Position numbers and translations under genes: made by a program. The notes beneath the pieces are model-generated. The model had not been told where the DNA came from. It worked only from the letters and a program-made list of their open reading frames with translations, and ran no database searches. Shown here piece by piece: positions 1 through 64,000 of a stretch of 64,000 nucleotides of DNA; within the stretch, counting starts at the first letter, position 1, and each line of letters begins with the position of its first letter. The stretch is from the sequence record PP793740.1. One strand, written 5' to 3'.

Positions 1-131
1 ATCCCAACAATTTGAATACTGCGTTAAAAATAAACAATCAAAAAATAATGACAGTGAAAATATCCAAGTTATTAAAGTATGCGCAGAGTCTATTGTACTC
101 CTATATCCGACTAATGAAAAATAAAGCATTT

Positions 132-151
132 AAGCCCTCATAGGAGGGCTT
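132..151. terminator. Intrinsic terminator-like hairpin
   Basis: AAGCCCTC-ATAG-GAGGGCTT followed by TTATGTCG. Confidence 0.6.
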
Positions 152-619
152 TTATGTCGTATGGCTAATATGCTAGTGAATAACGAATAAAATCGATTAT
201 AGAGCAAATTAGAAGGTATTAAAGGCATAAAGAAAGTCTATCTCTAGACTTATTATTTTTAATTAAAAAAAAATATAATCTATACTGTGTCTCCTTTTAG
301 GGAGACAGTATGTATTAGCTAACGCTATTAGAATAATGCTAATATTGTTTATTATTAGAATAAGGATATACCTTCGGTATAGTTTATTATGAAATAAAAG
401 CCCCTACGGGGCGATCCGATTCATCAGTTCCACATTAGGTAATATTCATGAGTAATATTTGATTACCAGTATTACTCAATGATACTGGTAATAATATACT
501 AGGTTATTAACAATATGTATTGATTATTCTGATTAAGTCAAATTAGTTAATAAACAAATCAATTATCAACGAGTGATAACTGGTATTGATTACTAGCTAA
601 AGAGATTAATTAGGATATC

Positions 620-711
620 TACATGAGGAGTCGCTACCCCATGTATACTGGAGTGTCTCTTTAGCGGGAGACTTAACTCCACTTGGGAGCCGCTTTAGCG
701 GGCGGCTCTCA
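620..711. other. Three adjacent hairpins with mutually complementary loops (candidate structured RNA or DNA element)
   Basis: Stems 620-645, 650-680 and 684-711. The last two share the loop TTAGCG closed by a T.G pair; the first loop contains CGCTA (632-636). Confidence 0.5.
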
Positions 712-739
712 CTTAAACAAAAAAAGAATTCAGATAAGT

Positions 740-759
740 CCCTCTCCTGAAGGAGAGGG
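740..759 (-). terminator. Intrinsic terminator after the 768..1073 gene
   Basis: CCCTCTCC-TGAA-GGAGAGGG just past the stop codon. Confidence 0.7.
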
Positions 760-767
760 GTTGTTTA

Positions 768-1073
768 TCATAGGCTTCTCCTTTCGGTTACATAGAACTT
801 CTTCTGATCCATGTCAGTGTCCGTTACTATGAAATTGTCGAAGGGGTTGATGGATACGGCTAAACTTGCGTTGTTGACGTATCCTATCGTAGGACCAGCC
901 CAATAACCAATGAAGTGACCTTTACGATCTCGACATTGGATAACATTATCAGCGTGTATTTTCGCAACTGACATGCTATGGGTTGATCCATCGGGTCTCT
1001 TGAAAAAGAAACCCACATCCTGCATTCTGTGCAGGTCAGGGCTAACATTGTTAGCGGTAACTGGAATTAACAT
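768..1073 (-). CDS. Hypothetical protein (101 aa)
   Basis: ORF with AGAGG RBS and a downstream hairpin; no recognised family. Confidence 0.7.
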   Translation of the reverse strand: MLIPVTANNVSPDLHRMQDVGFFFKRPDGSTHSMSVAKIHADNVIQCRDRKGHFIGYWAGPTIGYVNNASLAVSINPFDNFIVTDTDMDQKKFYVTERRSL

Positions 1074-1203
1074 GATGGTTCCTCTTGTTAATCCAAGCCC
1101 ATTTGGGCGAAAATGTTGAGTATTTTTTACTCAACGGCATATAGCCCTACTGTTGCAGCAGTAGGGCTAATTCTTTTATTCTTAAATGTTTAACTGAATA
1201 AAT

Positions 1204-1225
1204 GCCCTCTCCCGAAGGAGAGGGC
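1204..1225. terminator. Intrinsic terminator
   Basis: GCCCTCTCC-CGAA-GGAGAGGGC followed by TTATGTCG. Confidence 0.7.
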
Positions 1226-1238
1226 TTATGTCGTTGAT

Positions 1239-1514
1239 TTATTTAACCAGCGATGGTTCCCTAATACGAGAGATGCATAGATAATTACTATAATCGCTAG
1301 GGTCGTACTCATCATACCCTAGACAACTTGTATGGATATATTCAGTACTGATATTAATCATATCAAGAGTAATACCATCACCCCATTTCTTAGTTGCCAT
1401 CTTGATAATATCGGCGATAGTATTGGCCACATAACAATCACCCAAGACATAAAAGGTATCTTCGGTATCATCCGGACGAAAATAACGAATACCATTCTGT
1501 GTATATTCACCCAT
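1239..1514 (-). CDS. Hypothetical protein (91 aa)
   Basis: ORF with GAGG RBS, co-directional with neighbours. Confidence 0.75.
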   Translation of the reverse strand: MGEYTQNGIRYFRPDDTEDTFYVLGDCYVANTIADIIKMATKKWGDGITLDMINISTEYIHTSCLGYDEYDPSDYSNYLCISRIREPSLVK

Positions 1515-1515
1515 G

Positions 1516-1659
1516 TTAATTATCCTCTTTTCCTTCTTGGGTATGATGAGCGGGCTCTACCCAGTAAAAATCAATAAACAGATCAACTGGTTCACAGCCG
1601 ACCGCCTCACTGTCATCGGCCCATTTACTTTCATCTGCGATAATTTCTTCATTGGTCAT
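1516..1659 (-). CDS. Small acidic protein (47 aa, not in the ORF track)
   Basis: Hand translation MTNEEIIADESKWADDSEAVGCEPVDLFIDFYWVEPAHHTQEGKEDN; AAGGAG RBS; fills the gap between genes. Confidence 0.65.
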   Translation of the reverse strand: MTNEEIIADESKWADDSEAVGCEPVDLFIDFYWVEPAHHTQEGKEDN

Positions 1660-1698
1660 TTGTATTTCTCCTTATTTACTATATTGAATATTGTTTAG

Positions 1699-1911
1699 TT
1701 ACATAGTCCAATTAGTGGCTTCATCAACCATGTCAGCTGCTTCTTTATCAGAAGCATTCCAGAGTTTATCAGCCCATTCTTTATCCATTTCATTTTGGAT
1801 ATTTTCAAGACGCATGTAATTATGCCATGCCTGACCCAGGCGAAGATTCTTATTATTTTTGTAATAAATTCCAAACTCACCACGAACTGATGCAGGAATT
1901 GAAATAGTCAC
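1699..1911 (-). CDS. Hypothetical protein (70 aa, GTG start)
   Basis: AAGGAG RBS; start overlaps the TGA of the upstream gene. Confidence 0.7.
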   Translation of the reverse strand: MTISIPASVRGEFGIYYKNNKNLRLGQAWHNYMRLENIQNEMDKEWADKLWNASDKEAADMVDEATNWTM

Positions 1912-2069
1912 TTTATAATCTCCTTAGTTACTATCTGACGTGCTTCTTTATAAGAAATATTCGGATTATCATTGATGTATTTAAGAACTTTCTGATGTAT
2001 AATGTTCTCTCGCTCAGTTAGTTCTTTTACTACTCTTTTAAAATAACCTGGTGATCGTTTCATAGTCAT
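1908..2069 (-). CDS. Small basic protein (53 aa, not in the ORF track)
   Basis: Hand translation MTMKRSPGYFKRVVKELTERENIIHQKVLKYINDNPNISYKEARQIVTKEIIK; overlaps both neighbours by 4 nt. Confidence 0.6.
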   Translation of the reverse strand: MTMKRSPGYFKRVVKELTERENIIHQKVLKYINDNPNISYKEARQIVTKEIIK

Positions 2070-2353
2070 GGTTCTTCGATTAACAAGTTATTTGCCTCGA
2101 AAAAGAATGGGGCTGACCAGCTATAATCTGGTTCATTTACCAGTTTTACACTGTTCTTGGTTTTGATAATCTTGCGATCATACCGCCAGTTTTGTGGTCC
2201 ATGTTTAGGAATAGTGTAGTATTCACCATCGGGTAGATTAGTGGCTTTTTCCCATCCGAGTTCTTTAATACTAAACTTTTTATCAGTTGTCATTTTCTTT
2301 ATTTCCTTGCTGTCATGAAACCACCCGGTGGCCGTATCAAGCTGCGTCCCCAT
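2066..2353 (-). CDS. Hypothetical protein, paralogue of 2649..2912
   Basis: Shared motif NLP.G.Y...P.HGP.....DR. Confidence 0.7.
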   Translation of the reverse strand: MGTQLDTATGWFHDSKEIKKMTTDKKFSIKELGWEKATNLPDGEYYTIPKHGPQNWRYDRKIIKTKNSVKLVNEPDYSWSAPFFFEANNLLIEEP

Positions 2354-2356
2354 GGT

Positions 2357-2641
2357 TTATACTGCACGTGGGATCACTGATATCTCAAGAGTCAGATCAG
2401 CCGCGTCCAGTAGGTTTACCAGGGCGTCCAGAGAGAACTTGTCAATCTTGCCTTTGAGAAGATCATTCAATCTCGGTTGCGTAACATGTAGGCGAGCAGC
2501 AGCGTCTTTTTGCGGAAGATCCCAGCCCTTTATAGTACGGGTGAGAGCCCGCATGAGTTGGGAACGGATACGTAGGTTTTCAGTTTCTTTTGTCGAGTCA
2601 ACTAGTGTATCCCAGACACCGGGAGTGCATTCGTTTGCCAT
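2357..2641 (-). CDS. XRE/HigA-like helix-turn-helix antitoxin homologue (HTH_37 type), orphan
   Basis: VWD.L.D...E.ENL.IRS.LM..L and Q..AA..LHVTQPRLNDLLKGKI.KFSLDALVN, typical of RelE/Gp49-associated HigA2-type antitoxins. Confidence 0.8.
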   Translation of the reverse strand: MANECTPGVWDTLVDSTKETENLRIRSQLMRALTRTIKGWDLPQKDAAARLHVTQPRLNDLLKGKIDKFSLDALVNLLDAADLTLEISVIPRAV

Positions 2642-2648
2642 TTATTTA

Positions 2649-2912
2649 TTACCTCTTGAGGTAAATGCTCGGATAATAAACTACATTATATTTAAAGAAA
2701 TCACTTACCTTGAATTTTATGTTCGGTGCAGTGATTAGATAACAATAATCACCATCAACCATAACGCGTCGATCATGGCTATATACCCTAGGACCATGTA
2801 ACGGAGAAGTTACATAAATTCCATTGGGAAGATTCCGTAAATCGTCTTTATTCAGAAACTTACCATTAGGATTTATAGTTAATGGATAACAACCAGGATT
2901 AAGTTTATGCAT
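2649..2912 (-). CDS. Hypothetical protein, paralogue of 2066..2353
   Basis: ORF with GAGG RBS; shared HGP motif. Confidence 0.7.
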   Translation of the reverse strand: MHKLNPGCYPLTINPNGKFLNKDDLRNLPNGIYVTSPLHGPRVYSHDRRVMVDGDYCYLITAPNIKFKVSDFFKYNVVYYPSIYLKR

Positions 2913-2928
2913 ATTTCACCTCTTTTAT

Positions 2929-2953
2929 AAACCACCCTTATATAGGGTGGTTT
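2929..2953. terminator. Intrinsic terminator
   Basis: AAACCACCCT-TATAT-AGGGTGGTTT with a T run. Confidence 0.65.
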
Positions 2954-2959
2954 TTTTTT

Positions 2960-3235
2960 CTATTGACCAATATACGTGCTGGTGTATAATTCAATGGTTG
3001 GTTTATGAATGGTCAGATTATATTTCTTAGCTAAATCATCAATATCCCTGGAACAATCAATGAATTTGCCAGTCTCTCGGTAGCGCATCACCCATGAACC
3101 CCGAAATGGTGCATCATCTAATGGATTAATACCATATTCACGACATACCACAATTGCTTCATGTCGTGGAGTAGCACCAGTAGTGACAAAGTGATTTTCA
3201 TAAACTGGGATCATTGATACATCTTTATTGCTCAT
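2960..3235 (-). CDS. Hypothetical protein (91 aa), paralogue of 4229..4480
   Basis: Start moved to MSNKDV, which follows a GAGG RBS; REYGINP...RG.WV.R...TG.FID motif. Confidence 0.7.
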   Translation of the reverse strand: MSNKDVSMIPVYENHFVTTGATPRHEAIVVCREYGINPLDDAPFRGSWVMRYRETGKFIDCSRDIDDLAKKYNLTIHKPTIELYTSTYIGQ

Positions 3236-3276
3236 AATAACCTCTCTAAAATTACCTGAAGGGATATGCATGATAT

Positions 3277-3774
3277 TTATTTTTGTTTTTGACTGATCAT
3301 GGAGGCATTGGTGAAGTAATATAACGCATGTTTCCAATCTTGAGGGTCATATGTGCACTTATGAGCAACCACATAATCACCATCAATTTTTTTGAACAAG
3401 TTTACCATGATCACCTCATCCATATCAGTCCCGTTATGCACAGTTTGATAATTCAGTCTCACCAACATGTCATCTACATTGGTTTTCAACTGGAGACCAT
3501 CTTTGAAGAAATCACGAACACCATCCATGATTTGTTCATTGCGAGACAGGATGTTTTCAGAGATCTGTTCGAACATACCCCTTGCACCGATCAAACGTAA
3601 TTGATCGTAATTGGGTTCACCCATGCAGATGGCCTCATCATCACGATTACACATCTTCTCCAGCAGAACGATAGGGTTATAATCCCAAGCAACCCCACCA
3701 GTTACAACAGAGGTCAAATAGCCATAGAGACTGAGTTCACTGTCACGCTCATTTGCAGGAATCATGCGGTTCAT
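3277..3774 (-). CDS. Hypothetical protein (165 aa)
   Basis: Start moved to MNRMIP, which follows a GAGG RBS. Confidence 0.7.
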   Translation of the reverse strand: MNRMIPANERDSELSLYGYLTSVVTGGVAWDYNPIVLLEKMCNRDDEAICMGEPNYDQLRLIGARGMFEQISENILSRNEQIMDGVRDFFKDGLQLKTNVDDMLVRLNYQTVHNGTDMDEVIMVNLFKKIDGDYVVAHKCTYDPQDWKHALYYFTNASMISQKQK

Positions 3775-3809
3775 AATTAACGATCCTCGTATTGGTGTTG
3801 CAGCATAGC

Positions 3810-4193
3810 TCAGCAAGTCTCTTGAGCTTTCTCAAAACTAGCCATCGAGCGGGTGCGCGCACGCTGTAGAATAGACAAGCCGTATTTTTTGAACTTCTTC
3901 TTGTGGATGAAACCAAGGCGTTCGTAGATGAAGTCTTTACGGTCGGCGCGAGGTTTACCATCAGCTACGATACCACGGTCGAAAAGAGCCCAGAACAGAG
4001 CGCTTTCATCATGCAGGTAGTTGGCCATTTCCTGAGGCCACTGAACTGCGCATAGAGCAACGATTTGTTCAAGTAAACCACTATCTGAGATAGCATAGTA
4101 CTCACGACCCTGAACATAGTTCATTTTGTCGAAGTTGCACATAGCCAGTCTGCCAGTACCCTGGTTGATTTTCTTTTGAATGTGTTCGTTCAT
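3810..4193 (-). CDS. Hypothetical protein (127 aa)
   Basis: ORF track; AATAGG-type RBS. Confidence 0.75.
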   Translation of the reverse strand: MNEHIQKKINQGTGRLAMCNFDKMNYVQGREYYAISDSGLLEQIVALCAVQWPQEMANYLHDESALFWALFDRGIVADGKPRADRKDFIYERLGFIHKKKFKKYGLSILQRARTRSMASFEKAQETC

Positions 4194-4228
4194 GGTTTGA
4201 CCTATTTTCAGATTTGGATTAATTATAG

Positions 4229-4480
4229 CTAGACGAAGGTATTGCGTTCGAATTGGATGGAATTACGTTCAACAATATCGTTGAGGTATTTATCATTGTC
4301 GATAAATTCCCCAGTGAGCATGTTACGCAGAACCCAGTTCCCCCGAAGTGGTATACCGCTGTTAGGGTTGATCCCGTATTCACGCATCAAAATCCGACGA
4401 TTGTGGTCAACACCTGGCTCCATGTAAGATTCACTGATAAAACATTCCACCATGTTGATAACTTCTTTAGATTCGCTCAT
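4229..4480 (-). CDS. Hypothetical protein, paralogue of 2960..3235
   Basis: Shared REYGINP motif; AAGGA RBS. Confidence 0.75.
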   Translation of the reverse strand: MSESKEVINMVECFISESYMEPGVDHNRRILMREYGINPNSGIPLRGNWVLRNMLTGEFIDNDKYLNDIVERNSIQFERNTFV

Positions 4481-4551
4481 TGACTTATTCCTTCTTTTGC
4501 AGGTATTATGTAATACGATAATGGATTATGGCTTTAACCATCAGATCCTTT

Positions 4552-4974
4552 TCACGCAGTTGGTTTGAATGGATTTGCACTACGACTACGTTTTTGATAT
4601 GAAATTAGTGCACCCCATACATTATCGGCTGATACATATTCAGGCATAGCTTTTTCATCATTGTAACTGACACGGTATGCCTTAGCCACACCTGTGCTAT
4701 CTACAATGTGAACTTTTTCAATGACAAATGCTTTTCCAGAAGGCCCAGGGATATGTAATCCTCTTTTAAAAAGTTCTTCAAGAATGCGTTCTAATGCAAT
4801 TTTAGCATTAGGGTAATCATTATCAAGTGACTTAATACCACCTTTAATTTTATTATCTAGGTCACTGAGTGCCTTTTTAAAAACACTAACATCATGATCA
4901 AAACATTCGAGAGTGTGATCGAAGTTTTGCATGAGCGCTATTAGTAGACCATTAGGAAATACTACTTTTGACAT
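4552..4974 (-). CDS. Hypothetical protein (140 aa)
   Basis: ORF track; AATAGG-type RBS. Confidence 0.75.
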   Translation of the reverse strand: MSKVVFPNGLLIALMQNFDHTLECFDHDVSVFKKALSDLDNKIKGGIKSLDNDYPNAKIALERILEELFKRGLHIPGPSGKAFVIEKVHIVDSTGVAKAYRVSYNDEKAMPEYVSADNVWGALISYQKRSRSANPFKPTA

Positions 4975-4984
4975 ATATCACCTA

Positions 4985-5341
4985 TTAGTAAACAGTTGGG
5001 AACGTTTGTAGGAACCAATCATTAATACGTGTATTAACACTAGCCCCGTGTTCAGGCGCTACTTTAAAACCAGCGACGATGTCCTGTAACTCTTCAGTGA
5101 GTTTGTTGTGTACTTTACCTTCACAATCGATAAAGTCTTCTGCGGTTGGCATAACCTCAGCGCGAATAACAGAGGCACGCTTAGAAAGCATTGTAAGAAT
5201 TTCATTAGACACTGAAGCAGCATTACGCAACTTATTGATTTTTACATCAATAACAGTTTTATGATAGATTTTACCAACTGCACACATTGTAACTGAACCA
5301 ACAAAAATACCAAGACAGAGTGATACTTTATCAATATTCAT
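4985..5341 (-). CDS. Membrane-anchored hypothetical protein
   Basis: N-terminal hydrophobic helix SLCLGIFVGSVTMCAVG. Confidence 0.75.
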   Translation of the reverse strand: MNIDKVSLCLGIFVGSVTMCAVGKIYHKTVIDVKINKLRNAASVSNEILTMLSKRASVIRAEVMPTAEDFIDCEGKVHNKLTEELQDIVAGFKVAPEHGASVNTRINDWFLQTFPTVY

Positions 5342-5402
5342 TTTGTATACCTATTTACGTTTATTGAAGTGATTAAAAAATAATACGATGTAGAAAATAA
5401 AA

Positions 5403-5420
5403 GGGAGTCCGAAGACTCCC
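5403..5420 (-). terminator. Intrinsic terminator
   Basis: GGGAGTC-CGAA-GACTCCC with an A-rich flank on the + strand (U tail on the - strand). Confidence 0.7.
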
Positions 5421-5428
5421 ATTATCAG

Positions 5429-5869
5429 TTACACATCTGACACATCATCGAACAGATCAAGTTGTTTCCGATTACGTCGTTCTTCTTCTTCGATACGACG
5501 ATTCTCTTCTTCAATCTCTTTCTGCCGTTTGACAAGCCTCCTGTGCAGACTCATTTGCCATGCAGTATCATAACGGCATCGCACTGATTCAATATATTTA
5601 AGCCCTACTTCATTAATGCTCTCAAGAAGATCCAGTGACACAAGTGTCTCCTTGGATGCATTAATGCTAGCCTTAAGATAATGGGCCATTGCTGTTGCTG
5701 GATGGAACGGTAGTTTATCGACATCCATGGTCTTTTGATAAGCTTTCAGTTTATGGATAATAATTCGTCCATAATAGAATTCATAGAGTTTTTCTCTAGA
5801 ATCCCAAGCAAGCTTACCGAGTACGGCTCCACTTACCATCCCTAATGTAAGAGATAGCTTAGAGTTCAT
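5429..5869 (-). CDS. Membrane-anchored hypothetical protein with charged coiled C-terminus (146 aa)
   Basis: Start moved to MNSKLSLTLGMVSGAVLG, which overlaps the upstream stop. Confidence 0.7.
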   Translation of the reverse strand: MNSKLSLTLGMVSGAVLGKLAWDSREKLYEFYYGRIIIHKLKAYQKTMDVDKLPFHPATAMAHYLKASINASKETLVSLDLLESINEVGLKYIESVRCRYDTAWQMSLHRRLVKRQKEIEEENRRIEEEERRNRKQLDLFDDVSDV

Positions 5870-6176
5870 TGTTAATTGCATCCTTAATCCAGTTACGGAT
5901 TTTTGATTTAATTCGATGTTTATCACTGATGGTGTTAAACATATCCAATCCATCATTAATAACGTATATAAGCTCTACTTCAATAAAGTCCGTCATTACT
6001 TCCACGGTGGTATTATCTGAATTAGATTTGATATAATCGGAATAGTCCTTTACTTTTTCACGGATATTCTTTTCTAATTTAATCTCATTATAAACAGTCA
6101 CACTGACTTCGAACACATAGATGGTACCAGCCAGCATGAGACCAGTTTTTACAACATTACCGATAATGGAAAGCAT
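5859..6176 (-). CDS. Membrane-anchored hypothetical protein
   Basis: N-terminal hydrophobic segment. Confidence 0.7.
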   Translation of the reverse strand: MLSIIGNVVKTGLMLAGTIYVFEVSVTVYNEIKLEKNIREKVKDYSDYIKSNSDNTTVEVMTDFIEVELIYVINDGLDMFNTISDKHRIKSKIRNWIKDAINNEL

Positions 6177-6221
6177 GATAATATCCTATTAGTTAATGAA
6201 TGTAGATTTATTTTGATTATA

Positions 6222-6383
6222 TTAAAACTTGATATTTAGAACACGTTTAGCTATTATAATACCAACATATACTCCTAGTGCTATCTCCGCATATTTGGTG
6301 ATGACGTTTTTAATCTTCTTATGTTTAGGTGCCTCGGGCACATCCGCGATAAGTTTTTGAAGTTTAACTTTATCAATATTCAT
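6222..6383 (-). CDS. Small membrane protein (53 aa)
   Basis: Start MNIDKV after AAGGA; C-terminal hydrophobic helix. Confidence 0.65.
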   Translation of the reverse strand: MNIDKVKLQKLIADVPEAPKHKKIKNVITKYAEIALGVYVGIIIAKRVLNIKF

Positions 6384-6491
6384 TTGTATTTTCCTTTTTA
6401 CGATTAATTGAAGGTTTAACAAACTCATTCAAATATAATTTTATTATCGTAATTATATTTGAATGGGGCCTCAGTGAGGCCCTATCCATTT

Positions 6492-6830
6492 TTACATCTT
6501 ACGAACTGTATCGAATACTTGATTCGTATAGTCATCGCCATAAATGATCGACAGCTTATTACGAATTACATCCAGTCGATGTTTTTCAATATTGCTCTCA
6601 GCAACAGCACTATCCATTGTCTCAGTCATTGCAGCATTGATGAACATCATGAACTCATCTGATTCACCATACTCTTTTGAAATACTTTTAAACTGATCCC
6701 TGAAACCCATGAGTTTGTCAAAGTTGGCTTTAGTCTCTTTAGCCTTCTTGTAGATAACATACCCAGTTCCAGCCAGTGATGCAGTGGCCAGAAGAAAAGA
6801 TACACCTTTTGCAATCGTATTGAATTTCAT
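6492..6830 (-). CDS. Membrane-anchored hypothetical protein
   Basis: N-terminal GVSFLLATASLAGTGYVIY helix. Confidence 0.75.
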   Translation of the reverse strand: MKFNTIAKGVSFLLATASLAGTGYVIYKKAKETKANFDKLMGFRDQFKSISKEYGESDEFMMFINAAMTETMDSAVAESNIEKHRLDVIRNKLSIIYGDDYTNQVFDTVRKM

Positions 6831-6864
6831 AATAAATATTCCTATTTACTAATATTAAAACTAT

Positions 6865-7311
6865 TTAATAGTTTCTGAAATGTTCACAAGTCGTTACTTC
6901 TTTCAGTCGTTTGATGATGTAATCTCGACTTTTATTGAATTGAAGTTTCTTTGCGTCATCCAGTTCATCCCATTGTGTAATTCTGGCCAGTTCAGGAACA
7001 TTGTCATATTTTGCTTTGTTAAGTTTTTTAATCATGTCCCATACATAGCAACCTTCGATAAACCACAAAAGACTCGTGTATGTATCCTTGTCAATTAAAT
7101 TTACTCCATAAAGACTAAGGTCAACCTTGGCTTCTTCTGCCATTTTAATGGTTTTCTTATAATTATCAAATACATTGTGGAGGTTATGCTCTTCGCCACT
7201 GCTATCACAGTTTTCAATAGCTTTCATCAACTCCGGAAATGTATCACTATAGAACTTGATCAATTTACGAGTAATCGCCTCTTGCACTTTCTGCTTTTTA
7301 GTCTTTGCCAT
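6865..7311 (-). CDS. Early hypothetical protein (148 aa)
   Basis: First ORF downstream of the early promoter at 7370. Confidence 0.75.
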   Translation of the reverse strand: MAKTKKQKVQEAITRKLIKFYSDTFPELMKAIENCDSSGEEHNLHNVFDNYKKTIKMAEEAKVDLSLYGVNLIDKDTYTSLLWFIEGCYVWDMIKKLNKAKYDNVPELARITQWDELDDAKKLQFNKSRDYIIKRLKEVTTCEHFRNY

Positions 7312-7369
7312 TTTATTTCCACCTATTTACATTAAGTTGTATGATAATGTTTACAGTATTGTCACAAAT

Positions 7370-7377
7370 GTAATATA
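7370..7377 (-). promoter_or_regulatory. phiKZ-type early (virion RNAP) promoter
   Basis: TATATTAC core preceded by ATTTTAAACAG on the - strand. Confidence 0.75.
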
Positions 7378-7409
7378 CTGTTTAAAATGGTTTGAATATA
7401 CGACATAAA

Positions 7410-7429
7410 GCCTTCCCCTGAGGGAAGGC
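7410..7429 (-). terminator. Intrinsic terminator after the macrodomain gene
   Basis: GCCTTCCC-CTGA-GGGAAGGC followed on the - strand by TTTATGTCG. Confidence 0.7.
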
Positions 7430-7434
7430 CAATG

Positions 7435-7923
7435 TTAAACCGATGAATCTATCCACGGTGGATAAACAACCACAATCTGGTTAGGCATGTGATTAGACCA
7501 ATCTTCAATGATAGTTCTAACATCAGAGAAATCTAATCCACCATTAGCACACCCTAGAGGTGGTATGATAATTTTCCAATCTGGATGAATACAGTCTTCT
7601 TCATTTTCCGCAGAATCCGATACGTTCTCCATCATCCACTCTAGACCACGTTCAATGAAACTAATTTGAGATGGGTTCCGCCAGTTATCCTTAGTAGGAA
7701 ACATCATGAAACGTTTACCATCGGATGCTTTGTAAATAACCGGATTACCAATAGTAATAATTCTCTTTTTGCAATCGTGTTTGTATCTTTCAAAAAGTTC
7801 AGGATACTTTTCTTTAAACGATTTGGCTAAACCAGCGCCCATGACGCCAACAACATTAACAGTGATTAGATAAAGATCACCAGGTACATTGAATATATCT
7901 TTACCTATAATAAATTCAGCCAT
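7435..7923 (-). CDS. Macrodomain ADP-ribosylhydrolase, DarG/TARG1(Poa1p)-like (phiKZ gp104 position)
   Basis: Motifs N..GVMGAGLA, FPTK..W..PS, PPLGC.NGGLD. Confidence 0.85.
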   Translation of the reverse strand: MAEFIIGKDIFNVPGDLYLITVNVVGVMGAGLAKSFKEKYPELFERYKHDCKKRIITIGNPVIYKASDGKRFMMFPTKDNWRNPSQISFIERGLEWMMENVSDSAENEEDCIHPDWKIIIPPLGCANGGLDFSDVRTIIEDWSNHMPNQIVVVYPPWIDSSV

Positions 7924-8003
7924 GATAATGGCTCCTTCTACAAGAGTACTAATGAGAAGATCAAAACATAGACCTTCTCATTAGATTGGGTGCATTTCCA
8001 GGC

Positions 8004-8396
8004 TTATTGGATTTCTGGATTAGCGTTGTAGAAGCCAATATAAGCCTTATTAAATTTCAAGTAATAATTATACTCTGAAGGCTCACCAGTTATTTCCCTA
8101 AATACCTTAGCAGTTATAACTTCGAACTTAGAACGCCGTAGCATTGGGAATAATTTCTTACTGCGCGATAGCTCACACAATCTAATCGAGATAGCTTGAT
8201 CTTTAAATAAACCTGATTTAGTAAAGAAAGCACCTTCATGAAGCCATTGAATTACTTCATTGAAGTCTGCGCGCCATTTCTTATGCTCATTTAAAGTTTT
8301 ACCATTTATAAGATACCATAAAGCTCTAACTTTAGATCCAATAGTAAAAATACCTATTACCATTACTGCTAGACATATAGCAATTATAAATGACAT
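8004..8396 (-). CDS. Membrane-anchored hypothetical protein (130 aa)
   Basis: Start MSFIIAICLAVMVIGIF after GGAGG. Confidence 0.7.
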   Translation of the reverse strand: MSFIIAICLAVMVIGIFTIGSKVRALWYLINGKTLNEHKKWRADFNEVIQWLHEGAFFTKSGLFKDQAISIRLCELSRSKKLFPMLRRSKFEVITAKVFREITGEPSEYNYYLKFNKAYIGFYNANPEIQ

Positions 8397-8404
8397 ATGT
8401 CCTC

Positions 8405-8530
8405 CTAAATACCATTGAAGATTAAAGTTCCTATTAGTGAGAGAATGAATAACACGACCACATGATGAAGTTTTATCCATGTTTCAGGTACTACCGGTTG
8501 TTTAGGTTTATTTAAAGGGATGTTTTCCAT
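8405..8530 (-). CDS. 41-aa single-pass membrane micropeptide (not in the ORF track)
   Basis: Hand translation MENIPLNKPKQPVVPETWIKLHHVVVLFILSLIGTLIFNGI; GGAG RBS; directly after an early promoter. Confidence 0.6.
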   Translation of the reverse strand: MENIPLNKPKQPVVPETWIKLHHVVVLFILSLIGTLIFNGI

Positions 8531-8557
8531 GTATATACTCCACATTAGTTCATATGT

Positions 8558-8565
8558 GTAATATA
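8558..8565 (-). promoter_or_regulatory. phiKZ-type early promoter
   Basis: TTAAACAG-TATATTAC on the - strand. Confidence 0.7.
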
Positions 8566-8569
8566 CTGT

Positions 8570-8992
8570 TTAAGATCTTTCAAATACACCTTTCCAATTA
8601 GTAGGTCTTGGATAGGACCTAGGTAGTGATTCAGAATGTATAATGAATCCCTCGATATCCCCTTCTTTTGTTTTAACAGCAACTATATCTTTGATAATAC
8701 CTTTTATTTGTAATAAGCTATTCATAATCTCACGATAGAGTTGATCAAATCTATTTGCAATGATATTAGGATTTATTGGATAACCACAAATTGATTTATA
8801 GAAACTACACATTACATCATTGTATCTATCTGGAACACATGTCCAAAAGAAATTATGTCGTTCTTTAATATAAAGAATGATCAAGTAGTTAAGATCATCT
8901 TCATCTTTTGCGGTATAATTAAAGTATTGTTTTAATTCAGAAAAGAATTGTTGTGACCACCTCACATCAACTCGTATAAATAGTTGTTCCAT
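8570..8992 (-). CDS. Hypothetical protein (phiKZ gp102-like)
   Basis: Start moved to MEQLF, downstream of the hairpin. Confidence 0.7.
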   Translation of the reverse strand: MEQLFIRVDVRWSQQFFSELKQYFNYTAKDEDDLNYLIILYIKERHNFFWTCVPDRYNDVMCSFYKSICGYPINPNIIANRFDQLYREIMNSLLQIKGIIKDIVAVKTKEGDIEGFIIHSESLPRSYPRPTNWKGVFERS

Positions 8993-9008
8993 AATACACC
9001 TAAATAAA

Positions 9009-10982
<1,974 letters not shown>

Positions 10983-10986
10983 GGTA

Positions 10987-14042
<3,056 letters not shown>

Positions 14043-14077
14043 TTAAGATCATAAGATCATGGTCTAACAGCATAAAA

Positions 14078-14096
14078 GGGAGCCATGAAGGCTCCC
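14078..14096. terminator. Hairpin flanked by CATAA and TTATG
   Basis: GGGAGCC-ATGAA-GGCTCCC. Confidence 0.7.
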
Positions 14097-14107
14097 CGTT
14101 ATGTTTG

Positions 14108-16558
14108 TTACTTAATGGCACGATTCACAGCAGTGTTAATTGCATTGGTAAGAGCTACAATGTAATCAACTAGAACGGTGTGGTTTTCAGCCGATTGGCC
14201 AACAACTTCCCATACTGCACTAGCTAGTTGCCGGACTTTCTTTTTACCGGCTTTACTATCCATGCTAGCCACTTTAGAGATATCACGGTTAGCTTGGTCA
14301 AGACGACGTACACCGCGGTTACCGCTAACTTTTAGAGAGGCATTACCAAGACCAATTAGAACTTTAGAAAGTTTCATTAGTTCAGTAACGTCCTTACGGC
14401 TAACTTTAGCAGTAGCAGTACCGGTAGCACCCCATTCACCAGTTGGAAGTGCAATAGCAGCTAATCGTTCAATATCTTTACTAGTGCGACCAGTTACATC
14501 ACGGCCAGACTTCTCGAAGGTAAAACTACCTTCTAGTTTTCCACTGATAAATGAACTCTCAGGATATTTCTTAACAGGTACTTCTAATTTAGTTGCTTCT
14601 TCTAGAGCCTTATCAATAGCTTCTTCACTATCAGCTTCAATAGCAGTTGATAGGTGACCAACTAAACGTTCGATGTATTCACCATCGATTTTGAAGCATT
14701 TGTTAATAATATCGCTAATACGACGAACTTCTCCAGCAACACCGCGTACTAGATTATCATCACCTTTTAGAATACCATTAATTTTGATTTCTTTATTTTC
14801 AAAATTATCAGTATCTTTAAGCTTAACTAGAAGTTGGTCAGCTTTAGTATTAGCTGCGGCTAGTTCTTTTTGGTTAGCTTTAACATGGATGGATGCATTT
14901 GCACCTTCAGCAATGTTGTCGATAATATTTCGAACAAACTTACCAATAGTGCTATTAAATGATTCTAGCGAAGTAACCATCGCCTTATAGTAATCTTCTA
15001 GATTACCATAACCATAATCTTCCATTGCTGGAACACCAGGTGAATAGACATCAAAGGCGTTATGCAGGCGTTCTAAACAGCTATTAGCATGTACGATGAA
15101 CTGAGGACTATATTGCTTATGTTCTAGGCCATAATGTAGAATCTCAAGCATGGATTCATTTGATGCCTGCTCTTCAAGTAATTGACCAATGGTTTTCTTA
15201 CCATCTTCAATGTCATCTTCAAGCTTATCGGCTTCTTCAACTGCCTCATCAGCAGTCTCGTCAGCTTCTTCAACATCATCTTCAGTTACTTCTACGTCAA
15301 CATCCGGGATGTCAATTTCACCTTCAGCTAACTTTTCTTCGATGTCATCTTCTGAAACGTCATCATCTGTTTCTGCAACAATTGTTTCACTGTCGTCTTC
15401 AACAGCACCTTCTTCAATTGTTGGTTCGGAAATAGTAGATGCCGTTTCGGTTTCAGCAACTGTTTCTTCAGTTTCAGCTTCATTGATTAATACATCAGTA
15501 GAATCACTGTCATCATTAGTTAATTCTTCTTCAGCTTCATCCCGAACTTCTTCCAATTCGCTTAAGCCTTCTTCAGCTACTTCTGCTGTTTCGGCAGCTT
15601 CTTCTACAATTGGATCAGTTACAGCTACTTCTTCATCAACTGCTACGATTTCATCTGGTTCAGCTTCAGCAGGAACACTTTCAGATTCCGCCTCTACTAC
15701 TTCAGCTACTTCACTATCAGTTGTATCCGGCGTATCTTCTACGGTTTCAACAACTTCTGTTTCAGCATCAGCTACAGCTGGTTCAGTAATTTCGACTTCT
15801 TCTGTTTCAGTGATCTCTGTCTCAGGTTCATCATTGGAACTTTCATCAGCAGTTGTTTGCTCAGCACCGGCTTCTTCAGGAGTTACATCGTCATCAATAC
15901 CAGGGACTGCTTCACTTACAACTTCACCAGCATCTAACACTTCATCTGGTAGTGTATCCATGGTTGATGAAACAGGTTCATCACCAGCTGGAAGTTCCTC
16001 AGATAGTGGTGCAGGCGGTGGAGTTTCGTCACCAAGTGGGGTTTCTTCAGTGGGGGTTAATTCCACTGCTGTTTCACCAGGTGCTTCTGCAACAGGTACT
16101 AGTTCAGTATCATCAGCCGCATCTTGTGCAGCTTCAATAATTTCAGTGGTTGAATCTAAAACCTCTTTACCGCCTTCAGAAATTGTACCGATTTCTTCAG
16201 CGATTTCAGCTTCAGCAACTTTAACTGCTTCTTCGCCTTCTTCGACACTAGTGGTAGCTAGCGGTTCAGGAATACTTTCCTCAACAACAGTTTCTTCTGG
16301 TACAACTTCTTCAACAATTACTGCTGACTTATCAGCAGCATGTGCTGTTTCTTCATGTTCTTCAGCAGAGATAATATCAGTATCTGTTTTAACAGTTTCA
16401 TTCTCAATAGTTGCAGATGCATCATTATCTTTCTTTAAATCTTGAACTAGTTCATGATCATCTTTAACAGATGTCTCGACTTTGGATACATCCTGTTCCA
16501 CAGCCGTACCATCTTGGTTCTCAAGGCTGGCTACATATTTGTGAATATTTACCATCAT
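14108..16558 (-). CDS. Internal head (inner body/ejection) protein with long acidic propeptide (phiKZ gp97-like)
   Basis: About 500 aa rich in E/D/T/A, then an SLES protease site and a compact C-terminal domain. Confidence 0.8.
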   Translation of the reverse strand: MMVNIHKYVASLENQDGTAVEQDVSKVETSVKDDHELVQDLKKDNDASATIENETVKTDTDIISAEEHEETAHAADKSAVIVEEVVPEETVVEESIPEPLATTSVEEGEEAVKVAEAEIAEEIGTISEGGKEVLDSTTEIIEAAQDAADDTELVPVAEAPGETAVELTPTEETPLGDETPPPAPLSEELPAGDEPVSSTMDTLPDEVLDAGEVVSEAVPGIDDDVTPEEAGAEQTTADESSNDEPETEITETEEVEITEPAVADAETEVVETVEDTPDTTDSEVAEVVEAESESVPAEAEPDEIVAVDEEVAVTDPIVEEAAETAEVAEEGLSELEEVRDEAEEELTNDDSDSTDVLINEAETEETVAETETASTISEPTIEEGAVEDDSETIVAETDDDVSEDDIEEKLAEGEIDIPDVDVEVTEDDVEEADETADEAVEEADKLEDDIEDGKKTIGQLLEEQASNESMLEILHYGLEHKQYSPQFIVHANSCLERLHNAFDVYSPGVPAMEDYGYGNLEDYYKAMVTSLESFNSTIGKFVRNIIDNIAEGANASIHVKANQKELAAANTKADQLLVKLKDTDNFENKEIKINGILKGDDNLVRGVAGEVRRISDIINKCFKIDGEYIERLVGHLSTAIEADSEEAIDKALEEATKLEVPVKKYPESSFISGKLEGSFTFEKSGRDVTGRTSKDIERLAAIALPTGEWGATGTATAKVSRKDVTELMKLSKVLIGLGNASLKVSGNRGVRRLDQANRDISKVASMDSKAGKKKVRQLASAVWEVVGQSAENHTVLVDYIVALTNAINTAVNRAIK

Positions 16559-16657
16559 GTTAATATACCTTCTGTACAGAGTTTATGAGTTATGCTATTC
16601 GTCTTAGTCATAACTCCAAGCGACGAACGTTAACATTCAAAATATTGCGCTGGAATC

Positions 16658-17773
16658 TTACTTTAGATTTTCATCGCATACATTGAGTATGGCAGTCAAA
16701 TTACGACATGTTAATTTAAATAGGTCGTGATAAGGAATAGCCAACCAATCAACATATGTTTCTACCAATGAAACAAGTTCTTGTATTTCTCTATCAGGTC
16801 GCCCTTCATTACGAGCACGTGTTAGTTCATCTCTAAACCTGATTAATGCACCTTTAAGAGTCCTTAACCGTTCATTTCGACGAGTACGCATTGATGCAGC
16901 ATTTGCACGATTGATCTTATCAACTACCTTAACAACTCGATCAATAATACTTTCAGTAACTTGATGGTTGAAATGTTCAAATTCTATTTCGACTGGTAGT
17001 GGTCTAGGGGTTTCTTCAGATGGAACTAACCGTGAAGAAATATCCCTACACTGATCATAAGCACTTGCATTCTTATCGGGATTATAGTTAATTACAATTT
17101 GATGATTACCTAGCAAATGCAATGATACAAATCGATTACCTTGATCGCGATAAACAGATGGTGTGGTTATTTTAGTTGGGGCACTATTTAATAGTAGTTC
17201 TGCTAAAGCATCTGGACTAGCATTTGGATTCATATACGAAGGTATGATATTAGCTGGCCTTAGAATCACATTGTCTAATCCATTGATATACCCATCAACT
17301 ACTGTCTCCAATACGCGTAAGTGAGATAACAAATTAGCACTATTGGTAATAGGTTTATATCTAACACTTAAGTTCTGAATACGAGTTGTAATTAGAAATG
17401 TAGGATTCTTATTTTTACGAGTTCTAGCACGACTGTTAACTCGTAAGTTTTCTGCTCGAATTGCAACATATTCAGCAGTAGCTGCTAGCACTACTCCACT
17501 ATCCATCAGTTTCTCAATAGTGGTAACAAATAGTTTTATAACTCGATCAATAACATGTTTAATAGTATCACTAATATCTTCAGTAGATACAACATCCTCT
17601 AATTCTTTGATAACCCCTTGGATCTGATTATAATCTTCCATACCGCCTAATAGATCCATCACTCGCCTAGCTAACGCTTCATCGCCTGATAATAAATCTG
17701 CAAGTCTTTTAGGTTCATCAAGATCAATAATCATTTCATCTGGAGTATCTTTATAAATATCAATTAATTCCAT
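16658..17773 (-). CDS. Internal head protein (phiKZ gp96-like)
   Basis: 371 aa; VSTED cleavage motif; synteny. Confidence 0.75.
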   Translation of the reverse strand: MELIDIYKDTPDEMIIDLDEPKRLADLLSGDEALARRVMDLLGGMEDYNQIQGVIKELEDVVSTEDISDTIKHVIDRVIKLFVTTIEKLMDSGVVLAATAEYVAIRAENLRVNSRARTRKNKNPTFLITTRIQNLSVRYKPITNSANLLSHLRVLETVVDGYINGLDNVILRPANIIPSYMNPNASPDALAELLLNSAPTKITTPSVYRDQGNRFVSLHLLGNHQIVINYNPDKNASAYDQCRDISSRLVPSEETPRPLPVEIEFEHFNHQVTESIIDRVVKVVDKINRANAASMRTRRNERLRTLKGALIRFRDELTRARNEGRPDREIQELVSLVETYVDWLAIPYHDLFKLTCRNLTAILNVCDENLK

Positions 17774-17834
17774 TGCTAACTCCTAACATAAGACGGGACT
17801 CTTCCGAGCCCCGTCGATATGTCGTCACTTATCA

Positions 17835-19478
17835 TTATTCTGCTTGGAATTTAGTGTTAATTACACTATTATAAAGTCCAGTTGCAGTATTTGCGTAACG
17901 CATTGCTTCACGAATAATGGAGTCATGTTTAGGTGCACTATCTGTAATAATAGATGCTACCTTACGTGATACTTCTTCGATCTGTTCTTTAGAAACATCG
18001 TCGATTTTATCACTCTCTAGTTTCCGTGAAAGTTGATCAACATCATCTTCAAGTTGCTTAATGGCTTTAACAATATTCCGACCGCCAGTGATAACATCAG
18101 CTGCATCATCAACCAGATTACGTAGAGCTACCGCTTCTTTCTTAGCTTGACTCTTATCAAAGTTCTTTAAAGTCACTTCAGTGCCAGGTTCTGCGGCTGT
18201 CTCATCATCCGTTAGATATACTTGAGTAGCAGTCGTAGTTACAAGCTTATTACCCGGTAAAGTGTTAGATGTACTAGCGTAGTGTTTGAGAGGTCCATCT
18301 TGAAGTTTGTCCATCTTCTCAACTAGTTCACTAGCATCATTACGCTCTGGATCCCAAGCTTTAAGCACAGTACCAATATTCGTTAGGTAGGTAGCATAGT
18401 CTTTTGCATATACAGATGCCATCCATTTAACGATAGGGCCATATCCAACGTTAGCTGAAGGCTGAATGAATTTACCATTAGCAAATACGGGTCCACCATT
18501 TTTAACAGGAACCGTTAATTCACTGGGTATATTTTCAAACTTAGCATTTTGGATAGCTAAAATGAGTTCATCAACTTTTACACTCACACGCGGTACACTA
18601 TTCTTAAGACTATCCCATACGTGGCTAATAATTTCACGTAGTTTAGCAATAGCTTTCTTGATATAAGCAAGCGCCTTACGACTTAACTCTTTAATATCCT
18701 CAGTTGAAATCTTAACTGGATATAAATGACTTTTACCACCAGTCGTATAGTTTTCTAATGAGCTAGTTAAAGTATTATCACCAAGTACATGACGATGTGG
18801 TAAGAGTGCAGAATGAATAAATGCAGCTGTACTTTGACTGATACCATTAATACCAGCTTGTCGAACAAGAGCTTTAATCGACTCTAGGGCATATGCGGTA
18901 TTTAGACCTTGATTAATATCTTGCACTGCTGTAGTAACTACTTGTGCATTACCAATGTCCATGAAATCAGTAGGTTTATCCATATCCACTGCAACAGCGA
19001 TCTGTGGCACCACGCCATTATGCGCTAGTGGAATAGAACTATCTTTGGCAGCCTGATCAGCGATTTGCTGAGTTACTGTTTCACCACCTTGTGGTTCCTC
19101 TCCTTCGGCACCTGCTGGAATAACTGTTTCAACAGCAATATTAGGTTGTTCAGGAATAGGGGGTACTTCTGTTACTACATCTGTTTCAACTACGGTAACT
19201 GGTACAGCTGGTTGTTCAACTAGAGTAGCAGCTGGAGTCTCAACAATAACGCCATTATTAGGAGTATTAACAATAGTGGTATCTGCATCCACTGGTGCAG
19301 TTGGTGTTACACCAACATTATTGTCAGTCACATCTTGAATAGTATTTTCAGGTACAGCGTCTTCAGAAATACAATCGCCACTAGTCATGGCTGCTACTTT
19401 ATCAACTGCTGTTTCAGGAATAGGTACCTCAGTATAGTCTTCTAGACTATCTAGATACTCATTGAGTTTAAATGTCAT
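17835..19478 (-). CDS. Internal head protein, gp93/94/95 paralogue family (gp95-like)
   Basis: 547 aa; ALES, SLEN and ISTED motifs; G.GIS.QSAAF.H family signature. Confidence 0.8.
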   Translation of the reverse strand: MTFKLNEYLDSLEDYTEVPIPETAVDKVAAMTSGDCISEDAVPENTIQDVTDNNVGVTPTAPVDADTTIVNTPNNGVIVETPAATLVEQPAVPVTVVETDVVTEVPPIPEQPNIAVETVIPAGAEGEEPQGGETVTQQIADQAAKDSSIPLAHNGVVPQIAVAVDMDKPTDFMDIGNAQVVTTAVQDINQGLNTAYALESIKALVRQAGINGISQSTAAFIHSALLPHRHVLGDNTLTSSLENYTTGGKSHLYPVKISTEDIKELSRKALAYIKKAIAKLREIISHVWDSLKNSVPRVSVKVDELILAIQNAKFENIPSELTVPVKNGGPVFANGKFIQPSANVGYGPIVKWMASVYAKDYATYLTNIGTVLKAWDPERNDASELVEKMDKLQDGPLKHYASTSNTLPGNKLVTTTATQVYLTDDETAAEPGTEVTLKNFDKSQAKKEAVALRNLVDDAADVITGGRNIVKAIKQLEDDVDQLSRKLESDKIDDVSKEQIEEVSRKVASIITDSAPKHDSIIREAMRYANTATGLYNSVINTKFQAE

Positions 19479-19565
19479 GTTATTTCCTCAAGGAATTTCT
19501 TTGCGCGCGTTTAACAATAAACCATAGAATTAGGTACTTAGATAAAAATGAACACTTAGATATAT

Positions 19566-21083
19566 TTATTGGCCATATCTTTCTAATTCCATATTACAAA
19601 CAGCATTTCGTTGCTTTGCAATACGTAATAGGTAACTAATTAGTGTTGCGTATTCTGGTGACATATCGGTAATAAAGCCATTAACTAAAGATATAATCTC
19701 ATTTGCATCATCACGAGCACCTTTCCAAATAGCTTTAGACCTACGTAGCTCCATGTCCTCAATGCCCTGTGCAACCTTCTTCAGTTGTTCAAGGACATCT
19801 TTTTCAGCTTTAAATAGATCACCTAAACGACGAATAGCTTCTTTATTAACTTCTAATGTTTTACGCACTTCAACAGGCGGCCTTGGCTCGATCGTGATTG
19901 TATCTGGACCATCACCATGTTTATCTTCACCAAGTCGTGGAGCATATTTATCTTTCTGGAATATAAGTTTACTATTACCAGGTAGAGAAGTATCTTTTAC
20001 TTTATTTAACTGATTAGCTTCACCAATAAATTCAAAAGCCTCTTTAAACTTATCTAGTTCATTATCTTCTAAGTCGTAGTCTTTAATTAATTTAACTACT
20101 TTATCAATGTTTGATCTAGCTATATTTGGCCATTCTTTAGCTAGAAATTGACTAACTTTTGTTTCATTAGTTAAATCGTCTAAAACAAATTCATCACCAA
20201 TGAATAACATTTTAGGATTGTCAATTTTAATTGACATATCAAAATCAGGTGTTACCCTTTCATTTGATACAGTTGGCTTATTGATTAAACTTTTCGCTTT
20301 TTCAATTAACTCATCAGTTTTATCTTCAACTGATTTGATTCCAGTTAGTACACGCTGTGCCGCTACTTTAGCTTGTTCAATAACATGGACTATTAAAGCA
20401 AGTATCTTTTTACCTATACTTTCAATACGTTCTTTTATTTCTTCTTGAGAAATATTTACAAAACGCATAGCGCTGCTAGGGGTTGCATTAAAATCTTCAA
20501 TACTAATCTTTTCAAAGCCGATAAGCTTATCAATTGATTCTAATGTAACGTGCATAAAAGCAGCTGATTGTTTAGTAATACCTCTATCACCAGCGGTATT
20601 TAATAAATCTATAAAACATTCTAAACTAGTACGCGCATGCAGTAATTGATTTAGCTGATATGTCATGTTTTGAGATGGAGGTGTATCATACGCAAAGATA
20701 TTTAAATGATCATCATCACTATCTAAATCTTTACCATCCACTGGTGTAGGTCTATTATCAGGACTTTCTCGGGTATCATGGGGTGATGCTGGATATTCTT
20801 CTGATGCGACGTATGTTTTACCAAATGAATCAACTTCAGTAACTAAACCACGATCTGATTTCCAATGGATATTAGGTTTATGTGCTTCTTCAACATCTAA
20901 CCCATTATTAGTTGCTTTTACATCATTTGGTAATTCATCAATTAATTTGGCAGCTTCTTCTGGTTCTTTAGATATTTGCTTGTCGTCTGTAGCAGCGTGC
21001 TTTAGTTTGGCTTTCGCGACTTTTTCTTTTACTTCGACAACACCATAACCTTCTAAACTATCAAGTAACTTATTTAAGTTCAT
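19566..21083 (-). CDS. Internal head protein (gp94-like)
   Basis: 505 aa; GITKQSAAFMHV, SIED and SQEE motifs. Confidence 0.8.
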   Translation of the reverse strand: MNLNKLLDSLEGYGVVEVKEKVAKAKLKHAATDDKQISKEPEEAAKLIDELPNDVKATNNGLDVEEAHKPNIHWKSDRGLVTEVDSFGKTYVASEEYPASPHDTRESPDNRPTPVDGKDLDSDDDHLNIFAYDTPPSQNMTYQLNQLLHARTSLECFIDLLNTAGDRGITKQSAAFMHVTLESIDKLIGFEKISIEDFNATPSSAMRFVNISQEEIKERIESIGKKILALIVHVIEQAKVAAQRVLTGIKSVEDKTDELIEKAKSLINKPTVSNERVTPDFDMSIKIDNPKMLFIGDEFVLDDLTNETKVSQFLAKEWPNIARSNIDKVVKLIKDYDLEDNELDKFKEAFEFIGEANQLNKVKDTSLPGNSKLIFQKDKYAPRLGEDKHGDGPDTITIEPRPPVEVRKTLEVNKEAIRRLGDLFKAEKDVLEQLKKVAQGIEDMELRRSKAIWKGARDDANEIISLVNGFITDMSPEYATLISYLLRIAKQRNAVCNMELERYGQ

Positions 21084-21120
21084 TTACAATTCCTCAAGAA
21101 TACTTAATTACATAGCATAA

Positions 21121-21142
21121 GAGGAACCCCGAAGGGTTCCTC
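21121..21142. terminator. Hairpin flanked by CATAA and TTATG
   Basis: GAGGAACCC-CGAA-GGGTTCCTC. Confidence 0.7.
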
Positions 21143-21152
21143 ATTATGTTTG

Positions 21153-22460
21153 TTACTTCTCATCATTCTCAGATGCTTTAGAAGTTTCTTTGCCATATGC
21201 AGCTAGTTCATATTTAACAATAAATGTATATTGCGCAGCGATACATTTAGCAATATAGTTAACTAGTGCACTATTGTCAATGCCACCAATATTCAGTGCA
21301 TCACGCGCTGTTTCTTTTGACATGCCTGCTTCGTCAGGATTCCAATCAGCTAGGGCCTTTTCAAGATTCTCAGCAATCTTGTAATCAATCTTATTAAAGT
21401 CCTGTAGTTTAATAACAAGACCTTTAAGAATATTAAGATGTGCTAAGATTTTACTCGGTGCACGGACATCAACTTCAACTTCATGTAGATCCGTTTCCCC
21501 ATCACCCTCAACAACTTCCCACTTATTCACACCCGACTTAGAAGAAGTAACTTCTAACTTAACATTACCAGGAGCTTTCTCAACGGCTTTATTAATATCT
21601 TCAGCCATCTTAGCTTGTAAATCACTGGTGACTTGATCAATATCAATAGACTTGTCACCTTTGAGATAACGTACTCCAAGTTCGCCATATTTCCTAAGAG
21701 CAGATACATACTGAGTTGAGAATACAGTCATGAAGTCTGCAATAGTCTTCGGATTATTTGCAATAAAGCCACTACTAGATACCATATACTCAGAAGGAGT
21801 GAACTTAATTTCTTCTTTCTTTAGATCACCGGCTTTGAGTGATTTAATAGCATCAATAGTTTTAGTAATACGCATATCGAGTGCAATCAGCTTAGGATTA
21901 AAATCTTTAATCTTCTGCTTTATCATTGCAACAATCTTCTTGATAATCTCTAAAGCTTTCTTACCTGCTTCTTTTAGTTTCTCTTTGAGATCCTCAAGAG
22001 AGATAACTGCTGCTTTCTGAATAGCGCTGCGTGGAGAAGCATCGTAATTCTCAAGCGCGGCAGTGAGTCCAGATTTTTCAATACCTAGGATACGATCGAT
22101 TGATTCCATGCCAACATGCATGAAGGCAGCTGCTTGACGAGAGATACCATCTTCACCAGCTTGAAGTAAAAGACCTTGGAACTTTTCAAGTGCTTCTTTA
22201 GCATCTTCAATTAGCCCTAATTCATCTTCAGCTTGAACAATAGTTACTTCAGTATCTAATGCAGTTGGTTGAATAGCATCATCTGCATCAAGAACTTCTT
22301 CTACGGGATTATTTTCAATCTGATCTACTTCTGCTAAAACGGATGATACATCAGCAGAAGTTTTATTTTCAACGACTAATTCAACATCACCATGAATCGT
22401 AGTGCCTTGATCTTCAATTGATTCAAGTGATAGTTTGTCTAGCATTTTAAGTAGAGACAT
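21153..22460 (-). CDS. Internal head protein (gp93-like)
   Basis: 435 aa; GISRQAAAFMHV, ALEN and ISLED motifs. Confidence 0.8.
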   Translation of the reverse strand: MSLLKMLDKLSLESIEDQGTTIHGDVELVVENKTSADVSSVLAEVDQIENNPVEEVLDADDAIQPTALDTEVTIVQAEDELGLIEDAKEALEKFQGLLLQAGEDGISRQAAAFMHVGMESIDRILGIEKSGLTAALENYDASPRSAIQKAAVISLEDLKEKLKEAGKKALEIIKKIVAMIKQKIKDFNPKLIALDMRITKTIDAIKSLKAGDLKKEEIKFTPSEYMVSSSGFIANNPKTIADFMTVFSTQYVSALRKYGELGVRYLKGDKSIDIDQVTSDLQAKMAEDINKAVEKAPGNVKLEVTSSKSGVNKWEVVEGDGETDLHEVEVDVRAPSKILAHLNILKGLVIKLQDFNKIDYKIAENLEKALADWNPDEAGMSKETARDALNIGGIDNSALVNYIAKCIAAQYTFIVKYELAAYGKETSKASENDEK

Positions 22461-22465
22461 GTTAA

Positions 22466-23788
22466 TTACCTTACCTGGGAGGGATTATTTACTTGTTCTT
22501 GCGTAGGTCTTTGAATTGGACGCTGGTAAGCTTTTAATTCTAACTCGGTCACGAATACTAGTCGACCCATTACTCTGACTAAACCAGCAAGAGCATTACT
22601 AAAATCTGTTACAACGCGACTTACATTATTGATCATTAATGTAATTGAATTAATGATATTTGAGATAGCAGGGATGCCATCAGGTGCATCAGGATCTTGA
22701 ACTTTTGCTTGACGATTTCGCATATTAGATTGTTGTGCCCGAATCCTACCAGCTTGTTGACGATTAGTCTCGGCTAACTGCATTAACCTACCAAATTCAA
22801 AATCTAGTTTAGTTGCATAATCTTTTCTAGCATCTATACGTTTAGCCATTTCGCTTAATAATACTAACCGTCTTCCAATTGAACTCGTATCATTAACCTT
22901 AAAGGTATTGTTACCTTCAGGTGCATCCTTCATAGTAGGAATAGTATAAAACTTAAAGGCAAAATCACGGACAGTATTTACTAAAAAATCCCAATCCCTG
23001 ATCTCTTCAGTCTGTGTTTCAGTTGGCCCTGCGCCAAATAAAGTCTTATTACCTTGAACTGGCATACTACGATAAACTGTAGAACTTACTCTAAATCTAT
23101 CATCTTTCTTAATAGGTACTGCACCCTTCATCCAGTTCTTAACATTAAACTTACTAAAGTCTTGTGCAGCTCTATCAGTCCATTTTTCATCAAATGATAA
23201 TTTCCTAAGGATATCCGCTACAGATTGGATATACAAGAGTAGGGATTTATCATAGAAAGCTATCAAGTTGTTAACTTGCATGAGTATCGGATCAACTGTA
23301 GTCGGTTCGAATTTACCATCAATACTAAATCGTTTAGTATTTTTAAATTTTAATTCTTGCTTAAATGGCTCATGCTTAATATTTTCAGCTCTTTCTAAAA
23401 GCATGTTTATTCGTTCAAGAGTACGTTGATTACCTTGTGTAATAACACGTGCATACTCTTTTAACTCATCTCGATGCTTTGCTTGGGATTTTTTCATTTC
23501 ATCCCAGGTATTTCGTGCTGTCTTAGATAGGTCTTCTAATGACACATTCTCAGTTTTTAGAATGTGTTCACTAACAACATCTTGGTTATCTGCATATTTT
23601 TGAAATAAGCCATCGGTATAGGTTTTAACTAAAATGTCTTTTTCAGTGCATTCTAATCTACTTTGAATATCTTCAATTGATGGCAATAATTCTTTTAGAT
23701 ATCCATCGCATGTAGCGATCATATCGACGGGGCTGTCCCCGTCGATTGATTCAAGTAAGACCGAATGACTAAGTGAATTATTAGTCAT
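22466..23788 (-). CDS. Internal head protein (gp92-like)
   Basis: 440 aa; VSLED cleavage motif; synteny. Confidence 0.75.
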   Translation of the reverse strand: MTNNSLSHSVLLESIDGDSPVDMIATCDGYLKELLPSIEDIQSRLECTEKDILVKTYTDGLFQKYADNQDVVSEHILKTENVSLEDLSKTARNTWDEMKKSQAKHRDELKEYARVITQGNQRTLERINMLLERAENIKHEPFKQELKFKNTKRFSIDGKFEPTTVDPILMQVNNLIAFYDKSLLLYIQSVADILRKLSFDEKWTDRAAQDFSKFNVKNWMKGAVPIKKDDRFRVSSTVYRSMPVQGNKTLFGAGPTETQTEEIRDWDFLVNTVRDFAFKFYTIPTMKDAPEGNNTFKVNDTSSIGRRLVLLSEMAKRIDARKDYATKLDFEFGRLMQLAETNRQQAGRIRAQQSNMRNRQAKVQDPDAPDGIPAISNIINSITLMINNVSRVVTDFSNALAGLVRVMGRLVFVTELELKAYQRPIQRPTQEQVNNPSQVR

Positions 23789-23797
23789 AGATAGTCC

Positions 23798-24343
23798 TCA
23801 GTCCTTATCTATTACTTCTACAGATCCAAATAGTAGATGTAGGGTATACATTAGATCATTCATACCGTTTTTGTGTTTAACCCAATTCTGGATCATTGAA
23901 ACAGTATCTAGATCTAATTTTAACTCATTAAAGAGAGTAGCAATTTCAGCGCGCGGTTCAATGAGTTGTGCACCAGCATCTGGTTCAGTAGCTAGTAACA
24001 TTGGCCATTGGGTAATTGAAATACGTCGATGACCCGTAGCAATGTATCGAACAGTATCTAATAGGAATTGATAATTATAACTATCAATATTACTATTATT
24101 GTCCTGTAGAATAAACCAATTATAGTTTCCGCTAAAAAGACGAATAGCACAAGCTAGAACTTTCTTATGGAATTCCCAATATGCAGTTTGTGCAGGAAAG
24201 TTGGTAAAGATAAGATATAGTTCTTCAACTTGAGGATCACCGGGACGAGCAGTGAACCGTGAAATGGCCTGTTGTTGACCACCTGAGTAATTACGACCAA
24301 ATGGGCGTACAGCATTAGTTGCTGGCATATCAATGCCCTCCAT
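23798..24343 (-). CDS. Head-associated protein (gp91-like)
   Basis: 181 aa; synteny. Confidence 0.65.
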   Translation of the reverse strand: MEGIDMPATNAVRPFGRNYSGGQQQAISRFTARPGDPQVEELYLIFTNFPAQTAYWEFHKKVLACAIRLFSGNYNWFILQDNNSNIDSYNYQFLLDTVRYIATGHRRISITQWPMLLATEPDAGAQLIEPRAEIATLFNELKLDLDTVSMIQNWVKHKNGMNDLMYTLHLLFGSVEVIDKD

Positions 24344-25275
24344 TAGTGACCAAGAGATAGTAGATCACGATGGTTAGCAAAGAACTCAGATGCGCGATCT
24401 TGGATCATACCTAGGCGATAGTTATAATCAGAGATACGAATTTCATACTCTTTAATAAGCTTCTGTAGGCGTGCATCCACTTTACCATTACTTTGCATTT
24501 CCCGCATTTCTTGTAAACGTAGTTGAAGTGCAAGGAATTCTTGCTCAGCTTCTTTAAAACGTTCAACCTGATACTCAGCTAAGAACTTGCCAAATAGCAC
24601 GAACGGGTTCTGACGAGGTGAGAAGCCATCCATGTTAAGTGGATCACGTTGAGCTATAGAGAGAGCACTCACAGCTACATCATAAGTACCTTCATTGACT
24701 TCAGCACTAGATGCACGACTTAAGCGTTGTTTCAGTTCATTAGTCTTAAGACTCATTGCTGGATACAGAGTAATGAATTGCGCCATATTAGTGTATAGCC
24801 ATTCTTTCTCAGCACGAGATGATTTTAATTCTGTAGCCTTACCTAATTTCATTGCTTCTTGTGCAATTAGATTTAGTAGTAGTTTACGGCCATAACGAAT
24901 ATAGAAACTAAGACCATCAACAAAACGTAACATGTTTGCACGGTCAAAGGTTAGATTAGAGTTAGTAAACTGAATAGCAAATAAACGCCGGATTTCGCTT
25001 TCGATCATATCAAAGCTACCACGAATATTTGAAAGAGTATCCAGTACTAGTTTAATCGGTTCAGTATTAAAACTAATCGCTCGCCGTAGTTCAGTAGATA
25101 ACCGCATACCTAAATCTGATTTAAGTTGCATATTACCAAATACTTCACCTACATCGTCAATAATTGGTGCGAGAGTTGCATCATATTCTTCACGTAATGA
25201 ACGGATTTGATTTAATAGTTCACGACGTTCAGTAACTGGTGCGAGTTCACGTACATAATCAATAATTCTCATCAC
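24343..25275 (-). CDS. Inner-body protein (gp90-like)
   Basis: 310 aa; helical, coiled C-terminus; synteny. Confidence 0.75.
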   Translation of the reverse strand: MMRIIDYVRELAPVTERRELLNQIRSLREEYDATLAPIIDDVGEVFGNMQLKSDLGMRLSTELRRAISFNTEPIKLVLDTLSNIRGSFDMIESEIRRLFAIQFTNSNLTFDRANMLRFVDGLSFYIRYGRKLLLNLIAQEAMKLGKATELKSSRAEKEWLYTNMAQFITLYPAMSLKTNELKQRLSRASSAEVNEGTYDVAVSALSIAQRDPLNMDGFSPRQNPFVLFGKFLAEYQVERFKEAEQEFLALQLRLQEMREMQSNGKVDARLQKLIKEYEIRISDYNYRLGMIQDRASEFFANHRDLLSLGH

Positions 25276-25282
25276 TCAGTCC

Positions 25283-26446
25283 TTAAATATTGGTAGACAT
25301 GGTTTTATTCATCATTTTAAAGATCTCAGTGATATCCGGACCTTTATTCTTTTCAGCCATTTTAATTTCATCAAGTCGGTGAGATGTAGATAGATCAACC
25401 CCACGATGATAAATAGTTACTCGCTCATAACGGTCATCAATAACAACAAGCATCATTAGATAGCTATTGTCAAAGATCTTTTGCCGAGTGGCGAAATCAT
25501 CAATACGACCATAAAGAGAATTAGAAGCAGCTTTAAGAGTTGAAGTTGATACAATCGCGATATTTGATGCATCTGCTAATGAAACCGTACCACTGCGAAC
25601 TGATTGTTTCCAGTTGTTACGGCGACGATCGGTGATTTGTTTATAAACACCTGATTTATCATTCATTAGAATGCGATAATGTTCATCGATCATATCTTGA
25701 CCTAGAACGAAGTCACGCCAGAATTTAATTTGACCAGTTTTTACTAGAAATAGGCGATGTAGCCAAGTATCTCGTCCACCAGCACTAAAGATGTGCGCAA
25801 TAATCTGAGGACTAACAGCGGCTGGAATTAAACGGATCATAACAGGAATTTTAGCTTTCTGCTTTCCTGATTTAACATCAACGTTAACCAGCTTACCAAC
25901 GGCAAGGTTTTCAACTTCATAAATCTTTTGTGTATCACCACTAGAAATACTTTGTGCACTTGTACTTTCGTCATTCGCTTCCATTGAAGCTACCCAACGC
26001 TCATGTGAGTGTTCAGCGACGATATTTGGTAAATGCACAGGCTTCTCAAAAGACTCTAATGAAGGAAGACCATCAGAATACTCTTCGGCAGAGAATACAC
26101 TAGTGCGAGTTACACCTGTACGGTTAGGATTAATAGTATCGAATACTTTTAAAGTATCAATCTTATCCACACCTAGAAGCATATTAACAGCTTGTAGATA
26201 ATAACCAGTAAAAGACGATGAAACAAATTTCATAACGTCTTTCATGTAAGGTTGATCAACTAAGGTTTGGTCTACGATGACCAATGGTTCAACACGAGTT
26301 GGACGTGCTAGATCGGTTAGAGAAGAAATCTCTACACCATTTTTAGTGGCTTGTAGGACAGTCTGCATTAGACCACGTACACCTTGATCAGCAGCAACAG
26401 TCATCAGAGCAGAACTTACTGCTCCGGCGATTACAGGTAATGGCAT
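25283..26446 (-). CDS. Major inner-body protein (gp89-like)
   Basis: 387 aa; SAEE, SLES and SMEA sites; recalled length. Confidence 0.8.
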   Translation of the reverse strand: MPLPVIAGAVSSALMTVAADQGVRGLMQTVLQATKNGVEISSLTDLARPTRVEPLVIVDQTLVDQPYMKDVMKFVSSSFTGYYLQAVNMLLGVDKIDTLKVFDTINPNRTGVTRTSVFSAEEYSDGLPSLESFEKPVHLPNIVAEHSHERWVASMEANDESTSAQSISSGDTQKIYEVENLAVGKLVNVDVKSGKQKAKIPVMIRLIPAAVSPQIIAHIFSAGGRDTWLHRLFLVKTGQIKFWRDFVLGQDMIDEHYRILMNDKSGVYKQITDRRRNNWKQSVRSGTVSLADASNIAIVSTSTLKAASNSLYGRIDDFATRQKIFDNSYLMMLVVIDDRYERVTIYHRGVDLSTSHRLDEIKMAEKNKGPDITEIFKMMNKTMSTNI

Positions 26447-26482
26447 TTTTCTCTTCCTATATGGGTTTGCAGAGAGTTATAA

Positions 26483-30454
<3,972 letters not shown>

Positions 30455-30462
30455 GGTCATAA

Positions 30463-30482
30463 GCCCTCCCCTAGGGGAGGGC
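30463..30482. terminator. Bidirectional terminator between convergent gp87 and gp86
   Basis: GCCCTCCC-CTAG-GGGAGGGC, flanked by CATAA and TTATG. Confidence 0.75.
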
Positions 30483-30495
30483 ATTATGTTGTATT

Positions 30496-31785
30496 TTACA
30501 TTGCATAACCACGTTTAAAGTCATCGATGACTTTATCAAATCGACGCTGCCATTCGCGAATAGCATCATTGAAGCCATGGATCTTATAATCTTCACTAAC
30601 TACTTGTGCACACTTACCATAATAGTTAAGTACGCAACTAGCTGCTAGATATTGTGCTTGAGAATATTCAAACATCGTATCAGTAATACGACGCATACCT
30701 TCAAGGGAAGTGTTGATTAATTGAACAGACTCACCAATAGCATCAATAGTTTCTTGACTATAATTACGTGATAGTTGCTTTAACTTACGTAGAGTATCAC
30801 TGCTATTGCGATATGCTTTTAACAAATCATCAAGTGGTGCGACAAAACGATCTTTTAACAGATGTGAGTTTTTCCAGAAATTCTTATCAGGGAAATCTGG
30901 AATGCTTGAACGATCAGGATACACTGTAGATAGTTCATTGCACCGGGTAGCTAGTTTACCAATCTCACGGATATTAGCGATAGGCATAAGTGCACGATAA
31001 TCATCACCATTGTAATTAACATATTCAATGATAGTGCCAACTAGCTTTTCCATTGTACCTAGTTCAGTACGTGCTTCATTATTAATATTAATGATTTCTT
31101 TCTGGTAGTATACACTACCAAATGCAGCAGCATATACACGACTAGCTAGGATTTTAGGATCATCAATGATTGATTGTGCAATTGCATCAAACTTTTCTAG
31201 TAATGCATCCTTTCGATTACCTAATCGATTTTTAACTAGTAACTCTTGAAAGAGAGTACGTGCTTGATCAACTGCCCGGACAATCTTTCCATAACGAGTT
31301 GCTACAACAACATCACGCTTCTTAAAATCACTAATCCAACGCATCAGCTTAGCAAATAGTTCCATTAGTTTCTCAAACCAAGTCTTAAGAGTATTAATGA
31401 TGGTAGCCATCACTGCCTCTTGAGAAATAGTCACATTAAGAGTACTACGGGTTGGTGTAAACATAGAAGCATATTGCTCAAGTGAAGCTACTGCTTTCTT
31501 AGGAGCTTCAAACCCTTCAGTGCTCATGCGCTTAACTAATGCTCGAATACCATCAACATCTGGTTTTGATACGCCTTCAAGTTTAGTGATTGCATAAATA
31601 TCAGATAGCTGATGAATCGCTTCGACAGCTACACACATCTTAGCTAAAATTTCAGGAGCCGAGGCACTTGAAACAGTCTCTTCTTCGCCTTCAACCATCT
31701 CTGGTTGGTTCTCATCAAAGAAAAGTTTTTCCTCTTCGACATCTACTTCTTTAACATGAGACATGGGTTTAACCTCACTCATCAA
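30496..31785 (-). CDS. Virion head protein (gp86-like)
   Basis: Acidic N-terminus; STEG, SLEQ and SQEA processing-type motifs. Confidence 0.75.
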   Translation of the reverse strand: MMSEVKPMSHVKEVDVEEEKLFFDENQPEMVEGEEETVSSASAPEILAKMCVAVEAIHQLSDIYAITKLEGVSKPDVDGIRALVKRMSTEGFEAPKKAVASLEQYASMFTPTRSTLNVTISQEAVMATIINTLKTWFEKLMELFAKLMRWISDFKKRDVVVATRYGKIVRAVDQARTLFQELLVKNRLGNRKDALLEKFDAIAQSIIDDPKILASRVYAAAFGSVYYQKEIININNEARTELGTMEKLVGTIIEYVNYNGDDYRALMPIANIREIGKLATRCNELSTVYPDRSSIPDFPDKNFWKNSHLLKDRFVAPLDDLLKAYRNSSDTLRKLKQLSRNYSQETIDAIGESVQLINTSLEGMRRITDTMFEYSQAQYLAASCVLNYYGKCAQVVSEDYKIHGFNDAIREWQRRFDKVIDDFKRGYAM

Positions 31786-32224
31786 TACTACCGATTAATT
31801 GATTTAATGCATTACCCATGTCTGCTTGGATACGGTTATAATCTGAACCATTAACAACGGCAGAGACAATATTGATATCATCGACAGTTAGATAATCATT
31901 AGCGGTATCAGATGTCAGTACAGCTTTGACAAGACATGGATCAGTAATACCGTTGATAAGACTTTGGCGAATGCGAAGAATATTGTTAAAATATGTTACG
32001 GCTAGTTTAGTATCAACTGCAATATTCTCATTAACTTTACTTAAGATTTTCTTAAATTTAGCAACAGCTTTATCCTGTTGTTCATTGAAATCAAGTAAAA
32101 TCTCAAATGGAATCTGTAATGCCACCGCATTAGCTAGGAGCATTGCGCGGGTTTTACGATCAGAACCACCTAAGTTAGGCAGTTGCTTTAGAATACGGGA
32201 AAGTTCAAAACCTAATTGTTGCAT
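31775..32224 (-). CDS. Virion protein (gp85-like)
   Basis: 149 aa; synteny. Confidence 0.7.
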   Translation of the reverse strand: MQQLGFELSRILKQLPNLGGSDRKTRAMLLANAVALQIPFEILLDFNEQQDKAVAKFKKILSKVNENIAVDTKLAVTYFNNILRIRQSLINGITDPCLVKAVLTSDTANDYLTVDDINIVSAVVNGSDYNRIQADMGNALNQLIGSIDE

Positions 32225-32235
32225 GATTTTTCTCT

Positions 32236-33477
32236 CTATTTAGTTAAGCGGTAGGCTCTTACAAATAAGTCATTATTTAATAGACTTTCTAAAGTATCTT
32301 CTAATTCAGTAGCCCGTTTATCTTTACGACGCTGGGGACTAAGGAAATCTAAAATTTTATCAAAAATGGTCCACTCATTAGCTAAATCATTTATCAATGA
32401 ATCAATTACTTTAATGTCATCATCAATTCCTGGTTTTAGTGATGAGTCCTTTACCCATTTAAGTTGTGCTACTAGATCTTGTTTAATTTTCATTAAACGT
32501 TGTCGTTGTTTGTCATAACGTGAACTAATTGGATCATATCCAACTTTTAAATTACCGGCAATGATACCTAGTGTAACAGGTAAACCAATGATCATAAATA
32601 GACCTTTGAATACCTCAGCAGTAATATGGCTAGAAACAGATTTATATTCACGGTCATTATAATACCGACCTGATTTAGTTAATGCCGTTGCCAGTGGCCT
32701 TCCATAACCTAATCGAGTGGCGAATAAATCAGCTAATTGTTCATCGCGTTTACGTGATTGAACATCACCAGTTAAATGCGGACGTTGCGCTTTCTTAAAT
32801 GATGATAGAATGACTTTACGAATATTTCCTTCAGTCCTATCATTAGCAAACTTCTCATAATCGGCTGGATCAACGTTTTTCTTTAACCATGTTTCATCCA
32901 ATAATTGAATCTTATACTTATTAGCTTTCCTACCCTGTAAGATAAGTATACCTTCAGTAAGTGCATAGTTAAGATAGACGTAGTCACCCATTGTAGCCAG
33001 TGTTTCCCAACAATGCCCAATTTCATGTAATGTAATGGCAGTAGCTTCTGCTATACTAACACGGTTAATAGCCGATAATAAACCAATAGATAAACCGACC
33101 TTGTATTTAAAAGTTGAAACAGCCTCACCCGTAACTTTTAAATTTGTTAAATCAATATTAATGAATGTATTGACACCTTGCTCAGTTGCTAAAGTAACTC
33201 GATTAATATTGTCAAATTTACTACCAGTATGTCCAACTGTAAAGGATGTGTATGCACCACCCATTATACCCTGATCATCCAGGTGTGTAAACTCTATATT
33301 CATATTGAGGATCTTAGAAACATCATCACTCAGTGACCTAAAATCATTAATATCTATTCTCTGTTGATTATCTAATTTATCACGAATCTTGGTTAGATGT
33401 TCTTCGATCAATGGACCTAAGTCACGCTTAACATTCACATCTAACACTTCATTAGAGATTTCTATCGTATGTAGCAT
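32236..33477 (-). CDS. Virion protein with zincin metallopeptidase motif (gp84-like)
   Basis: TLHEIGHC (HExxH) plus DEQLADLFATRLGYG. Confidence 0.7.
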   Translation of the reverse strand: MLHTIEISNEVLDVNVKRDLGPLIEEHLTKIRDKLDNQQRIDINDFRSLSDDVSKILNMNIEFTHLDDQGIMGGAYTSFTVGHTGSKFDNINRVTLATEQGVNTFINIDLTNLKVTGEAVSTFKYKVGLSIGLLSAINRVSIAEATAITLHEIGHCWETLATMGDYVYLNYALTEGILILQGRKANKYKIQLLDETWLKKNVDPADYEKFANDRTEGNIRKVILSSFKKAQRPHLTGDVQSRKRDEQLADLFATRLGYGRPLATALTKSGRYYNDREYKSVSSHITAEVFKGLFMIIGLPVTLGIIAGNLKVGYDPISSRYDKQRQRLMKIKQDLVAQLKWVKDSSLKPGIDDDIKVIDSLINDLANEWTIFDKILDFLSPQRRKDKRATELEDTLESLLNNDLFVRAYRLTK

Positions 33478-33578
33478 TTTATATCTCTACCAGTATTAAT
33501 TTATAATCATAAAGATAAGGCTGCGTTGTATAGAATTCAATCTTATGCACTACGTATTATAAAAGAGGCGCACACAAA

Positions 33579-35093
33579 ATGTTTGAGTTATTGTTGTCTT
33601 CTGGACTAACAAATACGCCTATATATTCCGATCCTTATCCAGGTCCTAAAACACTGATAGCTGGGACAAGGGAATTAGGTTTGTATGGTGAAACAACATC
33701 TTCAGAATTATTTGGTTATGATGATGCAGCTAAATTAGTTAATATGACATTTGGAACAGTAATCAATGATGGACAACCATGGTTAAAGTTCTCTAATAAA
33801 AATGTTACTTGTTACATACCAAAGAAACCAGCTCGTAAATCAATACAAAAATCACGGCTTAATAATGCCGGACTCCGTAATGGTGACTATGAAGTTAGAT
33901 TTATGGGGAACATTTATAAATTTGGTTTATTAACAATGGCTGGTGCCACATCAGAATGGCAAAGGTTACTTTATAATGTTCACGTATCTAATTTAAATGG
34001 TGCTAACTGGCCTTATAAATTTACAGATAATGACTTAGGTATTAACCAAGCGGTCGCTGGTGGTATTAGCACTGATGGTACTACTAACTGGGGAAGAGAC
34101 CCAGGTAGTGATCCAGTTAATGACCAGCTCTATCGTGGCTACTATGCGATTGATATAACTAGCTCGTCAAGTAGTGAAACGGGTGCTGCAACCCAAGGTT
34201 GGCGTCCAGTGGTTTATGCTAGTGGTACATATCCATTCGTTAAAGATAATGTTATTAAACTTACTGATTTTGAAACTGATAACGAAATGGCAGCAGGTGC
34301 CCAAATAGGTAACTTAGTCTATTATTACGGTGGTAAGAATAATGCTAATACTGCTCTACGTACACTGAATTTAGTCACGGGTAAGTTAACAACATTACAA
34401 CCAACTGGTACGCCTATAGCAGTTAAACAATGCTCGGCTGTTGCATTTAATGGTAAAGTATATTTCTATGGTGGTGAAAGTGCCACAGATGGTGTACTTA
34501 CTAAAGATATGCAGTGTTATGATCCTGCAACTAATACATGGGAAATAAAATCACCAGGCACGATAGCTTGCCGGTATGCACGTGGAACTAGTCTTAATGG
34601 GTTAATCTACATATTAGGTGCAGCTGATACAACTGCGACAAATAATCGTGGATTTACATTAATGTACAATCCAACTACAGATACATATACCAGTGGTGCA
34701 GCATTTAATGATACTGGGGAATATACCCAAGATTATTCAGTGAGTATTTATAATAATAGCGTATGCGTTATTGGTGGTACGGTTGGTGCTGGTGTTAATA
34801 CTGGAATCATATCGTACAATCAAACCAACAATAATTGGTCCAAACCAATAACTACAGGTATACCTCTTGGTGCAGCTATTAATATACGCCCATCTGGTGA
34901 ACTTTATGTAATCGCTGGTGAAAATCAAAATAACGCACCAATTAAGTATTATGAACCACGATTAGCACGATGGATAAATTTAGGTAATTTAGAAACTGGT
35001 TTAGTGGATGCAGGTTTTGCCAATACGTTTAATAATGACGGTAAGATTTATGTTCTAAACGGTAATCAGAATTTAAAATACCAAATTAGTTAA
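33579..35093 (+). CDS. Tail-associated protein: gp83/gp131-family N-terminus plus Kelch beta-propeller
   Basis: MFELLLS.G...GPKTL.AG N-terminus; about six repeats such as VYFYGG...YDP.TN.W. Confidence 0.75.
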   Translation: MFELLLSSGLTNTPIYSDPYPGPKTLIAGTRELGLYGETTSSELFGYDDAAKLVNMTFGTVINDGQPWLKFSNKNVTCYIPKKPARKSIQKSRLNNAGLRNGDYEVRFMGNIYKFGLLTMAGATSEWQRLLYNVHVSNLNGANWPYKFTDNDLGINQAVAGGISTDGTTNWGRDPGSDPVNDQLYRGYYAIDITSSSSSETGAATQGWRPVVYASGTYPFVKDNVIKLTDFETDNEMAAGAQIGNLVYYYGGKNNANTALRTLNLVTGKLTTLQPTGTPIAVKQCSAVAFNGKVYFYGGESATDGVLTKDMQCYDPATNTWEIKSPGTIACRYARGTSLNGLIYILGAADTTATNNRGFTLMYNPTTDTYTSGAAFNDTGEYTQDYSVSIYNNSVCVIGGTVGAGVNTGIISYNQTNNNWSKPITTGIPLGAAINIRPSGELYVIAGENQNNAPIKYYEPRLARWINLGNLETGLVDAGFANTFNNDGKIYVLNGNQNLKYQIS

Positions 35094-35100
35094 CGAAATA

Positions 35101-35123
35101 AACCCTCCCGTAATGGGAGGGTT
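35101..35123. terminator. Bidirectional terminator
   Basis: AACCCTCCC-GTAAT-GGGAGGGTT followed by TTATG. Confidence 0.7.
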
Positions 35124-35196
35124 TTATGATGTGTCGAAGTTTATGTTAGCAGTAATGATCAATTGATAATATTTAATTAGGAATACCTTCCATTTT

Positions 35197-35565
35197 TTAA
35201 TATCCTTCATTAAGTAGTTCTGCTAGAGCACGTGCCTGTGAAATATCAGTAGAAGCAAAAACATCAGAAAGATAGTTATCATGTTCTTTTGCATTCTGAC
35301 GCAATTCATCCATTAGATGTTTATTAGATACCGCCCATACTTTCCACAGATTTTTATAATCATCATATTTGGGATTATACCCGTCTAGTGGTGGTTTTCC
35401 TTTACCAGCTTTCCAATGGTTGGAGTATATGCGATATCCTTTACAATCTAACTGCCAAGCTTCCTCAATTGTTCTGCCATCAGGAAGCCTTGCGTAAAGA
35501 GCCGAGAATCTTTTGTCACCAACAGATGAACATTCATATCCTCCTCGGCGCTTCCACTGATATAT
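35197..35565 (-). CDS. Unannotated 122-codon frame with no ATG/GTG/TTG at its 5' end; possibly NADAR-like; ATA start or -1 frameshift extension of the polymerase
   Basis: Hand translation IYQWKRRGGYECSSVGDKRFSALYARLPDGRTIEEAWQLDCKGY...FASTDISQARALAELLNEGY; fills the gap exactly. Confidence 0.65.
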   Translation of the reverse strand: MYQWKRRGGYECSSVGDKRFSALYARLPDGRTIEEAWQLDCKGYRIYSNHWKAGKGKPPLDGYNPKYDDYKNLWKVWAVSNKHLMDELRQNAKEHDNYLSDVFASTDISQARALAELLNEGY

Positions 35566-37481
35566 TACTTTGGGTTCTTATAGGTATTAATAAACTTCTC
35601 TAGCAGGGTGTCCATTTTAGGAGCACCCATGATCTTCTGTGTGATTTCAATAGCATTAACCCTACCACCTGTTAAGTTTACGCCAACTTCACGGCGATGG
35701 TGTTCACTAATTCCTTCCATCATTGAGAATTCCATCACACATGTTTCACGTGCAATATTTAGAATCTGACTAACGTTAGGATATGTCGACACGATGTCAA
35801 GGTCGGCGATATGACAGAAGATTAAGGTTTTATAATTCGGTAAATCTTTAACACACTGCAATCCATTTGGACCTGCCATGTATGATGGTAGTGTAACAAT
35901 CCAATCATTATGGCCAATAACATATTGATCAAGTTCATGCACCATCTGATCTGAACTTGAACCAATGACACATGGCTCTGGTCTATTCAAATACCAGAAG
36001 TGCATATCGTCACATAGTCGTTTTGGGTTAGAACTAAAGTTCTTATAGTCAGATGCCTTAGAGAATAGACTTATAGAGCGACCAAGGTCATTTACTTGTT
36101 CATCAAGTTGTTCTAGTCGAATGGAGTCGATGATGTTATAAAGACCATATTTGATTTTATGCTTAGTCTGCATCTCACGGTGCCAATCGATACCACCAAG
36201 ATGTGCAGTTTCTTTAAAGGTTAACTTACCAAATTCCATTACATATCTAATAGAATCACCATAGGTAAAGTTATCATTTAATATAAAATCATCCACCGGT
36301 ACCCATTCATTACTACCTACATTTTTAATATATTTAGTAATAACGCCGCCTGGTCGGTCAACTAGTTGTTTATTAAAACCTTCAATAAAATCTTCTAAGT
36401 CCTTATCATTTTTAATGGTCGTGGATTTATCGATGTTTAGTTCTTTTCTAAGAATAGACTCTAACCGATAGTTAGGATCACGTCCTTTAGCTAATCGAGT
36501 TACTCGATAAGTTGACATAGAATCGATACATTGAAAACTAGAGGGTGCTGTAATCCAATGCCATTGATCCTCCGGTCCTTTAGATTTAGTGACCCCAGAT
36601 GCAGTGGTGGTCATAGGTTCGTCAATCTTAAAATGGAAATACCTATAATTCTTAGGTACCGATGGATCAGAAAAAACATCAGCTGGATTAACGCCATAAT
36701 GTTCTAATGTTTTTAAGATTCTGCCAATGTCGAAGCTAATATTCCAGAATGCGAAGAAATCTGGTTTCCAGATATGTAGTCGTTTAAAACATTCAATAAT
36801 AATATCCACTGGTGTTTCAACAACCATTACTTCAATATCTAGACCACGTTCTTTAATTAGATGCGATAGCACCTCTTCTTTTTGTGCTTGTTCTAATGTC
36901 TCTTTCACTGGATCTTCAATATCACTAACCCATCGTTTTAAATAGGCTAAGAAAGCTTTGTTCTTATGTGTAACTGACATACAGATAATCTGACCATCGT
37001 TCTCAGCTTCATAAACGTTGGTTTCGATGTCACCGCCAGCAACAGTGTTTAGAGAGATTAGACCAGGATAACGTTCTTGATAATCATGCTTCAGATAACA
37101 GGTTGAACTAACATCACTGCCATATAGGTAAGGACTACGCGCTAGTTGACGAAGAGATCTAGCCGAATAGTCACCTAGGATTTTACTAATCTTACGTTTC
37201 ATGTCAATTTGAGTTGACATGTATTTAACTAAGTTACGCTCATATTCGTAATCTTTCTTTTCTTTATGGTTACGCATTCCTTTTGAGGTAATCCAAAAAG
37301 GACGCTGGTAGTTTTCCCACATCCTTAAATTATTTGCAGTTGTACCATCTTCAAAATGAATTCGTTCTTTAACGAAATGCGCATCTGTAAACTTACCAAA
37401 TTGATCAGTACAATAAGTAATATGTTTGGCTTCAATGCCCTTAATCTTTTTCTTATTTGTAACCTGTTGTTCATTAGACAT
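35565..37481 (-). CDS. Split family-B DNA polymerase, 3'-5' exonuclease half (phiKZ gp82-like)
   Basis: ExoI GDIET, ExoII WNISFD, ExoIII YNIIDS and motif A DIVSTYP. Confidence 0.85.
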   Translation of the reverse strand: MSNEQQVTNKKKIKGIEAKHITYCTDQFGKFTDAHFVKERIHFEDGTTANNLRMWENYQRPFWITSKGMRNHKEKKDYEYERNLVKYMSTQIDMKRKISKILGDYSARSLRQLARSPYLYGSDVSSTCYLKHDYQERYPGLISLNTVAGGDIETNVYEAENDGQIICMSVTHKNKAFLAYLKRWVSDIEDPVKETLEQAQKEEVLSHLIKERGLDIEVMVVETPVDIIIECFKRLHIWKPDFFAFWNISFDIGRILKTLEHYGVNPADVFSDPSVPKNYRYFHFKIDEPMTTTASGVTKSKGPEDQWHWITAPSSFQCIDSMSTYRVTRLAKGRDPNYRLESILRKELNIDKSTTIKNDKDLEDFIEGFNKQLVDRPGGVITKYIKNVGSNEWVPVDDFILNDNFTYGDSIRYVMEFGKLTFKETAHLGGIDWHREMQTKHKIKYGLYNIIDSIRLEQLDEQVNDLGRSISLFSKASDYKNFSSNPKRLCDDMHFWYLNRPEPCVIGSSSDQMVHELDQYVIGHNDWIVTLPSYMAGPNGLQCVKDLPNYKTLIFCHIADLDIVSTYPNVSQILNIARETCVMEFSMMEGISEHHRREVGVNLTGGRVNAIEITQKIMGAPKMDTLLEKFINTYKNPK

Positions 37482-37557
37482 TGCTATAACCTCAGCACAT
37501 ATTGATATTTATCTACGTACTATATTAGTGTCTAGTAAAAGTAATAATCAGCATAAA

Positions 37558-37575
37558 GCCTCCCCTAGGGGAGGC
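37558..37575. terminator. Hairpin flanked by CATAA and ATATG
   Basis: GCCTCCCC-TA-GGGGAGGC. Confidence 0.65.
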
Positions 37576-37582
37576 AATATGT

Positions 37583-39109
37583 TTACATACCAGCTTTCTG
37601 CCGGAAGAAGTGTAGAACGAGTTGCCGTTTACCTTCAGGGATGAAACGTGCAAGATAGTTGATATCTACCTGATAAAGCGCATCTGATACATCACTAGTA
37701 AATAGGCAGAATAGAGTAAGAAGATTAATGTGTGCTTCTTGACGGTTATTCTGAGTAGGTAGAGTAGCAACAAAGCGAAGTGCGTTAGATTCACTAAATA
37801 GAGTATTACGATTTTTCTTAACGAAATCAAAGATAATATCCATGCCTGATTTAAAGCCTTCAATATCTTCGATTGTCATTACGTAGTTGAATACATCATC
37901 TAGTTTCTTTTGTGCATCGCCACCACGTTCGATAGTGATATAGTCACCAGGTTTAGCACCAGTGGCAAACTGCTCTAGACGAGATTCGATAAATACTTGG
38001 TTCATTTTGGTCATACCTTTACGAAGTACAGGTTCATTAGATGTTGATTCACTATTCAAGATTTTAACTTCCCCGGTTGGTTTAATATCATCTTTACCAG
38101 AGAATACTTTCCATTGTTCAACAATAGTTTCAATATCTTGACTAGTGGTAGGTAAGAATAAGCGATCGCGTAACTCAATAGCAATTTTAAAATCTTTTAT
38201 CAGATTACTATTTTTAATAAGTCCTTCAGCCCAGTCTTCAAGCTCTGCTGTCGTCCAATCGGTAGGTGGAGCATTATCACGAATAACACTATTAACCCAA
38301 CTACCACGTAGTGTTTTTGGTGGAGTAATACCTTGTTTAACAAAATCAACCACTTCTTGGGTAGACCAATCTAGTGGAATATCACTAGTGTGAATACGCA
38401 GTTGCTTGACTAATTCTTCAAGCTTGATACTGTCTTCAGTATTGCGAATATCTTGTTTCAGTGTATCTTCATTAACTACCGGTACAATTACTTCCTCAGT
38501 AGTCTCATTCTCTTTAGCCCGTTTAGTTAAAATATCATCAGCAATATCGGCGATATCATTAACTACACCAGTTAGACGATGGTTAGCAGCATCGATTAGT
38601 TCATCATCTGACCATTCATCATAAGGACGATATTTACGGGTTGGGTCAAATACAAAGTTGCCGAGTTCAGTTTTACCTTTAGCAGGACCACCTACAGATT
38701 CCCAAGCAGCAATGTCTTCATTGGTCCAGGATTCTGGGATATTGTAAGTAGTACGAATGCCTTCCCAATTAGGTTCGCCGTAAACAGCGCCTTCTGCAAG
38801 AGGAGTAGGTTCAGTTACTGACACATCGCCTTCCTGCCGAACAACATATTCTTTCTGGCCGTCTGTATTAGTGGCAAAGACGAAATTGCCGATGCTGGAG
38901 AGCCGTGGATCAAAAGCTGGTGCCGACAGACTTACGGTAGTCTTTTGGATGTCAGTTTGGGATACGTTACCATGCACCACTTCTTCTTTCTCAGTGGTCT
39001 CTACAACGGGTTCTTCTTTCGGAAGGTAGCCCACTTCGTCATATACTGCGATTTGCGGAGTCATACCACGTTCAGCACGACGGTTCAGATCAAAACGTTT
39101 CTTAGCCAT
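37583..39109 (-). CDS. Conserved hypothetical protein (gp81-like)
   Basis: 508 aa; internal repeats of the type IP..W...D/E....W; synteny. Confidence 0.7.
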   Translation of the reverse strand: MAKKRFDLNRRAERGMTPQIAVYDEVGYLPKEEPVVETTEKEEVVHGNVSQTDIQKTTVSLSAPAFDPRLSSIGNFVFATNTDGQKEYVVRQEGDVSVTEPTPLAEGAVYGEPNWEGIRTTYNIPESWTNEDIAAWESVGGPAKGKTELGNFVFDPTRKYRPYDEWSDDELIDAANHRLTGVVNDIADIADDILTKRAKENETTEEVIVPVVNEDTLKQDIRNTEDSIKLEELVKQLRIHTSDIPLDWSTQEVVDFVKQGITPPKTLRGSWVNSVIRDNAPPTDWTTAELEDWAEGLIKNSNLIKDFKIAIELRDRLFLPTTSQDIETIVEQWKVFSGKDDIKPTGEVKILNSESTSNEPVLRKGMTKMNQVFIESRLEQFATGAKPGDYITIERGGDAQKKLDDVFNYVMTIEDIEGFKSGMDIIFDFVKKNRNTLFSESNALRFVATLPTQNNRQEAHINLLTLFCLFTSDVSDALYQVDINYLARFIPEGKRQLVLHFFRQKAGM

Positions 39110-39143
39110 TTAATAGTTCCTTCGATTGATTATAACCTAAATA

Positions 39144-39169
39144 ATGGAGAAGCTGAGTAACTTCTCCAT
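39144..39169. terminator. Hairpin after the virion RNAP subunit gene
   Basis: ATGGAGAAG-CTGAGTAA-CTTCTCCAT. Confidence 0.55.
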
Positions 39170-39174
39170 CTATT

Positions 39175-40533
39175 TTAACTGATGCGATCGCGATAAGACC
39201 ATTTAACAGTCTTAAGAACAGCACTGTGCATTTTAGACATGAAGATGGATAGGAATCGACCACCTACACCTGCTGCCGCTGCCGGTATGCCATTGGGGTT
39301 CTCTGACATTTGTTTACCCATACAGACAGCGCATACGTTCTTACCTCTACCTATTACACCATTAGCTGGATCACCACCGGCCTTACATGTCATTGGACCA
39401 CGTAGTTCAATCTCAGTGCCAACTAGTTCATCAATATTAGTTTCTTCAATAAGGATAGATTTCCCATTCTTAACATAAGACAAGCCAATGAAATCTTTCT
39501 TATTAAATTGATGAACAGTGGTTGGAATACCTATCCATGTGTTGCAGTCTTCCATAATAATCCTGACTGTACCAACCATTCGATAAATCGTTTTAGTTGA
39601 CTCACCGCCAAGGGCTGTTTGTGCACCACGGTTATATGAGCCATAACGTAATGAGTTATTCATTACTGGCATATGGTCAGTGTCAATGCCTTCTTCCAAT
39701 GATTTACCGATATATTCAACCGATGTACCATCTTGGAATGGTGCTTCCCCACCAAACATACCAAATACTTTCTTACGCACGCCACCAAATAATTTACTAT
39801 GTTTAGTGTCATAGAACTCATAAGAAGGATCGTCTTTTAGATAGTCCACATCTAGCTTGATTAACGCATTACCCATTTCTGCAATAACAGCCGGATCATC
39901 TAACCGATCTTTATATTTCTCTTCTAGTTCTTTACGTAACTTATCTCTGTCTGGTGCAGAGGTCATTGATTTCTCAGTAATGGATGTTACCAAGGTACTA
40001 GCATATGCTGGCAATGCTAAACAATGATCTGCAAACATCCGATATTGCCATACATATAGCTTACCATCAGTTGCACGCGGTGGATTATCATCATCAATTG
40101 GATCATCGATCATGCGGTTAAGAATTTCTTTCTCAACTTTACCAATATCGAAATAACCAGATTGGAATGGGAACAGATCACCGAAAGGTAAACATAATAC
40201 TAAATGGTTAACAAAAACGTTACCATAAGTTGTTCTTAATGCACCTGGTCCTTTATAGTTTTCAATTTCACCAGGTTGTAAAATGAATTCATCTCGAAAT
40301 GCTAATGGTTGTTTACCTTCAATATAATCGTCGATATAAACAACTTCATCATTAGAATCGCCTTCTTTATAGAAGAACATTTTACCATCTTTGAAATATG
40401 GCTTGTATAGATATTCACCACCATCATTTGGGTTATAAACGATATTAAATAAAACGTTAACCCATGCTCGTTTCTTATCTAATCCAGCATTGATACCCAT
40501 TAGAAAATAATCACGTAATTTCATTAGTATCAC
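39175..40533 (-). CDS. rpoC: Virion RNA polymerase beta'-like subunit, C-terminal part (phiKZ gp80)
   Basis: GSYNRG...A.GG bridge-helix region, Zn site C...C...VCAVCMG, GG...MSKMH trigger-loop-like segment. Confidence 0.85.
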   Translation of the reverse strand: MILMKLRDYFLMGINAGLDKKRAWVNVLFNIVYNPNDGGEYLYKPYFKDGKMFFYKEGDSNDEVVYIDDYIEGKQPLAFRDEFILQPGEIENYKGPGALRTTYGNVFVNHLVLCLPFGDLFPFQSGYFDIGKVEKEILNRMIDDPIDDDNPPRATDGKLYVWQYRMFADHCLALPAYASTLVTSITEKSMTSAPDRDKLRKELEEKYKDRLDDPAVIAEMGNALIKLDVDYLKDDPSYEFYDTKHSKLFGGVRKKVFGMFGGEAPFQDGTSVEYIGKSLEEGIDTDHMPVMNNSLRYGSYNRGAQTALGGESTKTIYRMVGTVRIIMEDCNTWIGIPTTVHQFNKKDFIGLSYVKNGKSILIEETNIDELVGTEIELRGPMTCKAGGDPANGVIGRGKNVCAVCMGKQMSENPNGIPAAAAGVGGRFLSIFMSKMHSAVLKTVKWSYRDRIS

Positions 40534-41401
40534 CTATGCTATTTAAAATCTTTTTAGCTTCATTTTCCATAATAGATCGTTCAATATTGTTAGATGTGAA
40601 ATCATCTATAATACTCATTACCGTTCTACTAATTTCATTCTGTTCAGTATTTGAAATTAATACCAATCCGACAATTTCTTTAGCAACTTCAATAGGTGTC
40701 ATAGCATCTAATGGGCCAAATGAAATTTGTAATAGGTCATCAATATTCCTTTTACCAACACGTAATCCCGCATTAACTAGTTCCATAGCTAACTTAAATG
40801 ATGCGCGCGTATGAATACGAATAAGGCGATTAATTAAATTAATCCGTTCGACATTACTTACATTTCCATATGCTTGACCACGGGTAGTAAGTACTGACTG
40901 AATAAATGATGTAATATTACTAATAAGTGTTGGTGATACACTTTCAATTAAGTCAATGATATTTAAGAAATCTACACTTGTATCGATAAGTTCTACCAGA
41001 TGTGCTAACGTCTCTTCGGGTGAATATTCGGCTAACAGAATATCATTCACTTCATCTGGAATAATGTAATCTTCTAAACTAAGGAGTGTATTAACAACAG
41101 CTTGCCGTTCAGCCTGAGTTGCTTCATCACTAATTTTAATAAGATGTTCATTTAGAATTTCATCTTGTGCAATGCGAATGATATCATCAATGCGAGAAAG
41201 AAGCATTGCATTATCTGAGATACCTGATTGAATCTGACATACTGTATTTAGTTCATCTAGAGCTGCAACATAATTGATCTTTTCAAAAGATGCTACACAG
41301 TCTAGGATAACTTCTTTACGCTCTTCATGTATAAGAGGCGTAAGATAACTATCAATGAAATCTTTCATGACGATATCCTTTTTATACGGAATTATTAACA
41401 T
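40511..41401 (-). CDS. Virion/hypothetical protein (probably gp79-like; start may be MKDF at 41368)
   Basis: ORF track; synteny. Confidence 0.65.
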   Translation of the reverse strand: MLIIPYKKDIVMKDFIDSYLTPLIHEERKEVILDCVASFEKINYVAALDELNTVCQIQSGISDNAMLLSRIDDIIRIAQDEILNEHLIKISDEATQAERQAVVNTLLSLEDYIIPDEVNDILLAEYSPEETLAHLVELIDTSVDFLNIIDLIESVSPTLISNITSFIQSVLTTRGQAYGNVSNVERINLINRLIRIHTRASFKLAMELVNAGLRVGKRNIDDLLQISFGPLDAMTPIEVAKEIVGLVLISNTEQNEISRTVMSIIDDFTSNNIERSIMENEAKKILNSIGDTNEIT

Positions 41402-41538
41402 AGGGTTGGACAGATAGTTATTCTTTAATATAGTGTAAAATTACCAAATGTGTTAAATATATGTTGAACTAATCATTTTTTCATTTGTCAATTTATATTG
41501 GCAAATATTAAATTAAGCCTCTATCGGAGTATAACAAG

Positions 41539-42033
41539 ATGTCAAATAAAGCTAAAGAACCAACTCTAACTAAAGAACAGGAAAAGACTCTACGTCTATT
41601 TGAACGTGCAGTTGGAGCATCAGCTGCCGCAGCTGATCATATTCTTAACCGTGATGGTTGGGATGTTGTCAATGTACTAGCAGGTTCCGTAGGTAAACGT
41701 ATTCTACAAACTGAAGTATTCATTAATCCAGTTATCAATAAGATCAATGAAATCATTCCGACGTTATCTGATCCTACTGGATTCCAAAAGAACCTACAAA
41801 CAGTTATTGCTGACCTTAATCGACTAACTAAAATTATCAGTGTCCTATATGCACAACATCAAGGTAAGGCTGGTCCAGCAAATAATGAAGATGAACTAAA
41901 ACTCATCAGTGAACTTGTTACTAAATACACTGGTATTGAAGGTGCTATTGAACGCGGTATTGATGGTGTAATCCTAGCGATGATCGGCACTCTTCGAGAA
42001 GCTGGTTGGGACGAAAAACTAATTCAACAATAA
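41539..42033 (+). CDS. Hypothetical helical protein (164 aa)
   Basis: GGAG RBS; first gene of a + strand operon. Confidence 0.75.
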   Translation: MSNKAKEPTLTKEQEKTLRLFERAVGASAAAADHILNRDGWDVVNVLAGSVGKRILQTEVFINPVINKINEIIPTLSDPTGFQKNLQTVIADLNRLTKIISVLYAQHQGKAGPANNEDELKLISELVTKYTGIEGAIERGIDGVILAMIGTLREAGWDEKLIQQ

Positions 42034-42044
42034 TGGAGTTTTAA

Positions 42045-43646
42045 ATGGCTACTGCTGACTTCGATAATGAGTACGATGATACTCCAGAAGAGAATTTACT
42101 AGATCAAATTGATGAGATCAATGCGCAACACGATCCTGACTCTAGTATTGAAAATAATGACGAGGTGGAAACTCCACCTTTCGTTCCTGATCAAAAAGAA
42201 ATTAAACTACGTATTCCACGTAATGCTAAAACTGGAAATATCCGGGATGCTTCTGAACCGGCTATTAAAGATAGTGCTAGCATTCTTACTTTACTACGTG
42301 AGAATCCCCAGACTGTTTATAATTTCCTGGATCACAATAAAGAACTATTTAAAGCATTTGCTGATAATAAAGTAGATGACACTAGTGACGGTGTAAAGTG
42401 GACAGCTGCTATTCTGGAAGGCTTAGCTCACTCTATTGTTGAAGATGCACCAATCGGTGCAACTGCCCGAGAAGGTTCTGAATGGTCTAGTGAAATTCCT
42501 TATGGTGAAAAGATCATTCGACCTGGCCGACCTGTATTTAATACCAATGGTCGTAAAATGACCGATGATGAAACTCTAGTTTTCCTAACACGTAAAGCTA
42601 ACATCGGTACGCCATATGATACTTTCCTACCTCATTCAGGTATTTGGGTAAAACTACGTGCACCTACTGGTACTGAAGTAGCTGCCCTACAAGCACGTCT
42701 AGCACAATTAAAGATCCGGCTAGGCGCTGAATCAAAAGGTATGCTGTTCTCAAACATGGCAGCTGTGTTACTTAACATGGTTAGTAGTTTAGCACTTGCA
42801 TGTGTTATTCAATCCAACTATAAGTTCAACACCCCAACTGATCTAGAGCATGTTATCTCAGTAGCTGATGAGCCGTTCTTGCATCACGCACTAGCGGCGA
42901 CTATGTATCCAGATGGATTTAATTATAGTTATCCATGCATTGCAGATGCCAATACATGTAACCATATTGAAACAGCGAAACTTAATATGTCAACGCTTGT
43001 TCAATATGATCTACTGGCATTCTCAGAAGAACAAAAGAAATATATTGCACGTAAGTTTAATGCATGTACTGAATCTGATCTTAAGACTTATAAAGAAGGA
43101 TTCCGTATTGAAACTCAAGTAACTGAAATGTTTGGTGACGTTGGTGTTGTTCTTGAGATGTGTACAATTGCTGATCGCCGAGAGTCTGGTGATAGTTGGA
43201 TTAACTCAATTATCGATATGACTCAAGGTAGTTTTAATGAACCAGTCGATGGTCCGCAACGTTCTCAGTATATTGCACGTTTACAAAAGATCTCTATTGC
43301 CCGTCAGTTCTCACATTTTGTTAAAGAAATTAAAGTACGTGAAGATGACGATGGTGAAAGTTCTGAAGACAATATTCGTACTGCAACCACTAATCGTGAA
43401 ACTATTGAAAAGTTCTTAACTAATATTCTATCCACACCGGAATATAATGACCGCTTTATTAATGCGGTGAGTAACTTCATTGATTCACAACTAATTGGAA
43501 TGATTGCAATTACAAGTTGGAATTGTCCAGTATGTGAGTCACCTGCTGCTACTAAATTTAAAGAACGTTTCCCACACTTAATCCCTATTGACATGCTGTC
43601 AACTTTTTTTACTTTGGCGGCCTCGAAGTCAAACCGGATGGTGTAG
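42045..43646 (+). CDS. Putative baseplate-hub/tail assembly chaperone, T4 gp26-like C-terminus (probably phiKZ gp77)
   Basis: YPC....C.H and WNCPVCE Zn-type motifs; ends I.ML.TFF at a slippery site. Confidence 0.6.
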   Translation: MATADFDNEYDDTPEENLLDQIDEINAQHDPDSSIENNDEVETPPFVPDQKEIKLRIPRNAKTGNIRDASEPAIKDSASILTLLRENPQTVYNFLDHNKELFKAFADNKVDDTSDGVKWTAAILEGLAHSIVEDAPIGATAREGSEWSSEIPYGEKIIRPGRPVFNTNGRKMTDDETLVFLTRKANIGTPYDTFLPHSGIWVKLRAPTGTEVAALQARLAQLKIRLGAESKGMLFSNMAAVLLNMVSSLALACVIQSNYKFNTPTDLEHVISVADEPFLHHALAATMYPDGFNYSYPCIADANTCNHIETAKLNMSTLVQYDLLAFSEEQKKYIARKFNACTESDLKTYKEGFRIETQVTEMFGDVGVVLEMCTIADRRESGDSWINSIIDMTQGSFNEPVDGPQRSQYIARLQKISIARQFSHFVKEIKVREDDDGESSEDNIRTATTNRETIEKFLTNILSTPEYNDRFINAVSNFIDSQLIGMIAITSWNCPVCESPAATKFKERFPHLIPIDMLSTFFTLAASKSNRMV

Positions 43647-44107
43647 TTAATGATCTGAGATATAGTCGTCTTGAGGCCACTTTCAAGGAAGATAGTGGTC
43701 ACATCCTACATCCAAACTTTGGTTATGATAAGTTAACTGAAGATGATACACACTTAGATAGACTATTATCGACAGTAGGGGCAGTAAGACCGTCTACAGC
43801 AGCACGTTTAACAAGAGAAGCATATCTACTTGATTACGATATCGGTTCACCAGAAAACGGACCCATGTGGTTAAATAAGGTAAATCCTAAAGAGGACTTT
43901 ATCGAAGGTGGGTTGAGAAGGAGACTGACTAGAGATTTCTTCAAGTATAAAGTAGGTAGCTTATCTAATATGTCATTAACTGAATTCTTTGAATTAGCTT
44001 ATTCTGAGGTAGAATACATAATTGAATTATGTAGAAATATTACCCATAATGAAGCTGTTAATAACAATAACCAGTTAAATGAATTAAACAAGCCGTTAAC
44101 TAAATAA
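43604..44107 (+). CDS. -1 frameshift extension frame, T4 gp51/lambda T-like (165 codons; first ATG only at 43865)
   Basis: Frame opens after TGA at 43589; T TTT TTT at 43604-43610; C-terminal SLTEFFEL.YSEVEYIIEL. Confidence 0.7.
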   Translation, partial: FFYFGGLEVKPDGVVNDLRYSRLEATFKEDSGHILHPNFGYDKLTEDDTHLDRLLSTVGAVRPSTAARLTREAYLLDYDIGSPENGPMWLNKVNPKEDFIEGGLRRRLTRDFFKYKVGSLSNMSLTEFFELAYSEVEYIIELCRNITHNEAVNNNNQLNELNKPLTK

Positions 44108-44125
44108 AAAAAAAATAAAGACAGG

Positions 44126-44147
44126 CCCCTCTCCACATGGAGAGGGG
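44126..44147. terminator. Bidirectional terminator
   Basis: CCCCTCTCC-ACAT-GGAGAGGGG followed by TTTATGTCG. Confidence 0.75.
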
Positions 44148-44158
44148 TTTATGTCGCC

Positions 44159-44302
44159 TTACTTACGTGCAAAGCTAGCTACAAGACCTTTGATAGCTAG
44201 AGCGACCATCCAGGCCGTTAACCCCTTCATTGGGCGGATATCAACCCGTTCTTCGATATCCAGATTGCCCTCACTATTGATTACCTCAATTCGTACTTGC
44301 AT
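44159..44302 (-). CDS. 47-aa protein with amphipathic/hydrophobic C-terminal helix (not in the ORF track)
   Basis: Hand translation MQVRIEVINSEGNLDIEERVDIRPMKGLTAWMVALAIKGLVASFARK; AAGGAG RBS. Confidence 0.65.
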   Translation of the reverse strand: MQVRIEVINSEGNLDIEERVDIRPMKGLTAWMVALAIKGLVASFARK

Positions 44303-44397
44303 GGTCTACTCCTTATCAGGGTGGGATATGATATTCAAAAGTCTTTTGATATAAAGATGGCATATTACCCCACCAATAAAAGGCGGGGTAATATTTA

Positions 44398-44592
44398 TTA
44401 AACCATCAGATATCCTAATGGGAATAAAGCAAAGAAGCCATATAAAACAACAAGCAGTGTCTTTTGGCGAACATACCGGGATTTAATACTATCTTTATCT
44501 AAGTCAAACTTGACATAAAGATAAATCTGATAACTTTTATATCCCATACTAGCCACAAGGGCTATTACTATAAGTTGACACAAAAAGACCAT
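44398..44592 (-). CDS. Small two-TM membrane protein
   Basis: Two hydrophobic segments. Confidence 0.6.
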   Translation of the reverse strand: MVFLCQLIVIALVASMGYKSYQIYLYVKFDLDKDSIKSRYVRQKTLLVVLYGFFALFPLGYLMV

Positions 44593-44647
44593 AGTGGGAT
44601 GCTCTTATTATTAGAGAACAATGATCAATTGTTCTTACATAGCATGT

Positions 44648-44839
44648 CTATTTAATATGCATGATTATCATATTAAATAACCACAACCCTAACATAAGGG
44701 TAAACATACTGCAAATCAAGCCACTTACAATCATTGCTTTTTGTTTGATTGTTTTAGCAGCAGCAAGAAATATAATTGAAGTTATTAATCCACTAAATGC
44801 AATTAATAGTGGTACTAAAAATAACAATACCCGAGCCAT
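44648..44839 (-). CDS. Small two-TM membrane protein
   Basis: GAGG RBS; two hydrophobic helices with a KTIKQK loop. Confidence 0.7.
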   Translation of the reverse strand: MARVLLFLVPLLIAFSGLITSIIFLAAAKTIKQKAMIVSGLICSMFTLMLGLWLFNMIIMHIK

Positions 44840-44851
44840 ATAGACACCTCA

Positions 44852-45124
44852 TCAAAATAGATAAGTTGTACATGTCAGTGAATAGTTAGTCCAGCAACTA
44901 ACAATAGTACTTACCCATATGGTAACTAATACAATGCTTACGGAGAGAAAAAGCATAGCGTACTGGCATGCACTTTTATTAAAGATATCTTTAAACTCAA
45001 GATATGTTTTAATAATAAATATCAGCATGCATGTTAGAAGAATATCAACTAAGATCAAAGTACTGACTAGAAGCCATGTTGCACCAAAGATCTGATCAAC
45101 TGTATACATTATTTCCACTCCCAT
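44852..45124 (-). CDS. Small two-TM membrane protein
   Basis: Two hydrophobic helices; downstream of an early promoter. Confidence 0.7.
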   Translation of the reverse strand: MGVEIMYTVDQIFGATWLLVSTLILVDILLTCMLIFIIKTYLEFKDIFNKSACQYAMLFLSVSIVLVTIWVSTIVSCWTNYSLTCTTYLF

Positions 45125-45203
45125 AGTTTATAAGCTATAACTACAATTGTAATCATAATCAATTTTTTCTTCATTGTAAATACCCTATAGTTTTATCACA
45201 TTT

Positions 45204-45211
45204 GTGATATA
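45204..45211 (-). promoter_or_regulatory. phiKZ-type early promoter (TATATCAC variant)
   Basis: ATTTTAAACAG-TATATCAC, nearly identical in context to the 7370 site. Confidence 0.7.
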
Positions 45212-45252
45212 CTGTTTAAAATGCTTTAAATACAAAAAATAAAAAAAGCATA

Positions 45253-45276
45253 ATCCCTCCCAACTAAGGGAGGGAT
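45253..45276. terminator. Terminator after the helicase gene
   Basis: ATCCCTCCC-AACTAA-GGGAGGGAT, flanked by CATA and TTATG. Confidence 0.7.
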
Positions 45277-45291
45277 CATTTATGCCATTTA

Positions 45292-46830
45292 CTATAAACG
45301 CATCATGCGCATACTTTTAGTTTTACCCATGAAATGATTTTCTTTATTTCTAGCGTATCTGCAATGATGAGGTATGTTATTACAAACCATGAATGTTAAC
45401 CTTGGTATTACATCAGGCCAGTTCTTCAATGGTCTTAGTCGTCCAAGAATTTGGATGCTGTCCTTTTTAGAGTCAGTTGCTTGTAATAGAATAACTTCCC
45501 TTAAATTCCTAATATCAACACCAGTACCAGATGATTTAATAGTTGATACAGTGATATCATTAGTCATTAATCTATCATACGGACTACCCGAAACATGTCT
45601 ATTAATCTGAAGATCTGGATATTGTTTCTTAAGATAAGCTGTCAGTACATCGATAAAGTTTACAGTCGCGCATAATAGCAAACATTTCTGACCTTCAATA
45701 CGATCCTTTATATAAACGCCATCTACAATACGTTTAACCATCTTTAAATAGAAGTCTAGTCGCCTAGGATTCTTCATCATTACTGTTTCATAACGAGCAT
45801 GGTTATATGTATTTTTAAATGGAGTTAAATAGTCCTTAGGTTTAATAGTTGGTTCACTATATAACAAGCCAATAACATTGATGTATGAGTCATATGCAGG
45901 TAACCTACACTTTGTAGTGGCAGGTAGCATGACATCAATCATTTTAGTAACAAACTGATTACCAGTGTATGGAGTAGCTGATAAATAGATTTGTTTATTG
46001 ACATTGGTATATAGATCAGTACGAAATACTAATCCTGGATCTTCTTGAATCTCATCATTGATCTGCCAACCTGCTCCAATAACCTCATGGAATCTAGGTG
46101 GTGGTACATTAAATCCAACTACATCGATTTTTTCACCTAATCGTTCAAAAGTATCGATATATGCACGGTATGTTGTAGAACTAATGAGAATAATTTCAAC
46201 ACCCTCTAAATCATTCTCTAGTCCGCGATTAATTAGATTCTGTAACTCAGCAGATCCAGATACTTTTAAATATTTTATACCTAGCTGATCTTCATAACCA
46301 ACAAATGTTTCTTTTAATGCTTTCTCCCAAATACCGAAATATTTAGGTGGAATCATAACAACACCACGTTCTTTCATTACTGCAACTGAAGCTAAACTAG
46401 TTAAGGTTTTACCTTTACCAGTCTGTAAATCAACACGTGCTGAATGTAAATGTGGTCTTAGAATATCTTCGCGGATGGTTTCCTGATAATCCCTTAGAAC
46501 ATAATGTTCAAATAAAGTATAGTCTACTTTAACAGCTGTTGGTACAGGAATATCTACAATTTCAATTCTAGTAGATGGTATATTCTTATCGGCTAGATAA
46601 TTAATAAGTTCTTGAAGACATTCACGATGGATGAATACAGATTTACCATCTTCTGTTTCACCATAATATTTTTTCTTTATTTCCATTATGGTGCGTTGAC
46701 CAGGTATCTTCTTAGGTTCTTTTAAAACCAGTTTATTAAGATATCCAGTCATCTTTAAGTATGTTTCCCGATCGTAACCGGATAAACGAACACCATGGGT
46801 GTATCGTTCTGCTGTAAGAATCGGTTTCAT
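45292..46830 (-). CDS. SF2 (UvsW-like) helicase (phiKZ gp75)
   Basis: LQTGKGKT, DEIQ, SAT and QILGRLR motifs; start moved to MKPIL. Confidence 0.85.
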   Translation of the reverse strand: MKPILTAERYTHGVRLSGYDRETYLKMTGYLNKLVLKEPKKIPGQRTIMEIKKKYYGETEDGKSVFIHRECLQELINYLADKNIPSTRIEIVDIPVPTAVKVDYTLFEHYVLRDYQETIREDILRPHLHSARVDLQTGKGKTLTSLASVAVMKERGVVMIPPKYFGIWEKALKETFVGYEDQLGIKYLKVSGSAELQNLINRGLENDLEGVEIILISSTTYRAYIDTFERLGEKIDVVGFNVPPPRFHEVIGAGWQINDEIQEDPGLVFRTDLYTNVNKQIYLSATPYTGNQFVTKMIDVMLPATTKCRLPAYDSYINVIGLLYSEPTIKPKDYLTPFKNTYNHARYETVMMKNPRRLDFYLKMVKRIVDGVYIKDRIEGQKCLLLCATVNFIDVLTAYLKKQYPDLQINRHVSGSPYDRLMTNDITVSTIKSSGTGVDIRNLREVILLQATDSKKDSIQILGRLRPLKNWPDVIPRLTFMVCNNIPHHCRYARNKENHFMGKTKSMRMMRL

Positions 46831-46888
46831 AAAAAAATCAACGATCGGTAAGGGGAGCAGTGCTCCCCAAACCTCACGTCCTCCACGT

Positions 46889-48922
46889 CTATCGCAGTTT
46901 ACCACCTTTAACTAGTAAGTCATATGGATGGTCATTCCTCATCTTGTTAAGGAAACTGCCTGGGTTATTTAGTGGCTCATGCTGCTTTTCGAAAGCCATC
47001 GCACCACCTAAACTACGACATTGCATTAGCCTATTATATTTTTCAAATTGGCCATTAATACCGGGTTTAGGTAAGCGATAGTCTCGATATTGAGCTGAAC
47101 GGATCATCATAGCGTATATCAAGATCTCACAATGGGAAATATTAAGGCTAATCTTTTCATTAGCCATTGTTGCAAATACAGGTAGTGCTTCAATTGGTGA
47201 CTTGTAGTTTTTAAGATACGTTTTAGACGTATATCCAACTTTCTCAGTGCTTAGTTTACCTGCCTCGGCTGAGTCACTACCGGAATGTAAGAAACTTTGG
47301 AATCGTTTCATTACTTCATACATGTTTACGTGCTTATTTGGTAGCGTTAAGAATGGTAGGTTAAAATCAAAACCACGAAGACTAATGACGATATTGTCTC
47401 GCTGATCTAGTTCCCAACGGACCATCTTAATATGCTTTAGCATTTCAATAGATAGACTAGCCCTACGGTTATACAGCGACACAGTCAGAACATCACCACA
47501 TTCACCATTCACCTCATCATCATAGACTAGGGCCAGGCTGGTTAGTTCAGTAGCTGAAGTAGCTGGATATGCAGTAAGGTCATCAATCATTAAAATGTCA
47601 GCAAGGTTTTCTGCCTCTGACCGTGCGATTACTAAACGATAATCCTTCTGAGTAAGTTCTTTCTTTAGATATAGTGTCTCTGGGATTTCACCTGTTCTTA
47701 AATAATTACTTTCAATTTTGCCAAGTTTATATTGTTCTACAGCAGAAGACGCATCGGTGTGTTTAGTAGACAATACTGCTGAAGTAATTTTGTCACCCAT
47801 CGATACGGCAGCAACCTGACCGATATTAGTTCCTTTTGGAATATTGATACCTAGTCGGCCATAACAAGTCATACAGATACCCTGACTATCTGGATGATTA
47901 CATCCAAATACAGACCTGAATTTCTGTTTAGTTCCAATTAGGTGTGTTTCATTTCCACGGATCCAGTCTAGTTTACCATCTTCTTTTTGATAATATTTTC
48001 CTTTGAATGCTTTTAAAGTTAACTTAGTTACAGGATACTCAGCTAAGATTGTGGTCTTACAATCACCAGGATGTAGCCTTTGGACATATTGTGCAATAAG
48101 CTGAGATTTCCGGTTAAAGTATTCAGTTACTCGCAGTAGTTCTTTGTTATATAGTAGCGCTTTAGTACCTGAACGAGATTCAATCATATTCTCATACAGA
48201 TTCCAAATACCATCAATATAACCAGTTGTTACCGGATATTTAAAGATATCTGAGTTAATGTCAGTTGGAAAGCCCCGCCAAGCAAATGCTTGTAGAAGCT
48301 GTTCAGTTTTCTGAGTACCAGAACGAAGACCTTCAATGATGCTGTTACCAATGAATTGGGTAGGATCATTAAATACTTCTTTGACTTTACCATAACTAAT
48401 TTTTTCGATACCATAAGTAGTTGGTTCGATATTATGGTTAGCCTCACGTACCTTGGGATGATTATATACTTCAGCAATATCAAACATCGACAAGGTTGCT
48501 AGATATTCAGACAGTTTCACAGTGGTCTGATTATACAGCCAGTTCTTACCTTCAATAGCCAGTTTAGATAGTACTTCAGGATCTACTGTTTCACCTGACC
48601 AATCATAGATGTTCCAAATAGCCTTATTTAAATGCTTAACCATGGCCTTAGATGTTACTCGGCCACCTTCAACATTTAGATAATCTTTAGGGTTATCAGT
48701 TAAGATGCGATTGAAATCGATATGGTGATCAGATGGAATTGGGCAATCTTTATAATGTTTAAGAGGATACCAACACAGAACGGATAATTTGGTAATACGG
48801 TCAACTGACACAACCGTTTTACCATCATCAAATTCGATTAGATGCCATTCTGAAGGGAGTGACCATAAATCATCATAACTTAGATTTAGAAGATCACGCG
48901 CTTTATAACGATTAAGATTCAT
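46889..48922 (-). CDS. rpoC: Non-virion RNA polymerase beta'-like C-terminal subunit (phiKZ gp74)
   Basis: 677 aa; Zn site C...C..CYG; QVAAVSMGD...LSTKH trigger-loop region; recalled sequence. Confidence 0.9.
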   Translation of the reverse strand: MNLNRYKARDLLNLSYDDLWSLPSEWHLIEFDDGKTVVSVDRITKLSVLCWYPLKHYKDCPIPSDHHIDFNRILTDNPKDYLNVEGGRVTSKAMVKHLNKAIWNIYDWSGETVDPEVLSKLAIEGKNWLYNQTTVKLSEYLATLSMFDIAEVYNHPKVREANHNIEPTTYGIEKISYGKVKEVFNDPTQFIGNSIIEGLRSGTQKTEQLLQAFAWRGFPTDINSDIFKYPVTTGYIDGIWNLYENMIESRSGTKALLYNKELLRVTEYFNRKSQLIAQYVQRLHPGDCKTTILAEYPVTKLTLKAFKGKYYQKEDGKLDWIRGNETHLIGTKQKFRSVFGCNHPDSQGICMTCYGRLGINIPKGTNIGQVAAVSMGDKITSAVLSTKHTDASSAVEQYKLGKIESNYLRTGEIPETLYLKKELTQKDYRLVIARSEAENLADILMIDDLTAYPATSATELTSLALVYDDEVNGECGDVLTVSLYNRRASLSIEMLKHIKMVRWELDQRDNIVISLRGFDFNLPFLTLPNKHVNMYEVMKRFQSFLHSGSDSAEAGKLSTEKVGYTSKTYLKNYKSPIEALPVFATMANEKISLNISHCEILIYAMMIRSAQYRDYRLPKPGINGQFEKYNRLMQCRSLGGAMAFEKQHEPLNNPGSFLNKMRNDHPYDLLVKGGKLR

Positions 48923-48952
48923 TATTTACCTCTTGTATTATTAAACCCCTGA

Positions 48953-49876
48953 TCAATGATCAGGGGCATATTCTAATGCAATACCACTACATTCAAGCAG
49001 GTGATCAAACATAGCTACTGGGCGAGATCCACCAAATGGAATCTTTTCACGATCAACTGCAACTGGTACAGATGAAGGTTTTTCTGCTGTTAGCCAAGAC
49101 TCGATAACCGCAGCATGCGCCAATGGGTTATTAGTTTGGTCTAAGATTTCAGCAGTCGGACCTGGACCAACTGTACAGTTATATGACCGAGTTTCAGATT
49201 CACCGAATGACCGGATAGCTGTTTCTCGACCAGGTGTGCTAGCCCTATCAGCATTGTTTAACTTAGAAGGTAGACCAAATGGTTGTGTTTTTACAGATGC
49301 TGCTGCTGACCAGTCTTCACCAATCTTTTCTAGTAGCATCATGTAAAGTGGACCCATTAAGACATTATCTTTAGTTGTTACCCACTTACCAGCTTGATCT
49401 CGATAAGATACCTTCCCATAGTGTGGTCGATACTTATCGCTATTAATTAATTTGTTGACTGCTGCCATTAGATCCACTGGATCATCAACTGGTGCGTAGA
49501 TATATGGGAATCCATCCATTAGTACTGTTTTAACATGTTCTGCTGGATTTGGGTGTTCCATCATTTTACTATGCATTGTTGGAGCAATGATCTCATAGAA
49601 ACCTAATAGTTCTTTAAATGCATAATCAACCCATTGCGTATTACCCATTACACTATTTAGTTGTTGCTGGGTTGGTTTGGCATGTCGATCTAGTCCAGCT
49701 TCAACGCGTAGGCGTTGAGCTAGATCTCGTGCAGCTGCGCCAAAACCATGTTCATAAATTCGACCATAATTTGAACGACGCATGGTTGAACCACCAAAGA
49801 TAATTAGATCTGCCCTATTACCATTTTCGTCAATAGGCATATCTTCATCTTCCATTACCTTACAGATGACGCCCTT
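48953..49876 (-). CDS. rpoB: nvRNAP beta-like subunit gp71-73, exon 2
   Basis: Begins KGVICKV..DEDMP, completing the FHGG-KGV motif; ends in SFGESE. Confidence 0.9.
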   Translation of the reverse strand, partial: KGVICKVMEDEDMPIDENGNRADLIIFGGSTMRRSNYGRIYEHGFGAAARDLAQRLRVEAGLDRHAKPTQQQLNSVMGNTQWVDYAFKELLGFYEIIAPTMHSKMMEHPNPAEHVKTVLMDGFPYIYAPVDDPVDLMAAVNKLINSDKYRPHYGKVSYRDQAGKWVTTKDNVLMGPLYMMLLEKIGEDWSAAASVKTQPFGLPSKLNNADRASTPGRETAIRSFGESETRSYNCTVGPGPTAEILDQTNNPLAHAAVIESWLTAEKPSSVPVAVDREKIPFGGSRPVAMFDHLLECSGIALEYAPDH

Positions 49877-50183
49877 CGTTATGTTCAGGTAAGTTCGCTA
49901 CGCTTACCCCGCCTCTCGTATTGCAGGCAGCTGCATGTCACCATGCAGACCAGACTATATCTTAACCTTCACCCTAGGTGGTCAGGTCCCTCCCATTTCC
50001 ACTCGCTTGAGTGTACTCCGCGTAACCGGATAGTCGTTGAACGTTCAATCCATTTCTGGAAAGCTTCGCTGCTGATTGTCTCATTGAGATGTCCCAGCAA
50101 TTAGAGAGGATTTACTTGACTCTTTCGAGATCAAGCAGGCAATTTGACAATATCCATTCCTGAGAGATGGATGGATATTAATT
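49877..50183 (-). mobile_element. Group I self-splicing intron, 307 nt, no homing endonuclease ORF
   Basis: 5' exon ends in U and the intron ends in G; core motifs P AAUUGCUGGGA, Q AAUCAGCAG, R GUUCAACGACUA, S AAGAUAUAGUCU; splicing restores the frame. Confidence 0.92.
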
Positions 50184-51362
50184 ACCACCATGAAAATCAG
50201 TCATCTTGAAAGCACCAGCAGGCATCTTTTGGGCTTTGTAAGTTACTTCGACTCGCCATTCATCTAGTGGGTCTAGTCGATAGAATCGAGATAGTTTACG
50301 GACATTATCAGGTTGAGGTAGGAACATCTGTGCAGTTACAATAAGACGTTCAAATTCCTCAGTGATATGTAGATCATCTTTACGACGTGCTAATAGACCA
50401 CGATAGATCTTTAATAGTTCTCGATAATAACTGCTAAGATGAGTATGATATTTAACTAGTTGTGCATCCATTCCTGTTGGAGTAGGGGATGGATTTACAC
50501 GCTCATCACGCCAAATATCAATATCAATAACCTTCGCACCAGGTGTGCCAATAACAGCTCTATCGAAAGTTCTATCTAGTGTACGAAGTGCCCTAGGAGT
50601 CATCTCGGCAGGAGCTAGATCATCATCATGGTCACGGATGGCGAAGATTACACCATCTGGTCGGATAACATCGCCAATGTCTGGGAATGGTTTATAGACC
50701 TTATCATCGCCATACATGTTTAAGAAGAAAGCTTTCCTACCAGCATTAGCTACAGCCGTGCTATAACTAGTTGGCATCATCCTTTTAAGGAAATTCTTAT
50801 TAGCTACGAATCCATCTTCAATGGTACCAGCGGCAGATAGGAATACAACATTAGCATTAACACCCATCCCTAAAGTACCGTCTTTCTTAACTGCACCAGA
50901 CTGTGCAATCACTGTGTCTTTAGAGAACATTTCATTTGGGGCAATGGTTTCCCACACTTCTCGATTCTTTACAAGTTCATAACCAAAGTCTTGGTGATGA
51001 CTCATGTACTCGGGAACATGTAAGACACCAATGGTTTTATATTTGTCAAAATAGTTTTCGTAGATAATAGTTGTTACCGGGTTAGATCTAATACTGTCTT
51101 TACCAATACCCGTTGGATATTTTCTAAGAACATGTAGTACACGACAATCCTCAGGAAAACGAACATCATGTGTATACTTGGCATACTCTAATTCAGCACC
51201 CGTTAGGAAATAACGCGATTCATTTCCATTTACTTCTGGTGCCTGGCCAATATGTGTTACAAACATAGCACCCCGTGCAGATGAGGTAGTGCCATACCAA
51301 GGATCTAAACCAGTATGCCCTAATAGGGTTAGATCAATTTCACGTTTACCTAGTTCAGCCAT
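50184..51362 (-). CDS. rpoB: nvRNAP beta-like subunit gp71-73, exon 1 (spliced product 700 aa)
   Basis: SSARGAMF, IEDGF and KMTDFHGG motifs; start MAELGKRE. Confidence 0.9.
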
Positions 51363-51474
51363 TTTGTTTATCACCATTAATTAGACAAGATGCAGTACTA
51401 CTATATTTCTTATTTGCGCTGTTTTTAGATATAGCCTTTTGTAAGACTTCAATGTCTGGTATCACCAATCTCAT
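51355..51474 (-). CDS. 39-aa upstream ORF overlapping the nvRNAP beta start
   Basis: GGAGGT RBS; MRLVIPDIEVLQKAISKNSANKKYSSTASCLINGDKQNG; ATGGCTGA overlap. Confidence 0.55.
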   Translation of the reverse strand: MRLVIPDIEVLQKAISKNSANKKYSSTASCLINGDKQNG

Positions 51475-51500
51475 ACCTCCTGTTTACTAATTACAAATCA

Positions 51501-51508
51501 ATGATATA
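51501..51508 (-). promoter_or_regulatory. Early promoter variant (TATATCAT) for the beta/beta' genes
   Basis: TTTAAGATC-TATATCAT, similar to the 56580 site. Confidence 0.55.
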
Positions 51509-51538
51509 GATCTTAAATAAAATTTATTGGAATTTATT

Positions 51539-51901
51539 ATGGCATTCACACTGTTAGCTAATCAGCCAGATTCAGGTGAATCTGTTTATTATGAACCAGG
51601 GTTCAGATTAATTATTGAGACTCATTTGAATATCTTACGTAATGTCAGATCCACACGTATTCAAATTCCACCTGAACTGTATTACCAGTTCGAAGGAAAC
51701 TTTTATGGATACATGGCAGAACGCCGTGTCAATCCTGATATGTGGTGGATTCAAATGCGTGTTAATGGTTTAGTTAGCCCTTATGATTTTGGTAAAGTTC
51801 TAAGGGATCCTTCAGCTAATGATTACACCAGCTATTTAATCATACCGAATAACGACATGATTCAACACCTCGTTAGCTTATATCAAACTAAAAAGTTTTA
51901 A
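51539..51901 (+). CDS. Putative baseplate protein, T4 gp53/LysM-like
   Basis: FYGY......D.WWI.MRVNG...P.DF pattern. Confidence 0.55.
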   Translation: MAFTLLANQPDSGESVYYEPGFRLIIETHLNILRNVRSTRIQIPPELYYQFEGNFYGYMAERRVNPDMWWIQMRVNGLVSPYDFGKVLRDPSANDYTSYLIIPNNDMIQHLVSLYQTKKF

Positions 51902-51907
51902 AGCAAG

Positions 51908-51931
51908 CCAGGGGACCCTTAGGCCCCCTGG
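51908..51931. terminator. Bidirectional terminator
   Basis: CCAGGGG...CCCCTGG followed by TTTATGCCG. Confidence 0.65.
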
Positions 51932-51942
51932 TTTATGCCGTG

Positions 51943-53334
51943 TTACAGTAGACGACCCATCATTTGGTTTCCACCTAGATTCATCATCGCGGTGTTACCA
52001 TTACCAGCTAGAGCGGGGTTTAGTGCTTGTGCAAATCCACCACCCATCGGCATTTGATTGCCCATGAGTTGCATCATTTGCGGGTGCATATTAGCCATCA
52101 TTGGCTGCTGTGGCTGCATCATCCCAGGCATTGCAAAGTTATTGTTCATCATAACAGGTTGTTGCATCATTCCGGGTTGAGCAAATTGGTTTTTCTGCCC
52201 AGCGTTTAGAAGATCTTGGATAGATGCTTTATTGCTAGTTTGAACTTGTTGTGCGGGACGTTGAGGTGCCTGAGTCATTGCTACAGCTTGACTCATAGAT
52301 GGATTAACATTCACAGTTGTGCCTACTGGTACACGTGTAGAAGTAGTTTGTTCTTTAGCAGTATTACCCACTTTAACTACACTATCCTTTTTCTGGACAG
52401 GAATTTGGGCAACTGGGTTTACAGTTTCAGAAGCTTCTTCTTCTACTTCATTGCTGACTCCTTCATTACCATCAAGAGAGGGGATCTCACGTTGCATCTT
52501 TGCAAAATCAGCAATCACCTTCTCATCAACTTTTGAATAAGGTTGAATAGCATCATCGAAGATCAGGCGATACTTATCAATAACACTATTTAGTTGAGTA
52601 GTGATTTTGTTAAATGCCTGGATAAGACATACAAAATAAGGTGCTACCCGCTCAACTGTTCCTGCTGAATATTCAGTTGGTGAATCACCAAATGGTACAA
52701 CTAGTTTAAATAGTTCGATTAGAACTGGCCGCTGTTTCTTAGGTACATTTACTCCAAGGATATCATCTTTAGAATAAAGATCCTCTACGATAGGGAACCG
52801 AATAACGCAGATACGGTTAACTGTCTTCCCATCAAATTTACCATTTGCTTTTAGATACACGCTTACAAAACGTGAACGTTTTTCAGCAGCTTTGACAACC
52901 TTATTAAACCACTCAATGGTATCTGGCTTAGCACCGGATAGTTTCTTTAGGAAGTCTGAACATTCTGGTGGAATGTCTTTATGCAGAGTGGAGTCGGCAG
53001 CTACTTCTAAAATACGTGAAGTAAGATACTTCACAGTAAACATTAGATTAGCCTTAACTTGACGCTGCATATGCTGTAGTACTTGAGAAGTACCTAGCCG
53101 AGAGATCTTTTCAGATAGCGGGTGGAAGGCGATGTAATCATCGCCTAGCCCTTTACGAAGCCAATCTTTAGTAGGTACCACTAGTCGCTTACCATCTACC
53201 TTTGCAGGTGCAGGTCGACCAAGTGGATCGAGAATACTGATCATATCCTCTTCACCTACTTTGTATCGGAAAGCAGGTAATACTTGATCACTATAGAACT
53301 TGGAAAGAGAAATCGTAGGCATTGTTATCACCAA
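51943..53334 (-). CDS. Nucleus-associated protein with Met/Gln-rich disordered tail (phiKZ gp70-like)
   Basis: Synteny after PicA; low-complexity C-terminus. Confidence 0.7.
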   Translation of the reverse strand: MVITMPTISLSKFYSDQVLPAFRYKVGEEDMISILDPLGRPAPAKVDGKRLVVPTKDWLRKGLGDDYIAFHPLSEKISRLGTSQVLQHMQRQVKANLMFTVKYLTSRILEVAADSTLHKDIPPECSDFLKKLSGAKPDTIEWFNKVVKAAEKRSRFVSVYLKANGKFDGKTVNRICVIRFPIVEDLYSKDDILGVNVPKKQRPVLIELFKLVVPFGDSPTEYSAGTVERVAPYFVCLIQAFNKITTQLNSVIDKYRLIFDDAIQPYSKVDEKVIADFAKMQREIPSLDGNEGVSNEVEEEASETVNPVAQIPVQKKDSVVKVGNTAKEQTTSTRVPVGTTVNVNPSMSQAVAMTQAPQRPAQQVQTSNKASIQDLLNAGQKNQFAQPGMMQQPVMMNNNFAMPGMMQPQQPMMANMHPQMMQLMGNQMPMGGGFAQALNPALAGNGNTAMMNLGGNQMMGRLL

Positions 53335-54964
53335 ATTTAGGATTGATTTGAGCAGGTTGAGCTACAGGATGTTGATACGGTTGCATGTTAACCGGCTGAC
53401 CACTACTGTTTAGAATGTTTTGTTGAGTCTTAGTTGGGATAACATTCTTAACAAGATAGGTAAGGTCATTAGAGATCATAGCCGGTGCAGATGCATCCCG
53501 AGTAATGACTGGACTAAACAGACTATCAATGAAGGTCGGTGCGATGAATCGTTCTACCGATTCATGATTTAGACTGATATCAATAACAGTATCACCAGCT
53601 AAGTCAGAGTGCATGGAAATTTTAAACGGAATCTGGTTACCATAAGAGATACTGTTAATCGCATCGGTAATAAGACGACGTTCAAAGTCATTAATCTGTG
53701 GAGTCATATCAATTCCATCCATGATACTCCTGGTACCATTTGGATGCATTTCGAATAGATAGTTATTCGCTCCATGTCCATTTGTAATTGCAAAGGAGGT
53801 TACCCGGAAATAGTTATCCATCATGATTGCTGGAACTACTTGTGCAAGTAGAGATGCTGCAACAGTGTGATGATCTGCACCACCCCAATGCATGGAATGC
53901 TCTGCTCGGTTAACGAAGCGTTGAGAATTACCATTATCCATACCAGCTTTAACTACACCATCAACCAGTAGTTCAGGGAATACTCGTTGTAGGTCAGCCA
54001 GTGTAACAAAGCCACGTTCCATGTAATTGCAGCGTTCTTTTAGAATGCGCATGAACATATTGGAATGGATATCTTGATTTCGAAGTACAGCTGATGCATC
54101 ACCTAGCATCACTTCATCAGAGACACCTCCAAAGATATTATCGTTATCATTATTAGCCATCTCAGCTTCTTTAACAGAATGCTGCCATGCATTAAGAGTA
54201 CTAGATAGATAACGAGTAGGAGAAGTATCACGGCGATTTGAATATTGGAAAGTACCTGCTTCACCAACACTGGAACGTTGATCAATGATCCGGTCAAATA
54301 CACCTTGATGTAGTCCAGTTGATTCAATGCGTTTAGCTACTTGCATCGTTTGCTGAATCTGGAAAACATCTTCTGGCCGTTGGAGATATGATGAAGTTCC
54401 AGTATACATGCTAAACCCGTTCTGAGGGATAGTAATATCACTCATGATATCGACGGGTGCAAGGATCTGGTTAGAACCTAGGATATGTGCTTGTTTAACC
54501 ACACCAAACTCAGTTGGTCGTTGACGCTCTACAATAACAGTTTCACTATTAAAATAGATACGCATGTTAGGATCTAGACTATTGCTAAGCGGACTAATAG
54601 AGCAATGGTCAGAGCAACCAAATAGAATCCGGCAAGTACGGGTATTACCAAAGAAACGGTTATTCTCCCATACTTTCATCATGAACCTAAACCGGCGTTC
54701 ACCCCAACCATTGACGATAGGGACTTCGCCTTGAGTTTGAGCACGTGGTGCGATCACATCAGCTGCAATTTGCTGTACAGCTGCAACACCTAGATTACGA
54801 CCATCATTAGTTGCTTCTTTTAAACGTTCAATAGAGTTCTCAGTGACCTCTACAGTAAATGGTCGAACATGTTCAGGTTGATAAGTACCAGTTTGTACTA
54901 GAATGAATGATTCAATCTGTACTTCAGTATTACCGCCCATTGCTGAATTATTAAAACCTAACAT
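53291..54964 (-). CDS. picA: Phage-nucleus protein import factor PicA/Imp1 (phiKZ gp69)
   Basis: Lies directly after gp68 in the conserved chimallivirus block. Confidence 0.75.
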   Translation of the reverse strand: MLGFNNSAMGGNTEVQIESFILVQTGTYQPEHVRPFTVEVTENSIERLKEATNDGRNLGVAAVQQIAADVIAPRAQTQGEVPIVNGWGERRFRFMMKVWENNRFFGNTRTCRILFGCSDHCSISPLSNSLDPNMRIYFNSETVIVERQRPTEFGVVKQAHILGSNQILAPVDIMSDITIPQNGFSMYTGTSSYLQRPEDVFQIQQTMQVAKRIESTGLHQGVFDRIIDQRSSVGEAGTFQYSNRRDTSPTRYLSSTLNAWQHSVKEAEMANNDNDNIFGGVSDEVMLGDASAVLRNQDIHSNMFMRILKERCNYMERGFVTLADLQRVFPELLVDGVVKAGMDNGNSQRFVNRAEHSMHWGGADHHTVAASLLAQVVPAIMMDNYFRVTSFAITNGHGANNYLFEMHPNGTRSIMDGIDMTPQINDFERRLITDAINSISYGNQIPFKISMHSDLAGDTVIDISLNHESVERFIAPTFIDSLFSPVITRDASAPAMISNDLTYLVKNVIPTKTQQNILNSSGQPVNMQPYQHPVAQPAQINPKFGDNNAYDFSFQVL

Positions 54965-54980
54965 AGAACTACCTCAATTA

Positions 54981-56546
54981 TTACTGATTAAGTTTACCCA
55001 GATGAATTACCAGTTCGGTGATCACCGACTTAATTGTGGCCGGTACAACAAGGACTTTATTCTGAGTTACCTGTTCTGCTTCTTTGAATAAACGATCGGG
55101 TCCATGATAGATCCAGTTACTAGATCTAATGGATGCATGTGCAGATTGCACAGCAATGCCCGCAATATTTACAGGTGCTACTGGAACACCGTTAATAGCT
55201 CGTTGTTGTCGCTGATGTGGATAAAGTTCATCCATCACATCCTTATATTTAATTTGAATACGTGTACTATTACGTGGTTGAATGGACATTGCATGTTCAC
55301 CACTATAATACAACTCTACTTGCATAAATACAGCAACTTGTTGGAAACCCCAATGCCACATTAGTGACTGAGCTGCTGCCAACAAATGGTTAACTGCATT
55401 TTTATTAATGTGGCTGAATGCTCTTGCAGGGAAAGCTTTGTGCATCACCCATTGTGCAAGTAATATCTGGTGTGGATAGATATCTTTAGTAGCTGTAACT
55501 GCAACGCAATCTAGACATTCCTGAATTAACTCTACTGGGACAGTGTCATCGATTTTGTGAACCAGTTTAACTACATCAAGAGCATCTAAGTTATAAGCTA
55601 CGATATCACCAGGAGTAACTCGCTGTTTAGTTTTATGCGATTCGATAAATGATGTTTTATCATCATCATCAATACCACCTTTATCTGGCCGTTTATCATT
55701 AACCCGGTCAGCAGTTGATCGTTCAGCAGGGTTTAGATTTGACTTAACATATCTAAACATATTTGAAACGATGGAATGTGAGGTGGCATCGTTTAATGGT
55801 AGGATGGTTAATCGCCTAACCATAACTTTAGCCTGTAAGATATCCGGCACTTCAGCTGAACTCATACCTCTATAAAGGTTGGCTAAGGTGGGTGCTTCAT
55901 CTTCTACACAAAACTTAACATATGCACTTAGCTTATCATAAGCTGTTTCTACTGGAGTTCCATCGATTGATATTTCATCAACAGGCCAATGGTTAACCTC
56001 ACAATCCGAGATGAGACTAATTACTTCACACTCTTTATGCATTTCCTGAGAAGTGCCCTGATCAATAAACTCGCCCCAAATAGGTACTAAAGGACGAAGA
56101 GCTAGTGATACAGATGCAAGGTTAATATAGTCATGTTTCAGATATGTTTGATCTGGTCGATTATATCGTGAATCATCAGTGATAACTTCTTCAATATCTA
56201 CTGGAATATAAAGTTTACCAATAGTTAGTAGCCATCGCCGAAAACTGTTCATCGGCATGGCTTTATACATCTCTTTGATGTAATAGGATAGACTCATTGC
56301 AATCCTCATCGGATCCATAGCCATATCCATGATCTTACGAATTTCTACATAACAATTCCAGATATGTTGTTGTGTCTCAGCACTTAGGCCACTCCAATAA
56401 TCATTGATTTCTTGGAATACGCGTTGTTGATCTTGTACACGGATTTTACTATAAGCCGTAGTTGTCCAAGTTAAACGTTTACCATTGTGTTCTGTAGCCA
56501 CTTCAGTAAAACCAGTACCTTGAACTCCTGTAACGATGATTTGCAT
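54981..56546 (-). CDS. nvRNAP promoter-specificity subunit (phiKZ gp68)
   Basis: 521 aa from MQIIVTGVQGTG; matches the recalled gp68 sequence. Confidence 0.9.
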   Translation of the reverse strand: MQIIVTGVQGTGFTEVATEHNGKRLTWTTTAYSKIRVQDQQRVFQEINDYWSGLSAETQQHIWNCYVEIRKIMDMAMDPMRIAMSLSYYIKEMYKAMPMNSFRRWLLTIGKLYIPVDIEEVITDDSRYNRPDQTYLKHDYINLASVSLALRPLVPIWGEFIDQGTSQEMHKECEVISLISDCEVNHWPVDEISIDGTPVETAYDKLSAYVKFCVEDEAPTLANLYRGMSSAEVPDILQAKVMVRRLTILPLNDATSHSIVSNMFRYVKSNLNPAERSTADRVNDKRPDKGGIDDDDKTSFIESHKTKQRVTPGDIVAYNLDALDVVKLVHKIDDTVPVELIQECLDCVAVTATKDIYPHQILLAQWVMHKAFPARAFSHINKNAVNHLLAAAQSLMWHWGFQQVAVFMQVELYYSGEHAMSIQPRNSTRIQIKYKDVMDELYPHQRQQRAINGVPVAPVNIAGIAVQSAHASIRSSNWIYHGPDRLFKEAEQVTQNKVLVVPATIKSVITELVIHLGKLNQ

Positions 56547-56579
56547 TTTAACCTCTTTTACCAATGTAGATACATGTTA

Positions 56580-56587
56580 GTAATATA
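56580..56587 (-). promoter_or_regulatory. phiKZ-type early promoter upstream of gp68
   Basis: TTTGAGATC-TATATTAC. Confidence 0.75.
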
Positions 56588-56671
56588 GATCTCAAATTTT
56601 TTTTAGTATAACGGTATTTAGTGCTGAGGGCATATCGGTGCCTACTTCGAGAGTAAGCACCGAAATATGTT

Positions 56672-57412
56672 TTAGAAGGAAGGCATATCCTCATCAAAAG
56701 CTGAGTCATTATAACTATTATTAGCCGGCTTAGCATAACTATTATTGCCACCGTTGTTATAGTTATTGCGCTGACCACCGTTATTGTAACCACCGCTATT
56801 ACCATTACCCTGATTGAAATTAGCAGGGTTAGATACACCTTTAGCATCTGGATCGAATTCAGTTACTAGAAGATGCATTACTAGTTTATATGCGGGGTCT
56901 AGGAAACCGTATGCATAAGCATCAGACATTTCCTTAGGTGATAGCTGACTACCATCTGCTTTGCGGATATCATGGAATTGGGACGGGCCAAAGAAGAATT
57001 TGATCTTTGGACGATCAGGTTGAGTGCTCAGCACTGCGATGTAAATTCGACCATCTTGTGCACGGCCAACATGTAGCTTAGAAAGCTCAATAAAATTATC
57101 ACGCTTTTTACCAGCTACGAAGTTATTGCGGTAAACAAAGACGCGTTCAGTATCTTCAGTTTTACCTTCAATTAAGTCCATTGCAAACTTAATGAAACAT
57201 GCAAAGGTTGCTAGGTCAGTATTGAACTCAATTTTACCATGGTCTTTATCACCAGGTACATTAGTACGAACAGTAACCCGTGGTTGGTTTTTAAACAGAC
57301 CAAATCGTAGCGTCGGTCGTTTTTGAGAACCCTCACATGGTTTGGCATGTAGCCAAGTATTCATTACGTTAAAAGGGTTAACTACGGGTGCATTAGGCTG
57401 CTGTTGTGACAT
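56672..57412 (-). CDS. chmC: Nucleic-acid-binding protein ChmC (phiKZ gp67/Imp6 position)
   Basis: Gene directly before gp68; N/G-rich disordered tail ending in acidic DEDMPSF. Confidence 0.65.
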   Translation of the reverse strand: MSQQQPNAPVVNPFNVMNTWLHAKPCEGSQKRPTLRFGLFKNQPRVTVRTNVPGDKDHGKIEFNTDLATFACFIKFAMDLIEGKTEDTERVFVYRNNFVAGKKRDNFIELSKLHVGRAQDGRIYIAVLSTQPDRPKIKFFFGPSQFHDIRKADGSQLSPKEMSDAYAYGFLDPAYKLVMHLLVTEFDPDAKGVSNPANFNQGNGNSGGYNNGGQRNNYNNGGNNSYAKPANNSYNDSAFDEDMPSF

Positions 57413-57498
57413 GATGTGATAACTCCAAATTAAAACTAGATTCTTTTAACTAGATGGGAAATGATTTCTACGTAATATTATCGCAACAAGTATTTCTT

Positions 57499-58329
57499 CT
57501 ATTTGAATTTCTTGTATGCTTCTTTTAACTCTTTAGAACCATAAGCAGTAATGTCATGATGAACTTTATCTGGTGTTGTTAATCCTGTCCATTTTCTAGA
57601 TTGTGCCAATTGTTTTAATTGCGCACGAATAGCTTTGTCTTGTGGTTCAAGTAATTGTTTATCGCCAAATATCTGTATAGCAAATGATGTAAAAGGAAAT
57701 GGAGTATCTTCTTTTAAACCATTTAGTTTAGTATACCACATGTTGTATGTCTTTATTTTACCCGTATGGGATTCCAATAAAAGAAGTCTATTAAAATGGG
57801 GTTTCCATAATAGTTCATGTGGGAAATGGGTTAATAGTAAAACAGTACCTTCAACCTTTGGAGGTTTATTAGATATTTCCATTGTAGTTAAATCTGTATC
57901 TTTTAACTTCTGGTATAGTTCAATTGATACAAATCGTTCATAAACATCATAAGCTAATTGTTGCGGTGTTCGTGATACTTTAAATGTAGCTTTAGGGAAT
58001 AACCACTTCACTGCATCTCGACCAGTAATGTAATATTTTACAGTTGCTTTTATCCCCGATTGCCGTAAAGCAACCGGGATTGTTTGTGCTTCTTGAAATA
58101 AAACATCGACTGCTGCAACCAAGTTAATATTAGTTTGTTGTTCAGACTTCATAGCCTGCCACATATTTCTTGCAAGAGTACGGACATTAATCCATATTTC
58201 TTTAATAGACTTAACATCAGTTGGTTGTCTAGGCTTTTGTGGATGTGTTCCTATAAGCCCTTCGAGAGCAAAAGAAGTTCCAATGCTAATCGGAATATTA
58301 GCACCTACATCTCTCTCGATAATATCCAT
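57499..58329 (-). CDS. Conserved protein, possibly FEN/PIN-like nuclease fold (gp66-like)
   Basis: Synteny; the fold is a weak inference. Confidence 0.5.
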   Translation of the reverse strand: MDIIERDVGANIPISIGTSFALEGLIGTHPQKPRQPTDVKSIKEIWINVRTLARNMWQAMKSEQQTNINLVAAVDVLFQEAQTIPVALRQSGIKATVKYYITGRDAVKWLFPKATFKVSRTPQQLAYDVYERFVSIELYQKLKDTDLTTMEISNKPPKVEGTVLLLTHFPHELLWKPHFNRLLLLESHTGKIKTYNMWYTKLNGLKEDTPFPFTSFAIQIFGDKQLLEPQDKAIRAQLKQLAQSRKWTGLTTPDKVHHDITAYGSKELKEAYKKFK

Positions 58330-58341
58330 TATTATTGCCTT

Positions 58342-59508
58342 TTATTTGAACTCTGTCAATAATCCCAATACCCGCTGGATCTGAGCAGCGTCCGCTGTAA
58401 ATTTTTCAATATCTGGAATAATTAAATCAGAAATACTTTCTGGAGTTATATCCAAAAATTCTGATAAATCAAAATTCTTTAGGCTATCTGACACAGTATT
58501 TTTCTTTGTAGTAACTTTTTCAATTAAGATACTCCATGAAAAATTAGGATATTCATTTTGAAATGTATCGAGATCACCAGTAGCTACATCACCTGGATTA
58601 CATCTTAACCTAATTGCAGAGTTAGTTGGTAGTGTCTTGATATGTTCTTTAACAGTGTAATTAAGTTGCTTAGTATCCATTCCATGGACATTCAAAGTAT
58701 CATATCTACGCGCACCCTTATTCTCAAGGAATGTAGCAGTCCATTCGCCATTTTCTTTCACCACAACATCAAATAATCCTTTTGGAATTTCATCGTTGTG
58801 ACTTAATCGGTCAAATCCACCGGCAGCTAAAATGCGTTCATAGATAGACATCTCATGAACATGTCCACCATTGATCATATATTTAGTTAATGCTAAATAT
58901 TCATCTGGATCATGTGTTGGCTCTTCAACAATGCTAGGTAGCTGGTGTTTAAATGCACCATGTAAAATAGTAAAGTCAACTTGAGATATACCTTTCTTAT
59001 GCATTAAATCTTTTACTTGATTTAAAGTCTCTGATGTGGATGGATTCCATTTATCAGGGACATAAAGGAAATATGCATCTAGTTTCTCAATATACTCGAT
59101 ATCGAGAATCTTTGAATAATGCAAATCAACTTTAATATTAGCATTATTCTTTTGTTCTACGAAAAACTGCATTTGCCCACGATCGTGTGATGGAGTCCCT
59201 TCAACAATACGGATCATTACATTATACATTTCACATTTGTAGAGAAGTATTGTAATAAATCTATCAATTGCGTATGCAGCTGGATCACCATTGTTTAATT
59301 GGCGATCAAATAAATCCCCTGTAATAATCAACATATCAATATCTTTTAAAATTGTATCAGGGACAGTTTTCCAAAAGTTATTGATGATTAATTCAGTAGG
59401 GGTTTGGCGATGCCCCATATGGACATCGCCTACTGTTAAATATCGAAATATGCCAGGTTTCTTTGTTTTATCAGTCTTCATATTCGTCACCGTAAACACA
59501 TTCATCAT
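58342..59508 (-). CDS. sbcD: SbcD/Mre11-family metallophosphoesterase nuclease (gp65)
   Basis: GDVH, TGDLFD, EGT.SHD, HG and GHVH motifs. Confidence 0.85.
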   Translation of the reverse strand: MMNVFTVTNMKTDKTKKPGIFRYLTVGDVHMGHRQTPTELIINNFWKTVPDTILKDIDMLIITGDLFDRQLNNGDPAAYAIDRFITILLYKCEMYNVMIRIVEGTPSHDRGQMQFFVEQKNNANIKVDLHYSKILDIEYIEKLDAYFLYVPDKWNPSTSETLNQVKDLMHKKGISQVDFTILHGAFKHQLPSIVEEPTHDPDEYLALTKYMINGGHVHEMSIYERILAAGGFDRLSHNDEIPKGLFDVVVKENGEWTATFLENKGARRYDTLNVHGMDTKQLNYTVKEHIKTLPTNSAIRLRCNPGDVATGDLDTFQNEYPNFSWSILIEKVTTKKNTVSDSLKNFDLSEFLDITPESISDLIIPDIEKFTADAAQIQRVLGLLTEFK

Positions 59509-60079
59509 TCTCAGGTGTATCTACTTGCACACCTCCAGATTTAGATGAAGATGCATTCGGTAACTCATATAACGGAGTACCATCAGTATTTTTTAATACC
59601 CGACCATATGCTGCTAAGATTTGGATTAACACTTGTAGAAGTTGTTTTTCTAATGGTTCATTATAAATACACCGCTCTAGGAATTGAGCCGCTTCTTTAG
59701 CAAACCCACCACGTGGATTACGGTTATGTTCTTTATTATAATAATCCATTACGTTAGAAATGCTAGCAACATTCTCACCAGATGAGATTGCAACACTTGG
59801 ACGAGGATAGAGTGCTGGAACTGTAAAAAGCACAACTGCTTCTTTGGTATTTACACTTGCTACGCGTAACGGATTTGATAGCTCACGAACATATTTACGA
59901 TATTCATCTAATGCACCAGGTGCCCATGGACATTCAAGTAACGGTAATATATTCTTTACAAAAACGTCCTCATGAACAATAGGTGTCTCTTTCTGATGAA
60001 TGTTAACCATGGCTTGCATTGCATCCATGATCATGTTATCGCTATCTGTAACTCTAGTGTTCGGTTCCGGAGTTGCCAT
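59471..60079 (-). CDS. Conserved hypothetical protein (gp64-like)
   Basis: Start moved to MATPE; acidic tail. Confidence 0.7.
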   Translation of the reverse strand: MATPEPNTRVTDSDNMIMDAMQAMVNIHQKETPIVHEDVFVKNILPLLECPWAPGALDEYRKYVRELSNPLRVASVNTKEAVVLFTVPALYPRPSVAISSGENVASISNVMDYYNKEHNRNPRGGFAKEAAQFLERCIYNEPLEKQLLQVLIQILAAYGRVLKNTDGTPLYELPNASSSKSGGVQVDTPENDECVYGDEYED

Positions 60080-60611
60080 CTTCTTTACCCATAACTTGTT
60101 CAATCTGTTGTTTAGTCAGAGTAGTGATGATATTAAAACGAGCTTCTTCTTTATTTTCCATTAGTTGAGGATTACTATTTAGGTAATCAATCAACGCATC
60201 GCAGTTTTCAGTAGTGAACTTATTAGGCGTTCCAACAGTAGCAAACATATAACCTTTATCACCGCCCTTACGAACAATGACTGATTCCATATGTTCTTTC
60301 TGATTAACCCCATCTACTTCAGCTAGTGAGAATACTGGTTTAGTATCACCATGGATAGCTCGCAATGCGTCATCAACTTCATGCCGAATACTTTCACCCA
60401 TATTGCAAAGAATATCTGCAAGAACTCGACTAACGCGAATATTAAATGTTGCAGTTTCTTCAGCTTTAGCTTTTACCAATTGTTGGAAAGCCTCATCTAC
60501 GACATTAGCATGTTTTGTTAGATTCCTAACTGTTACTTCTAGCATATGAATTCGTTTTAATAGCATGGAGTTCATAGCTTCGCTTTCATTTTTCTCAACT
60601 TCACTAGTCAT
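60054..60611 (-). CDS. Conserved hypothetical protein with coiled-coil N-terminus (gp63-like)
   Basis: ORF track; synteny. Confidence 0.7.
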   Translation of the reverse strand: MTSEVEKNESEAMNSMLLKRIHMLEVTVRNLTKHANVVDEAFQQLVKAKAEETATFNIRVSRVLADILCNMGESIRHEVDDALRAIHGDTKPVFSLAEVDGVNQKEHMESVIVRKGGDKGYMFATVGTPNKFTTENCDALIDYLNSNPQLMENKEEARFNIITTLTKQQIEQVMGKEDGNSGTEH

Positions 60612-61049
<438 letters not shown>

Positions 61050-61061
61050 TTAAGTTAAGAT

Positions 61062-61079
61062 GGGAGCCAAATGGCTCCC
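61062..61079 (-). terminator. Intrinsic terminator
   Basis: GGGAGCCA-AA-TGGCTCCC. Confidence 0.6.
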
Positions 61080-61115
61080 TTTATATTGCTTGATACATAC
61101 AGTTAAATACTTACA

Positions 61116-61580
61116 TTAACTAGCATATAAATATTTACTTGCAATTAATTCAATGTGATATACGATAACAGCACCTTCTTTTTTCTTGAGTGTGCTTGTT
61201 AAAACGATATCGTGTTCAGTAACACATGCATGTACACTAATGGGTTTGGTAGTAATTTCACTACTTGTCCCTGAAAAATGAGTTGTAGCTACATATAACT
61301 GGGTATCATCAACTAACCCATTTGGATCCCTACCAACATGTACAAATGGTGGCCTGCTAGAAACATTAGGATGGTCGTCTTTAATAACAAGATGACCATC
61401 TTCAGATGGGTAAGCATAGTCATATCCAGTTACATAGATACGTAGAGCGCCATTCTTAAATGCTTCTTTAAGATAAGAATATTCTTCAAAATTAAAACGA
61501 ATTGAATCAACCACAGCAGTAGTTAATTTAAGAATAGGGTGTAGTGGCCTTGATGAGTTATTATTCTTAATTAATAGCAT
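61116..61580 (-). CDS. Hypothetical protein (154 aa)
   Basis: Start moved to MLLIKN after AAGGA. Confidence 0.65.
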   Translation of the reverse strand: MLLIKNNNSSRPLHPILKLTTAVVDSIRFNFEEYSYLKEAFKNGALRIYVTGYDYAYPSEDGHLVIKDDHPNVSSRPPFVHVGRDPNGLVDDTQLYVATTHFSGTSSEITTKPISVHACVTEHDIVLTSTLKKKEGAVIVYHIELIASKYLYAS

Positions 61581-61902
61581 CGGTATTTTCCTTAACGTAA
61601 AAAGCAATATGTGGATGGTTCCACAATGGACTCTCATCACAAAAACTATAACTATGTATTTCCTCGCCAGTATCTAATTTAATAGAGACCACTTCACCTT
61701 CAATGACTGTGAAAATAAATTTAGTATCAGGTGAAACATAATCACCAGTTACATAGTCATTATCGGGAAGATACAATAGTCGTGTTTGATTATCGTATTT
61801 AAGTTCTATTCCATCTGTACTATTAAAGTACATATATCCCGTACCATCTGGACTTTTTTGAAACATCTTTAGTTTATTTGGTACGAGTAGATCAATTGAC
61901 AT
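61567..61902 (-). CDS. Hypothetical protein (111 aa)
   Basis: AGGAG RBS. Confidence 0.7.
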   Translation of the reverse strand: MSIDLLVPNKLKMFQKSPDGTGYMYFNSTDGIELKYDNQTRLLYLPDNDYVTGDYVSPDTKFIFTVIEGEVVSIKLDTGEEIHSYSFCDESPLWNHPHIAFYVKENTDAIN

Positions 61903-61953
61903 AGATCTCTCCTAAACGATAGAAGAGAGCCCCATGTAGGGACTCTCATTTAT

Positions 61954-62565
61954 TTAACCTAGAAGATTACCTACGACTGAAGTTGGATCTTCTTCACCTG
62001 CGTCCAGATGTTCATCAATAGCATTCCACATACGGATGATGTCAACTTTCTCGTGCAGACTAAGTTTACGATCGCTCTTGATATCTTCGTGATAGTTTTT
62101 ATAACCGAATTCTTTCTTATCGGTATACATAACTCCATCCATCACGCGGCGATAATCAAACTGTCGTTCACCTACAGCATCACCTTGGATGTTATTATAA
62201 GAACCACCATATCCATCAACTTCATTATTAAGATACATAGTTCTTAGACGCTCATGCGCCATAACCCAACGTTGCATAATTGGACCAGCTGTTTGTAGTT
62301 CAGCTAATGTCTCAAGATACACAATGTTGTTCGACTGCCATAAGTTATCTTTCTTTGTGGTCAGATTCCGCAGTGCTTGAACAGCAGCTGATTCACTAAT
62401 CATACTGTACATATTTTGAGCAGTATTAAAAAAGCTAGCAGCAGCAGTTGACATAGTTGAACGAAGTGCCTGACTACGCTCACCCAACCATTGAGTTGTT
62501 TGCTGTGTAAGATGGCCACCTGCACAGATGTCCAAGAGGTCTACACCATGTGCATCTACAATCAT
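61954..62565 (-). CDS. Conserved chimallivirus protein (phiKZ gp59 position; possibly import factor Imp3)
   Basis: Counted back from gp65; GAGG RBS; the identity is tentative. Confidence 0.55.
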   Translation of the reverse strand: MIVDAHGVDLLDICAGGHLTQQTTQWLGERSQALRSTMSTAAASFFNTAQNMYSMISESAAVQALRNLTTKKDNLWQSNNIVYLETLAELQTAGPIMQRWVMAHERLRTMYLNNEVDGYGGSYNNIQGDAVGERQFDYRRVMDGVMYTDKKEFGYKNYHEDIKSDRKLSLHEKVDIIRMWNAIDEHLDAGEEDPTSVVGNLLG

Positions 62566-62573
62566 TATACACC

Positions 62574-62999
62574 TCAGTTATTGGCCGTATATGACCAGCA
62601 TAGATTAAACGGATGTTGCATAGGTAAGTTAAATGTATTTAGTTCCTGACCGATCCAATTGACAGCTTTTGTAACACCTTCAACAGTTACAGTTAATTCA
62701 ACATGGATATCATGTTCAGGTGCAGTCACCACAATAGTGATTGGATCATCATGTTTAATACGGAATCCAAACTTAGGATGATGGAATCCAGTATATTCAC
62801 CTTTAGTATTTTCTAGAATACATTCAAATAGATTAGTTTCTTTATTAAGTTTAAATGTAACTAGTTTATCTGAATCTTTAAGTAAACCATTATCCCCAAA
62901 TACATTGAATCGATAATGCTTATGGCAGATACCAAGTGTTTTTGGTACATCATGGGAATTATCGATTTGCTTAGTACATTCGTTGCATTTACTATTCAT
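62574..62999 (-). CDS. Hypothetical protein with N-terminal C..C...C..H motif
   Basis: CNEC...GICHKH. Confidence 0.65.
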   Translation of the reverse strand: MNSKCNECTKQIDNSHDVPKTLGICHKHYRFNVFGDNGLLKDSDKLVTFKLNKETNLFECILENTKGEYTGFHHPKFGFRIKHDDPITIVVTAPEHDIHVELTVTVEGVTKAVNWIGQELNTFNLPMQHPFNLCWSYTANN

Positions 63000-63011
63000 C
63001 TTTATTTACCT

Positions 63012-63395
63012 TTAATAGATTTGTTTATCAAAAGAACAATTGATTGGAATAGTGATAACTTCATTAGTAATTACATGTTTACCTGTCTTTTTAAAGAATT
63101 GTGCAAATTTTGAAGTAGCTGGAATTACAAGGGTATCATCCCGATCATTATTTGACATATTGTAAAAAGTAAACTTACCGTCTAGGTTAAACCTAATGCA
63201 CCACTTAATATTTCGTATTTTGAAATCTATACCAAATCTTAAATGACCATCAATCAATTCAGAACCACCGTATTCATAAGCTCCGGTGAAATTCCAATTA
63301 ATTTCTGATAATTGGAAAGTTACAGGATGTTCGCCATATTCATCTTGTATGTAGTAACCATCATGAGCTTTCCAATAGATAACTAAATCATGCAT
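63012..63395 (-). CDS. Hypothetical protein (127 aa)
   Basis: GAGG RBS. Confidence 0.7.
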   Translation of the reverse strand: MHDLVIYWKAHDGYYIQDEYGEHPVTFQLSEINWNFTGAYEYGGSELIDGHLRFGIDFKIRNIKWCIRFNLDGKFTFYNMSNNDRDDTLVIPATSKFAQFFKKTGKHVITNEVITIPINCSFDKQIY

Positions 63396-63454
63396 ACTAC
63401 TAGCCTCAAAGAATTAATAGGGGATTCAAACTCCCCTATTAATTTATTTTGCTT

Positions 63455-63643
63455 TTAATCATTAAGCTTAGAGATCATTTCGACATATGCATCGACAAAC
63501 CTTCTGTTTACCACTACATCACCATTCCCGCAAGTAATATATCTCTTAGTGAATACGGCTACCGATCTGGCTTCACGTTCATCTCATTCGACTTGTGATA
63601 AACATTCCGGGTTACGTCGAATAATTTCACGAATATTAGACAT
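63455..63643 (-). pseudogene. 62-codon frame interrupted by an in-frame TGA at codon 20
   Basis: AAGGGGA RBS; MSNIREIIRRNPECLSQVE*DEREARSVAVFTKRYITCG...KLND; TGA at 63584-63586. Confidence 0.5.
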
Positions 63644-63784
63644 TGGGTATTCCCCTTATCACTATTGCATCTTAGTGATATAAATCTGAAATTAAATCCA
63701 GTGGAACTTTACATCCATGGTTAGTCGCCGCCATAACAGGAAATAAAGCCCCCTACTACATAAATAGTAGGGGTAAGTTTATTA

Positions 63785-63997
63785 TTACGACTTCAACCAT
63801 TCTTCTAATGGCGGTAAATACTTCTCATGCGCCCAGTTAATAATTGTTTCTACAACAGGACCCTGTAATTCAAGGTTACCTGAGATTTCATGTGGTTCAT
63901 CAATAGATAGAACCCATGTATGTGGAGCAATGCGTTCAGTTGCTTTGGTTAAATACACATCAGGCATTAACGTTAAATTAAGTTGCACTATCTTCAT
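63785..63997 (-). CDS. Hypothetical protein (70 aa)
   Basis: ORF track; followed by a hairpin; upstream context lies beyond the window edge. Confidence 0.6.
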   Translation of the reverse strand: MKIVQLNLTLMPDVYLTKATERIAPHTWVLSIDEPHEISGNLELQGPVVETIINWAHEKYLPPLEEWLKS

Positions 63998-64000
63998 ACA

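Follow-up and report, generated by a model that had tools for sequence, protein, structure and literature searches.

The twin-apex hairpins in a gene-free gap of a phiKZ-type jumbo phage are probably the structured 3' domain of a published small RNA

Three neighbouring hairpins in the window (the whole 64,000-nucleotide stretch of DNA analyzed here) are the 3' half of a phiKZ non-coding RNA candidate that has been published as TU089 or '5'UTR_p40'. With a probability of about 0.78, we read them as the structured 3' domain of a small RNA of ~197 nt, with hairpin 3 as its 3'-end hairpin and with read-through transcripts that are antisense to a convergent open reading frame. As the RNA that bears the hairpins was already in print, the finding is a known one. 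The present analysis ties the hairpins to one of the few experimentally confirmed small RNAs of phiKZ, and it bears on how phiKZ-type polymerases terminate and on what phage small RNAs do. It adds modestly to the known RNA (the twin apex, a two-hairpin module and a re-reading of the longer form as antisense) and leaves the basic picture of the phiKZ small RNA unchanged.

Source phage and genomic setting

The window comes from a phiKZ-type jumbo phage. Phages of this type have their genome transcribed by their own RNA polymerases within a protein-walled nucleus. Over window positions 1-1300, identity is 100% to Pseudomonas phages Churi and vB_PaM_W10-2 and 97% to phiKZ. The + strand of the window is the minus strand of phiKZ, and the hairpin element lies at phiKZ ~114819-114728. 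For window positions x from 517 to 770, coordinates were converted as phiKZ = 115439 - x, and alignment of window 560-770 with phiKZ 114879-114669 gave 97.6% identity.

The hairpins are located within a gene-free gap of ~640 bp (window 130-767), where two gene sets converge, a + strand operon (DnaB-like helicase, 117.4, 117.3) and a - strand operon (PHIKZ108-116). A terminator scan of the window detected canonical terminator hairpins of the phiKZ type at 133-155, 738-762 and 1204-1225. ARAGORN found no tRNA or tmRNA, and an Rfam search of window 1-3000 at a permissive E-value returned at best 16.4 bits over 559-715 (threshold 50, E = 7).

The hairpins lie within a published small RNA

The published phiKZ tables, which we took from the bioRxiv version, list a promoter of the middle class, P060, with a TSS at 114922(-) that was also seen by dRNA-seq, and a terminator, T053, with a TTS at 114725(-), equivalent to window position ~714 and three bases past hairpin 3 (Putzeys 2024, PMC10914365). 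The transcription unit between the two, TU089 (114922 to 114725, 197 nt), contains no gene, and a read-through unit, TU088, extends from 114922 to 114207 (715 nt; Putzeys 2024, PMC10914365). Table S7 of the same work presents the RNA as a 197-nt '5'UTR-derived' PHIKZ_p40 ncRNA candidate, validated by Northern blot with probe JVO-18831 and by Grad-seq (PMC10914365). A species of ~180 nt has been reported in RNAP-sized and 30S fractions together with a longer, mRNA-like form, and the Northern blot also gave a longer band (Gerovac 2021, PMC8545117).

Conversion of the published TSS and TTS to window coordinates thus identifies the hairpin element as the 3' half of this small RNA (Table 1). The sequence in Table S7 matches the window. 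The Northern probe, with 1 mismatch, has its target at 555-583 and is antisense to the RNA of the + strand. Transcription begins at G517, which is the G in the TATG at the promoter end, and the promoter stretch differs from phiKZ only at position 503 (-14). Hairpin 3 and its flank are identical in the window and in phiKZ. The expression evidence was obtained with phiKZ itself, which is 97% identical to the window's phage, and it applies to the latter because of the 97-100% sequence identity.

An earlier note, made from the sequence alone, had offered a structured non-coding RNA as one reading of the hairpins. This reading is borne out by their position inside a Northern-validated 197-nt transcript of the + strand, and the transcript that the note asked for at the locus has been demonstrated for phiKZ by ONT-cappable-seq, Northern blot and Grad-seq. 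Taken as a whole, the interpretation in the note is partly supported. The RNA start ~100 nt upstream (G517), the equivalence of hairpin 3 with the T053 3'-end hairpin, and the terminator at 738-762 had escaped it. A literature search for a later functional study of the 5'UTR_p40 RNA found none.

Table 1. Features of the hairpin locus, in window coordinates
Feature	Position	Strand	Description
Promoter region, orthologous to phiKZ P060	467..516	+	Middle promoter, ends TATG
Small RNA, TU089 orthologue	517..714	+	~197-198 nt, from Table S7 and coordinate conversion
Read-through transcript (phiKZ TU088, 715 nt)	517..1232	+	Ends at the T051 hairpin, 1204-1225
AT-rich 5' domain	522..618	+	One long imperfect hairpin (predicted); holds the Northern probe target, 555-583
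Hairpin 1 (type A)	620..645	+	6 bp, A/C mismatch, 2 bp, 8-nt loop AGUCGCUA
Hairpin 2 (type B)	650..680	+	5-bp outer helix, 3-nt 3' bulge, 5-bp inner helix, UUUAGCGG apex
Hairpin 3 (type B)	684..711	+	10-bp stem, UUUAGCGG apex; equivalent to published terminator T053
A-rich single-stranded linker	715..737	+	Between hairpin 3 and the next terminator
Canonical phiKZ-type terminator	738..762	.	C-rich arm, 4-nt loop, G-rich arm; from terminator scan
101-aa ORF (P0001)	768..1073	-	Convergent with the small RNA; probably covered in antisense by the read-through transcript

Structure of the three hairpins

Both the sequence and the RNA folds bear out the three hairpins at the places where the note had put them. 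As it had also observed, hairpins 2 and 3 share an apex and differ in their stems. The common 10-mer CTTTAGCGGG is found at 659-668 and 693-702, which are its only two exact copies in the whole 64-kb window, and the differences between the two stems are compensatory. In RNA, the apex can close further by two U.G pairs onto a UAGC tetraloop. Folding z-scores were -4.8 for 610-770 and -5.5 for 517-714, with none of 200 shuffles folding as well, and the folds were preserved in all six haplotypes. The claim that a U run is absent after each of the three hairpins was confirmed by the sequence and by the terminator scan, which recognized a classical intrinsic terminator (a GC-rich hairpin with a U run immediately behind it) in 0 of 3 cases. 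None of the three matches the canonical phiKZ terminator motif. Hairpin 3 is followed directly by CUUAAAC and then by an A run.

Stems are longer and more stable on the + strand than on the - strand, owing to G.U pairs. This bears on the suggestion, also made in the note, that the element acts as DNA, as a cruciform or as single-stranded hairpins for replication priming, packaging or polymerase recognition. The site does lie in a long gene-free gap beside the operon of a DnaB-like helicase, and a loop-inversion polymorphism at 473-481 indicates that DNA hairpins form here in vivo. However, the long stems of hairpins 2 and 3 depend on G.U pairs and hence exist only in the + strand RNA, that strand undergoes transcription, and the end of the RNA falls exactly behind hairpin 3. 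Furthermore, a plot of cumulative GC skew does not turn near 114.7 kb and gives no origin-like signal, and transcription in the gap is convergent rather than divergent. These observations lend the suggestion no support, and we give it hardly any credence.

The same strand asymmetry speaks against a role of the hairpins on the minus strand, as back-up terminators or 3' stabilizers for the operon that ends with the 101-aa ORF. The hairpins are suitably placed for it, 30-140 nt downstream of the terminator of that operon, and the minus strand folds well (z = -5.1). On this strand, however, hairpins 2 and 3 are without their G.U pairs, their loops measure 8 nt and they contain mismatches, and transcripts would meet the canonical terminator at 762-738 first. 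No phiKZ plus-strand 3' ends are listed between 114239 and 115200 (PMC10914365). Such a role is extremely unlikely.

Hairpin 1 contains an SD-like GAGGAG and two AUG codons. The hairpins could in principle be translational operators of a small leader ORF, encoding a peptide of 13 aa (AUG 623 to UAG 662-664) or 7 aa (AUG 641). In favor of this, an AGGA (612-615) precedes AUG 623 by 7 nt, the GAGGAG precedes AUG 641 by 10 nt, the stop codon of the 13-codon ORF is the UAG of the hairpin 2 apex, and the ~180-nt RNA partly co-sediments with 30S subunits. Against it, hairpin 1 sequesters the start codons as well as the GAGGAG, the 13-aa frame carries 3 non-synonymous versus 1 synonymous changes, and the published screen for ORFs of at least 10 aa with an SD still kept the RNA as a non-coding candidate (PMC10914365). 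Moreover, middle transcription in phiKZ occurs within the phage nucleus, from which ribosomes are separated, and such uncoupling of transcription and translation argues against leader-peptide attenuation. We consider a leader ORF very unlikely.

A translational operator of the MS2 type has a lower stem, a bulged A, GG/CC pairs and an AUUA tetraloop to which a coat protein binds. Both arms of the 19-nt MS2 operator (its sequence was checked in the literature) are present in hairpin 1, but this hairpin departs from the type by its loop of 8 nt and by an additional C that faces the bulged A. A levivirus-like coat protein would also not be expected in the window's phage. An Rsm/CsrA sponge was rejected: GGA motifs are frequent but mostly lie in stems, and phiKZ hairpins typically have G-rich arms anyway. 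A 6S-like RNA was discarded because the architecture is unlike that of 6S.

The 3' end and the downstream terminator

The position of the RNA end, three bases past hairpin 3, marks this hairpin as the one that would form and protect the 3' end. The 'predicted type' of T053 was left blank in the published table, and the site was not classed as an intrinsic terminator (Putzeys 2024, PMC10914365). Cleavage may occur in the A-rich linker that follows, or the linker may have served for oligo-dT priming in the published method. Its A run varies in length at 718 among 18 genomes, and the A-rich 13-mer after hairpin 3 also follows phiKZ T005, with both T053 and T005 mapping immediately 5' of it. Given oligo-dT priming, the proximity of the two ends to the A run means that the mapped ONT 3' end could have been shifted or created by it. 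Processing, instead of termination, could also account for the T053 end. The Northern blot (~180 nt) and Grad-seq coverage are independent of the oligo-dT step and support an end at hairpin 3; an RNA ending at the next terminator would measure ~250 nt.

That next terminator, at 738-762, is of the canonical phiKZ kind, which consists of a C-rich arm, a tetraloop, a G-rich arm and TTAT (Putzeys 2024, PMC10914365). It is flanked by TTAT on the minus strand and by GTTGTTTAT on the plus strand, and from these flanks we take it to be probably bidirectional. The motif fits best on the minus strand. Among genomes, its loop varies while the stem is kept.

Read-through transcripts and the convergent reading frame

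Four RNA-seq runs on phiKZ-infected material, each from a different study, supplied contigs that were mapped to window 300-1300. They span 522-1240 (X11), 533-1210 (X12) and 266-1232 (X7), which fits the read-through unit, and in one run they break at 735/764, at the 738-762 terminator. Since such contigs carry neither strand nor transcript ends, they are consistent with the read-through form and do not prove it.

The convergent 101-aa ORF has a Shine-Dalgarno sequence (AAGAGGAA), is intact in 47 of 47 Phikzvirus genomes, has 12 of its 20 variable sites at codon position 3, matches phrog_25431 and is annotated in most recent genome records. The encoded protein fell into no Pfam family. The RefSeq ORFs p40 (31 aa) and p39 are on the opposite strand and have no ribosome-binding site. 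These features suggest that the 101-aa ORF is more real than the annotated p39 and p40, which makes the label '5'UTR of p40' doubtful. If the 101-aa ORF is preferred over p39 and p40, read-through past hairpin 3 is probably antisense RNA to it; the antisense role rests on that preference.

Recurrence of the apex and of the two-hairpin arrangement in phiKZ

Both strands of phiKZ were scanned for hairpins with a stem of at least 8 bp, which gave 295 strong strand-specific calls. The 8-mer TTTAGCGG occurs eight times in phiKZ, and three of these occurrences are hairpin apexes. Apart from hairpins 2 and 3, the apex caps a hairpin at phiKZ 12015-12042(-), which has a wholly different 9-bp stem and coincides with another published 3' end, T003 (12011 -). 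Of the three UUUAGCGG-apex hairpins, one thus closes the mapped 3' end T003 and another T053; the remaining one, hairpin 2, is internal to the T053 small RNA. Other recurrent apexes among the 295 hairpins belong to the canonical terminator family, with conserved stems.

The T003 hairpin is of type B, with the same apex, an outer helix starting with GGA and a 3' bulge. Its stem is unrelated in sequence to those of hairpins 2 and 3, and it is followed by the canonical TTAT. Two bases upstream there is a 6-bp hairpin with the loop AGUCGCGA, one base off loop 1. This loop holds AGUCGC-A, and the arrangement of a type-A hairpin followed by a type-B hairpin is found at two loci. Observations in the gap around T003 are in keeping with a zone of convergent terminators and antisense transcripts. 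Variants of the T003 locus include a compensatory change from U-A to C-G and changes that are G.U-compatible on the transcribed strand. In phage NK1 the apex has a G to A change that preserves pairing, and phages of the PA02/FBPa36 type have at this site a hairpin with another apex and no type-A hairpin. A comparison of the T003 region with Rfam gave nothing beyond noise.

A covariance model of the type-B hairpin (R1) recovered the three phiKZ hairpins, with 32.9 bits for hairpin 2, and the T003 homologue in PA1C. Neither the model nor a strict genome scan revealed further type-B members in phiKZ. In phiPA3, 201phi2-1, Phabio and EL, R1 found nothing, and the exact apex matches in these genomes are not hairpins. 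When the copies are aligned on their apex, each of the five inner pairs persists through changes on both sides. The covariation score was 0.64 versus 0.28 in shuffles, for copies that had been picked for being hairpins.

A stem and flank nearly identical to those of hairpin 3 mark a third mapped 3' end, T055 (117934 -). The AG-CGC/GCGGCU stem is shared, as are the CUC and UAAAC behind it, but the T055 hairpin differs from hairpin 3 by its 3-nt loop and by its location, antisense inside a capsid gene. At this site, AGUCGCUA is fused to a 10-mer of the 3' arm of hairpin 3, again with UAAAC next; the 10-mer occurs only twice in the phiKZ genome.

Taken together, these comparisons argue for selection on the UUUAGCGG apex as a trait of a small group of hairpins at 3' ends. 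It is most likely a rare recurrent cap, serving as a structural or recognition feature.

Recognition by a protein would be one way to account for such a cap. The UUUAGCGG-capped hairpins, perhaps with the AGUCGC-A hairpin, would be binding sites for a phage RNA-binding factor, the twins could recruit a dimer, and the factor could act in U-tract-independent termination or antitermination, in stabilization, or in export from the phage nucleus. Several of the above observations point in this direction, namely the presence of the same 8-nt apex on three unrelated stems among the 295 strong hairpins, the closure of mapped 3' ends by two of the three apexes, the recurrence of the A+B arrangement at two loci, and the pairing-preserving apex change in NK1. 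The small RNA also sediments in complexes. On the other hand, the other apex and missing type-A hairpin of the PA02/FBPa36-type phages make the motif dispensable there, and it is absent from phiPA3, 201phi2-1, Phabio and EL. We know of no protein that binds UUUAGCGG-capped hairpins. Recognition by a factor is compatible with the 3'-domain reading that we prefer, and we regard it as a possibility on the unlikely side.

Conservation

Eighteen Phikzvirus genomes were aligned. There are seven variable positions in 517-714 and four in 620-711, of which 647-649 lie in the linker between hairpins 1 and 2 and 655 lies in hairpin 2. No variation was seen among the 18 genomes in hairpin 1, in hairpin 3 or in any of the loops. 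With G655T, the sole stem polymorphism, hairpin 2 keeps 13 pairs by moving its bulge. The invariance of loops and stems says little, because the whole region is ~97% conserved, and near-invariant stems and loops provide no covariation support at the locus itself.

Divergent homologues that could supply covariation are lacking, since the locus is confined to Phikzvirus. A BLAST search in 'distant' mode with window 560-770 against 50,697 phage records found it in Phikzvirus genomes only, and matches elsewhere involved just the canonical terminator hairpin. A scan of IMG/VR for the twin-apex pattern gave 23 loci, none of them in a hairpin context except for trivial repeats. The same scan of metagenome contigs gave at least 120 loci, and none of those listed resembled the locus by blastn.

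Complementarity between loop 1 and the twin apex

The earlier note had drawn attention to the loop of hairpin 1, in which CGCUA (632-636) is the exact complement of the UAGCG in the twin apex, and had proposed a kissing interaction. The complementarity is there, and the loop is mostly unpaired in the ensemble. The interaction would bring UCGCUA in loop 1 together with UAGCGG in the apex of either hairpin 2 or hairpin 3, within one molecule or between two, and could give rise to a conformational switch or to multimers. A kissing pair would be expected to have at least 6 contiguous complementary bases in two exposed loops; the strongest duplex that loop 1 can form with the apex has 5 Watson-Crick pairs and 1 G.U pair (-7.1 kcal/mol). 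A 5-nt complement of the apex is present in 1.6% of real phiKZ hairpin loops and in 1.5-3.5% of random genome words. By itself, the complementarity is only moderately unusual.

The partner apex is less accessible than loop 1. Its outer U.G pair is formed in ~96% of the ensemble and its inner one in ~56% (G666 and G667 are unpaired in 44% and 4%, respectively), so that only UAGC is reliably open. The sequences of the partners are all invariant in the 18 genomes, but this is uninformative in a region conserved as a whole to ~97%. The paralogous T003 module offers a further comparison. Its loop reads AGUCGCGA, or AGUUGCAA in OMKO1, and the fifth pair is mismatched in all variants; the complementarity of loop and apex is therefore not conserved. 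In OMKO1, the T003 loop has changed without matching changes in the apex. The observation was also made post hoc. Together, these points weakly disfavor the kissing interaction, which we judge improbable.

Proposed course of events

In the reading that we prefer, of the hairpins as the 3' domain of the small RNA, the + strand is transcribed from the middle-phase promoter, starting at G517, as demonstrated for phiKZ, and the nascent RNA would fold into the AT-rich 5' hairpin and then into hairpins 1 to 3. Hairpin 3 would form and protect the 3' end at ~714 without a U tract. We infer that the end arises either because the phage RNA polymerase terminates there, or because cleavage of the A-rich linker is followed by trimming up to the hairpin. 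Hairpin 2 would be a tandem second copy of the hairpin 3 type. Transcripts that pass both hairpin 3 and the 738-762 terminator would run antisense over the 101-aa ORF and stop at ~1232, and hairpins 2 and 3 may in this way determine how much stable small RNA is made relative to antisense read-through.

A more ambitious variant, which we regard as a long shot, would join the AGUCGC-A hairpin and the UUUAGCGG hairpins into a modular signal specific to phiKZ, with docking of loop 1 on either twin apex toggling between the 197-nt RNA and antisense read-through. If true, the signal would be read by a phage factor or by the non-canonical RNA polymerase for 3'-end formation independent of a U tract, and the switch would amount to an RNA-only timing device in the phage nucleus, whose read-through form silences the 101-aa gene.

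Comparison with known systems

Hairpin loops with short mutual complementarity are also found in ColE1 RNAI/RNAII, R1 CopA/CopT and the HIV-1 DIS. These systems expose 6-7 complementary loop bases fully and have experimental support, whereas the phiKZ loops would form 5 pairs and 1 wobble with a partner loop that is partly closed, and they show no covariation.

Small RNAs that bacteria and phages derive from 5'UTRs by premature termination, at attenuators or riboswitches, resemble the phiKZ RNA in having a promoter-proximal terminator, an abundant short RNA and a minority of read-through. They differ from it in that no ligand, leader-peptide coupling or regulator is known here. In addition, the downstream genes p40 and p39 are doubtful, and read-through is probably antisense, unlike the situation in 5'UTR-derived RNAs.

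The canonical phiKZ terminators, which make up >70% of the terminators in phiKZ, likewise stand at transcript 3' ends as GC-rich stem-loops, in a genome that is AT-rich, and lack a classical U run. Hairpins 2 and 3 differ from them in the stems, in the apex (8 nt, or 4 nt and two U.G pairs) and in the flank, which is TTAA and not TTAT.

TU089 of phiKZ is the same RNA at the same locus, with the same strand, promoter, probe site and 3'-end hairpin, and with 97-100% identity over 517-714. The phiKZ papers describe 'two stem-loops' and mention neither the twin apex nor loop 1 nor any recurrence at T003 (PMC8545117, PMC10914365). Substitutions relative to TU089 are limited to positions 525, 581, 647 and 655, plus 503 upstream, and nothing essential differs between the two.

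Possible relatives of the small RNA's hairpins

The two-hairpin module upstream of T003, a published phiKZ 3' end, lies close to the terminase gene, within a further convergent gap. In PA1C, a more distant phage, the module is conserved at about 95%, and it is replaced in PA02, FBPa36 and Churi-type genomes. The hairpin at T055, another published 3' end, consists of the loop 1 8-mer fused to a 10-mer of the 3' arm of hairpin 3, with UAAAC coming next. Located within a coding region, it resembles the 3' domain of the small RNA in a collapsed copy.

The same 13-mer (TTAAAC and an A run) was found directly 3' of two published ends, T053, the hairpin 3 end of the small RNA (window 711-727), and T005 (phiKZ 12575-12587, minus strand). 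It could be a shared signal or an artefact of oligo-dT priming in the method used for 3'-end mapping.

Hairpins and open reading frames by position
Feature	Position	Strand	Remark
Canonical phiKZ-type hairpin	window 738-762		resembles bidirectional terminator
101-aa ORF	window 768-1073	-	in most newer records, instead of p40/p39
p40/117.2 and p39/117.1, two small ORFs	window 811-906 and 973-1119	+	RefSeq phiKZ annotation
Two-hairpin module, AGUCGCGA loop, then UUUAGCGG-capped hairpin	L097:1511-1576, phiKZ 12010-12075	-	upstream of published 3' end T003
T055, small hairpin, published 3' end	phiKZ 117934-117952	-	antisense within PHIKZ119

Flanking probable terminator, ORFs and polymorphic sites

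Downstream of the small RNA, the canonical phiKZ-type hairpin looks like a terminator acting in both directions. It is missing from the published phiKZ terminator list, and contigs from RNA runs stop at 764 and start at 735.

Annotations of the adjacent site conflict, as RefSeq phiKZ places two plus-strand ORFs where most newer records have a minus-strand ORF of 101 aa. The latter has a Shine-Dalgarno (SD) sequence and is uninterrupted in 47 genomes; of its 20 variable sites, 12 are third codon positions, and its product belongs to no Pfam family.

An inverted repeat (CCAGTAT/ATACTGG, window 466-488), 29-51 bp 5' of the small RNA start, surrounds a 9-nt loop. FBPa36, Wadjak2, PA7, PA02 and SL2 differ here by five alternating substitutions (473-481) that turn the loop into its exact reverse complement, a hairpin-loop inversion polymorphism. 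The loop of a 12-bp hairpin at window 1142-1169 varies at four clustered sites (1153-1158), and the final ~30 bases of the gp117.3 gene (window 90-119) occur as two very different haplotypes across Phikzvirus genomes.

Comparison with the MS2 operator

The UAG in the apex of hairpin 2 ends a 13-codon ORF (623-664). Hairpin 1 (621-644) has the two arms of the 19-nt MS2 coat-protein operator and, like it, an unpaired A and GG/CC pairs, but differs from it in having an 8-nt loop. As in the MS2 operator, an SD-like GAGGAG and an AUG are buried in the hairpin.

Follow-up and report, generated by a model that had tools for sequence, protein, structure and literature searches.

We have analyzed a stretch of 64,000 nucleotides of the sequence record PP793740.1 (the window in what follows). 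Its positions 1500 to 4500 matched Pseudomonas phage vB_PaM_W10-2 with 100% identity and, in reverse orientation, phiKZ with 99.3%. The product of the gene at 2357-2641 was 100% identical to PHIKZ114 (NP_803680), here called gp114, which carries in GenBank the labels "HTH DNA binding protein" and "XRE family transcriptional regulator". The features of the locus are the following (coordinates of the window):

2357..2641, minus strand: gp114 (PHIKZ114) coding sequence, a 94-aa HTH_37 antitoxin homologue with an ATG start and without a toxin partner
2579..2641, minus strand: codons 1-21 of gp114, the N-terminal arm with VWD.L.D...E.EN, predicted to be disordered in isolation and with a presumed role in toxin binding (pLDDT below 50 for residues 1-15)
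2456..2512, minus strand: codons 44-62 of gp114, the helix-turn-helix proper, with predicted helices 44-51 and 55-62 (AF2)
2642..2659, minus strand: imported leader with ribosome-binding site, overlapping the last codons and the stop of gp113 (from blastn homology)
2649..2912, minus strand: gp113, a phage gene of 87 aa, paralogue of gp115 (phrog_10237, E 4e-38)
2066..2353, minus strand: gp115, 95 aa, paralogue of gp113 (phrog_10237)
2929..2953, no strand assigned: G+C-rich hairpin (stem of 10 bp) in the gap separating gp112 from gp113
7435..7923, minus strand: gp104 (PHIKZ104), the AdfM macro-domain protein (Pfam Macro; position match to PHIKZ104)

The match of gp114 to the Pfam family HTH_37 (PF13744) had an E value of 4.6e-28 and 97.3 bits (the curated gathering cut-off is 27 bits) and spanned residues 14-89, corresponding to profile positions 3-79 of 80; no model of NCBIfam or PADLOC matched the protein. 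The GC content of the gene was 0.491 versus a mean of 0.372 over the 285-nt windows of the stretch (z = 3.06), a level reached in only 0.19% of such windows. Two GC peaks, at 38751-39035 and 51901-52185, were considered as comparable islands and rejected, both being located within long genes. The only other small gene of the window with a similar GC (about 0.50) is gp110 (3810-4193, minus strand), which has no Pfam match and may be another acquired gene.

In an early accessory block, gaps of 7 nt and 3 nt separate the gene from its two neighbors, which are gp113 upstream and gp115 downstream as transcription runs. The two flanking genes are related to each other (32% identity over 59 aa, E 2e-11 by BLASTP), gave no Pfam match and belong to a phage-only family of unknown function. 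We considered gp113 as a hidden toxin and this was ruled out, given the lack of a Pfam match or of significant similarity to Gp49 toxins and its membership, with gp115, of that phage-only family. Another paralogous pair is formed by gp112 (2960-3235, minus strand) and gp109.1 (4229-4480, minus strand), with 38% identity over 56 aa (E 2e-15); the early block comprises these two duplicated pairs of small genes of unknown function. The intergenic gaps from gp104 to gp116 contain perfect or near-perfect G+C-rich hairpins at 1204-1225, 2929-2953, 5400-5423, 6460-6488 and 7410-7429. The one at 2929-2953 has a run of T on the plus strand and a run of A on the other side, and coincides with a change in the published RNA level at 2 min from 474 (gp112) to 245 (gp113). 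It is a possible attenuator ahead of gp113-gp116. The gene for AdfM is found 4.8 kb away, on the strand that also codes for gp114 and in the same early block.

The initial annotation of this DNA had described a 94-aa HTH protein of elevated GC, placed between two paralogous phage genes and with no RelE-like toxin gene adjacent. Our data agree with it on all these points: the HTH_37 match is full-length, the hand count of 60 G+C among the 120 nt of 2401-2520 is exact, and both neighbors are the phrog_10237 genes just mentioned. The HigA2-type pattern that was also proposed stood as regards the VWD.L.D...E.EN motif, which is indeed present. The name HigA2 did not, as the protein of Vibrio cholerae was not recovered by our searches (see the comparison at the end).

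The pattern at the N-terminus of gp114 (V9 W10 D11. L13. D15 ... E19. E21 N22) is a motif of the whole family, and the residues V9, W10, L13, E19 and N22, all kept by gp114, were invariant in an alignment of 57 sequences. The core of the second HTH helix (T54-L58 and L61) was likewise invariant across the family with the phage copy included. Codons 44-62 showed few substitutions relative to the bacterial homologues and, over residues 44-78, the sole difference from the P. aeruginosa antitoxin was D46. The AlphaFold model of gp114 had a mean pLDDT of 84.6. It consisted of residues 1-15 with no confident structure except for a short helix at 9-13, a long helix at 17-39, the HTH at 44-51 and 55-62, another helix at 71-80 and an extended tail past residue 80. 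Among the fold matches listed, the top ones were 2A6C and 2O38, which are uncharacterized HTH_37 proteins, followed by HipB, M. tuberculosis HigA2 and S. pneumoniae HigA. By analogy, residues 1-39 of gp114 would be the toxin-binding part.

In contrast with the HTH, the arm of gp114 has changed. In comparison with 55 bacterial sequences, gp114 had 8 unique residues, all of them within positions 5-20 and none in the other 73 positions. Among the columns conserved in at least 90% of the bacterial sequences, 6/18 had changed in the first 21 residues versus 2/38 elsewhere (Fisher p 0.01). The same asymmetry appeared within the phage lineage, with a pN/pS of 0.48 for codons 1-21 and of 0.07 for codons 22-94 (2 nonsynonymous versus 10 synonymous differences in the latter). 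In the toxin-paired homologues the arm is nearly invariant. These changes may reflect retargeting of the arm, or its decay with the loss of contact with the ancestral toxin. Seen against the constraint on the HTH core, they weaken a reading of gp114 as a toxin neutralizer. A drifting arm next to a frozen HTH core also provides a clean natural case of the fate of an antitoxin after the loss of its toxin.

We have searched for the relatives of gp114 outside phages. The nearest proteins have also 94 aa and are 80-81% identical; they are found in P. aeruginosa (WP_023122028 among them), P. nicosulfuronedens and Pseudomonas sp. PDM19, and beyond them there are hundreds of Pseudomonas proteins at 65-75% identity. 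At the nucleotide level the Pseudomonas genes are 78% identical to gp114 over 293 nt. In all the genomic contexts read that had upstream DNA (13/13), a gene of the PF05973 (Gp49) family coding for 108-109 aa was located on the same strand about 106 nt upstream, that is, the toxin comes first. NCBI names this partner "type II toxin-antitoxin system RelE/ParE family toxin"; in NCBIfam and PADLOC it gave only a sub-threshold match to the RelE/ParE model TIGR02683 and weak NsnC matches. The paired contexts were situated on islands or plasmids, beside integrases, Rep3 or ParA. We screened the upstream DNA of the species-representative genomes with a toxin HMM. It was long enough at 76 loci, and at 63 of these the toxin ORF was in place; among the others there were one toxin remnant and one ParE-type gene instead. 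In IMG/VR viral contigs 15 of 19 loci were toxin-paired, a Phikzvirus and two AT-rich contigs being among those that were not. The relatives in Mycobacterium prophages are annotated as an antitoxin adjoining a RelE-like toxin.

Several database entries need care. A 380-nt contig of an assembly labelled 'Agrobacterium sp.' (L027) is 100% identical to gp114, and entries filed as 'P. aeruginosa' or 'Klebsiella' (P0002-P0004 and P0040; 92-99% identity) come from short contigs or from one of 281,755 nt. All of them are phage DNA filed under bacteria. An assembly with the label 'Enterobacterales bacterium' (L005 / L028, JBKYMN010000013.1) has a Pseudomonas-type module with an integrase and an MvaT-like gene beside it; either an island has moved or the bin is mislabelled.

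In the tree, the phage clade was nested inside the Pseudomonas clade. Its sister group consists of two metagenomic sequences with 82-86% identity, and the one whose contig is long enough to tell is toxin-paired. The homology detected by blastn starts 15-18 nt before the ATG, including the ribosome-binding site, and stops 7 nt short of the ORF end. Thus, it is confined to the coding sequence and the leader belonging to the spacer between toxin and antitoxin in bacteria. No Gp49-like ORF was found in the window, nor in the Pseudomonas phage records, nor by the toxin HMM among the six-frame ORFs of the 279-kb genome of W10-2, which was read in separate pieces for the pattern and HMM scans. The possibility of a toxin remnant in the phage was also rejected, since tblastn and a two-round toxin HMM gave only fragments with best E values of about 3-5. 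The GC of gp114 (0.49) lies between that of the nearest bacterial copies (0.55-0.58) and that of the phage (0.37), as would be expected after some time in the phage; at third positions it was 0.45 versus 0.56-0.61 in the nearest bacterial copies.

The 80% identity, the nested clade, the homology limited to the gene and the lack of a toxin all indicate that the transfer went from a mobile toxin-antitoxin module of Pseudomonas to the phage, and the absence of any toxin sequence together with the limits of the homology indicate that the antitoxin gene came across alone. We attribute the capture to an ancestor of the genus Phikzvirus, with the toxin left behind. With no Gp49-like ORF adjacent, in the window or elsewhere in the phage, gp114 is to be considered an antitoxin homologue and not part of a module, and lacking both an adjacent toxin and an operator it is an orphan. 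The suggestion of a captured antitoxin, made in the initial annotation, has therefore gained strong support: judging from the sequence comparisons, gp114 appears to be a host-like orphan taken from a RelE/Gp49-type toxin-antitoxin module.

The gene was present and intact in 47/47 Phikzvirus records (93-100% identity), including phage lineages with a dS of 0.21. PhiPA3, a related nucleus-forming phage, has no HTH_37 gene and a single homologue of gp113/gp115. The phiKZ type of gp114 differed from the fMGyn-Pae01/OMKO1 type by 13 synonymous and 7 nonsynonymous changes (dN/dS 0.16), the pattern of a gene retained under purifying selection in Phikzvirus. Orphan HTH_37 genes appear also in the large virulent Pseudomonas phages HRDY3, pf16 (gp179) and Lu11, with only 38-51% identity to gp114, which points to separate captures. 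These copies and those of the AT-rich IMG/VR contigs resemble gp114 in having an HTH_37 domain, about 95-105 aa and no Gp49 toxin nearby. Those of HRDY3, pf16 and the two AT-rich contigs lie at L017:2486-2776, L018:2462-2779, L124:1453-1761 and L125:581-835, respectively. The N-terminal VWD/VWN motif is kept in HRDY3 and in L124, the HRDY3 copy having a diverged HTH. Unlike gp114, the copies of pf16 and of L125 are devoid of the VWD motif.

Published data on phiKZ allow us to follow the expression of the gene. In the RNA-seq of infected PAO1 cells (source data of Fig. 3b), the PHIKZ114 values at -2, 2, 4, 6, 8 and 10 min were 0.6, 502, 1096, 1346, 1662 and 1792 (PMC10914614). This profile is that of the known early genes gp5-gp23, unlike gp1-gp4 (3-25) or gp118 (2-4), and the whole block gp103-gp116 behaves in the same way (PMC10914614). 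The RNA of gp104/AdfM was already at about 258 units at 2 min in these data (PMC10914614), yet the gene has been described as late (PMC13309987). The protein gp114 is listed in a size-exclusion proteomics (SEC-MS) table (PMC10449902). Regarding its need, the transposon insertions recovered in the 285 nt of gp114 on PAO1 were at 13 and 22 sites in two supplementary data sets (PMC12676376, supplements 2 and 3), whereas essential phiKZ genes had none (PMC12676376). This places gp114 among the most insertion-tolerant genes and makes it dispensable on PAO1, a host without the module. The transposon reads in gp114 were about 90,000, 50-70 times those of its neighbors (PMC12676376, supplements 2 and 3), an excess due either to a jackpot clone or to disruption giving a growth advantage on PAO1. 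In the literature that we searched, PHIKZ114 or gp114 is not mentioned by name in any main text, its data being found only in supplementary tables, and no paper names a proteic HTH antitoxin homologue of a virulent jumbo phage in a counter-defense role.

The explanation that we favor, to which we give about an even chance of being right, is that gp114 is a working captured orphan antitoxin that would act as a conditional counter-defense against Gp49-type toxins. The virion RNA polymerase would make its transcript at once on infection, and the protein would stay in the cytoplasm as a dimer, held presumably by the HTH core and the C-terminal tail. The N-terminal arm and the long helix 17-39 would then bind Gp49-type mRNA-cutting toxins, those of some hosts, borne by islands, plasmids or prophages. 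As infection halts the supply of the short-lived antitoxin of the host, gp114 would take its place in blocking the toxin, and the phage mRNA, translated outside the phage nucleus, would remain uncut. The benefit would be limited to hosts with such a module and gp114 would be neutral elsewhere. The early transcription, the dispensability on PAO1 and the nearby AdfM are consistent with an accessory role in counter-defense. Counted against the antitoxin reading are the lack of the motif in pf16 and L125, the rarity of the closest module in P. aeruginosa (4-6 contigs, with no species representative of P. aeruginosa among the best 80 loci) and the absence of Gp49-HTH_37 modules from the defense systems catalogued in PADLOC v2.

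Constraint is far stronger on the HTH core than on the arm, which makes co-option as a DNA-binding regulator a real rival. The antitoxin role would have been lost, and gp114 would be a small HTH factor binding phage or host DNA early in infection. We consider this possible and rather unlikely. In its favor are the low pN/pS and the invariant residues of the core, the drift of the arm, the orphans of pf16 and L125 that do without the N-terminal motif altogether, and the GenBank annotation as a transcriptional regulator. The search for binding sites provided little for such a factor. Eight bacterial modules, with otherwise poorly conserved promoter regions in diverged loci, have in common, about 160 nt ahead of the toxin gene, the palindrome ATATC-N6-GATAT, extended by conserved flanks and a central AAA, and this is likely to be their operator. 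At 0 mismatches, the extended palindrome was not found anywhere in the 279 kb of the phage, and in particular the conserved bacterial palindrome was absent as an autoregulatory operator upstream of gp114. The bare core occurred 4 times versus about 1 expected, never near gp114 (the sites are L023:45721, L023:19311, L024:48522 and position 54435 of the window; that at L023:45721 sits between two genes). In the gp104-gp116 block (1200-8000) there was no recurring operator-like palindrome, only the G+C-rich intergenic hairpins. Besides, a regulator of this kind fits poorly with the tolerance of gp114 to insertions on PAO1 and with a phage that is transcribed by its own RNA polymerases in a shielded compartment (PMC8244752). 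A role restricted to the block itself, with gp114 damping the small accessory genes around it (gp113, gp115 and others) in the manner of the Aca-type HTH proteins to which anti-defense operons respond in other phages, is decidedly improbable. The tight packing of a small HTH gene in an early accessory block is what one would expect of it. However, neither the block nor gp113 has an inverted-repeat operator upstream, other than the terminator-like hairpin, the nearest relatives of gp114 are toxin-paired antitoxins and not Aca families, and the RNA of the block is still rising from 2 to 10 min.

The near identity of codons 44-78 to the P. aeruginosa antitoxin, and the conserved palindrome upstream of the toxin genes, would also suit a gp114 that sits on the operator of the Gp49-HTH_37 module of the host and halts the synthesis of the toxin without binding the toxin protein. 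In type II systems, though, the toxin protein is already present in complex, so that repression alone could not prevent its release once the antitoxin decays. In addition, phiKZ degrades the host chromosome early (PMC13309987), and a mere repressor would have no reason to keep the anchor residues of the N-terminus. We regard this as improbable. Finally, gp114 might be a neutral passenger, a recent transfer that does nothing for the phage, as its atypical GC, its dispensability on PAO1 and the unusually high transposon read count could suggest. Of all the readings this is the one to which we give least credit, very improbable in view of the selection data, which contradict it: the gene is intact in all the Phikzvirus records, diverged lineages included, with the dN/dS values given above (0.16 overall and 0.07 in the core). 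It is also transcribed early and strongly and its protein has been detected.

Returning to the captured antitoxin, nucleus-forming jumbo phages shield their DNA and are translated in the cytoplasm, which makes RNA-cutting toxins a plausible weak point for them. A wider idea, which we put forward only as a doubtful speculation, is that phiKZ-like phages keep a small early set of stolen antitoxins, with gp104/AdfM directed against DarT and gp114 against Gp49/RelE-type mRNA cutters, the fast-changing arm being a retargeting surface that tracks the toxins of different Pseudomonas islands and plasmids. In that case gp114 would be the first example shown of a proteic type II antitoxin homologue at work for a nucleus-forming phage, in which the mRNA is what stays exposed outside the nucleus. 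Phages like phiKZ are used in therapeutic cocktails, and knowing which host modules they can neutralize helps to explain which strains they infect.

Comparing gp114 with known systems, the closest are the Pseudomonas Gp49-HTH_37 modules themselves (toxin and antitoxin WP_023122027/WP_023122028, and WP_138526774/WP_138526773 in P. nicosulfuronedens). Their antitoxins share with gp114 the length, the degree of identity at both protein and DNA level, the N-terminal motif, a nearly unchanged HTH core and a homologous ribosome-binding leader. The differences are that gp114 has neither a toxin gene nor an upstream operator, that the early transcription of the phage replaces the promoter of the module, that its GC has come down to 0.49 and that its arm carries the 8 unique residues.

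Among solved structures, the HigBA pair of S. pneumoniae (PDB 6AF3/6AF4) was the only named one indicated by both partners, being the best named PDB match with E values of 0.017 for the toxin and 0.55 for the full-length antitoxin profile (not significant on their own) and a fold TM of 0.55. It is very distant in sequence, and 2A6C and 2O38 are closer folds. Its layout is that of gp114, with an N-terminal toxin-binding part, a central HTH and a C-terminal dimerization tail; in S. pneumoniae HigA the N-terminal strand and helices 1-2 contact HigB and the C-terminal strands join the dimer (PMC7984235). The similarity to V. cholerae HigA2 is only general, the common idea being that of a disordered arm at the N-terminus for toxin binding, with an HTH dimer after it (PMC7984235). 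With the profile of 57 sequences it gave no PDB match at E <= 1, the PDB including 5JAA (PMC7984235), and it was absent among the 50 fold-search matches listed. The 'HigA2' of the fold search is the unrelated protein of M. tuberculosis (TM 0.48).

As an antitoxin-like gene without a toxin in a virulent phage, gp114 resembles in this respect the orphan counter-defense genes represented by Dmd, AdfA and AdfM. Phage-borne antitoxins or antitoxin mimics are already known (Dmd, pseudo-ToxI, AdfA and AdfM), and gp114 would be a new, hypothetical addition to them. AdfM of phiKZ, like AdfA/AdfM of T4 and Dmd, is a phage antitoxin without toxin, accessory and required only where the host has the matching toxin. 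It is a DarG2-like orphan antitoxin that enables phiKZ to infect strains carrying DarTG2 and sets in this way the host range of the phage (PMC13309987). Hence, phiKZ already owns one validated stolen antitoxin, a few kilobases from gp114. The two families are unrelated: AdfM is an enzyme that reverses the ADP-ribosylation of DNA inside the phage nucleus, whereas gp114 would need to act in the cytoplasm, by binding a toxin that is a protein. As the second orphan antitoxin of phiKZ, it would belong to a far commoner class, the protein-binding type II antitoxins, with clear bacterial partners for examination.

What the first reader, a model, noticed from the sequence alone, without database searches (positions are those of the whole stretch)
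35197..35574. Start-less ORF hooked to the DNA polymerase stop through a C CCA AAG slippery site; possible ADP-ribose-removing domain
Seen in sequence: the polymerase exonuclease half ends AAC CCA AAG TAA, so C CCA AAG (35568-35574) is a perfect XXXYYYZ heptamer directly before the stop. The -1 frame continues CCC AAA GTA ATA TAT CAG TGG... to a stop at 35197, filling the gap up to the terminator, with no canonical 5' start or RBS. Established: XXXAAAG heptamers shift efficiently in bacteria. Inference: the motif order (FSALYA, TIEEAWQ..KG, LWK.WA..N..L..EL, L.D.FAST..Q.RAL..LL) loosely resembles NADAR hydrolases, which reverse DarT1 guanine ADP-ribosylation. If so, a fraction of the polymerase could carry a lesion-removal module. 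Alternatively TAATG mutated to TAATA, or ATA is used as a translationally coupled start. I saw no strong stimulatory structure.
Basis: partly seen in the sequence, partly recalled or inferred. Interest (0 to 1): 0.72.

Follow-up and report, generated by a model that had tools for sequence, protein, structure and literature searches.

The report
Frameshift-extended phiKZ DNA polymerase isoform
At the end of the giant phage phiKZ's gp82 DNA polymerase gene, a classic slippery sequence very probably lets some ribosomes slip back one base and add a conserved 123-residue enzyme-like domain that every genome annotation has missed.

Summary
The window is a phiKZ-type Pseudomonas phage. gp82 ends AAC CCA AAG TAA. 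The -1 frame is closed by a TAA two codons before the heptamer, then stays open for 123 codons to 35197, with no ATG, GTG or TTG in its first 87 codons.

This ORF is a real gene. It matches phrog_9995 over its full length (E 1.8e-55), has more than 800 relatives, dN/dS of 0.03-0.2, and an AlphaFold pLDDT of 96.

All 16 distinct chimallivirus loci with the ORF in the -1 frame carry an in-phase C CCA AAG, G GGA AAG or A AAA AAG inside the short permitted window. The background is 6 per 13,054 positions. These are the three best -1 motifs in E. coli. The codon at the start position drifts (ATA, ACA, ACT, GTT, GTA, ATG, GTG). Two relatives encode polymerase and domain as one uninterrupted ORF.

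I conclude -1 programmed frameshifting makes a 761-residue, 88 kDa gp82 isoform (confidence about 0.8), with no direct protein evidence.

The NADAR idea stays a lead. Sequence and profile tests fail, and fold matches are sub-threshold but NADAR-rich. The domain's fusion partners (DUF4326, SLOG) are those typical of NADAR.

I found no prior report.

The parts
35565..37481 (-). gp82-type DNA polymerase gene (0 frame), 638 codons plus TAA; product 74.1 kDa
   Evidence: ORF list. phrog_3011 'DNA polymerase', E 2.7e-241. Annotated as DNA polymerase PHIKZ082 in phiKZ. Mass.
35578..35580 (-). TAA stop in the -1 frame, two codons 5' of the heptamer; it limits any productive -1 shift to the heptamer itself
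   Evidence: Sequence. Only 2 permitted positions.
35568..35574 (-). Slippery heptamer C CCA AAG, in phase with gp82
   Evidence: Conserved or replaced by G GGA AAG or A AAA AAG in 16 of 16 -1-frame loci. Among the three most efficient -1 motifs in E. coli (PMC4066793).
35565..35567 (-). 0-frame TAA stop of gp82, directly 3' of the heptamer ('shifty stop' context)
   Evidence: In 8 of the 10 distinct group A junctions a stop (TAA, TAG or TGA) abuts the heptamer. In 201phi2-1 one codon intervenes.
35197..35568 (-). -1 frame extension: GTA, ATA, then the domain, 123 codons plus TAA (14.4 kDa). Predicted fusion is 761 aa, 88.4 kDa, with junction ..N-P-K-V-I-Y-Q-W-K..
   Evidence: Translation. Masses. 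dN/dS 0.03-0.2 against relatives.
35563..35565 (-). ATA codon at the position where standalone homologues and PhiPA3 have ATG and 201phi2-1 has GTG
   Evidence: Alignments A1 and A2. Other relatives have ACA, ACT, GTT or GTA here.
35200..35565 (-). Conserved 122-residue domain of family phrog_9995; enzyme-like, possibly a minimal NADAR-like fold
   Evidence: phrog_9995 E 1.8e-55, positions 2-123 of 124. 500 and 826 relatives in two searches. 30 invariant residues. pLDDT 96.3. Fold hits. Fusion partners.
35197..35313 (-). What databases annotate as PHIKZ082.1 (38 aa): only the C-terminal third of the real ORF
   Evidence: phiKZ RefSeq annotation. phrog_33573 matches residues 88-125 only.
35448..35537 (-). 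29-codon ORF (MNVHLL..) annotated in many relatives. Probably spurious: its GAGGAGGA and ATG are the R-G-G-Y-E codons of the real ORF read in another frame.
   Evidence: The same nucleotides encode the conserved RRGGYEC.
35100..35124 (-). Intrinsic terminator hairpin closing the gp82 transcription unit, shared with the convergent gp83 gene
   Evidence: Terminator scan. Only terminator-like weak Rfam matches.

Best explanation
The 3' end of the phiKZ-type gp82 DNA polymerase gene is a programmed -1 ribosomal frameshift site.

Most ribosomes read AAC CCA AAG and terminate at TAA, giving the 638-residue gp82. A fraction slip back one base on C CCA AAG, so the tRNAs re-pair with CCC AAA. The slow-to-decode stop codon next in line probably helps. 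Those ribosomes then read GTA ATA TAT CAG and on for 123 more codons. The result is a 761-residue, 88 kDa isoform, gp82 with a C-terminal phrog_9995 domain.

Shown here:
- the anatomy of the junction;
- purifying selection on the start-less ORF;
- phased conservation and co-variation of the heptamer;
- natural in-frame polymerase-domain fusions in relatives.

Inferred:
- that the slip actually occurs, and how efficiently;
- that the domain is an enzyme.

My best guess for its role, at about 40-50%, is a minimal NADAR-like glycohydrolase or another ADP-ribose or modified-base processing activity. Tethered to the replicative polymerase, it would act on template DNA at the fork.
For: 1. The ORF is real and selected.
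- It matches phrog_9995 over its full length and belongs to a large conserved family.
- dN/dS is 0.026-0.21 with saturated dS between start-less copies.
- The AlphaFold model is confident.

2. It cannot start normally. There is no ATG, GTG or TTG in the first 87 codons. At the homologous start position relatives carry ATA, ACA, ACT, GTT or GTA.

3. The heptamer is conserved in phase.
- 16 of 16 distinct -1-frame loci carry X XXA AAG inside permitted windows of 2-122 positions. The background is 4.6e-4 per position.
- Three different heptamers occur: C CCA AAG, G GGA AAG, A AAA AAG.
- The preceding codon varies in amino acid (N, P, S, L, V, A, G) but always ends in the matching base. C ends only 15% of gp82 codons.
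- These are the three most efficient -1 motifs in E. coli (PMC4066793).

4. Between the window and PhiPA3, dS is 2.5, yet CCCAAAGTAAT is identical.

5. Rosetta-stone fusions exist. P0348 is one 698-aa ORF containing a gp82-like polymerase and the domain, next to a phiKZ major capsid gene. P0264 joins the polymerase C-terminal segment to the domain in frame.

6. Where the 0 frame continues past the heptamer (A AAA AAG loci), its tail is short and unconserved, as expected for a frameshift overlap.
Against: - There is no direct evidence of the 88 kDa product, the junction peptide or -1 frame ribosome footprints. I found none in the literature or in the supplementary tables I could search.
- No conserved stimulatory RNA structure or upstream Shine-Dalgarno-like element was found. 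Bare V VVA AAG heptamers shift only about 0.3% in E. coli (PMC4066793), so the yield may be low.
- PhiPA3 (ATG) and 201phi2-1 and Viktualia (GTG) could also make the domain as a free protein. PS119XW-type phages have a GTG overlapping the TGA stop.
- A sister group of loci has the ORF in the +1 frame, with no recognisable shift site.
- Frameshift rules come from E. coli, not from Pseudomonas infected by phiKZ.
Confidence: 0.8

Rival explanations
1. The ORF is an independent gene, translated by termination-reinitiation at the overlapping UAAUA. The ATA codon acts as a weak non-canonical start and gives a free 122-residue protein. The heptamer would only reflect a conserved Pro-Lys polymerase C-terminus.
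For: - Outside chimalliviruses the family is mostly a standalone protein of 122-130 residues starting M-x-[FY]-x-W at exactly this position.
- PhiPA3 has the classic coupled TAATG. 201phi2-1 and Viktualia have GTG. PS119XW-type phages have GTGA.
Against: - ACA, ACT and GTT at this codon in L009, L011, L014 and L012 are two mismatches from AUG, yet those ORFs are under purifying selection.
- The A AAA AAG loci overlap the polymerase gene by 20-80 nt and have no start codon at all.
- A conserved Pro-Lys terminus does not explain the matching third base of the preceding codon, or the switch to G GGA and A AAA.
- There is no Shine-Dalgarno sequence before the ATA.
Confidence: 0.12
2. In the phiKZ clade the gene is a recent relic: ATG mutated to ATA, the protein is no longer made, and the ORF has simply not decayed yet.
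For: The phiKZ clade is very shallow (98.8-100% identity), so intactness within it proves little. One base separates TAATA from PhiPA3's TAATG.
Against: - Start-less copies are found in several deeply diverged lineages (57-72% protein identity). All are intact, all keep the invariant residues, and dN/dS is 0.03-0.2.
- PS119XW-type phages, whose copy is only about 67% identical, also have ATA.
- In-frame fusions show that the polymerase-linked form is functional.
Confidence: 0.04
3. The frame change happens in the RNA. The phage RNA polymerase would stutter on the A run and add one A, rather than the ribosome slipping.
For: The A AAA AAG loci contain runs of six A. An inserted A would give the same frame.
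Against: The window and its group have only AAA, far below the runs of about 7-9 known to cause transcriptional slippage (my own knowledge). The conserved feature is the phased XXX YYY pattern including CCC or GGG, which matters to tRNA re-pairing and not to RNA polymerase.
Confidence: 0.03

Closest known systems
Phage lambda tail assembly chaperones G and GT (and the conserved tail-gene frameshift of dsDNA phages)
   Same: A -1 programmed frameshift on an X XXA AAG heptamer (G GGA AAG in lambda) near the end of the upstream gene. It gives a minor C-terminally extended isoform besides the major short product. The downstream ORF has no start of its own. The site is recognised by comparative conservation. 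This is from my own knowledge; motif ranking is in PMC4066793.
   Different: Here the gene is a core replication enzyme, not a virion assembly factor. The appended part is a widely distributed enzyme-like domain that also exists as a free protein.
E. coli dnaX (tau and gamma subunits of DNA polymerase III), A AAA AAG
   Same: -1 frameshifting in a replicase gene on the same class of heptamer. A AAA AAG itself is used at this junction in the Noxifer-type relatives.
   Different: dnaX frameshifting truncates the protein after one codon and uses an upstream Shine-Dalgarno sequence and a downstream hairpin. Here it extends the protein by 123 residues, and no conserved stimulator was found.
IS3 and IS911 orfA-orfB transposase frameshift
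   Same: A AAA AAG-type motif that fuses two ORFs. The second ORF lacks an efficient start (PMC4066793).
   Different: Those sites have pseudoknot or hairpin stimulators that give high efficiency. Here a 0-frame stop directly after the heptamer is the only recurrent context.
NADAR ADP-ribosyl-glycohydrolases (DarG1-type antitoxins, T4 AdfN gp30.3, E. coli YbiA)
   Same: - Similar size class.
- Co-linear motifs: FS[AN]F loop, DG, E-x3-Q-x3-K helix, G-basic-x-basic-P, W, an acidic residue on a late strand, and a final N-x-[AL]-x-x-L helix.
- NADAR proteins are the best non-family fold hits.
- The same fusion partners, DUF4326 and SLOG (PMC9503650, PMC7824862).
- Phage NADARs counter DarT1 (PMC11257639).
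   Different: - No significant sequence or profile match.
- About 30-40 residues shorter.
- The Glu-to-Lys spacing is 8 rather than 7.
- No equivalent of the YWG motif.
- Activity is untested.

Membership tests
-1 programmed ribosomal frameshift site (heptamer type) | X XXY YYZ heptamer in phase with the upstream (0) frame | tested here: met
   C CCA AAG at 35574-35568, in phase with gp82.
-1 programmed ribosomal frameshift site (heptamer type) | The -1 frame is open from the heptamer and encodes a selected protein with no start of its own | tested here: met
   123 codons follow, with no ATG, GTG or TTG in the first 87. phrog_9995 E 1.8e-55. dN/dS 0.03-0.2.
-1 programmed ribosomal frameshift site (heptamer type) | Heptamer conserved across diverged relatives beyond what the protein sequence requires | tested here: met
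   16 of 16 loci against a background of 4.6e-4 per position. Three alternative heptamers, each with a matching upstream wobble base.
-1 programmed ribosomal frameshift site (heptamer type) | Stimulatory element: a downstream hairpin or pseudoknot 5-9 nt away, or an upstream Shine-Dalgarno-like sequence | tested here: not met
   Consensus fold -8.3 kcal/mol with almost no covariation. In the window the structure starts 10 nt after the heptamer, z = -2.3, and differs between relatives. The only recurrent context is a stop codon directly 3' of the heptamer.
-1 programmed ribosomal frameshift site (heptamer type) | Trans-frame protein detected | not testable with these tools
   No report or table entry found. 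In-frame natural fusions are indirect support only.
phrog_9995 (uncharacterised phage protein family) | Full-length match to the family profile | tested here: met
   E 1.8e-55, residues 5-125 on profile positions 2-123 of 124.
NADAR superfamily (Pfam PF08719) | Significant match to the NADAR sequence profile | tested here: not met
   No PF08719 hit at E up to 10 for any of 42 members. hhalign against two NADAR alignments gives P 0.26-0.35.
NADAR superfamily (Pfam PF08719) | YbiA-like fold | tested here: inconclusive
   - PDB library: the highest TM score is NADAR 8bau, but TMq is 0.43 and E 4.4.
- BFVD library: more than 10 NADAR proteins among the top 50, TMq 0.43-0.59, probability up to 0.54.
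NADAR superfamily (Pfam PF08719) | Catalytic Glu and Lys on the first helix (E36/K43 in T4 AdfN, E88/K95 in E. coli C7 NADAR) and a late acidic or His residue | tested here: inconclusive
   Invariant E34, Q38 and K42 lie on the first helix, with Glu-to-Lys spacing 8 instead of 7. Invariant D101 lies on the late strand. Equivalence rests on a non-significant alignment. Residue roles are from PMC11543638 and PMC11257639.
NADAR superfamily (Pfam PF08719) | Hydrolysis of ADP-ribose from guanine in DNA, or another N-glycosidic substrate | not testable with these tools
   A biochemical assay is needed.
Translationally coupled gene pair with overlapping stop and start (TAATG or GTGA type) | A start codon overlapping the upstream stop | tested here: not met
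   The window has TAATA (ATA). The feature is met in PhiPA3 (TAATG) and in PS119XW-type phages (GTGA), but not in L009, L011, L012, L014 or Phabio.

The most novel reading that the evidence does not exclude
Chimalliviruses keep an accessory enzyme on their replicative polymerase through an evolutionarily plastic recoding junction. The same domain is attached in different lineages by:
- -1 frameshifting on three different heptamers;
- an unrecognised +1 or -2 event at an invariant GAA AAG AAG;
- a TAG that must be read through;
- plain fusion.

The domain would be a minimal NADAR-type hydrolase that strips ADP-ribose, or another bulky base adduct, from template DNA at the fork inside the phage nucleus.
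Probability: 0.25. Interest if true: 0.85.

Novelty: new member of a known kind. Interest (0 to 1): 0.7.

Why it matters
phiKZ is the model nucleus-forming jumbo phage, and gp82 is a core-genome replication protein whose knock-down blocks the phage (PMC12571901).

If the frameshift is real, several things follow.
- Every phiKZ-like genome annotation misses a conserved 123-residue coding region and a second polymerase isoform.
- Proteomic, interaction and knock-down data for 'gp82' and 'gp82.1' need re-reading.
- The domain is a widespread family with no Pfam or NCBIfam model. It has more than 800 representatives and also sits inside giant multi-domain phage proteins. It would gain a first functional context, physical coupling to DNA synthesis, together with an ADP-ribose-related domain neighbourhood.
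- That gives a direct test: does a polymerase-tethered hydrolase protect phage replication from DNA-modifying defences such as DarT?

Tried and rejected
- **Pfam, NCBIfam and PDB sequence searches of the domain.** Nothing meaningful came back. The weak uL3 and GAUT_1 matches are noise.
- **hhalign against NADAR.** I tried YbiA-type NADARs alone, then added eight phage NADARs. Neither was significant.
- **A conserved downstream hairpin or pseudoknot, or an upstream Shine-Dalgarno-like element.** None was found. A GGAGGA/UCCUCC hairpin in PhiPA3, L009, L011 and L014 starts about 17 nt downstream and is broken in the window.
- **Rfam around the junction.** Only terminator-like sub-threshold hits.
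- **Sequencing error.** Rejected: 33 identical genomes.
- **Pseudogene.** Rejected by dN/dS.
- **A separate upstream -1 frame ORF feeding in.** Rejected, because TAA at 35580-35578 closes that frame.
- **Literature and supplementary tables on phiKZ and 201phi2-1.** Searches for frameshift, gp82.1, ribosome profiling and transcription start sites gave nothing on this junction.
- **RNA-seq counts.** The 082.1 segment is about 15 times more abundant than the gp82 body, but it co-varies with it. Other 3'-terminal '.1' ORFs behave the same way. I read this as 3'-end fragment accumulation, not as a separate gene.
- **The +1 frame loci.** I could not work out their mechanism.
- **A suppressor tRNA near the in-frame TAG locus.** None within the 6.4 kb held.
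- **The fused protein.** The pieces were analysed apart.
Full report
**What the window is.** The 600 bases around the finding are 100% identical to 33 sequenced Pseudomonas phages of the genus Phikzvirus (PA7, KTN4, SL2 and others). They are at least 98.8% identical to the other 14 records that matched. At protein level the ORF is 99.2% identical to phiKZ itself. The gene on the - strand at 35565..37481 is the phiKZ gp82 homologue. It is annotated as DNA polymerase and matches phrog_3011 'DNA polymerase' at E 2.7e-241. A 2025 antisense screen lists it among core-genome genes whose knock-down impairs the phage (PMC12571901).

**The observation.**
- On the - strand gp82 ends AAC CCA AAG TAA. The heptamer C CCA AAG is 35574-35568 and the stop is 35567-35565.
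- The -1 frame reads CCC AAA GTA ATA TAT CAG TGG and stays open to TAA at 35199-35197.
- It contains no ATG, GTG or TTG until the Met of MDELRQ at 35313, so the ORF finder does not list it.
- Two codons before the heptamer the -1 frame has a TAA (35580-35578). A productive shift can therefore happen at only two in-phase positions, and the heptamer sits on one of them.
- Databases annotate only fragments. phiKZ has 'PHIKZ082.1', the last 38 codons. Many other genomes also carry a 29-codon ORF in another frame, or nothing at all.

**The ORF is a real, selected coding sequence.**
- It matches phrog_9995 from end to end (E 1.8e-55).
- A word-indexed search found 500 relatives. Those listed are 84-186 residues long, mostly about 122-130. 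An exhaustive profile search found 826 cluster representatives.
- The alignment has 30 invariant columns, many of them charged or polar (E11, D17, R19, D29, R31, E34, Q38, D40, K42, K55, K57, D101, Q110). This suggests an enzyme.
- AlphaFold2 gives a compact alpha/beta domain with mean pLDDT 96.3.
- Between start-less copies from different phages, dN/dS is 0.026-0.21 while dS is saturated. The pseudogene idea fails.

**Comparative anatomy of the junction.** I fetched 80 loci from IMG/VR with the family alignment and several GenBank phages. I found 25 distinct junctions where the ORF directly follows or overlaps the end of a gp82-like gene. They fall into four classes.

- **Group A.** The ORF is in the -1 frame and, in 8 of 10 junctions, a stop follows the heptamer directly. 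In the list below the trailing bases after the stop complete the -1 frame codon at the start position.
  - window and phiKZ: AAC CCA AAG TAA TA (codon at the start position ATA)
  - PhiPA3: CCC CCA AAG TAA TG (ATG)
  - L009: AAC CCA AAG TAA CA (ACA)
  - L011 and L014: GTC CCA AAG TAA CT or CA (ACT, ACA)
  - Phabio: GCC CCA AAG TAG TA (GTA)
  - PS119XW-type: TCC CCA AAG TGA TA (ATA, preceded by GTG)
  - L012: CTG GGA AAG TAG TT (GTT)
  - 201phi2-1 and Viktualia: TCC or CTC CCA AAG, then 11-14 nt, then GTG, with the -1 frame open throughout
- **Group C.** The ORF is in the -1 frame with a 20-80 nt overlap and no start codon at all. L018, L019, Noxifer, L022, L044 and L062 carry TCA, GCA, CTA or GGA followed by AAA AAG.
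- **Group B.** Seven loci including Psa21 have the ORF in the +1 frame.
- **One locus pair** (L075 and L076) has it in frame behind a TAG.

**Statistics.**
- All 16 distinct -1-frame loci carry an in-phase X XXA AAG inside their permitted window of 2-122 positions.
- In the remaining 13,054 in-phase positions of the same polymerase ORFs the pattern occurs 6 times, or 4.6e-4 per position.
- Each locus alone has a chance probability of 0.001-0.05. Counting only three independent lineages still gives about 1e-8.
- The amino acid before the heptamer changes (N, P, S, L, V, A, G), but its third base always equals X. C ends only 15% of gp82 codons, and AAG is the minority Lys codon, 19 against 33 AAA.
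- The change from C CCA to G GGA needs three coordinated substitutions. That makes sense only if the XXX identity is what is selected.
- Sharma et al. 2014 measured all 64 heptamers in E. coli. They name C_CCA_AAG, G_GGA_AAG and A_AAA_AAG as the most efficient: about 0.3% bare, and up to 54% for C_CCA_AAG with a pseudoknot (PMC4066793).
- The window and PhiPA3 have dS 2.5 in the ORF, yet CCCAAAGTAAT is identical.

**Rosetta-stone fusions.**
- Among the profile hits, P0348 (698 aa) is a single uninterrupted ORF. It has a gp82-like polymerase (phmmer E 7.7e-47, query residues 47-622) followed by the domain at residues 562-677. Its contig also carries a phiKZ-type major capsid gene.
- P0264 (236 aa) joins the polymerase C-terminal segment to the domain in frame, through GAA CCC AAA GAC. 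Its contig has phiKZ gp85 and gp86 neighbours.
- So a polymerase carrying this domain exists without any recoding. This is the strongest indirect argument that the trans-frame product is functional.

**Mechanism proposed.**
- Ribosomes decode CCA and AAG. With tRNA-Lys on AAG and the UAA stop next, the tRNAs re-pair to CCC and AAA. The next codon read is then GUA.
- The product is gp82 (74.1 kDa) plus V-I-Y-Q-W-K and the rest, 123 residues (14.4 kDa). That totals 761 residues and 88.4 kDa.
- No conserved hairpin, pseudoknot or upstream Shine-Dalgarno-like element was found. The adjacent stop codon is the only recurrent context ('shifty stop'; Weiss et al. 1987, from my own knowledge).
- Efficiency therefore cannot be predicted and may be low.
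- The slip itself and its rate are inferred, not shown.

**Rivals.**
- Initiation at ATA by termination-reinitiation could add some free protein, and PhiPA3 (TAATG) probably does make a free form. It cannot explain ACA, ACT or GTT at that codon, the start-less overlapping A AAA AAG loci, or the matching wobble base.
- A relic gene is excluded by selection in several deep lineages.
- Transcriptional slippage is unlikely on AAA.

**What the domain is.**
- *Sequence methods find nothing.* Pfam gives no NADAR hit in 42 members at E up to 10. NCBIfam and PDB sequence searches are empty. hhalign against YbiA-type NADARs, and against a broader set with eight phage NADARs, gives P 0.26-0.35.
- *Foldseek on PDB.* Nothing is significant, but the highest TM score by far is a NADAR bound to ADP-ribose (8bau, TMq 0.43).
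- *Foldseek on BFVD.* After four family members, the list is dominated by NADAR and DUF4326 proteins (TMq 0.43-0.59; best named-NADAR probability 0.54).
- *Fusion partners.* Among 80 multi-domain representatives, 19 carry DUF4326, 8 carry SLOG domains (YAcAr, cpYpsA), 3 RNase H and 2 DUF488-N3a. One each carries an AlkB-like oxygenase, guanylate kinase and DprA. One more carries a PIF1/RecD helicase.
- *Giant proteins.* The domain also lies inside proteins of 2000-6000 residues.
- *Published context.* Iyer, Burroughs, Aravind and co-workers describe DUF4326 and SLOG domains as typically fused to Macro and NADAR domains in phage NAD/ADP-ribose conflict systems (PMC9503650, PMC7824862). This domain therefore occupies the architectural niche of NADAR.
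- *Precedent.* Phage NADARs such as T4 AdfN remove ADP-ribose from DNA and defeat DarTG1 (PMC11257639; PMC11543638).
- *My reading.* An ADP-ribose or N-glycoside processing enzyme, possibly a minimal NADAR, at about 40-50%. Membership is not established.

**Novelty.** I found no paper or annotation that describes a frameshift in gp82 or a full-length gp82.1. The mechanism is textbook, as in lambda G/GT, dnaX and IS3. The case is new, and it concerns a core replication gene of a model jumbo phage.

**Limits.**
- All evidence is comparative.
- Frameshift rules are taken from E. coli.
- The tree of the 122-residue domain is poorly resolved at depth.
- Metagenomic loci are not independent samples in a strict sense.
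- The +1 frame group and the TAG locus are unexplained.

Noticed in passing
L015, L020, L024, L029, L030, L031, L033 (Psa21), around locus positions 2980-3025: In a sister group of phages the same ORF lies in the +1 (= -2) frame of the polymerase gene and overlaps it by 20-23 nt. The codon at the start position is GTG, GTG, TTG, CTG, CTG, ACG or CGG. An invariant GAA AAG AAG (polymerase frame) lies immediately 5' of it while the flanks vary. This fits no canonical -1 or +1 site. It may be a -2 slip of tRNA-Lys, or reinitiation. On the domain tree this group is sister to Phabio, which has C CCA AAG.
   Followed up: partly
L075 and L076, 2990-3010: Here the domain ORF is in the same frame as the polymerase, separated only by TAG (GAT TAG CTA ACC TTT CAG TGG). 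This suggests stop-codon readthrough or a reassigned TAG. No tRNA gene lies within the 6.4 kb held.
   Followed up: partly
L008 (PhiPA3) 2411-2716; L075 about 2305-2673: The PhiPA3 gp82 homologue is interrupted by a group I intron (Rfam RF00028, 71.7 bits, E 3e-18) after the residue equivalent to 562. This explains why its annotated gp085 stops 577 nt before gp084. L075 has an insert of about 370 nt at the same place.
   Followed up: partly
L100 3990-4005 (contig WPCG01120037.1 of GCA_009771185.1): In this phiKZ-like contig the polymerase is split into two ORFs of 482 and 236 residues (..GAA TAC TGA tt ATG GAA..), about 25 residues before the PhiPA3 intron site. The second ORF runs in frame into the domain through GAA CCC AAA GAC, so the heptamer letters are kept but are now in frame.
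   Followed up: partly
window 35448-35537 (-): A 29-codon ORF (MNVHLL..) with an apparently perfect GAGGAGGA Shine-Dalgarno sequence is annotated as a gene in many phiKZ-like genomes. The same bases are the conserved R-G-G-Y-E-C codons of the real ORF, so the small ORF is most likely an annotation artefact.
   Followed up: yes
phiKZ 80128-80244 = window 35197-35313: In the RNA-seq tables of PMC12571901 (supplement 7), the PHIKZ082.1 segment has about 15,000-20,000 normalised counts against about 800-1,700 for gp82, and the two co-vary across samples. Other short '.1' ORFs just upstream of terminators show the same excess. This suggests stable 3'-end RNA fragments.
   Followed up: partly
proteins P0256, P0259, P0274, P0275, P0281, P0291, P0311, P0347, P0352 and others: The domain is embedded at various positions in giant proteins of 2000-6000 residues. 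The five largest I scanned (1360-2291 residues) have no Pfam hit. These may be phage 'polyvalent' or injected multi-enzyme proteins.
   Followed up: partly
L099 2883-2958: A tRNA-Arg(TCT) gene lies directly upstream of the in-frame polymerase-domain fusion gene in the metagenomic phiKZ-like contig.
   Followed up: no

What the first reader, a model, noticed from the sequence alone, without database searches (positions are those of the whole stretch)
43589..44107. Candidate programmed -1 frameshift producing a lambda G/GT-style chaperone pair in a jumbo phage
Seen in sequence: the 533-aa gene reads ACT TTT TTT ACT near its end (T TTT TTT at 43604-43610). The -1 frame opens just after a TGA at 43589 and runs 165 codons to 44107. 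Its first 87 codons contain no ATG, GTG or TTG, yet they read like normal coding sequence (FFYFGGLEVKPDGVVNDLRYSRLE...). A possible stimulatory hairpin (TTTGGC-N9-GTCAAA) starts 3 nt downstream. Established: tail assembly chaperones of long-tailed phages are made as G and frameshifted GT, and T4 uses gp26 plus gp51. Inference: the CxxC motifs in the first ORF and the SLTEFFEL.YSEVEYIIEL tail resemble that pair, predicting products of 533 aa and about 687 aa. Standard annotation would call only an 80-aa gene at 43865.
Basis: partly seen in the sequence, partly recalled or inferred. Interest (0 to 1): 0.85.

Follow-up and report, generated by a model that had tools for sequence, protein, structure and literature searches.

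The report
Conserved frameshift in phiKZ gene 77
Near the end of phiKZ gene 77, a core jumbo-phage gene of unknown function, ribosomes very probably slip back one base on a run of U's and make a second, about 687-residue protein, and the same hidden signal sits in the related T4-type baseplate-hub assembly gene 26 of many other phages.

Summary
The window is a phiKZ-type Pseudomonas phage. The 533-aa ORF is PHIKZ077, core gene cg18 of Chimalliviridae, and the 80-aa ORF is PHIKZ076.4.

The programmed -1 frameshift is strongly supported by comparison, though no protein product has been observed.
- In 59 distinct metagenomic relatives and 13 named phages (23-100% identity), a -1-frame ORF of about 150-180 codons crosses the gene-77 stop.
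- It reaches back to an in-phase U-rich heptamer at an invariant Phe-Phe. The heptamer is T_TTT_TTY/G in 41 of 59 loci and N_TTT_TTY in the rest.
- The first Phe codon is TTT in 59 of 59, although other Phe-Phe pairs in these genes begin with TTC in 30 of 32.
- The first canonical start drifts from 10 to 138 codons downstream, and the stretch before it evolves as coding sequence.

No stimulatory hairpin, SD-like element or Rfam family was found.

The lambda G/GT reading holds only as an analogy. The T4 gp26/gp51 idea gains real support. Gene 77 resembles the gp26 family (Foldseek E 4.5e-4; hhalign P 9e-4). Gp26 genes of cyanophage-type T4-like phages carry the same heptamer followed by a -1 "gp51" ORF. 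T2, which has no such ORF, lacks the heptamer. The papers searched do not describe this.

The parts
42045..43646 (+). Gene 77 (PHIKZ077; Chimalliviridae core gene cg18), 0-frame product of 533 aa. This is the short form, with a gp26-like core at about residues 188-523.
   Evidence: ORF and translation. Identity to PHIKZ077. cg18. PHROG 4585. AF2 model with pLDDT 78 and pTM 0.81. Foldseek and hhalign links to the gp26 family.
43604..43610 (+). Slippery heptamer T_TTT_TTT across the invariant Phe521-Phe522 codons. This is the proposed site of tandem tRNA-Phe -1 slippage.
   Evidence: Sequence. Heptamer kept in 59 of 59 distinct relatives as N_TTT_TTY/G, and first Phe codon TTT in 59 of 59. Other Phe-Phe pairs use TTC first in 30 of 32. 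Present in Goslar, SPN3US, RAY, JM-2012, PS1 and Yong MS32.
43592..43646 (+). Zone where both frames are open. The -1 frame opens after the TGA at 43589, and the 0 frame ends at the TAG at 43644-43646. The zone appears to be dual-coding.
   Evidence: Substitution counts in the overlap show no simple single-frame pattern. In two lineages the -1-frame stop lies directly before the heptamer.
43610..44107 (+). -1-frame extension of 165 codons plus TAA, read after the shift. Together with the first 522 residues this predicts a long form of about 687 aa.
   Evidence: Translation. tblastn shows conservation from its first residue in phiPA3, PA1C, Psa21, Phabio and Noxifer, and from about residue 10 in 201phi2-1 and Viktualia. 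All 42 tested relatives match PHROG 12109. The part before the ATG shows third-codon-position excess.
43865..44107 (+). Annotated 80-aa ORF PHIKZ076.4. It is the C-terminal helical part of the extension and may also be made on its own from this ATG.
   Evidence: Only this part of the AF2 model of the extension is confident. It aligns weakly with the small gp51-type ORFs.
43613..43633 (+). It is not supported as a stimulator.
   Evidence: It forms in a 50-nt fold, but the energy is ordinary (z -1.0, rank 0.15). No comparable structure is conserved in 59 relatives (mean z 0.0). It is absent from the 97-nt MFE, which has z -0.34.
44126..44147 (.). G+C-rich hairpin flanked by A and T runs. This terminator-like site, read on both strands, ends the gene 78 / gene 77 / extension unit 19 nt after the TAA.
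   Evidence: and sequence.
41539..42033 (+). Gene 78, the conserved upstream neighbour in the same orientation. Function is unknown.
   Evidence: PHROG 14050. Same gene order in 201phi2-1, phiPA3, Goslar, SPN3US and RAY.

Best explanation
Gene 77 of phiKZ-type phages is decoded in two ways.

Most ribosomes read the 0 frame and stop at 43646, giving the 533-aa short form. A fraction slip back one nucleotide while the two Phe-tRNAs sit on U_UUU_UUU (43604-43610). They continue in the -1 frame for 165 more codons and end at 44107. This gives a long form of about 687 aa with the same first 522 residues. The comparative signature is shown here. The slippage mechanism is inferred from it.

The first ORF is a much enlarged relative of the T4-type gp26 'baseplate hub assembly' protein. 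The extension occupies the place that the small gp51-type ORF holds in cyanophage-type T4-like phages. The pair is therefore most likely a non-virion assembly factor for the tail baseplate hub, made in a fixed short-to-long ratio set by frameshift efficiency. This is the same logic as lambda G/GT, in an unrelated protein family. The function is inferred at about 0.5-0.6, and the ratio is unknown.

No cis stimulator is visible, so efficiency is probably modest. This too is inference.
For: 1. Every complete relative examined shares the architecture. This covers 59 distinct IMG/VR loci plus phiPA3, 201phi2-1, PA1C, Psa21, Phabio, Noxifer, Viktualia, Goslar, SPN3US, RAY, JM-2012, PS1 and Yong MS32. 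In each the -1 frame is open across the gene-77 stop for about 150-180 codons, and the +1 frame is short.
2. The heptamer at the invariant Phe-Phe is TTTTTTT in 28 loci, TTTTTTC in 11, TTTTTTG in 2, GTTTTTT in 9, ATTTTTT in 6 and GTTTTTC in 4 (counts as printed; the 11 includes one incomplete locus that the 59-locus set leaves out). The first Phe codon is TTT in 59 of 59, even in six genes that use TTT nowhere else. Other Phe-Phe pairs are TTC-first in 30 of 32. The preceding codon ends in T in 36 of 51 four-fold cases, against 18.2 expected.
3. There is no conserved start. The first ATG/GTG/TTG lies 10-138 codons after the heptamer, with a median of 36. The TTG that 201phi2-1 annotators used is TTA in Viktualia.
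4. The stretch before the start is coding. Differences by codon position are 6042/4881/9617, the same pattern as after the ATG. Conserved columns lie about 50 codons upstream of phiKZ's ATG. All 42 products tested match one PHROG.
5. The -1 frame never closes between the heptamer and the 0-frame stop. In two lineages its upstream stop abuts the heptamer.
6. For the family link, Foldseek finds the gp26 family at E 4.5e-4 to 6.5e-3 and TMt 0.5-0.57. The name was tied to Pfam PF12322 through DLP6 gp26. hhalign gives P 9e-4 over 223 columns, and P 8.4e-4 against T2 gp26. The reversed control gives 0.34, and the best of 20 shuffles 0.035.
7. The gp26 genes repeat the pattern. 53 of 54 distinct loci have T_TTT_TTT/C at their C-terminal Phe-Phe. 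The -1 ORF there runs 57-68 codons and shows a coding signature upstream of its common ATG.
8. T2 is a natural negative control. Its gp26 is followed by gp25, its gp51 is divergent, and its Phe-Phe is encoded TTC TTT.
9. A non-virion role is consistent with the records. No mass-spectrometry note is attached to 201phi2-1 gp136, unlike its neighbours gp138 and gp139. The Goslar virion study's text never mentions gp81 or gp82.
Against: - No protein-level or ribosome-profiling evidence was available, so the long form has not been observed.
- 19 of 59 heptamers, and one further locus with Val-Phe, are not canonical X_XXY_YYZ and allow perfect re-pairing only in the A site.
- No downstream structure (mean z 0.0 in 59 loci; z -0.34 in phiKZ), no SD-like element (3 of 59 against 9.2 expected) and no Rfam hit was found.
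- In one public RNA-seq table, PHIKZ076.4 has several-fold higher values than PHIKZ077. This could mean a separate 3' transcript and some independent expression of the 80-aa ORF.
- The function rests on remote homology. No Pfam match was found, nor any PDB match by fold or sequence. HHpred-type probability is only 23%. The extension-to-gp51 link is not significant.
- Gene 77 lies among RNA polymerase and helicase genes, not among tail genes.
Confidence: 0.8

Rival explanations
1. The downstream ORF is a separate gene. Its translation starts at a non-canonical codon, or by termination-reinitiation at the gene-77 stop. It gives a free protein of about 150 aa and no fusion.
For: The two ORFs overlap in the way coupled genes do, and 201phi2-1 has a TTG at the stop. 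Databases hold only free-standing calls of 103-133 aa. RNA-seq values are higher over PHIKZ076.4 than over PHIKZ077.
Against: No start position is conserved; it ranges from 10 to 138 codons. The 201phi2-1 TTG is lost in its close relative Viktualia. This rival does not explain the synonymous fixation of TTT at the first Phe codon or the T before it. Nor does it explain the always-open -1 frame back to the heptamer, or the loss of the heptamer in T2, where no -1 ORF follows. No SD-like motif is enriched nearby.
Confidence: 0.08
2. The frame change is made at the RNA level. The phage RNA polymerase stutters on the T run and adds one U to part of the transcripts, and these then encode the long form directly.
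For: phiKZ has T7, and Goslar, RAY and JM-2012 have T8. Homopolymer runs of this length support transcriptional slippage in other systems (general knowledge).
Against: 19 of 59 loci have only T6 or T5 followed by C, and one has T5 after G. These are too short for efficient stuttering, yet they keep the same architecture. What is conserved is the phase of the run relative to the codons, as expected for ribosomal slippage.
Confidence: 0.07
3. Only the annotated genes are real. The 87 codons upstream of the ATG are untranslated spacer or a regulatory RNA, and the open frame is a relic.
For: This is the current public annotation. The linker of about 20-30 residues after the heptamer is poorly conserved.
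Against: The probability of an open frame of this length is about 1e-5 in one genome, and it is open in all 70 or so genomes. The region has third-position excess and conserved residues. tblastn identity of 32-40% begins at the first residue after the heptamer. There is no Rfam match and no unusual structure.
Confidence: 0.02
4. It is a sequencing or assembly error in a homopolymer, or a recent pseudogene. On this view the true gene is one uninterrupted ORF of about 687 aa.
For: Homopolymer runs are error-prone. BFVD holds homologs of 686-687 aa.
Against: 47 independent phiKZ-type records and about 70 divergent genomes all need the same -1 change at the same place. No uninterrupted ORF was found among 20 database homologs of 485-633 aa. 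The PHROG profile of the 686-687-aa type is longer at its N-terminal end, not its C-terminal end: phiKZ residues 139-501 match profile positions 291-652 of 693.
Confidence: 0.01

Closest known systems
Lambda gpG/gpGT tail assembly chaperones, and the conserved frameshift of long-tailed phages (P2 E/E' is recalled from general knowledge as a myovirus example)
   Same: A -1 shift at an in-phase slippery heptamer near the 3' end of a morphogenesis-factor gene. It yields a short form and a C-terminally extended long form with a shared N-terminus. No strong stimulator is needed. The extension ORF lacks its own conserved start and is routinely mis-annotated.
   Different: The protein family is unrelated: no Pfam or fold match, and the best tail-assembly-chaperone hit has E 1.9. 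The gene is not between the tail tube and tape measure genes. The proteins are far larger, 533 and 687 aa. The presumed client is the baseplate hub rather than the tape measure protein.
T4-type gp26, 'baseplate hub assembly protein' (Pfam PF12322 T4_baseplate)
   Same: The fold and profile similarity covers the whole of gp26. Both proteins end a few residues after a conserved Phe-Phe. In cyanophage-type, Aeromonas-65-type and DLP6-type phages, that Phe-Phe carries the same T_TTT_TTY heptamer with a -1 ORF behind it.
   Different: Gene 77 protein is 2.5 times longer. It has an extra N-terminal region of about 190 residues, large insertions and four conserved cysteines. It does not reach the Pfam threshold. 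In T-even phages gp26 has no heptamer and is followed by gp25.
T4-type gp51, 'baseplate hub assembly catalyst/chaperone'
   Same: The small ORFs annotated gp51 in cyanophage-type phages lie directly after gp26 in the -1 frame, as the extension lies after gene 77. They match the C-terminal 50 residues of T2 gp51 at P 4.6e-5. The confident helical C-terminal part of the phiKZ extension aligns with them.
   Different: That last alignment is not significant, because 1 of 20 shuffles scored better. The phiKZ extension is about 100 residues longer. T-even gp51 is a separate, divergently transcribed 249-aa gene with its own start.
E. coli dnaX tau/gamma -1 frameshift (recalled from general knowledge)
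   Same: Bacterial ribosomes shift -1 on a homopolymeric heptamer to make two products from one gene in a set ratio.
   Different: As recalled, dnaX uses A_AAA_AAG with an upstream SD-like element and a downstream hairpin, and its shifted product is the shorter one. Here neither stimulator is detectable, and the shifted product is the longer one.

Membership tests
Programmed -1 ribosomal frameshift site (canonical bacterial/phage type) | In-phase X_XXY_YYZ heptamer inside the zone where both frames are open | tested here: met
   T_TTT_TTT at 43604-43610. The heptamer is canonical in 41 of 59 distinct relatives and in 6 of 6 further named phages, and N_TTT_TTY in the rest.
Programmed -1 ribosomal frameshift site (canonical bacterial/phage type) | Conservation of the site at synonymous positions, and of the shifted ORF as coding sequence without its own start | tested here: met
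   TTT at the first Phe codon in 59 of 59, against 2 of 32 at other Phe-Phe pairs. Start positions range from 10 to 138 codons. Third-position excess before the start.
Programmed -1 ribosomal frameshift site (canonical bacterial/phage type) | Stimulatory element: a downstream hairpin or pseudoknot at 5-9 nt, or an upstream SD-like sequence | tested here: not met
   Mean z 0.0 for the 50 nt downstream in 59 loci. phiKZ 97-nt fold has z -0.34. SD-like motif in 3 of 59 against 9.2 expected. No Rfam hit. Pseudoknots were not searched.
Programmed -1 ribosomal frameshift site (canonical bacterial/phage type) | Detection of the trans-frame protein | not testable with these tools
   No peptide-level or ribosome-profiling data could be read. 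The proteomics table seen lists PHIKZ077 with 0-2 counts and does not list PHIKZ076.4 in the stored part.
Lambda G/GT-type tail assembly chaperone pair | Gene pair located between the tail tube gene and the tape measure gene | tested here: not met
   The neighbours are gene 78, virion RNA polymerase and head genes 79 and 80, small ORFs, helicase gene 75 and RNA polymerase gene 74.
Lambda G/GT-type tail assembly chaperone pair | Sequence or fold similarity to known tail assembly chaperones | tested here: not met
   No Pfam family. Nothing in PDB by fold or sequence. The best BFVD tail-assembly-chaperone hit has E 1.9.
Lambda G/GT-type tail assembly chaperone pair | Short and long forms made from one start by a -1 shift near the end of the first ORF | tested here: met
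   Comparative evidence as above. The products themselves were not observed.
T4-type gp26 baseplate hub assembly protein (PF12322) | Match to the Pfam model above its gathering score | tested here: not met
   No PF12322 hit for the window protein or any of 20 homologs, even at E 10. DLP6 gp26 scores 187 bits as a positive control.
T4-type gp26 baseplate hub assembly protein (PF12322) | Remote homology by profile-profile and fold comparison over the whole domain | tested here: inconclusive
   hhalign gives P 9e-4 (probability 23%) over gene-77 residues 188-523 against gp26 residues 8-233, and P 8.4e-4 against T2 gp26. All controls are worse. Foldseek finds five matches at E 4.5e-4 to 6.5e-3 and TMt 0.43-0.57; four are named as hub assembly proteins. 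The results agree but are individually modest.
T4-type gp26 baseplate hub assembly protein (PF12322) | Required for hub assembly and absent from the finished virion | not testable with these tools
   Indirect only. The role of T4 gp26 and gp51 is given as hub assembly chaperone in PMC3004832. No mass-spectrometry note on 201phi2-1 gp136. The Goslar virion study's text never mentions gp81 or gp82.
T4-type gp51 hub assembly catalyst | Homology of the -1 extension to gp51-type proteins | tested here: inconclusive
   The alignment of extension products against the small gp51 ORFs gives P 0.0046 over 51 columns, but 1 of 20 column shuffles scored better. Against T2 gp51, P is 0.27. The position after a gp26-like gene in the -1 frame is shared.

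The most novel reading that the evidence does not exclude
The -1 frameshift may be an ancient, shared feature of the baseplate-hub assembly module of large contractile-tailed phages. On this reading one gene (gp26 type) is read through by slippage into a gp51-type extension. This would hold in all Chimalliviridae (core gene cg18) and in Kyanoviridae-type and several other T4-like phages. T-even phages would be the derived state, in which the long form became a separate gene (gp51) and the heptamer was lost. If so, the never-explained 'catalytic' hub factors gp26 and gp51 are the short and long forms of one chaperone whose ratio is set by recoding.
Probability: 0.45. Interest if true: 0.85.

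Novelty: new variant of a known kind. Interest (0 to 1): 0.74.

Why it matters
- It gives a product and a testable role to a core Chimalliviridae gene that is listed only as 'hypothetical protein'.
- It reveals about 85-165 conserved codons per genome that current annotation truncates, omits or replaces with spurious ORFs in hundreds of phage records, including therapeutic phiKZ-type phages.
- It adds a second, unrelated phage morphogenesis module that uses the G/GT principle of a recoding-fixed ratio between two chaperone forms.
- It links jumbo-phage gene 77 to T4 gp26 and gp51, whose mechanism in hub assembly is still unknown, and suggests they be studied as a pair.
- It provides a natural set of more than 100 diverged U_UUU_UUY sites with no visible stimulator for work on frameshift efficiency.

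Tried and rejected
- Pfam, single and over all 20 homologs, gave no family for either part.
- PHROGs gave only families of unknown function.
- PDB by fold and by profile gave nothing.
- The AF2 model of the extension was poor (pLDDT 62). Its Foldseek search returned only unannotated relatives.
- A protein database search with the extension found only truncated gene calls.
- Single-sequence hhalign against DLP6 gp26 and its neighbours was uninformative, so I built family alignments instead.
- Ten literature searches found no report of the frameshift. The 'gp77' hits in papers refer to other phages' numbering: the Goslar capsid decorator, a phiPA3 RNA polymerase subunit and the PCH45 small terminase.
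- The antisense-knockdown study targeted PHIKZ077, but both oligomers were toxic to the host, so it says nothing about function.
- Sequencing error was considered and rejected.
- BFVD homologs of 686-687 aa looked like possible uninterrupted fusions. The PHROG profile of that type is longer at its N-terminal end.
- I built no joined two-frame sequence. Each frame was translated and searched on its own.
Full report
**1. What the window is**

Megablast of 42045-44107 finds 47 Pseudomonas phiKZ-type genomes at 95-100% identity, with 100% to KTN4. In the phiKZ reference record, the 533-aa ORF at 42045-43646 is PHIKZ077 and the 80-aa ORF at 43865-44107 is PHIKZ076.4. On one side lie gene 78 and the virion RNA polymerase and head genes 79 and 80. 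On the other side lie four small ORFs, helicase gene 75 and RNA polymerase gene 74. Gene 77 is core gene cg18 of the nucleus-forming phage family. It is listed as 'hypothetical protein' and corresponds to Goslar gp081 and RAY gp267 (supplement of PMC10299810).

**2. The observation**

- ACT TTT TTT ACT places T_TTT_TTT at 43604-43610 in the X_XXY_YYZ phase.
- The -1 frame is closed by the TGA at 43589 and then open to the TAA at 44105-44107.
- The 0 frame stops at 43644-43646.
- The first ATG/GTG/TTG in the -1 frame is at 43865, 87 codons after the slip codon.

With the window's base composition, 172 open codons have a probability of about 1e-5, and 87 codons without a canonical start about 0.017. 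All 47 phiKZ-type records keep both the complete 0-frame protein and the complete -1 piece at 99% identity or more. The run length is therefore constant and is not a sequencing error.

**3. Comparative test of the frameshift**

tblastn with the -1 piece alone finds 32-40% identical sequence. It starts at the first residue after the heptamer in phiPA3, PA1C, Psa21, Phabio and Noxifer, and at about residue 10 in 201phi2-1 and Viktualia. In all eight fetched relatives the downstream ORF is in the -1 frame and overlaps the end of the gene-77 homolog. Annotators chose starts at different places, giving products of 106-155 aa. The TTG used in 201phi2-1 is TTA in its relative Viktualia, although the residue is kept.

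A scan of IMG/VR with an alignment of gene-77 homologs gave 71 loci at 23-100% identity. In every locus where the gene end is present, the -1 frame is open across the stop, and the +1 frame closes quickly. In the loci that extend far enough, the -1 frame runs about 150-180 codons beyond an invariant Phe-Phe.

Findings among the 59 non-duplicate loci:
- The heptamer at that Phe-Phe is TTTTTTT (28), TTTTTTC (11; includes one incomplete locus left out of the 59), TTTTTTG (2), GTTTTTT (9), ATTTTTT (6) or GTTTTTC (4).
- The first Phe codon is TTT in 59 of 59. This includes six genes that otherwise never use TTT for Phe.
- The other Phe-Phe pairs in the same 59 genes are TTC-TTT (15), TTC-TTC (15) and TTT-TTT (2).
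- The codon before the site ends in T in 36 of 51 four-fold cases, against 18.2 expected.
- The first canonical start in the -1 frame lies 10-138 codons after the heptamer, with a median of 36.
- In two lineages the upstream -1-frame stop abuts the heptamer, so the shift cannot occur further upstream there.

One further locus has Val-Phe (C_GTT_TTT) with the same architecture. Goslar, SPN3US, RAY, Halocynthia phage JM-2012, Aeromonas PS1 and Vibrio Yong MS32 all show T_TTT_TTT or T_TTT_TTC followed by a start-less -1 ORF.

**4. The pre-ATG stretch is coding**

The -1 products align across the family at 13-36% identity to phiKZ. An invariant Phe and a nearly invariant Gly lie about 50 codons upstream of phiKZ's ATG. 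All 42 tested products match PHROG 12109.

| Region in the -1 frame | Differences at codon positions 1 / 2 / 3 |
|---|---|
| Between the 0-frame stop and the phiKZ ATG | 6042 / 4881 / 9617 |
| After the ATG | 5851 / 4551 / 8768 |
| Overlap zone | 1047 / 695 / 860 |

The first two rows show the same third-position excess. The overlap zone shows no simple single-frame pattern, as expected if both frames are constrained.

**5. Mechanism**

The evidence fits tandem slippage of two Phe-tRNAs on U_UUU_UUY, followed by reading of 165 codons in the -1 frame. The products are 533 aa and about 687 aa (522 plus 165).

No stimulator was found.
- The 50 nt after the heptamer fold no better than control windows of the same genes. 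Mean z is 0.0 and median rank 0.5 over 59 loci.
- SD-like tetramers upstream are not enriched, at 3 of 59 against 9.2 expected.
- Rfam finds nothing.

Efficiency is therefore unknown and probably modest. This is inference, by analogy with G/GT.

Transcriptional slippage is a possible contributor where the run is T7-T8. It cannot be the shared mechanism, because 19 of 59 loci have T6 or T5C.

A terminator-like hairpin at 44126-44147 ends the unit.

**6. What the proteins are**

Sequence libraries give no function.
- Pfam gives nothing.
- PHROGs 4585, 8054 and 12109 are of unknown function.
- PDB gives nothing by profile.

The AF2 model of gene-77 protein is good, with pLDDT 78 and pTM 0.81. It has no PDB neighbour. 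In BFVD it matches jumbo-phage homologs, one of which is annotated 'baseplate protein'. At E 4.5e-4 to 6.5e-3 and TMt 0.43-0.57 it also matches five proteins of 253-284 aa. Three are named 'Baseplate hub assembly protein, bacteriophage T4-like', one 'Baseplate hub assembly chaperone' and one has no name.

To test this link I used a comparator whose accession a paper supplied: Stenotrophomonas phage DLP6, KU682439.2 (PMC5349666). Its gp26 is a clear PF12322 T4_baseplate member. Family alignments built from fetched loci gave the following hhalign results.

| Comparison | P | Extent or note |
|---|---|---|
| Gene 77 (60 sequences) vs gp26 (58 sequences) | 9e-4 | probability 23%; 223 columns; gene-77 188-523 to gp26 8-233 |
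| Gene 77 vs T2 gp26 | 8.4e-4 | gene-77 201-525 to gp26 14-208 |
| Control: reversed gp26 alignment | 0.34 | |
| Control: best of 20 column shuffles | 0.035 | |

The relation is likely but not proven.

T4 gp26 and gp51 are listed as hub assembly chaperones of unknown mechanism (PMC3004832).

**7. The same recoding signal in gp26 genes**

In the alignment, the gp26 family ends two to five residues after a conserved Phe-Phe that pairs with the gene-77 slip site.
- In 55 of 56 distinct IMG/VR gp26 loci, the -1 frame is the open one after the stop.
- 53 of 54 distinct loci carry T_TTT_TTT or T_TTT_TTC at that Phe-Phe. The -1 ORF runs 57-68 codons, and the first canonical start lies 0-45 codons in.
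- The part upstream of the commonest ATG shows third-position excess (7052/6856/11206) and conserved columns.
- This -1 ORF is what records call gp51, 'baseplate hub assembly catalyst'. It is annotated as 60 aa in DLP6 and 45 aa in Syn33.
- Aeromonas phage 65 has the same arrangement. Klebsiella phage 0507-KN2-1 has a -1 ORF in an unannotated gap, with a non-canonical site.

T2 differs. Its gp26 is followed by gp25, its gp51 is a divergent 249-aa gene, and its Phe-Phe is encoded TTC TTT. The heptamer is absent exactly where no -1 ORF follows.

The small gp51 ORFs match the last 50 residues of T2 gp51 at P 4.6e-5. The phiKZ-type extension aligns with them at P 0.0046, but one of 20 shuffles scored better, so this link is inconclusive. 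The AF2 model of the extension is poor except for its helical C-terminal 60 residues. Its fold search returns only unannotated relatives.

**8. Comparison with known systems**

The logic matches lambda G/GT: a morphogenesis factor made as a short form and a -1-extended long form. Membership fails on gene position and on sequence or fold similarity.

The closest family is T4-type gp26 with gp51. Gene 77 looks like an enlarged, cysteine-bearing relative. C298, C305, C494 and C497 are conserved in 90% or more of homologs.

A non-virion role is consistent with the records but not shown.

**9. Novelty**

Ten full-text searches found no description of a frameshift in gene 77, in cg18, or in gp26/gp51. 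The library does not cover most subscription journals, so prior description cannot be excluded.

**10. Open points**

- No product has been observed.
- An RNA-seq table shows several-fold higher values for PHIKZ076.4 than for PHIKZ077. This may reflect a stable 3' fragment or a separate transcript. Independent synthesis of the 80-aa C-terminal part alongside the fusion cannot be excluded.
- Pseudoknots were not searched.

I built no sequence joining the two frames. All searches used each frame separately.

Noticed in passing
L092-L171, L089:7050-8369, L172:1819-2672, L173:1501-2399: In T4-like phages of the cyanophage, DLP6 and Aeromonas-65 types, gp26 (PF12322) ends just after a Phe-Phe encoded T_TTT_TTT/C. 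The ORF annotated gp51 follows in the -1 frame, mostly without a nearby start. This is an apparent unreported -1 frameshift of its own.
   Followed up: partly
L175:750-2574 (Escherichia phage T2): T2 gp26 encodes its C-terminal Phe-Phe as TTC TTT and is followed by gp25. Its gp51 is a divergent 249-aa gene. The N-terminal part of T2 gp51 weakly resembles the C-terminal part of gene-77 protein (hhalign P 0.0028). Its last 50 residues match the small gp51 ORFs (P 4.6e-5).
   Followed up: partly
L011 (Pseudomonas phage RVTF4), downstream ORF: Compared with its Psa21-type relatives, this record needs one additional frame change inside the downstream ORF, so its annotated ORF is in the +1 frame. 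This is either a sequencing error or a damaged copy.
   Followed up: no
L174:2305-2809 (Klebsiella phage 0507-KN2-1, Ackermannviridae): A 500-nt stretch without annotation follows the gp26-like gene. It holds a 58-codon -1 ORF resembling the small gp51 type. The site is Ile-Phe (G_ATT_TTC), which is not a canonical heptamer.
   Followed up: partly
window 43865-44107 versus 42045-43646 (supplement of PMC12571901): In a public RNA-seq table, PHIKZ076.4 has values several-fold higher than PHIKZ077. The units were not checked. Possible causes are a 3' stable fragment or an internal transcript start.
   Followed up: no
L002:4790-5092 (phage ANB1); L085:2532-3080 (RAY gp266): Annotation artefacts caused by the hidden ORF. 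ANB1 carries two small opposite-strand ORFs inside the extension. RAY gp266 was extended to a start 136 nt inside gp267.
   Followed up: yes
window 42045-43646, residues 298, 305, 494, 497: Four cysteines are conserved in 90% or more of gene-77 homologs. They may form a zinc site that joins distant parts of the chain. The DLP6-type gp26 has no counterpart at the aligned CxxC.
   Followed up: no
L089:7050-7665 (DLP6): The 60-aa 'hub assembly catalyst' ORF overlaps a following 148-aa hypothetical ORF by 14 nt. The relation between the two was not examined.
   Followed up: no
P0021: A 96-aa protein 90% identical to the phiKZ extension is filed as a partial Klebsiella pneumoniae protein on a 288-nt contig. 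It is probably phage DNA in a bacterial assembly.
   Followed up: no
window 2951, 3387, 12026, 13402, 56597: These are the other T runs of 7-9 bases on the + strand of the window. I did not check whether any lies in a coding frame.
   Followed up: no

Follow-up and report, generated by a model that had tools for sequence, protein, structure and literature searches.

The phiKZ gp71/gp73 group I intron in an endonuclease-free state within the nvRNAP beta-like gene of Phikzvirus phages

Introduction

Among the described phage introns, those of T4 td, of phage IA2 type and of the rV5-like coliphage LL12 are group I introns with P7.1/P7.2, and in both T4 td and LL12 an in-frame stop codon lies just inside an intron that occupies a conserved site of an essential gene. 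The td intron carries its ORF, the GIY-YIG endonuclease I-TevI, in the P6 loop. The DNA polymerase introns of SPO1 and SP82 encode I-HmuI and I-HmuII, and their proposed role is in competition between related phages. In the nucleus-forming Pseudomonas phage PhiPA3, an intron with an active HNH endonuclease, gp210, is found after a conserved DD in the beta-like gene of the virion RNAP, the homologue of phiKZ gp178, and the endonuclease is used in inter-phage competition (Birkholz et al. 2024), where it nicks phiKZ gp178 (PMC11620839).

The closest described system is the gp71/gp72/gp73 locus of phiKZ (PHIKZ071-073; NC_004629 64455-65672), in which gp71 and gp73 are separated by 1218 nt that include the gene for the 316-aa HNH/NUMOD4 protein gp72. 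Native phiKZ nvRNAP from infected cells contains a 74-kDa gp71-73 polypeptide (PMC4666361), which is protein-level evidence for in vivo splicing of the phiKZ allele, and the beta DPBB domain has its two conserved lysines at K386 and K394 of gp71-73 (PMC8287921). ONT-cappable-seq of phiKZ, on the other hand, recorded no spliced reads at gp56, gp72 or gp179 under its conditions (PMC10914365). In the literature searched, KTN4 and phiKZ are said in general terms to differ in their HNH endonucleases (PMC4908380); beyond this, no explicit description of an ORF-less allele was found there.

Here we analyze a 64-kb stretch of sequence record PP793740.1 (the window), in which the same gene is interrupted by a shorter insertion. 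As in T4 td and LL12, the insertion is a group I intron with P7.1/P7.2 and an in-frame stop just inside it, at a conserved site of an essential gene, although the host genes differ. It differs from the SPO1/SP82 introns in ribozyme context and host gene and in being without any endonuclease. Like the PhiPA3 gp210 intron, it interrupts a beta-like RNAP gene in a Pseudomonas phage that forms a nucleus, but it shares neither the virion RNAP gene, nor the position after DD, nor an active endonuclease. We identify the element as the phiKZ gp71/73 intron, known already, in an endonuclease-free state.

Results

Position of the intron and its host gene

The minus-strand ORF that starts at 51362 encodes the C-terminal half of the nvRNAP beta-like subunit and ends ...KMTDFHGG (Table 1). 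Its last codons read ...GAT TTT CAT GGT GGT, with the final base at 50184, and correspond to K386-M-T-D-F-H-G-G393 (GGU GGU). The intron is then read from 50183 to 49877, beginning with AAUUAAUAUCC and ending with AUAACG, and the U/G splice boundaries proposed in the initial annotation are both present, as U-1 and as the terminal G307 (window 49877). Exon 2 opens AAG GGC GTC at 49876, where a second ORF resumes with KGVICKVMEDED, giving the protein sequence K394-G-V-I-C-K-V-M. The gene is therefore broken at FHGG/KGV, directly before the conserved lysine K394 of gp71-73. Exon 2 opens with the K394 codon, which puts the intron exactly within the catalytic motif.

An in-frame stop (AAU UAA) at intron nt 4-6 ends the unspliced reading two codons into the intron. 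It follows that nvRNAP, and with it middle and late transcription, depends on the ribozyme, as had been supposed from the sequence. Precise excision restores the frame, and the resulting 393 + 307 = 700 aa equal the length of PDB 7OGP chain C (phiKZ nvRNAP, 700 aa), in which FHGGKGV is contiguous and to which the alignment runs unbroken across the junction; chain C itself aligns with E. coli RpoB around residues 1061-1129. In the KTN4 annotation, CDS 66068-67252 is named "non-virion RNAP subunit". Most GenBank records show two CDSs here, the second of them starting at the ATG at 49855, which is internal to the spliced gene. The 2.5 kb around the intron are 100% identical to the Pseudomonas phages KTN4 and PA7 and to about 30 others of the species Phikzvirus phiKZ.

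Table 1. Features of the interrupted nvRNAP beta-like gene and its intron, in window coordinates
Feature	Position	Strand	Basis
Exon 1, nvRNAP beta-like subunit (phiKZ gp71 part), 393 codons	50184..51362	minus	ORF list, KTN4 annotation, PDB 7OGP chain C
ORF-less group I intron, 307 nt	49877..50183	minus	Rfam RF00028, MFE fold; junction defined by intron-less KEN49
P1 and its extension	50138..50186	minus	Invariance in 4 Phikzvirus variants; PhiPA3 covariation
Point of the 911-nt insert of phiKZ/FBPa36, in L1, between intron nt 26 and 27	50157..50158	minus	blastn and MAFFT against phiKZ
P2 hairpin, nt 49-57 / 62-69, GAAA tetraloop	50115..50135	minus	MFE fold and pair changes in relatives
P3 (nt 74-80 / 190-196), enclosing P4-P7.2	49988..50110	minus	Rfam, MFE fold, PhiPA3 compensatory changes
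P8 to 3' end	49877..49986	minus	Rfam, MFE fold, PhiPA3 changes in P9/P9.2, td identity
Exon 2 (phiKZ gp73 part), 307 codons and stop	48953..49876	minus	Pfam RNA_pol_Rpb2_6; 7OGP chain C

Group I identity and fold

The insertion is confirmed as a group I intron by a match to Rfam RF00028 at 49931-50159 on the minus strand, which spans the whole covariance model (1-253 of 253) and scores 84.2 bits (E 5.9e-20; gathering score 50). No other Rfam family was matched in the 64 kb, and a scan of the window for tRNA genes found none. The four core motifs that had been read from the letters all align to the Rfam consensus, with AAUUGCUGGGA as P, AAUCAGCAGC as Q, GUUCAACGACUA as R and AAGAUAUAGUCU as S. 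An unconstrained MFE fold gives P2-P6 (with P6a), P7.1, P7.2, P8, P9, P9.1 and P9.2; the fold has a z-score of -2.97 and is equalled by no sequence among 100 shuffles. Rfam alignment and MFE fold agree on the conserved core helices P3-P9, and together the match and the fold make the observation real and far beyond chance. A group I intron that splits the beta active-site motif at this position, as first proposed, is thus borne out by the Rfam match, the U/G boundaries and the K394 codon that opens exon 2.

Enclosed by P3 are P4 (nt 85-90 / 109-114), a short P5 (95-98 / 102-105), P6/P6a (nt 115-143, with a GAAA loop), the 5' strand of P7 (149-153), P7.1 (154-167) and P7.2 (171-184). They are followed by P8 (nt 198-218), the 3' strand of P7 (227-231, UAGUC), P9 (236-253, with a GUGA loop), P9.1 (254-275) and P9.2 (276-296, with the conserved loop CGUAGCGAA), and by a 3' tail to G307. 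P10 amounts to 2 bp at best, which we count against the explanation preferred below. The intron was initially called minimal; it is compact, yet the term is an overstatement, as the full IA-type periphery is kept (P1 extension, P2, P7.1, P7.2, P9.1 and P9.2), together with three GNRA loops.

The 34 nt between the 5' strand of P7 and the 3' strand of P3 form the two hairpins P7.1 and P7.2, and the last 84 nt of the intron (the P7-P9.2 region) are 80% identical to the T4 td intron. Judged by P7.1/P7.2 and the td similarity, the intron would fall in subgroup IA (IA2, td-like). It is also 73% identical over 200 nt to the annotated terminase intron of LL12.

P1 and the guide sequence

The exon nucleotides G-3, G-2 and U-1 and the intron nucleotides A1-U4 can pair with A40-C46 (AAUUGCC) to form a P1 of 7 bp, GGU/AAUU : AAUUGCC (the slash marks the splice site), in which U-1 and G44 make the wobble pair at the 5' splice site. 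All 14 nucleotides of this helix (exon GGU, AAUU and AAUUGCC) are invariant across four Phikzvirus variants, and in PhiPA3 the helix covaries to GGU/UC : GAGCC, so that the guide ...GCC is kept while the intron half is altered on both sides. Above P1, a 9-bp P1 extension is formed by AAUAUCCAU and AUGGAUAUU (nt 5-13 / 27-35), which closes L1 (nt 14-26), with GUCA (nt 36-39) bulging out between the two helices.

The initial annotation had described an extended P1 hairpin followed by GUCA, which could pair with exon UGGU. The 9-bp hairpin is real, but the GUCA:UGGU pairing is contradicted by the relatives: GUCA is replaced by UUCA in phiKZ and FBPa36 and by UUAA in T2P, with the exon unchanged, and the G36-to-U change in phiKZ and FBPa36 would remove the critical G opposite U-1 in such a pairing. 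We therefore rejected it; the comparison of relatives identifies GGU/AAUU paired with AAUUGCC as the predicted P1.

The phiKZ allele and gp72

The phiKZ intron is inserted at the same site as that of the window, between the same exons and with the same spliced product gp71-73, and its ribozyme shows 3 differences in the 307 shared nt (blastn, MAFFT). The initial annotation had stated that phiKZ carries the HNH gene gp72 here, while allowing that phiKZ might be equally ORF-less. Alignment of the two introns, which had been suggested as a way to map the deletion, shows that phiKZ does carry gp72, within 911 extra nt that map to L1. Gp72 matches Pfam HNH_3 and NUMOD4 and PHROG 59, "HNH endonuclease" (E 3e-46), and its residues 4-102 are homologous to the nicking homing endonuclease I-HmuI (PDB 1U3E, E 6e-10), its closest solved relative. 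The phiKZ endonuclease is thus I-HmuI-like, as in the SPO1/SP82 introns, and it resides in L1 rather than in the P6 loop used by td.

The 13 nt AUGGAUGGAUAUU at the end of the phiKZ gp72 CDS form a perfect complement to nt 5-17 (AAUAUCCAUCCAU), giving a P1 extension of 13 bp instead of 9 bp that clamps the 911-nt insert as a loop. The final 15 codons of gp72 (WIFSNCLLDLERVK) overlap the 3' strand of the P1 extension, the IGS and P2 and reach as far as the UAA at nt 70-72. The window intron keeps 9 of the 13 phiKZ nucleotides on the 3' side of this pairing, leaving CCAU (nt 14-17) partnerless.

The window intron encodes no homing endonuclease, and the phiKZ HNH gene is cleanly absent from it; the two ORFs inside it (43 and 53 aa) have no Pfam or PHROG match. 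The proposal that this phage lacks the ORF and keeps the ribozyme is upheld by the alignment to phiKZ and by the intact fold. Lacking a homing endonuclease gene (HEG), the window allele would depend for its spread on passive transmission or on an endonuclease provided in trans.

Gp72 is dispensable. Naturally ORF-less Phikzvirus phages are viable isolates, and phiKZ orf72 deletion mutants are viable as well, an "essential" TnSeq signal being ascribed to polar effects on the polymerase operon (10.1101/2025.11.23.690004, 2025 preprint). An antisense screen obtained a strong phenotype on PHIKZ072 knock-down, for which an early nuclease role was suggested (PMC12571901). The gp72 ribosome-binding site, however, is located in L1 at a distance of 20-30 nt from the 5' splice site; interference with the nvRNAP beta pre-mRNA would be a simpler reading of the phenotype.

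Allele states across Phikzvirus

A megablast survey with a 661-nt junction probe covered 47 Phikzvirus records, a set drawn from a database biased to clinical and sewage isolates. An ORF-less intron is present in 41 of them: 36 have an identical or near-identical 307-nt intron, four a 313-nt ORF-less variant (T2P, U1B, U5 and phi9_PA9), and one, the unverified record PaZh_1, an intron with a 28-nt internal deletion. The HNH-containing form was found in five records, namely phiKZ (two records), OMKO1, fMGyn-Pae01 and FBPa36, and the intron is absent from one, vB_Pae3705-KEN49. The rarity implied when the ORF-less state was first ascribed to "this isolate" does not hold, since with 41/47 records this allele is the rule in the species and no peculiarity of a single isolate. 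An IMG/VR scan with a 27-nt intron-specific word returned the PA7 genome only and no further alleles. All three stages of the homing cycle are present in the species: the intron occurs with a HEG and without one, and the site also occurs empty.

The gene of KEN49 is one continuous 705-aa ORF, ...AFKMTDFHGGKGVICKVMEDED..., reading FHGGKGVICKV, so that the splice junction is established without recourse to an RNA model. Within 150 nt of exon on either side, KEN49 differs from FBPa36, its nearest intron-containing relative, only at -4, -1, +3, +6 and +9, and all five changes are synonymous. GGT GGT, which P1 requires, occupies -6 to -1 in every intron-containing allele, that of PhiPA3 among them, whereas the intron-less alleles read GGA GGG (KEN49) and GGC GGA (HPP-Temi). 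Such clustered synonymous changes are as co-conversion in homing would leave them; selection for an uncleavable target predicts the same pattern.

The PhiPA3 intron and conservation of pairing

When relatives were surveyed by tblastn with the KEN49 protein, the same site was found uninterrupted in the PhiPA3 relatives HPP-Temi, PS119XW, PA1C, Psa21, Phabio and 201phi2-1. PhiPA3, of the genus Miltoncavirus, has a 450-nt insertion at the same FHGG/KGV site, in its gene 065 (NC_028999; locus L006, 1798-2247). This intron, too, is ORF-less; it matches Rfam with 79 bits (79-88 bits for the phiKZ, T2P, FBPa36 and PhiPA3 copies) and has homologous core blocks and the guide ...GCCUGCUU in common with the window intron, although the phages belong to different genera, with 68% protein identity between their exons. 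It differs in an extension of P5 by about 110 nt, in the absence of the 5' strand of the P1 extension and in its shorter P1.

Unlike the window intron, that of PhiPA3 keeps a decayed HEG remnant. The remnant is a short piece of the C-terminus (EDFNGWIF vs ENLDGWIF), matched at E 0.076 where the search space was tiny. The surrounding ~100 nt can be aligned with nt 922-1016 of the phiKZ intron (E 3e-6). A further resemblance, between the 5' end of the PhiPA3 intron and the N-terminus of gp72 (a shared AUGAAUG), was unsupported by tblastn or blastn and was dropped; only the C-terminal 8-aa remnant and the ~100 nt align.

Between the window and PhiPA3, about 10 compensatory pairs are distributed over P1, P2, P3, P4, P7.2, P9 and P9.2. 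These include G52-C66 to A-U in P2, three pairs altered on both sides in P3, U-A to G-C in P4, C-G to A-U in P7.2, and several swaps in P9 and P9.2. RNAalifold counted 11 compensated pairs even though the automatic MAFFT alignment was imperfect, being wrong over P2-P5 owing to the 110-nt P5 extension of PhiPA3. For this reason the comparison of helices was made manually with a script, with P6 disregarded because of a misplaced match. Among the four Phikzvirus variants, all 14 variable sites are in loops or junctions or preserve pairing, and P2 contains a full compensatory pair, C55-G64 to U.G (FBPa36) to U-A (T2P). Judged by the conservation of pairing within the genus and with PhiPA3, the ribozyme is clearly under structural purifying selection.

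Discussion

With a probability of roughly 90%, we take the insertion to be the phiKZ gp71/gp73 group I intron (IA type, td-related), in an allele that remained after loss of the HNH homing-endonuclease gene. The element is ordinary and in essence known, at the stage of the homing cycle in which the endonuclease is lost, and the current understanding of group I introns is unchanged by the findings. The steps of splicing follow established group I chemistry. In the folded pre-mRNA, exon GGU and intron AAUU would pair with the guide AAUUGCC in P1, an external guanosine would attack after U-1, and G307 would then take the G site for ligation of the exons, yielding a 700-aa beta-like subunit with the catalytic motif K386...FHGG-K394-GV restored. 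An endonuclease gene would once have occupied the loop of the P1 extension and would then have been deleted at least two independent times in Phikzvirus. The read data of PMC10914365 conflict with the protein evidence and count against this explanation; we take the conflict to be technical, as an unspliced message cannot yield the observed protein.

A different question is why the ORF-less allele is so common. It could be an immunity allele against gp72-type endonucleases of co-infecting phages, so that selection rather than neutral decay would explain the majority, a proposal that we consider possible though on balance doubtful. The intron does interrupt the sequence that an intron-less allele offers, ORF-less alleles dominate, PhiPA3, which co-infects with phiKZ, has the site filled by an ORF-less intron, and the five clustered changes in KEN49 (-4 to +9) fit an endonuclease-pressured target or a co-conversion tract. 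Against this, I-HmuI, to which gp72 is closest, reportedly places its nick in exon 2, a few nucleotides from the start, and cuts intron-containing DNA as well, as is said to emerge from the work of Goodrich-Blair and Shub in 1996 and from later structural work, and occupancy of the site need not protect if an enzyme accepts such DNA. Neutral decay of the HEG after fixation, moreover, predicts the dominance of ORF-less alleles equally well, and that dominance was counted in a biased sample. The claim of the initial annotation that intron endonucleases take part in competition between nucleus-forming phages stands and favors the proposal (PMC11620839), but what has been described concerns PhiPA3 gp210 and phiKZ gp178, not gp72.

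A broader and still more tentative version would have endonuclease warfare in shared or hybrid phage nuclei maintain a three-state polymorphism, in which the ORF-less intron may be a cost-free immunity against gp72-bearing phages and the empty site of KEN49 a resistance allele, and the PHIKZ072 antisense phenotype may reflect nvRNAP beta pre-mRNA interference and not a nuclease role. Between them, one species and PhiPA3 supply naturally occurring alleles for each of the three homing-cycle stages at one site, and this allele series is a ready system for asking whether an endonuclease-free intron protects against the endonuclease of a related phage in the phage nucleus. The corrected P1 and guide and the position of gp72 in L1 also matter for antisense, Cas13 and transposon designs at the locus.

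The initial annotation left it undecided whether the ORF had been lost or never gained. Loss or gain takes two events either way, so only the footprints speak to the direction, and they suggest that the ORF was probably lost rather than never gained. T2P-type introns contain 6 extra nt (GGUGAG) that match the GAUGAG leader just upstream of the HNH start codon of FBPa36, a relic that sets their deletion endpoint apart from that of the window. The core of the window intron is nearest to phiKZ (3 differences) and that of T2P nearest to FBPa36 (5 differences), so that each ORF-less form pairs with a different HEG-bearing form.

The opposite direction, with an ancestral ORF-less intron whose L1 was later invaded by an endonuclease gene in the phiKZ and FBPa36 lineages, appears unlikely to us. 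Invasion of introns by free-standing HEGs is established biology, and the insert sits cleanly in a loop. The HNH genes of phiKZ and FBPa36 differ at 183 of 911 nt (20%) and the ribozymes at 7 of 307 (~2%), which implies that ORF and ribozyme have partly separate histories and would also fit separate acquisitions. This scenario, however, requires two HEGs diverged by 20% to have been inserted at the identical nucleotide. The half of the 13-bp P1 extension that is left orphaned and the T2P leader relic resemble deletion scars, and PhiPA3 retains a HEG tail.

That there is no splicing at all, with gp71 and gp73 as separate polypeptides and the 307 nt a decayed relic, would accord with the two CDSs of most GenBank records, with the already split RNAP subunits of phiKZ and with the one long-read transcriptome without spliced reads, but is highly improbable in view of the 74-kDa gp71-73 in the native enzyme, the fully intact ribozyme under structural purifying selection, the single ORF of the intron-less allele, and the loss of KGVICKV, catalytic K394 included, from any such pair of polypeptides. 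The correct gene model for the locus is the spliced 700-aa protein, where most records of the phiKZ species show two genes. Several of the affected phages are therapy candidates, and some records call spurious ORFs inside the ribozyme.

Divergence of the endonuclease gene and alleles at the insertion site

The HNH endonuclease genes of phiKZ and FBPa36, two members of Phikzvirus, differ at 183 of 911 nucleotides (20%), whereas the ribozyme around them differs at only 7 of 307 and the exons by about 3%, a disparity in the aligned sequences that points to a history of the endonuclease gene separate from, or faster than, that of its intron. A natural allele of the beta-like subunit gene without the intron is present in KEN49 (PP456877). 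Within 150 nt on either side of the insertion site, this allele departs from that of FBPa36 solely by five synonymous changes, clustered around it (exon positions -4, -1, +3, +6, and +9).

In PaZh_1 (MN871489, an unverified record), the intron lacks a 28-nt segment comprising the 5' strand of P4 together with P5, with 100% identity in the flanks on either side. Because an essential gene would then be left with an inactive ribozyme, this gap is probably an assembly artefact at a hairpin.

In PhiPA3 (NC_028999), of the genus Miltoncavirus, a 450-nt ORF-less group I intron has exactly the insertion point seen in the window, between FHGG and KGV. Its P5 is greatly extended, and a short remnant of the HNH C-terminus survives in it. 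The gene that hosts this intron is entered in the record merely as a misc_feature, "fragment."

Several Phikzvirus genomes (kmuB, GUMS, PhiPizzaParty, and Bobae, among others) contain two to four places per record that match the window intron, and KTN4 and PA7 contain one each; isolates seem to differ in how many related group I introns their genomes carry.

Start signals of gp72 and annotation

The gene for gp72, the phiKZ HNH endonuclease, has its ribosome-binding site and start codon inside the loop of the P1 extension, with 20-30 nt separating them from the 5' splice site. This placement may account for the observation that antisense knock-down of its gene, PHIKZ072, appeared essential (PMC12571901) despite the viability of orf72 deletions (bioRxiv 10.1101/2025.11.23.690004).

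Two short ORFs in the ribozyme core, labelled hypothetical proteins in some GenBank records, gave no match in Pfam or PHROG and are almost certainly spurious, and the separate "gp73" start at window position 49855 is an annotation artefact. Upstream of the polymerase gene, a further ORF (463 aa from the first start in the ORF list) terminates in a long low-complexity tail rich in Gln, Met, Pro, and Asn (...MMQQPVMMNNNFAMPGMMQPQQPMM...).

Coordinates of features in the window and in the compared phage loci
Feature	Window	Strand	Phage locus
Core ORF, 53 aa	49943-50104	+	
Core ORF, 43 aa	49969-50100	-	
ORF upstream of polymerase gene	51943-53334	-	
gp72 start-signal region (loop L1)	50158-50170		phiKZ L001 4477-4489 (intron nt 23-35)
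PaZh_1 gap (intron nt 83-110)	50074-50101		L007 about 679
Intron-less KEN49 allele			L003 2663-2690
phiKZ HNH gene			L001 4487-5437
FBPa36 HNH gene			L005 1596-2546
PhiPA3 intron			L006 1798-2247
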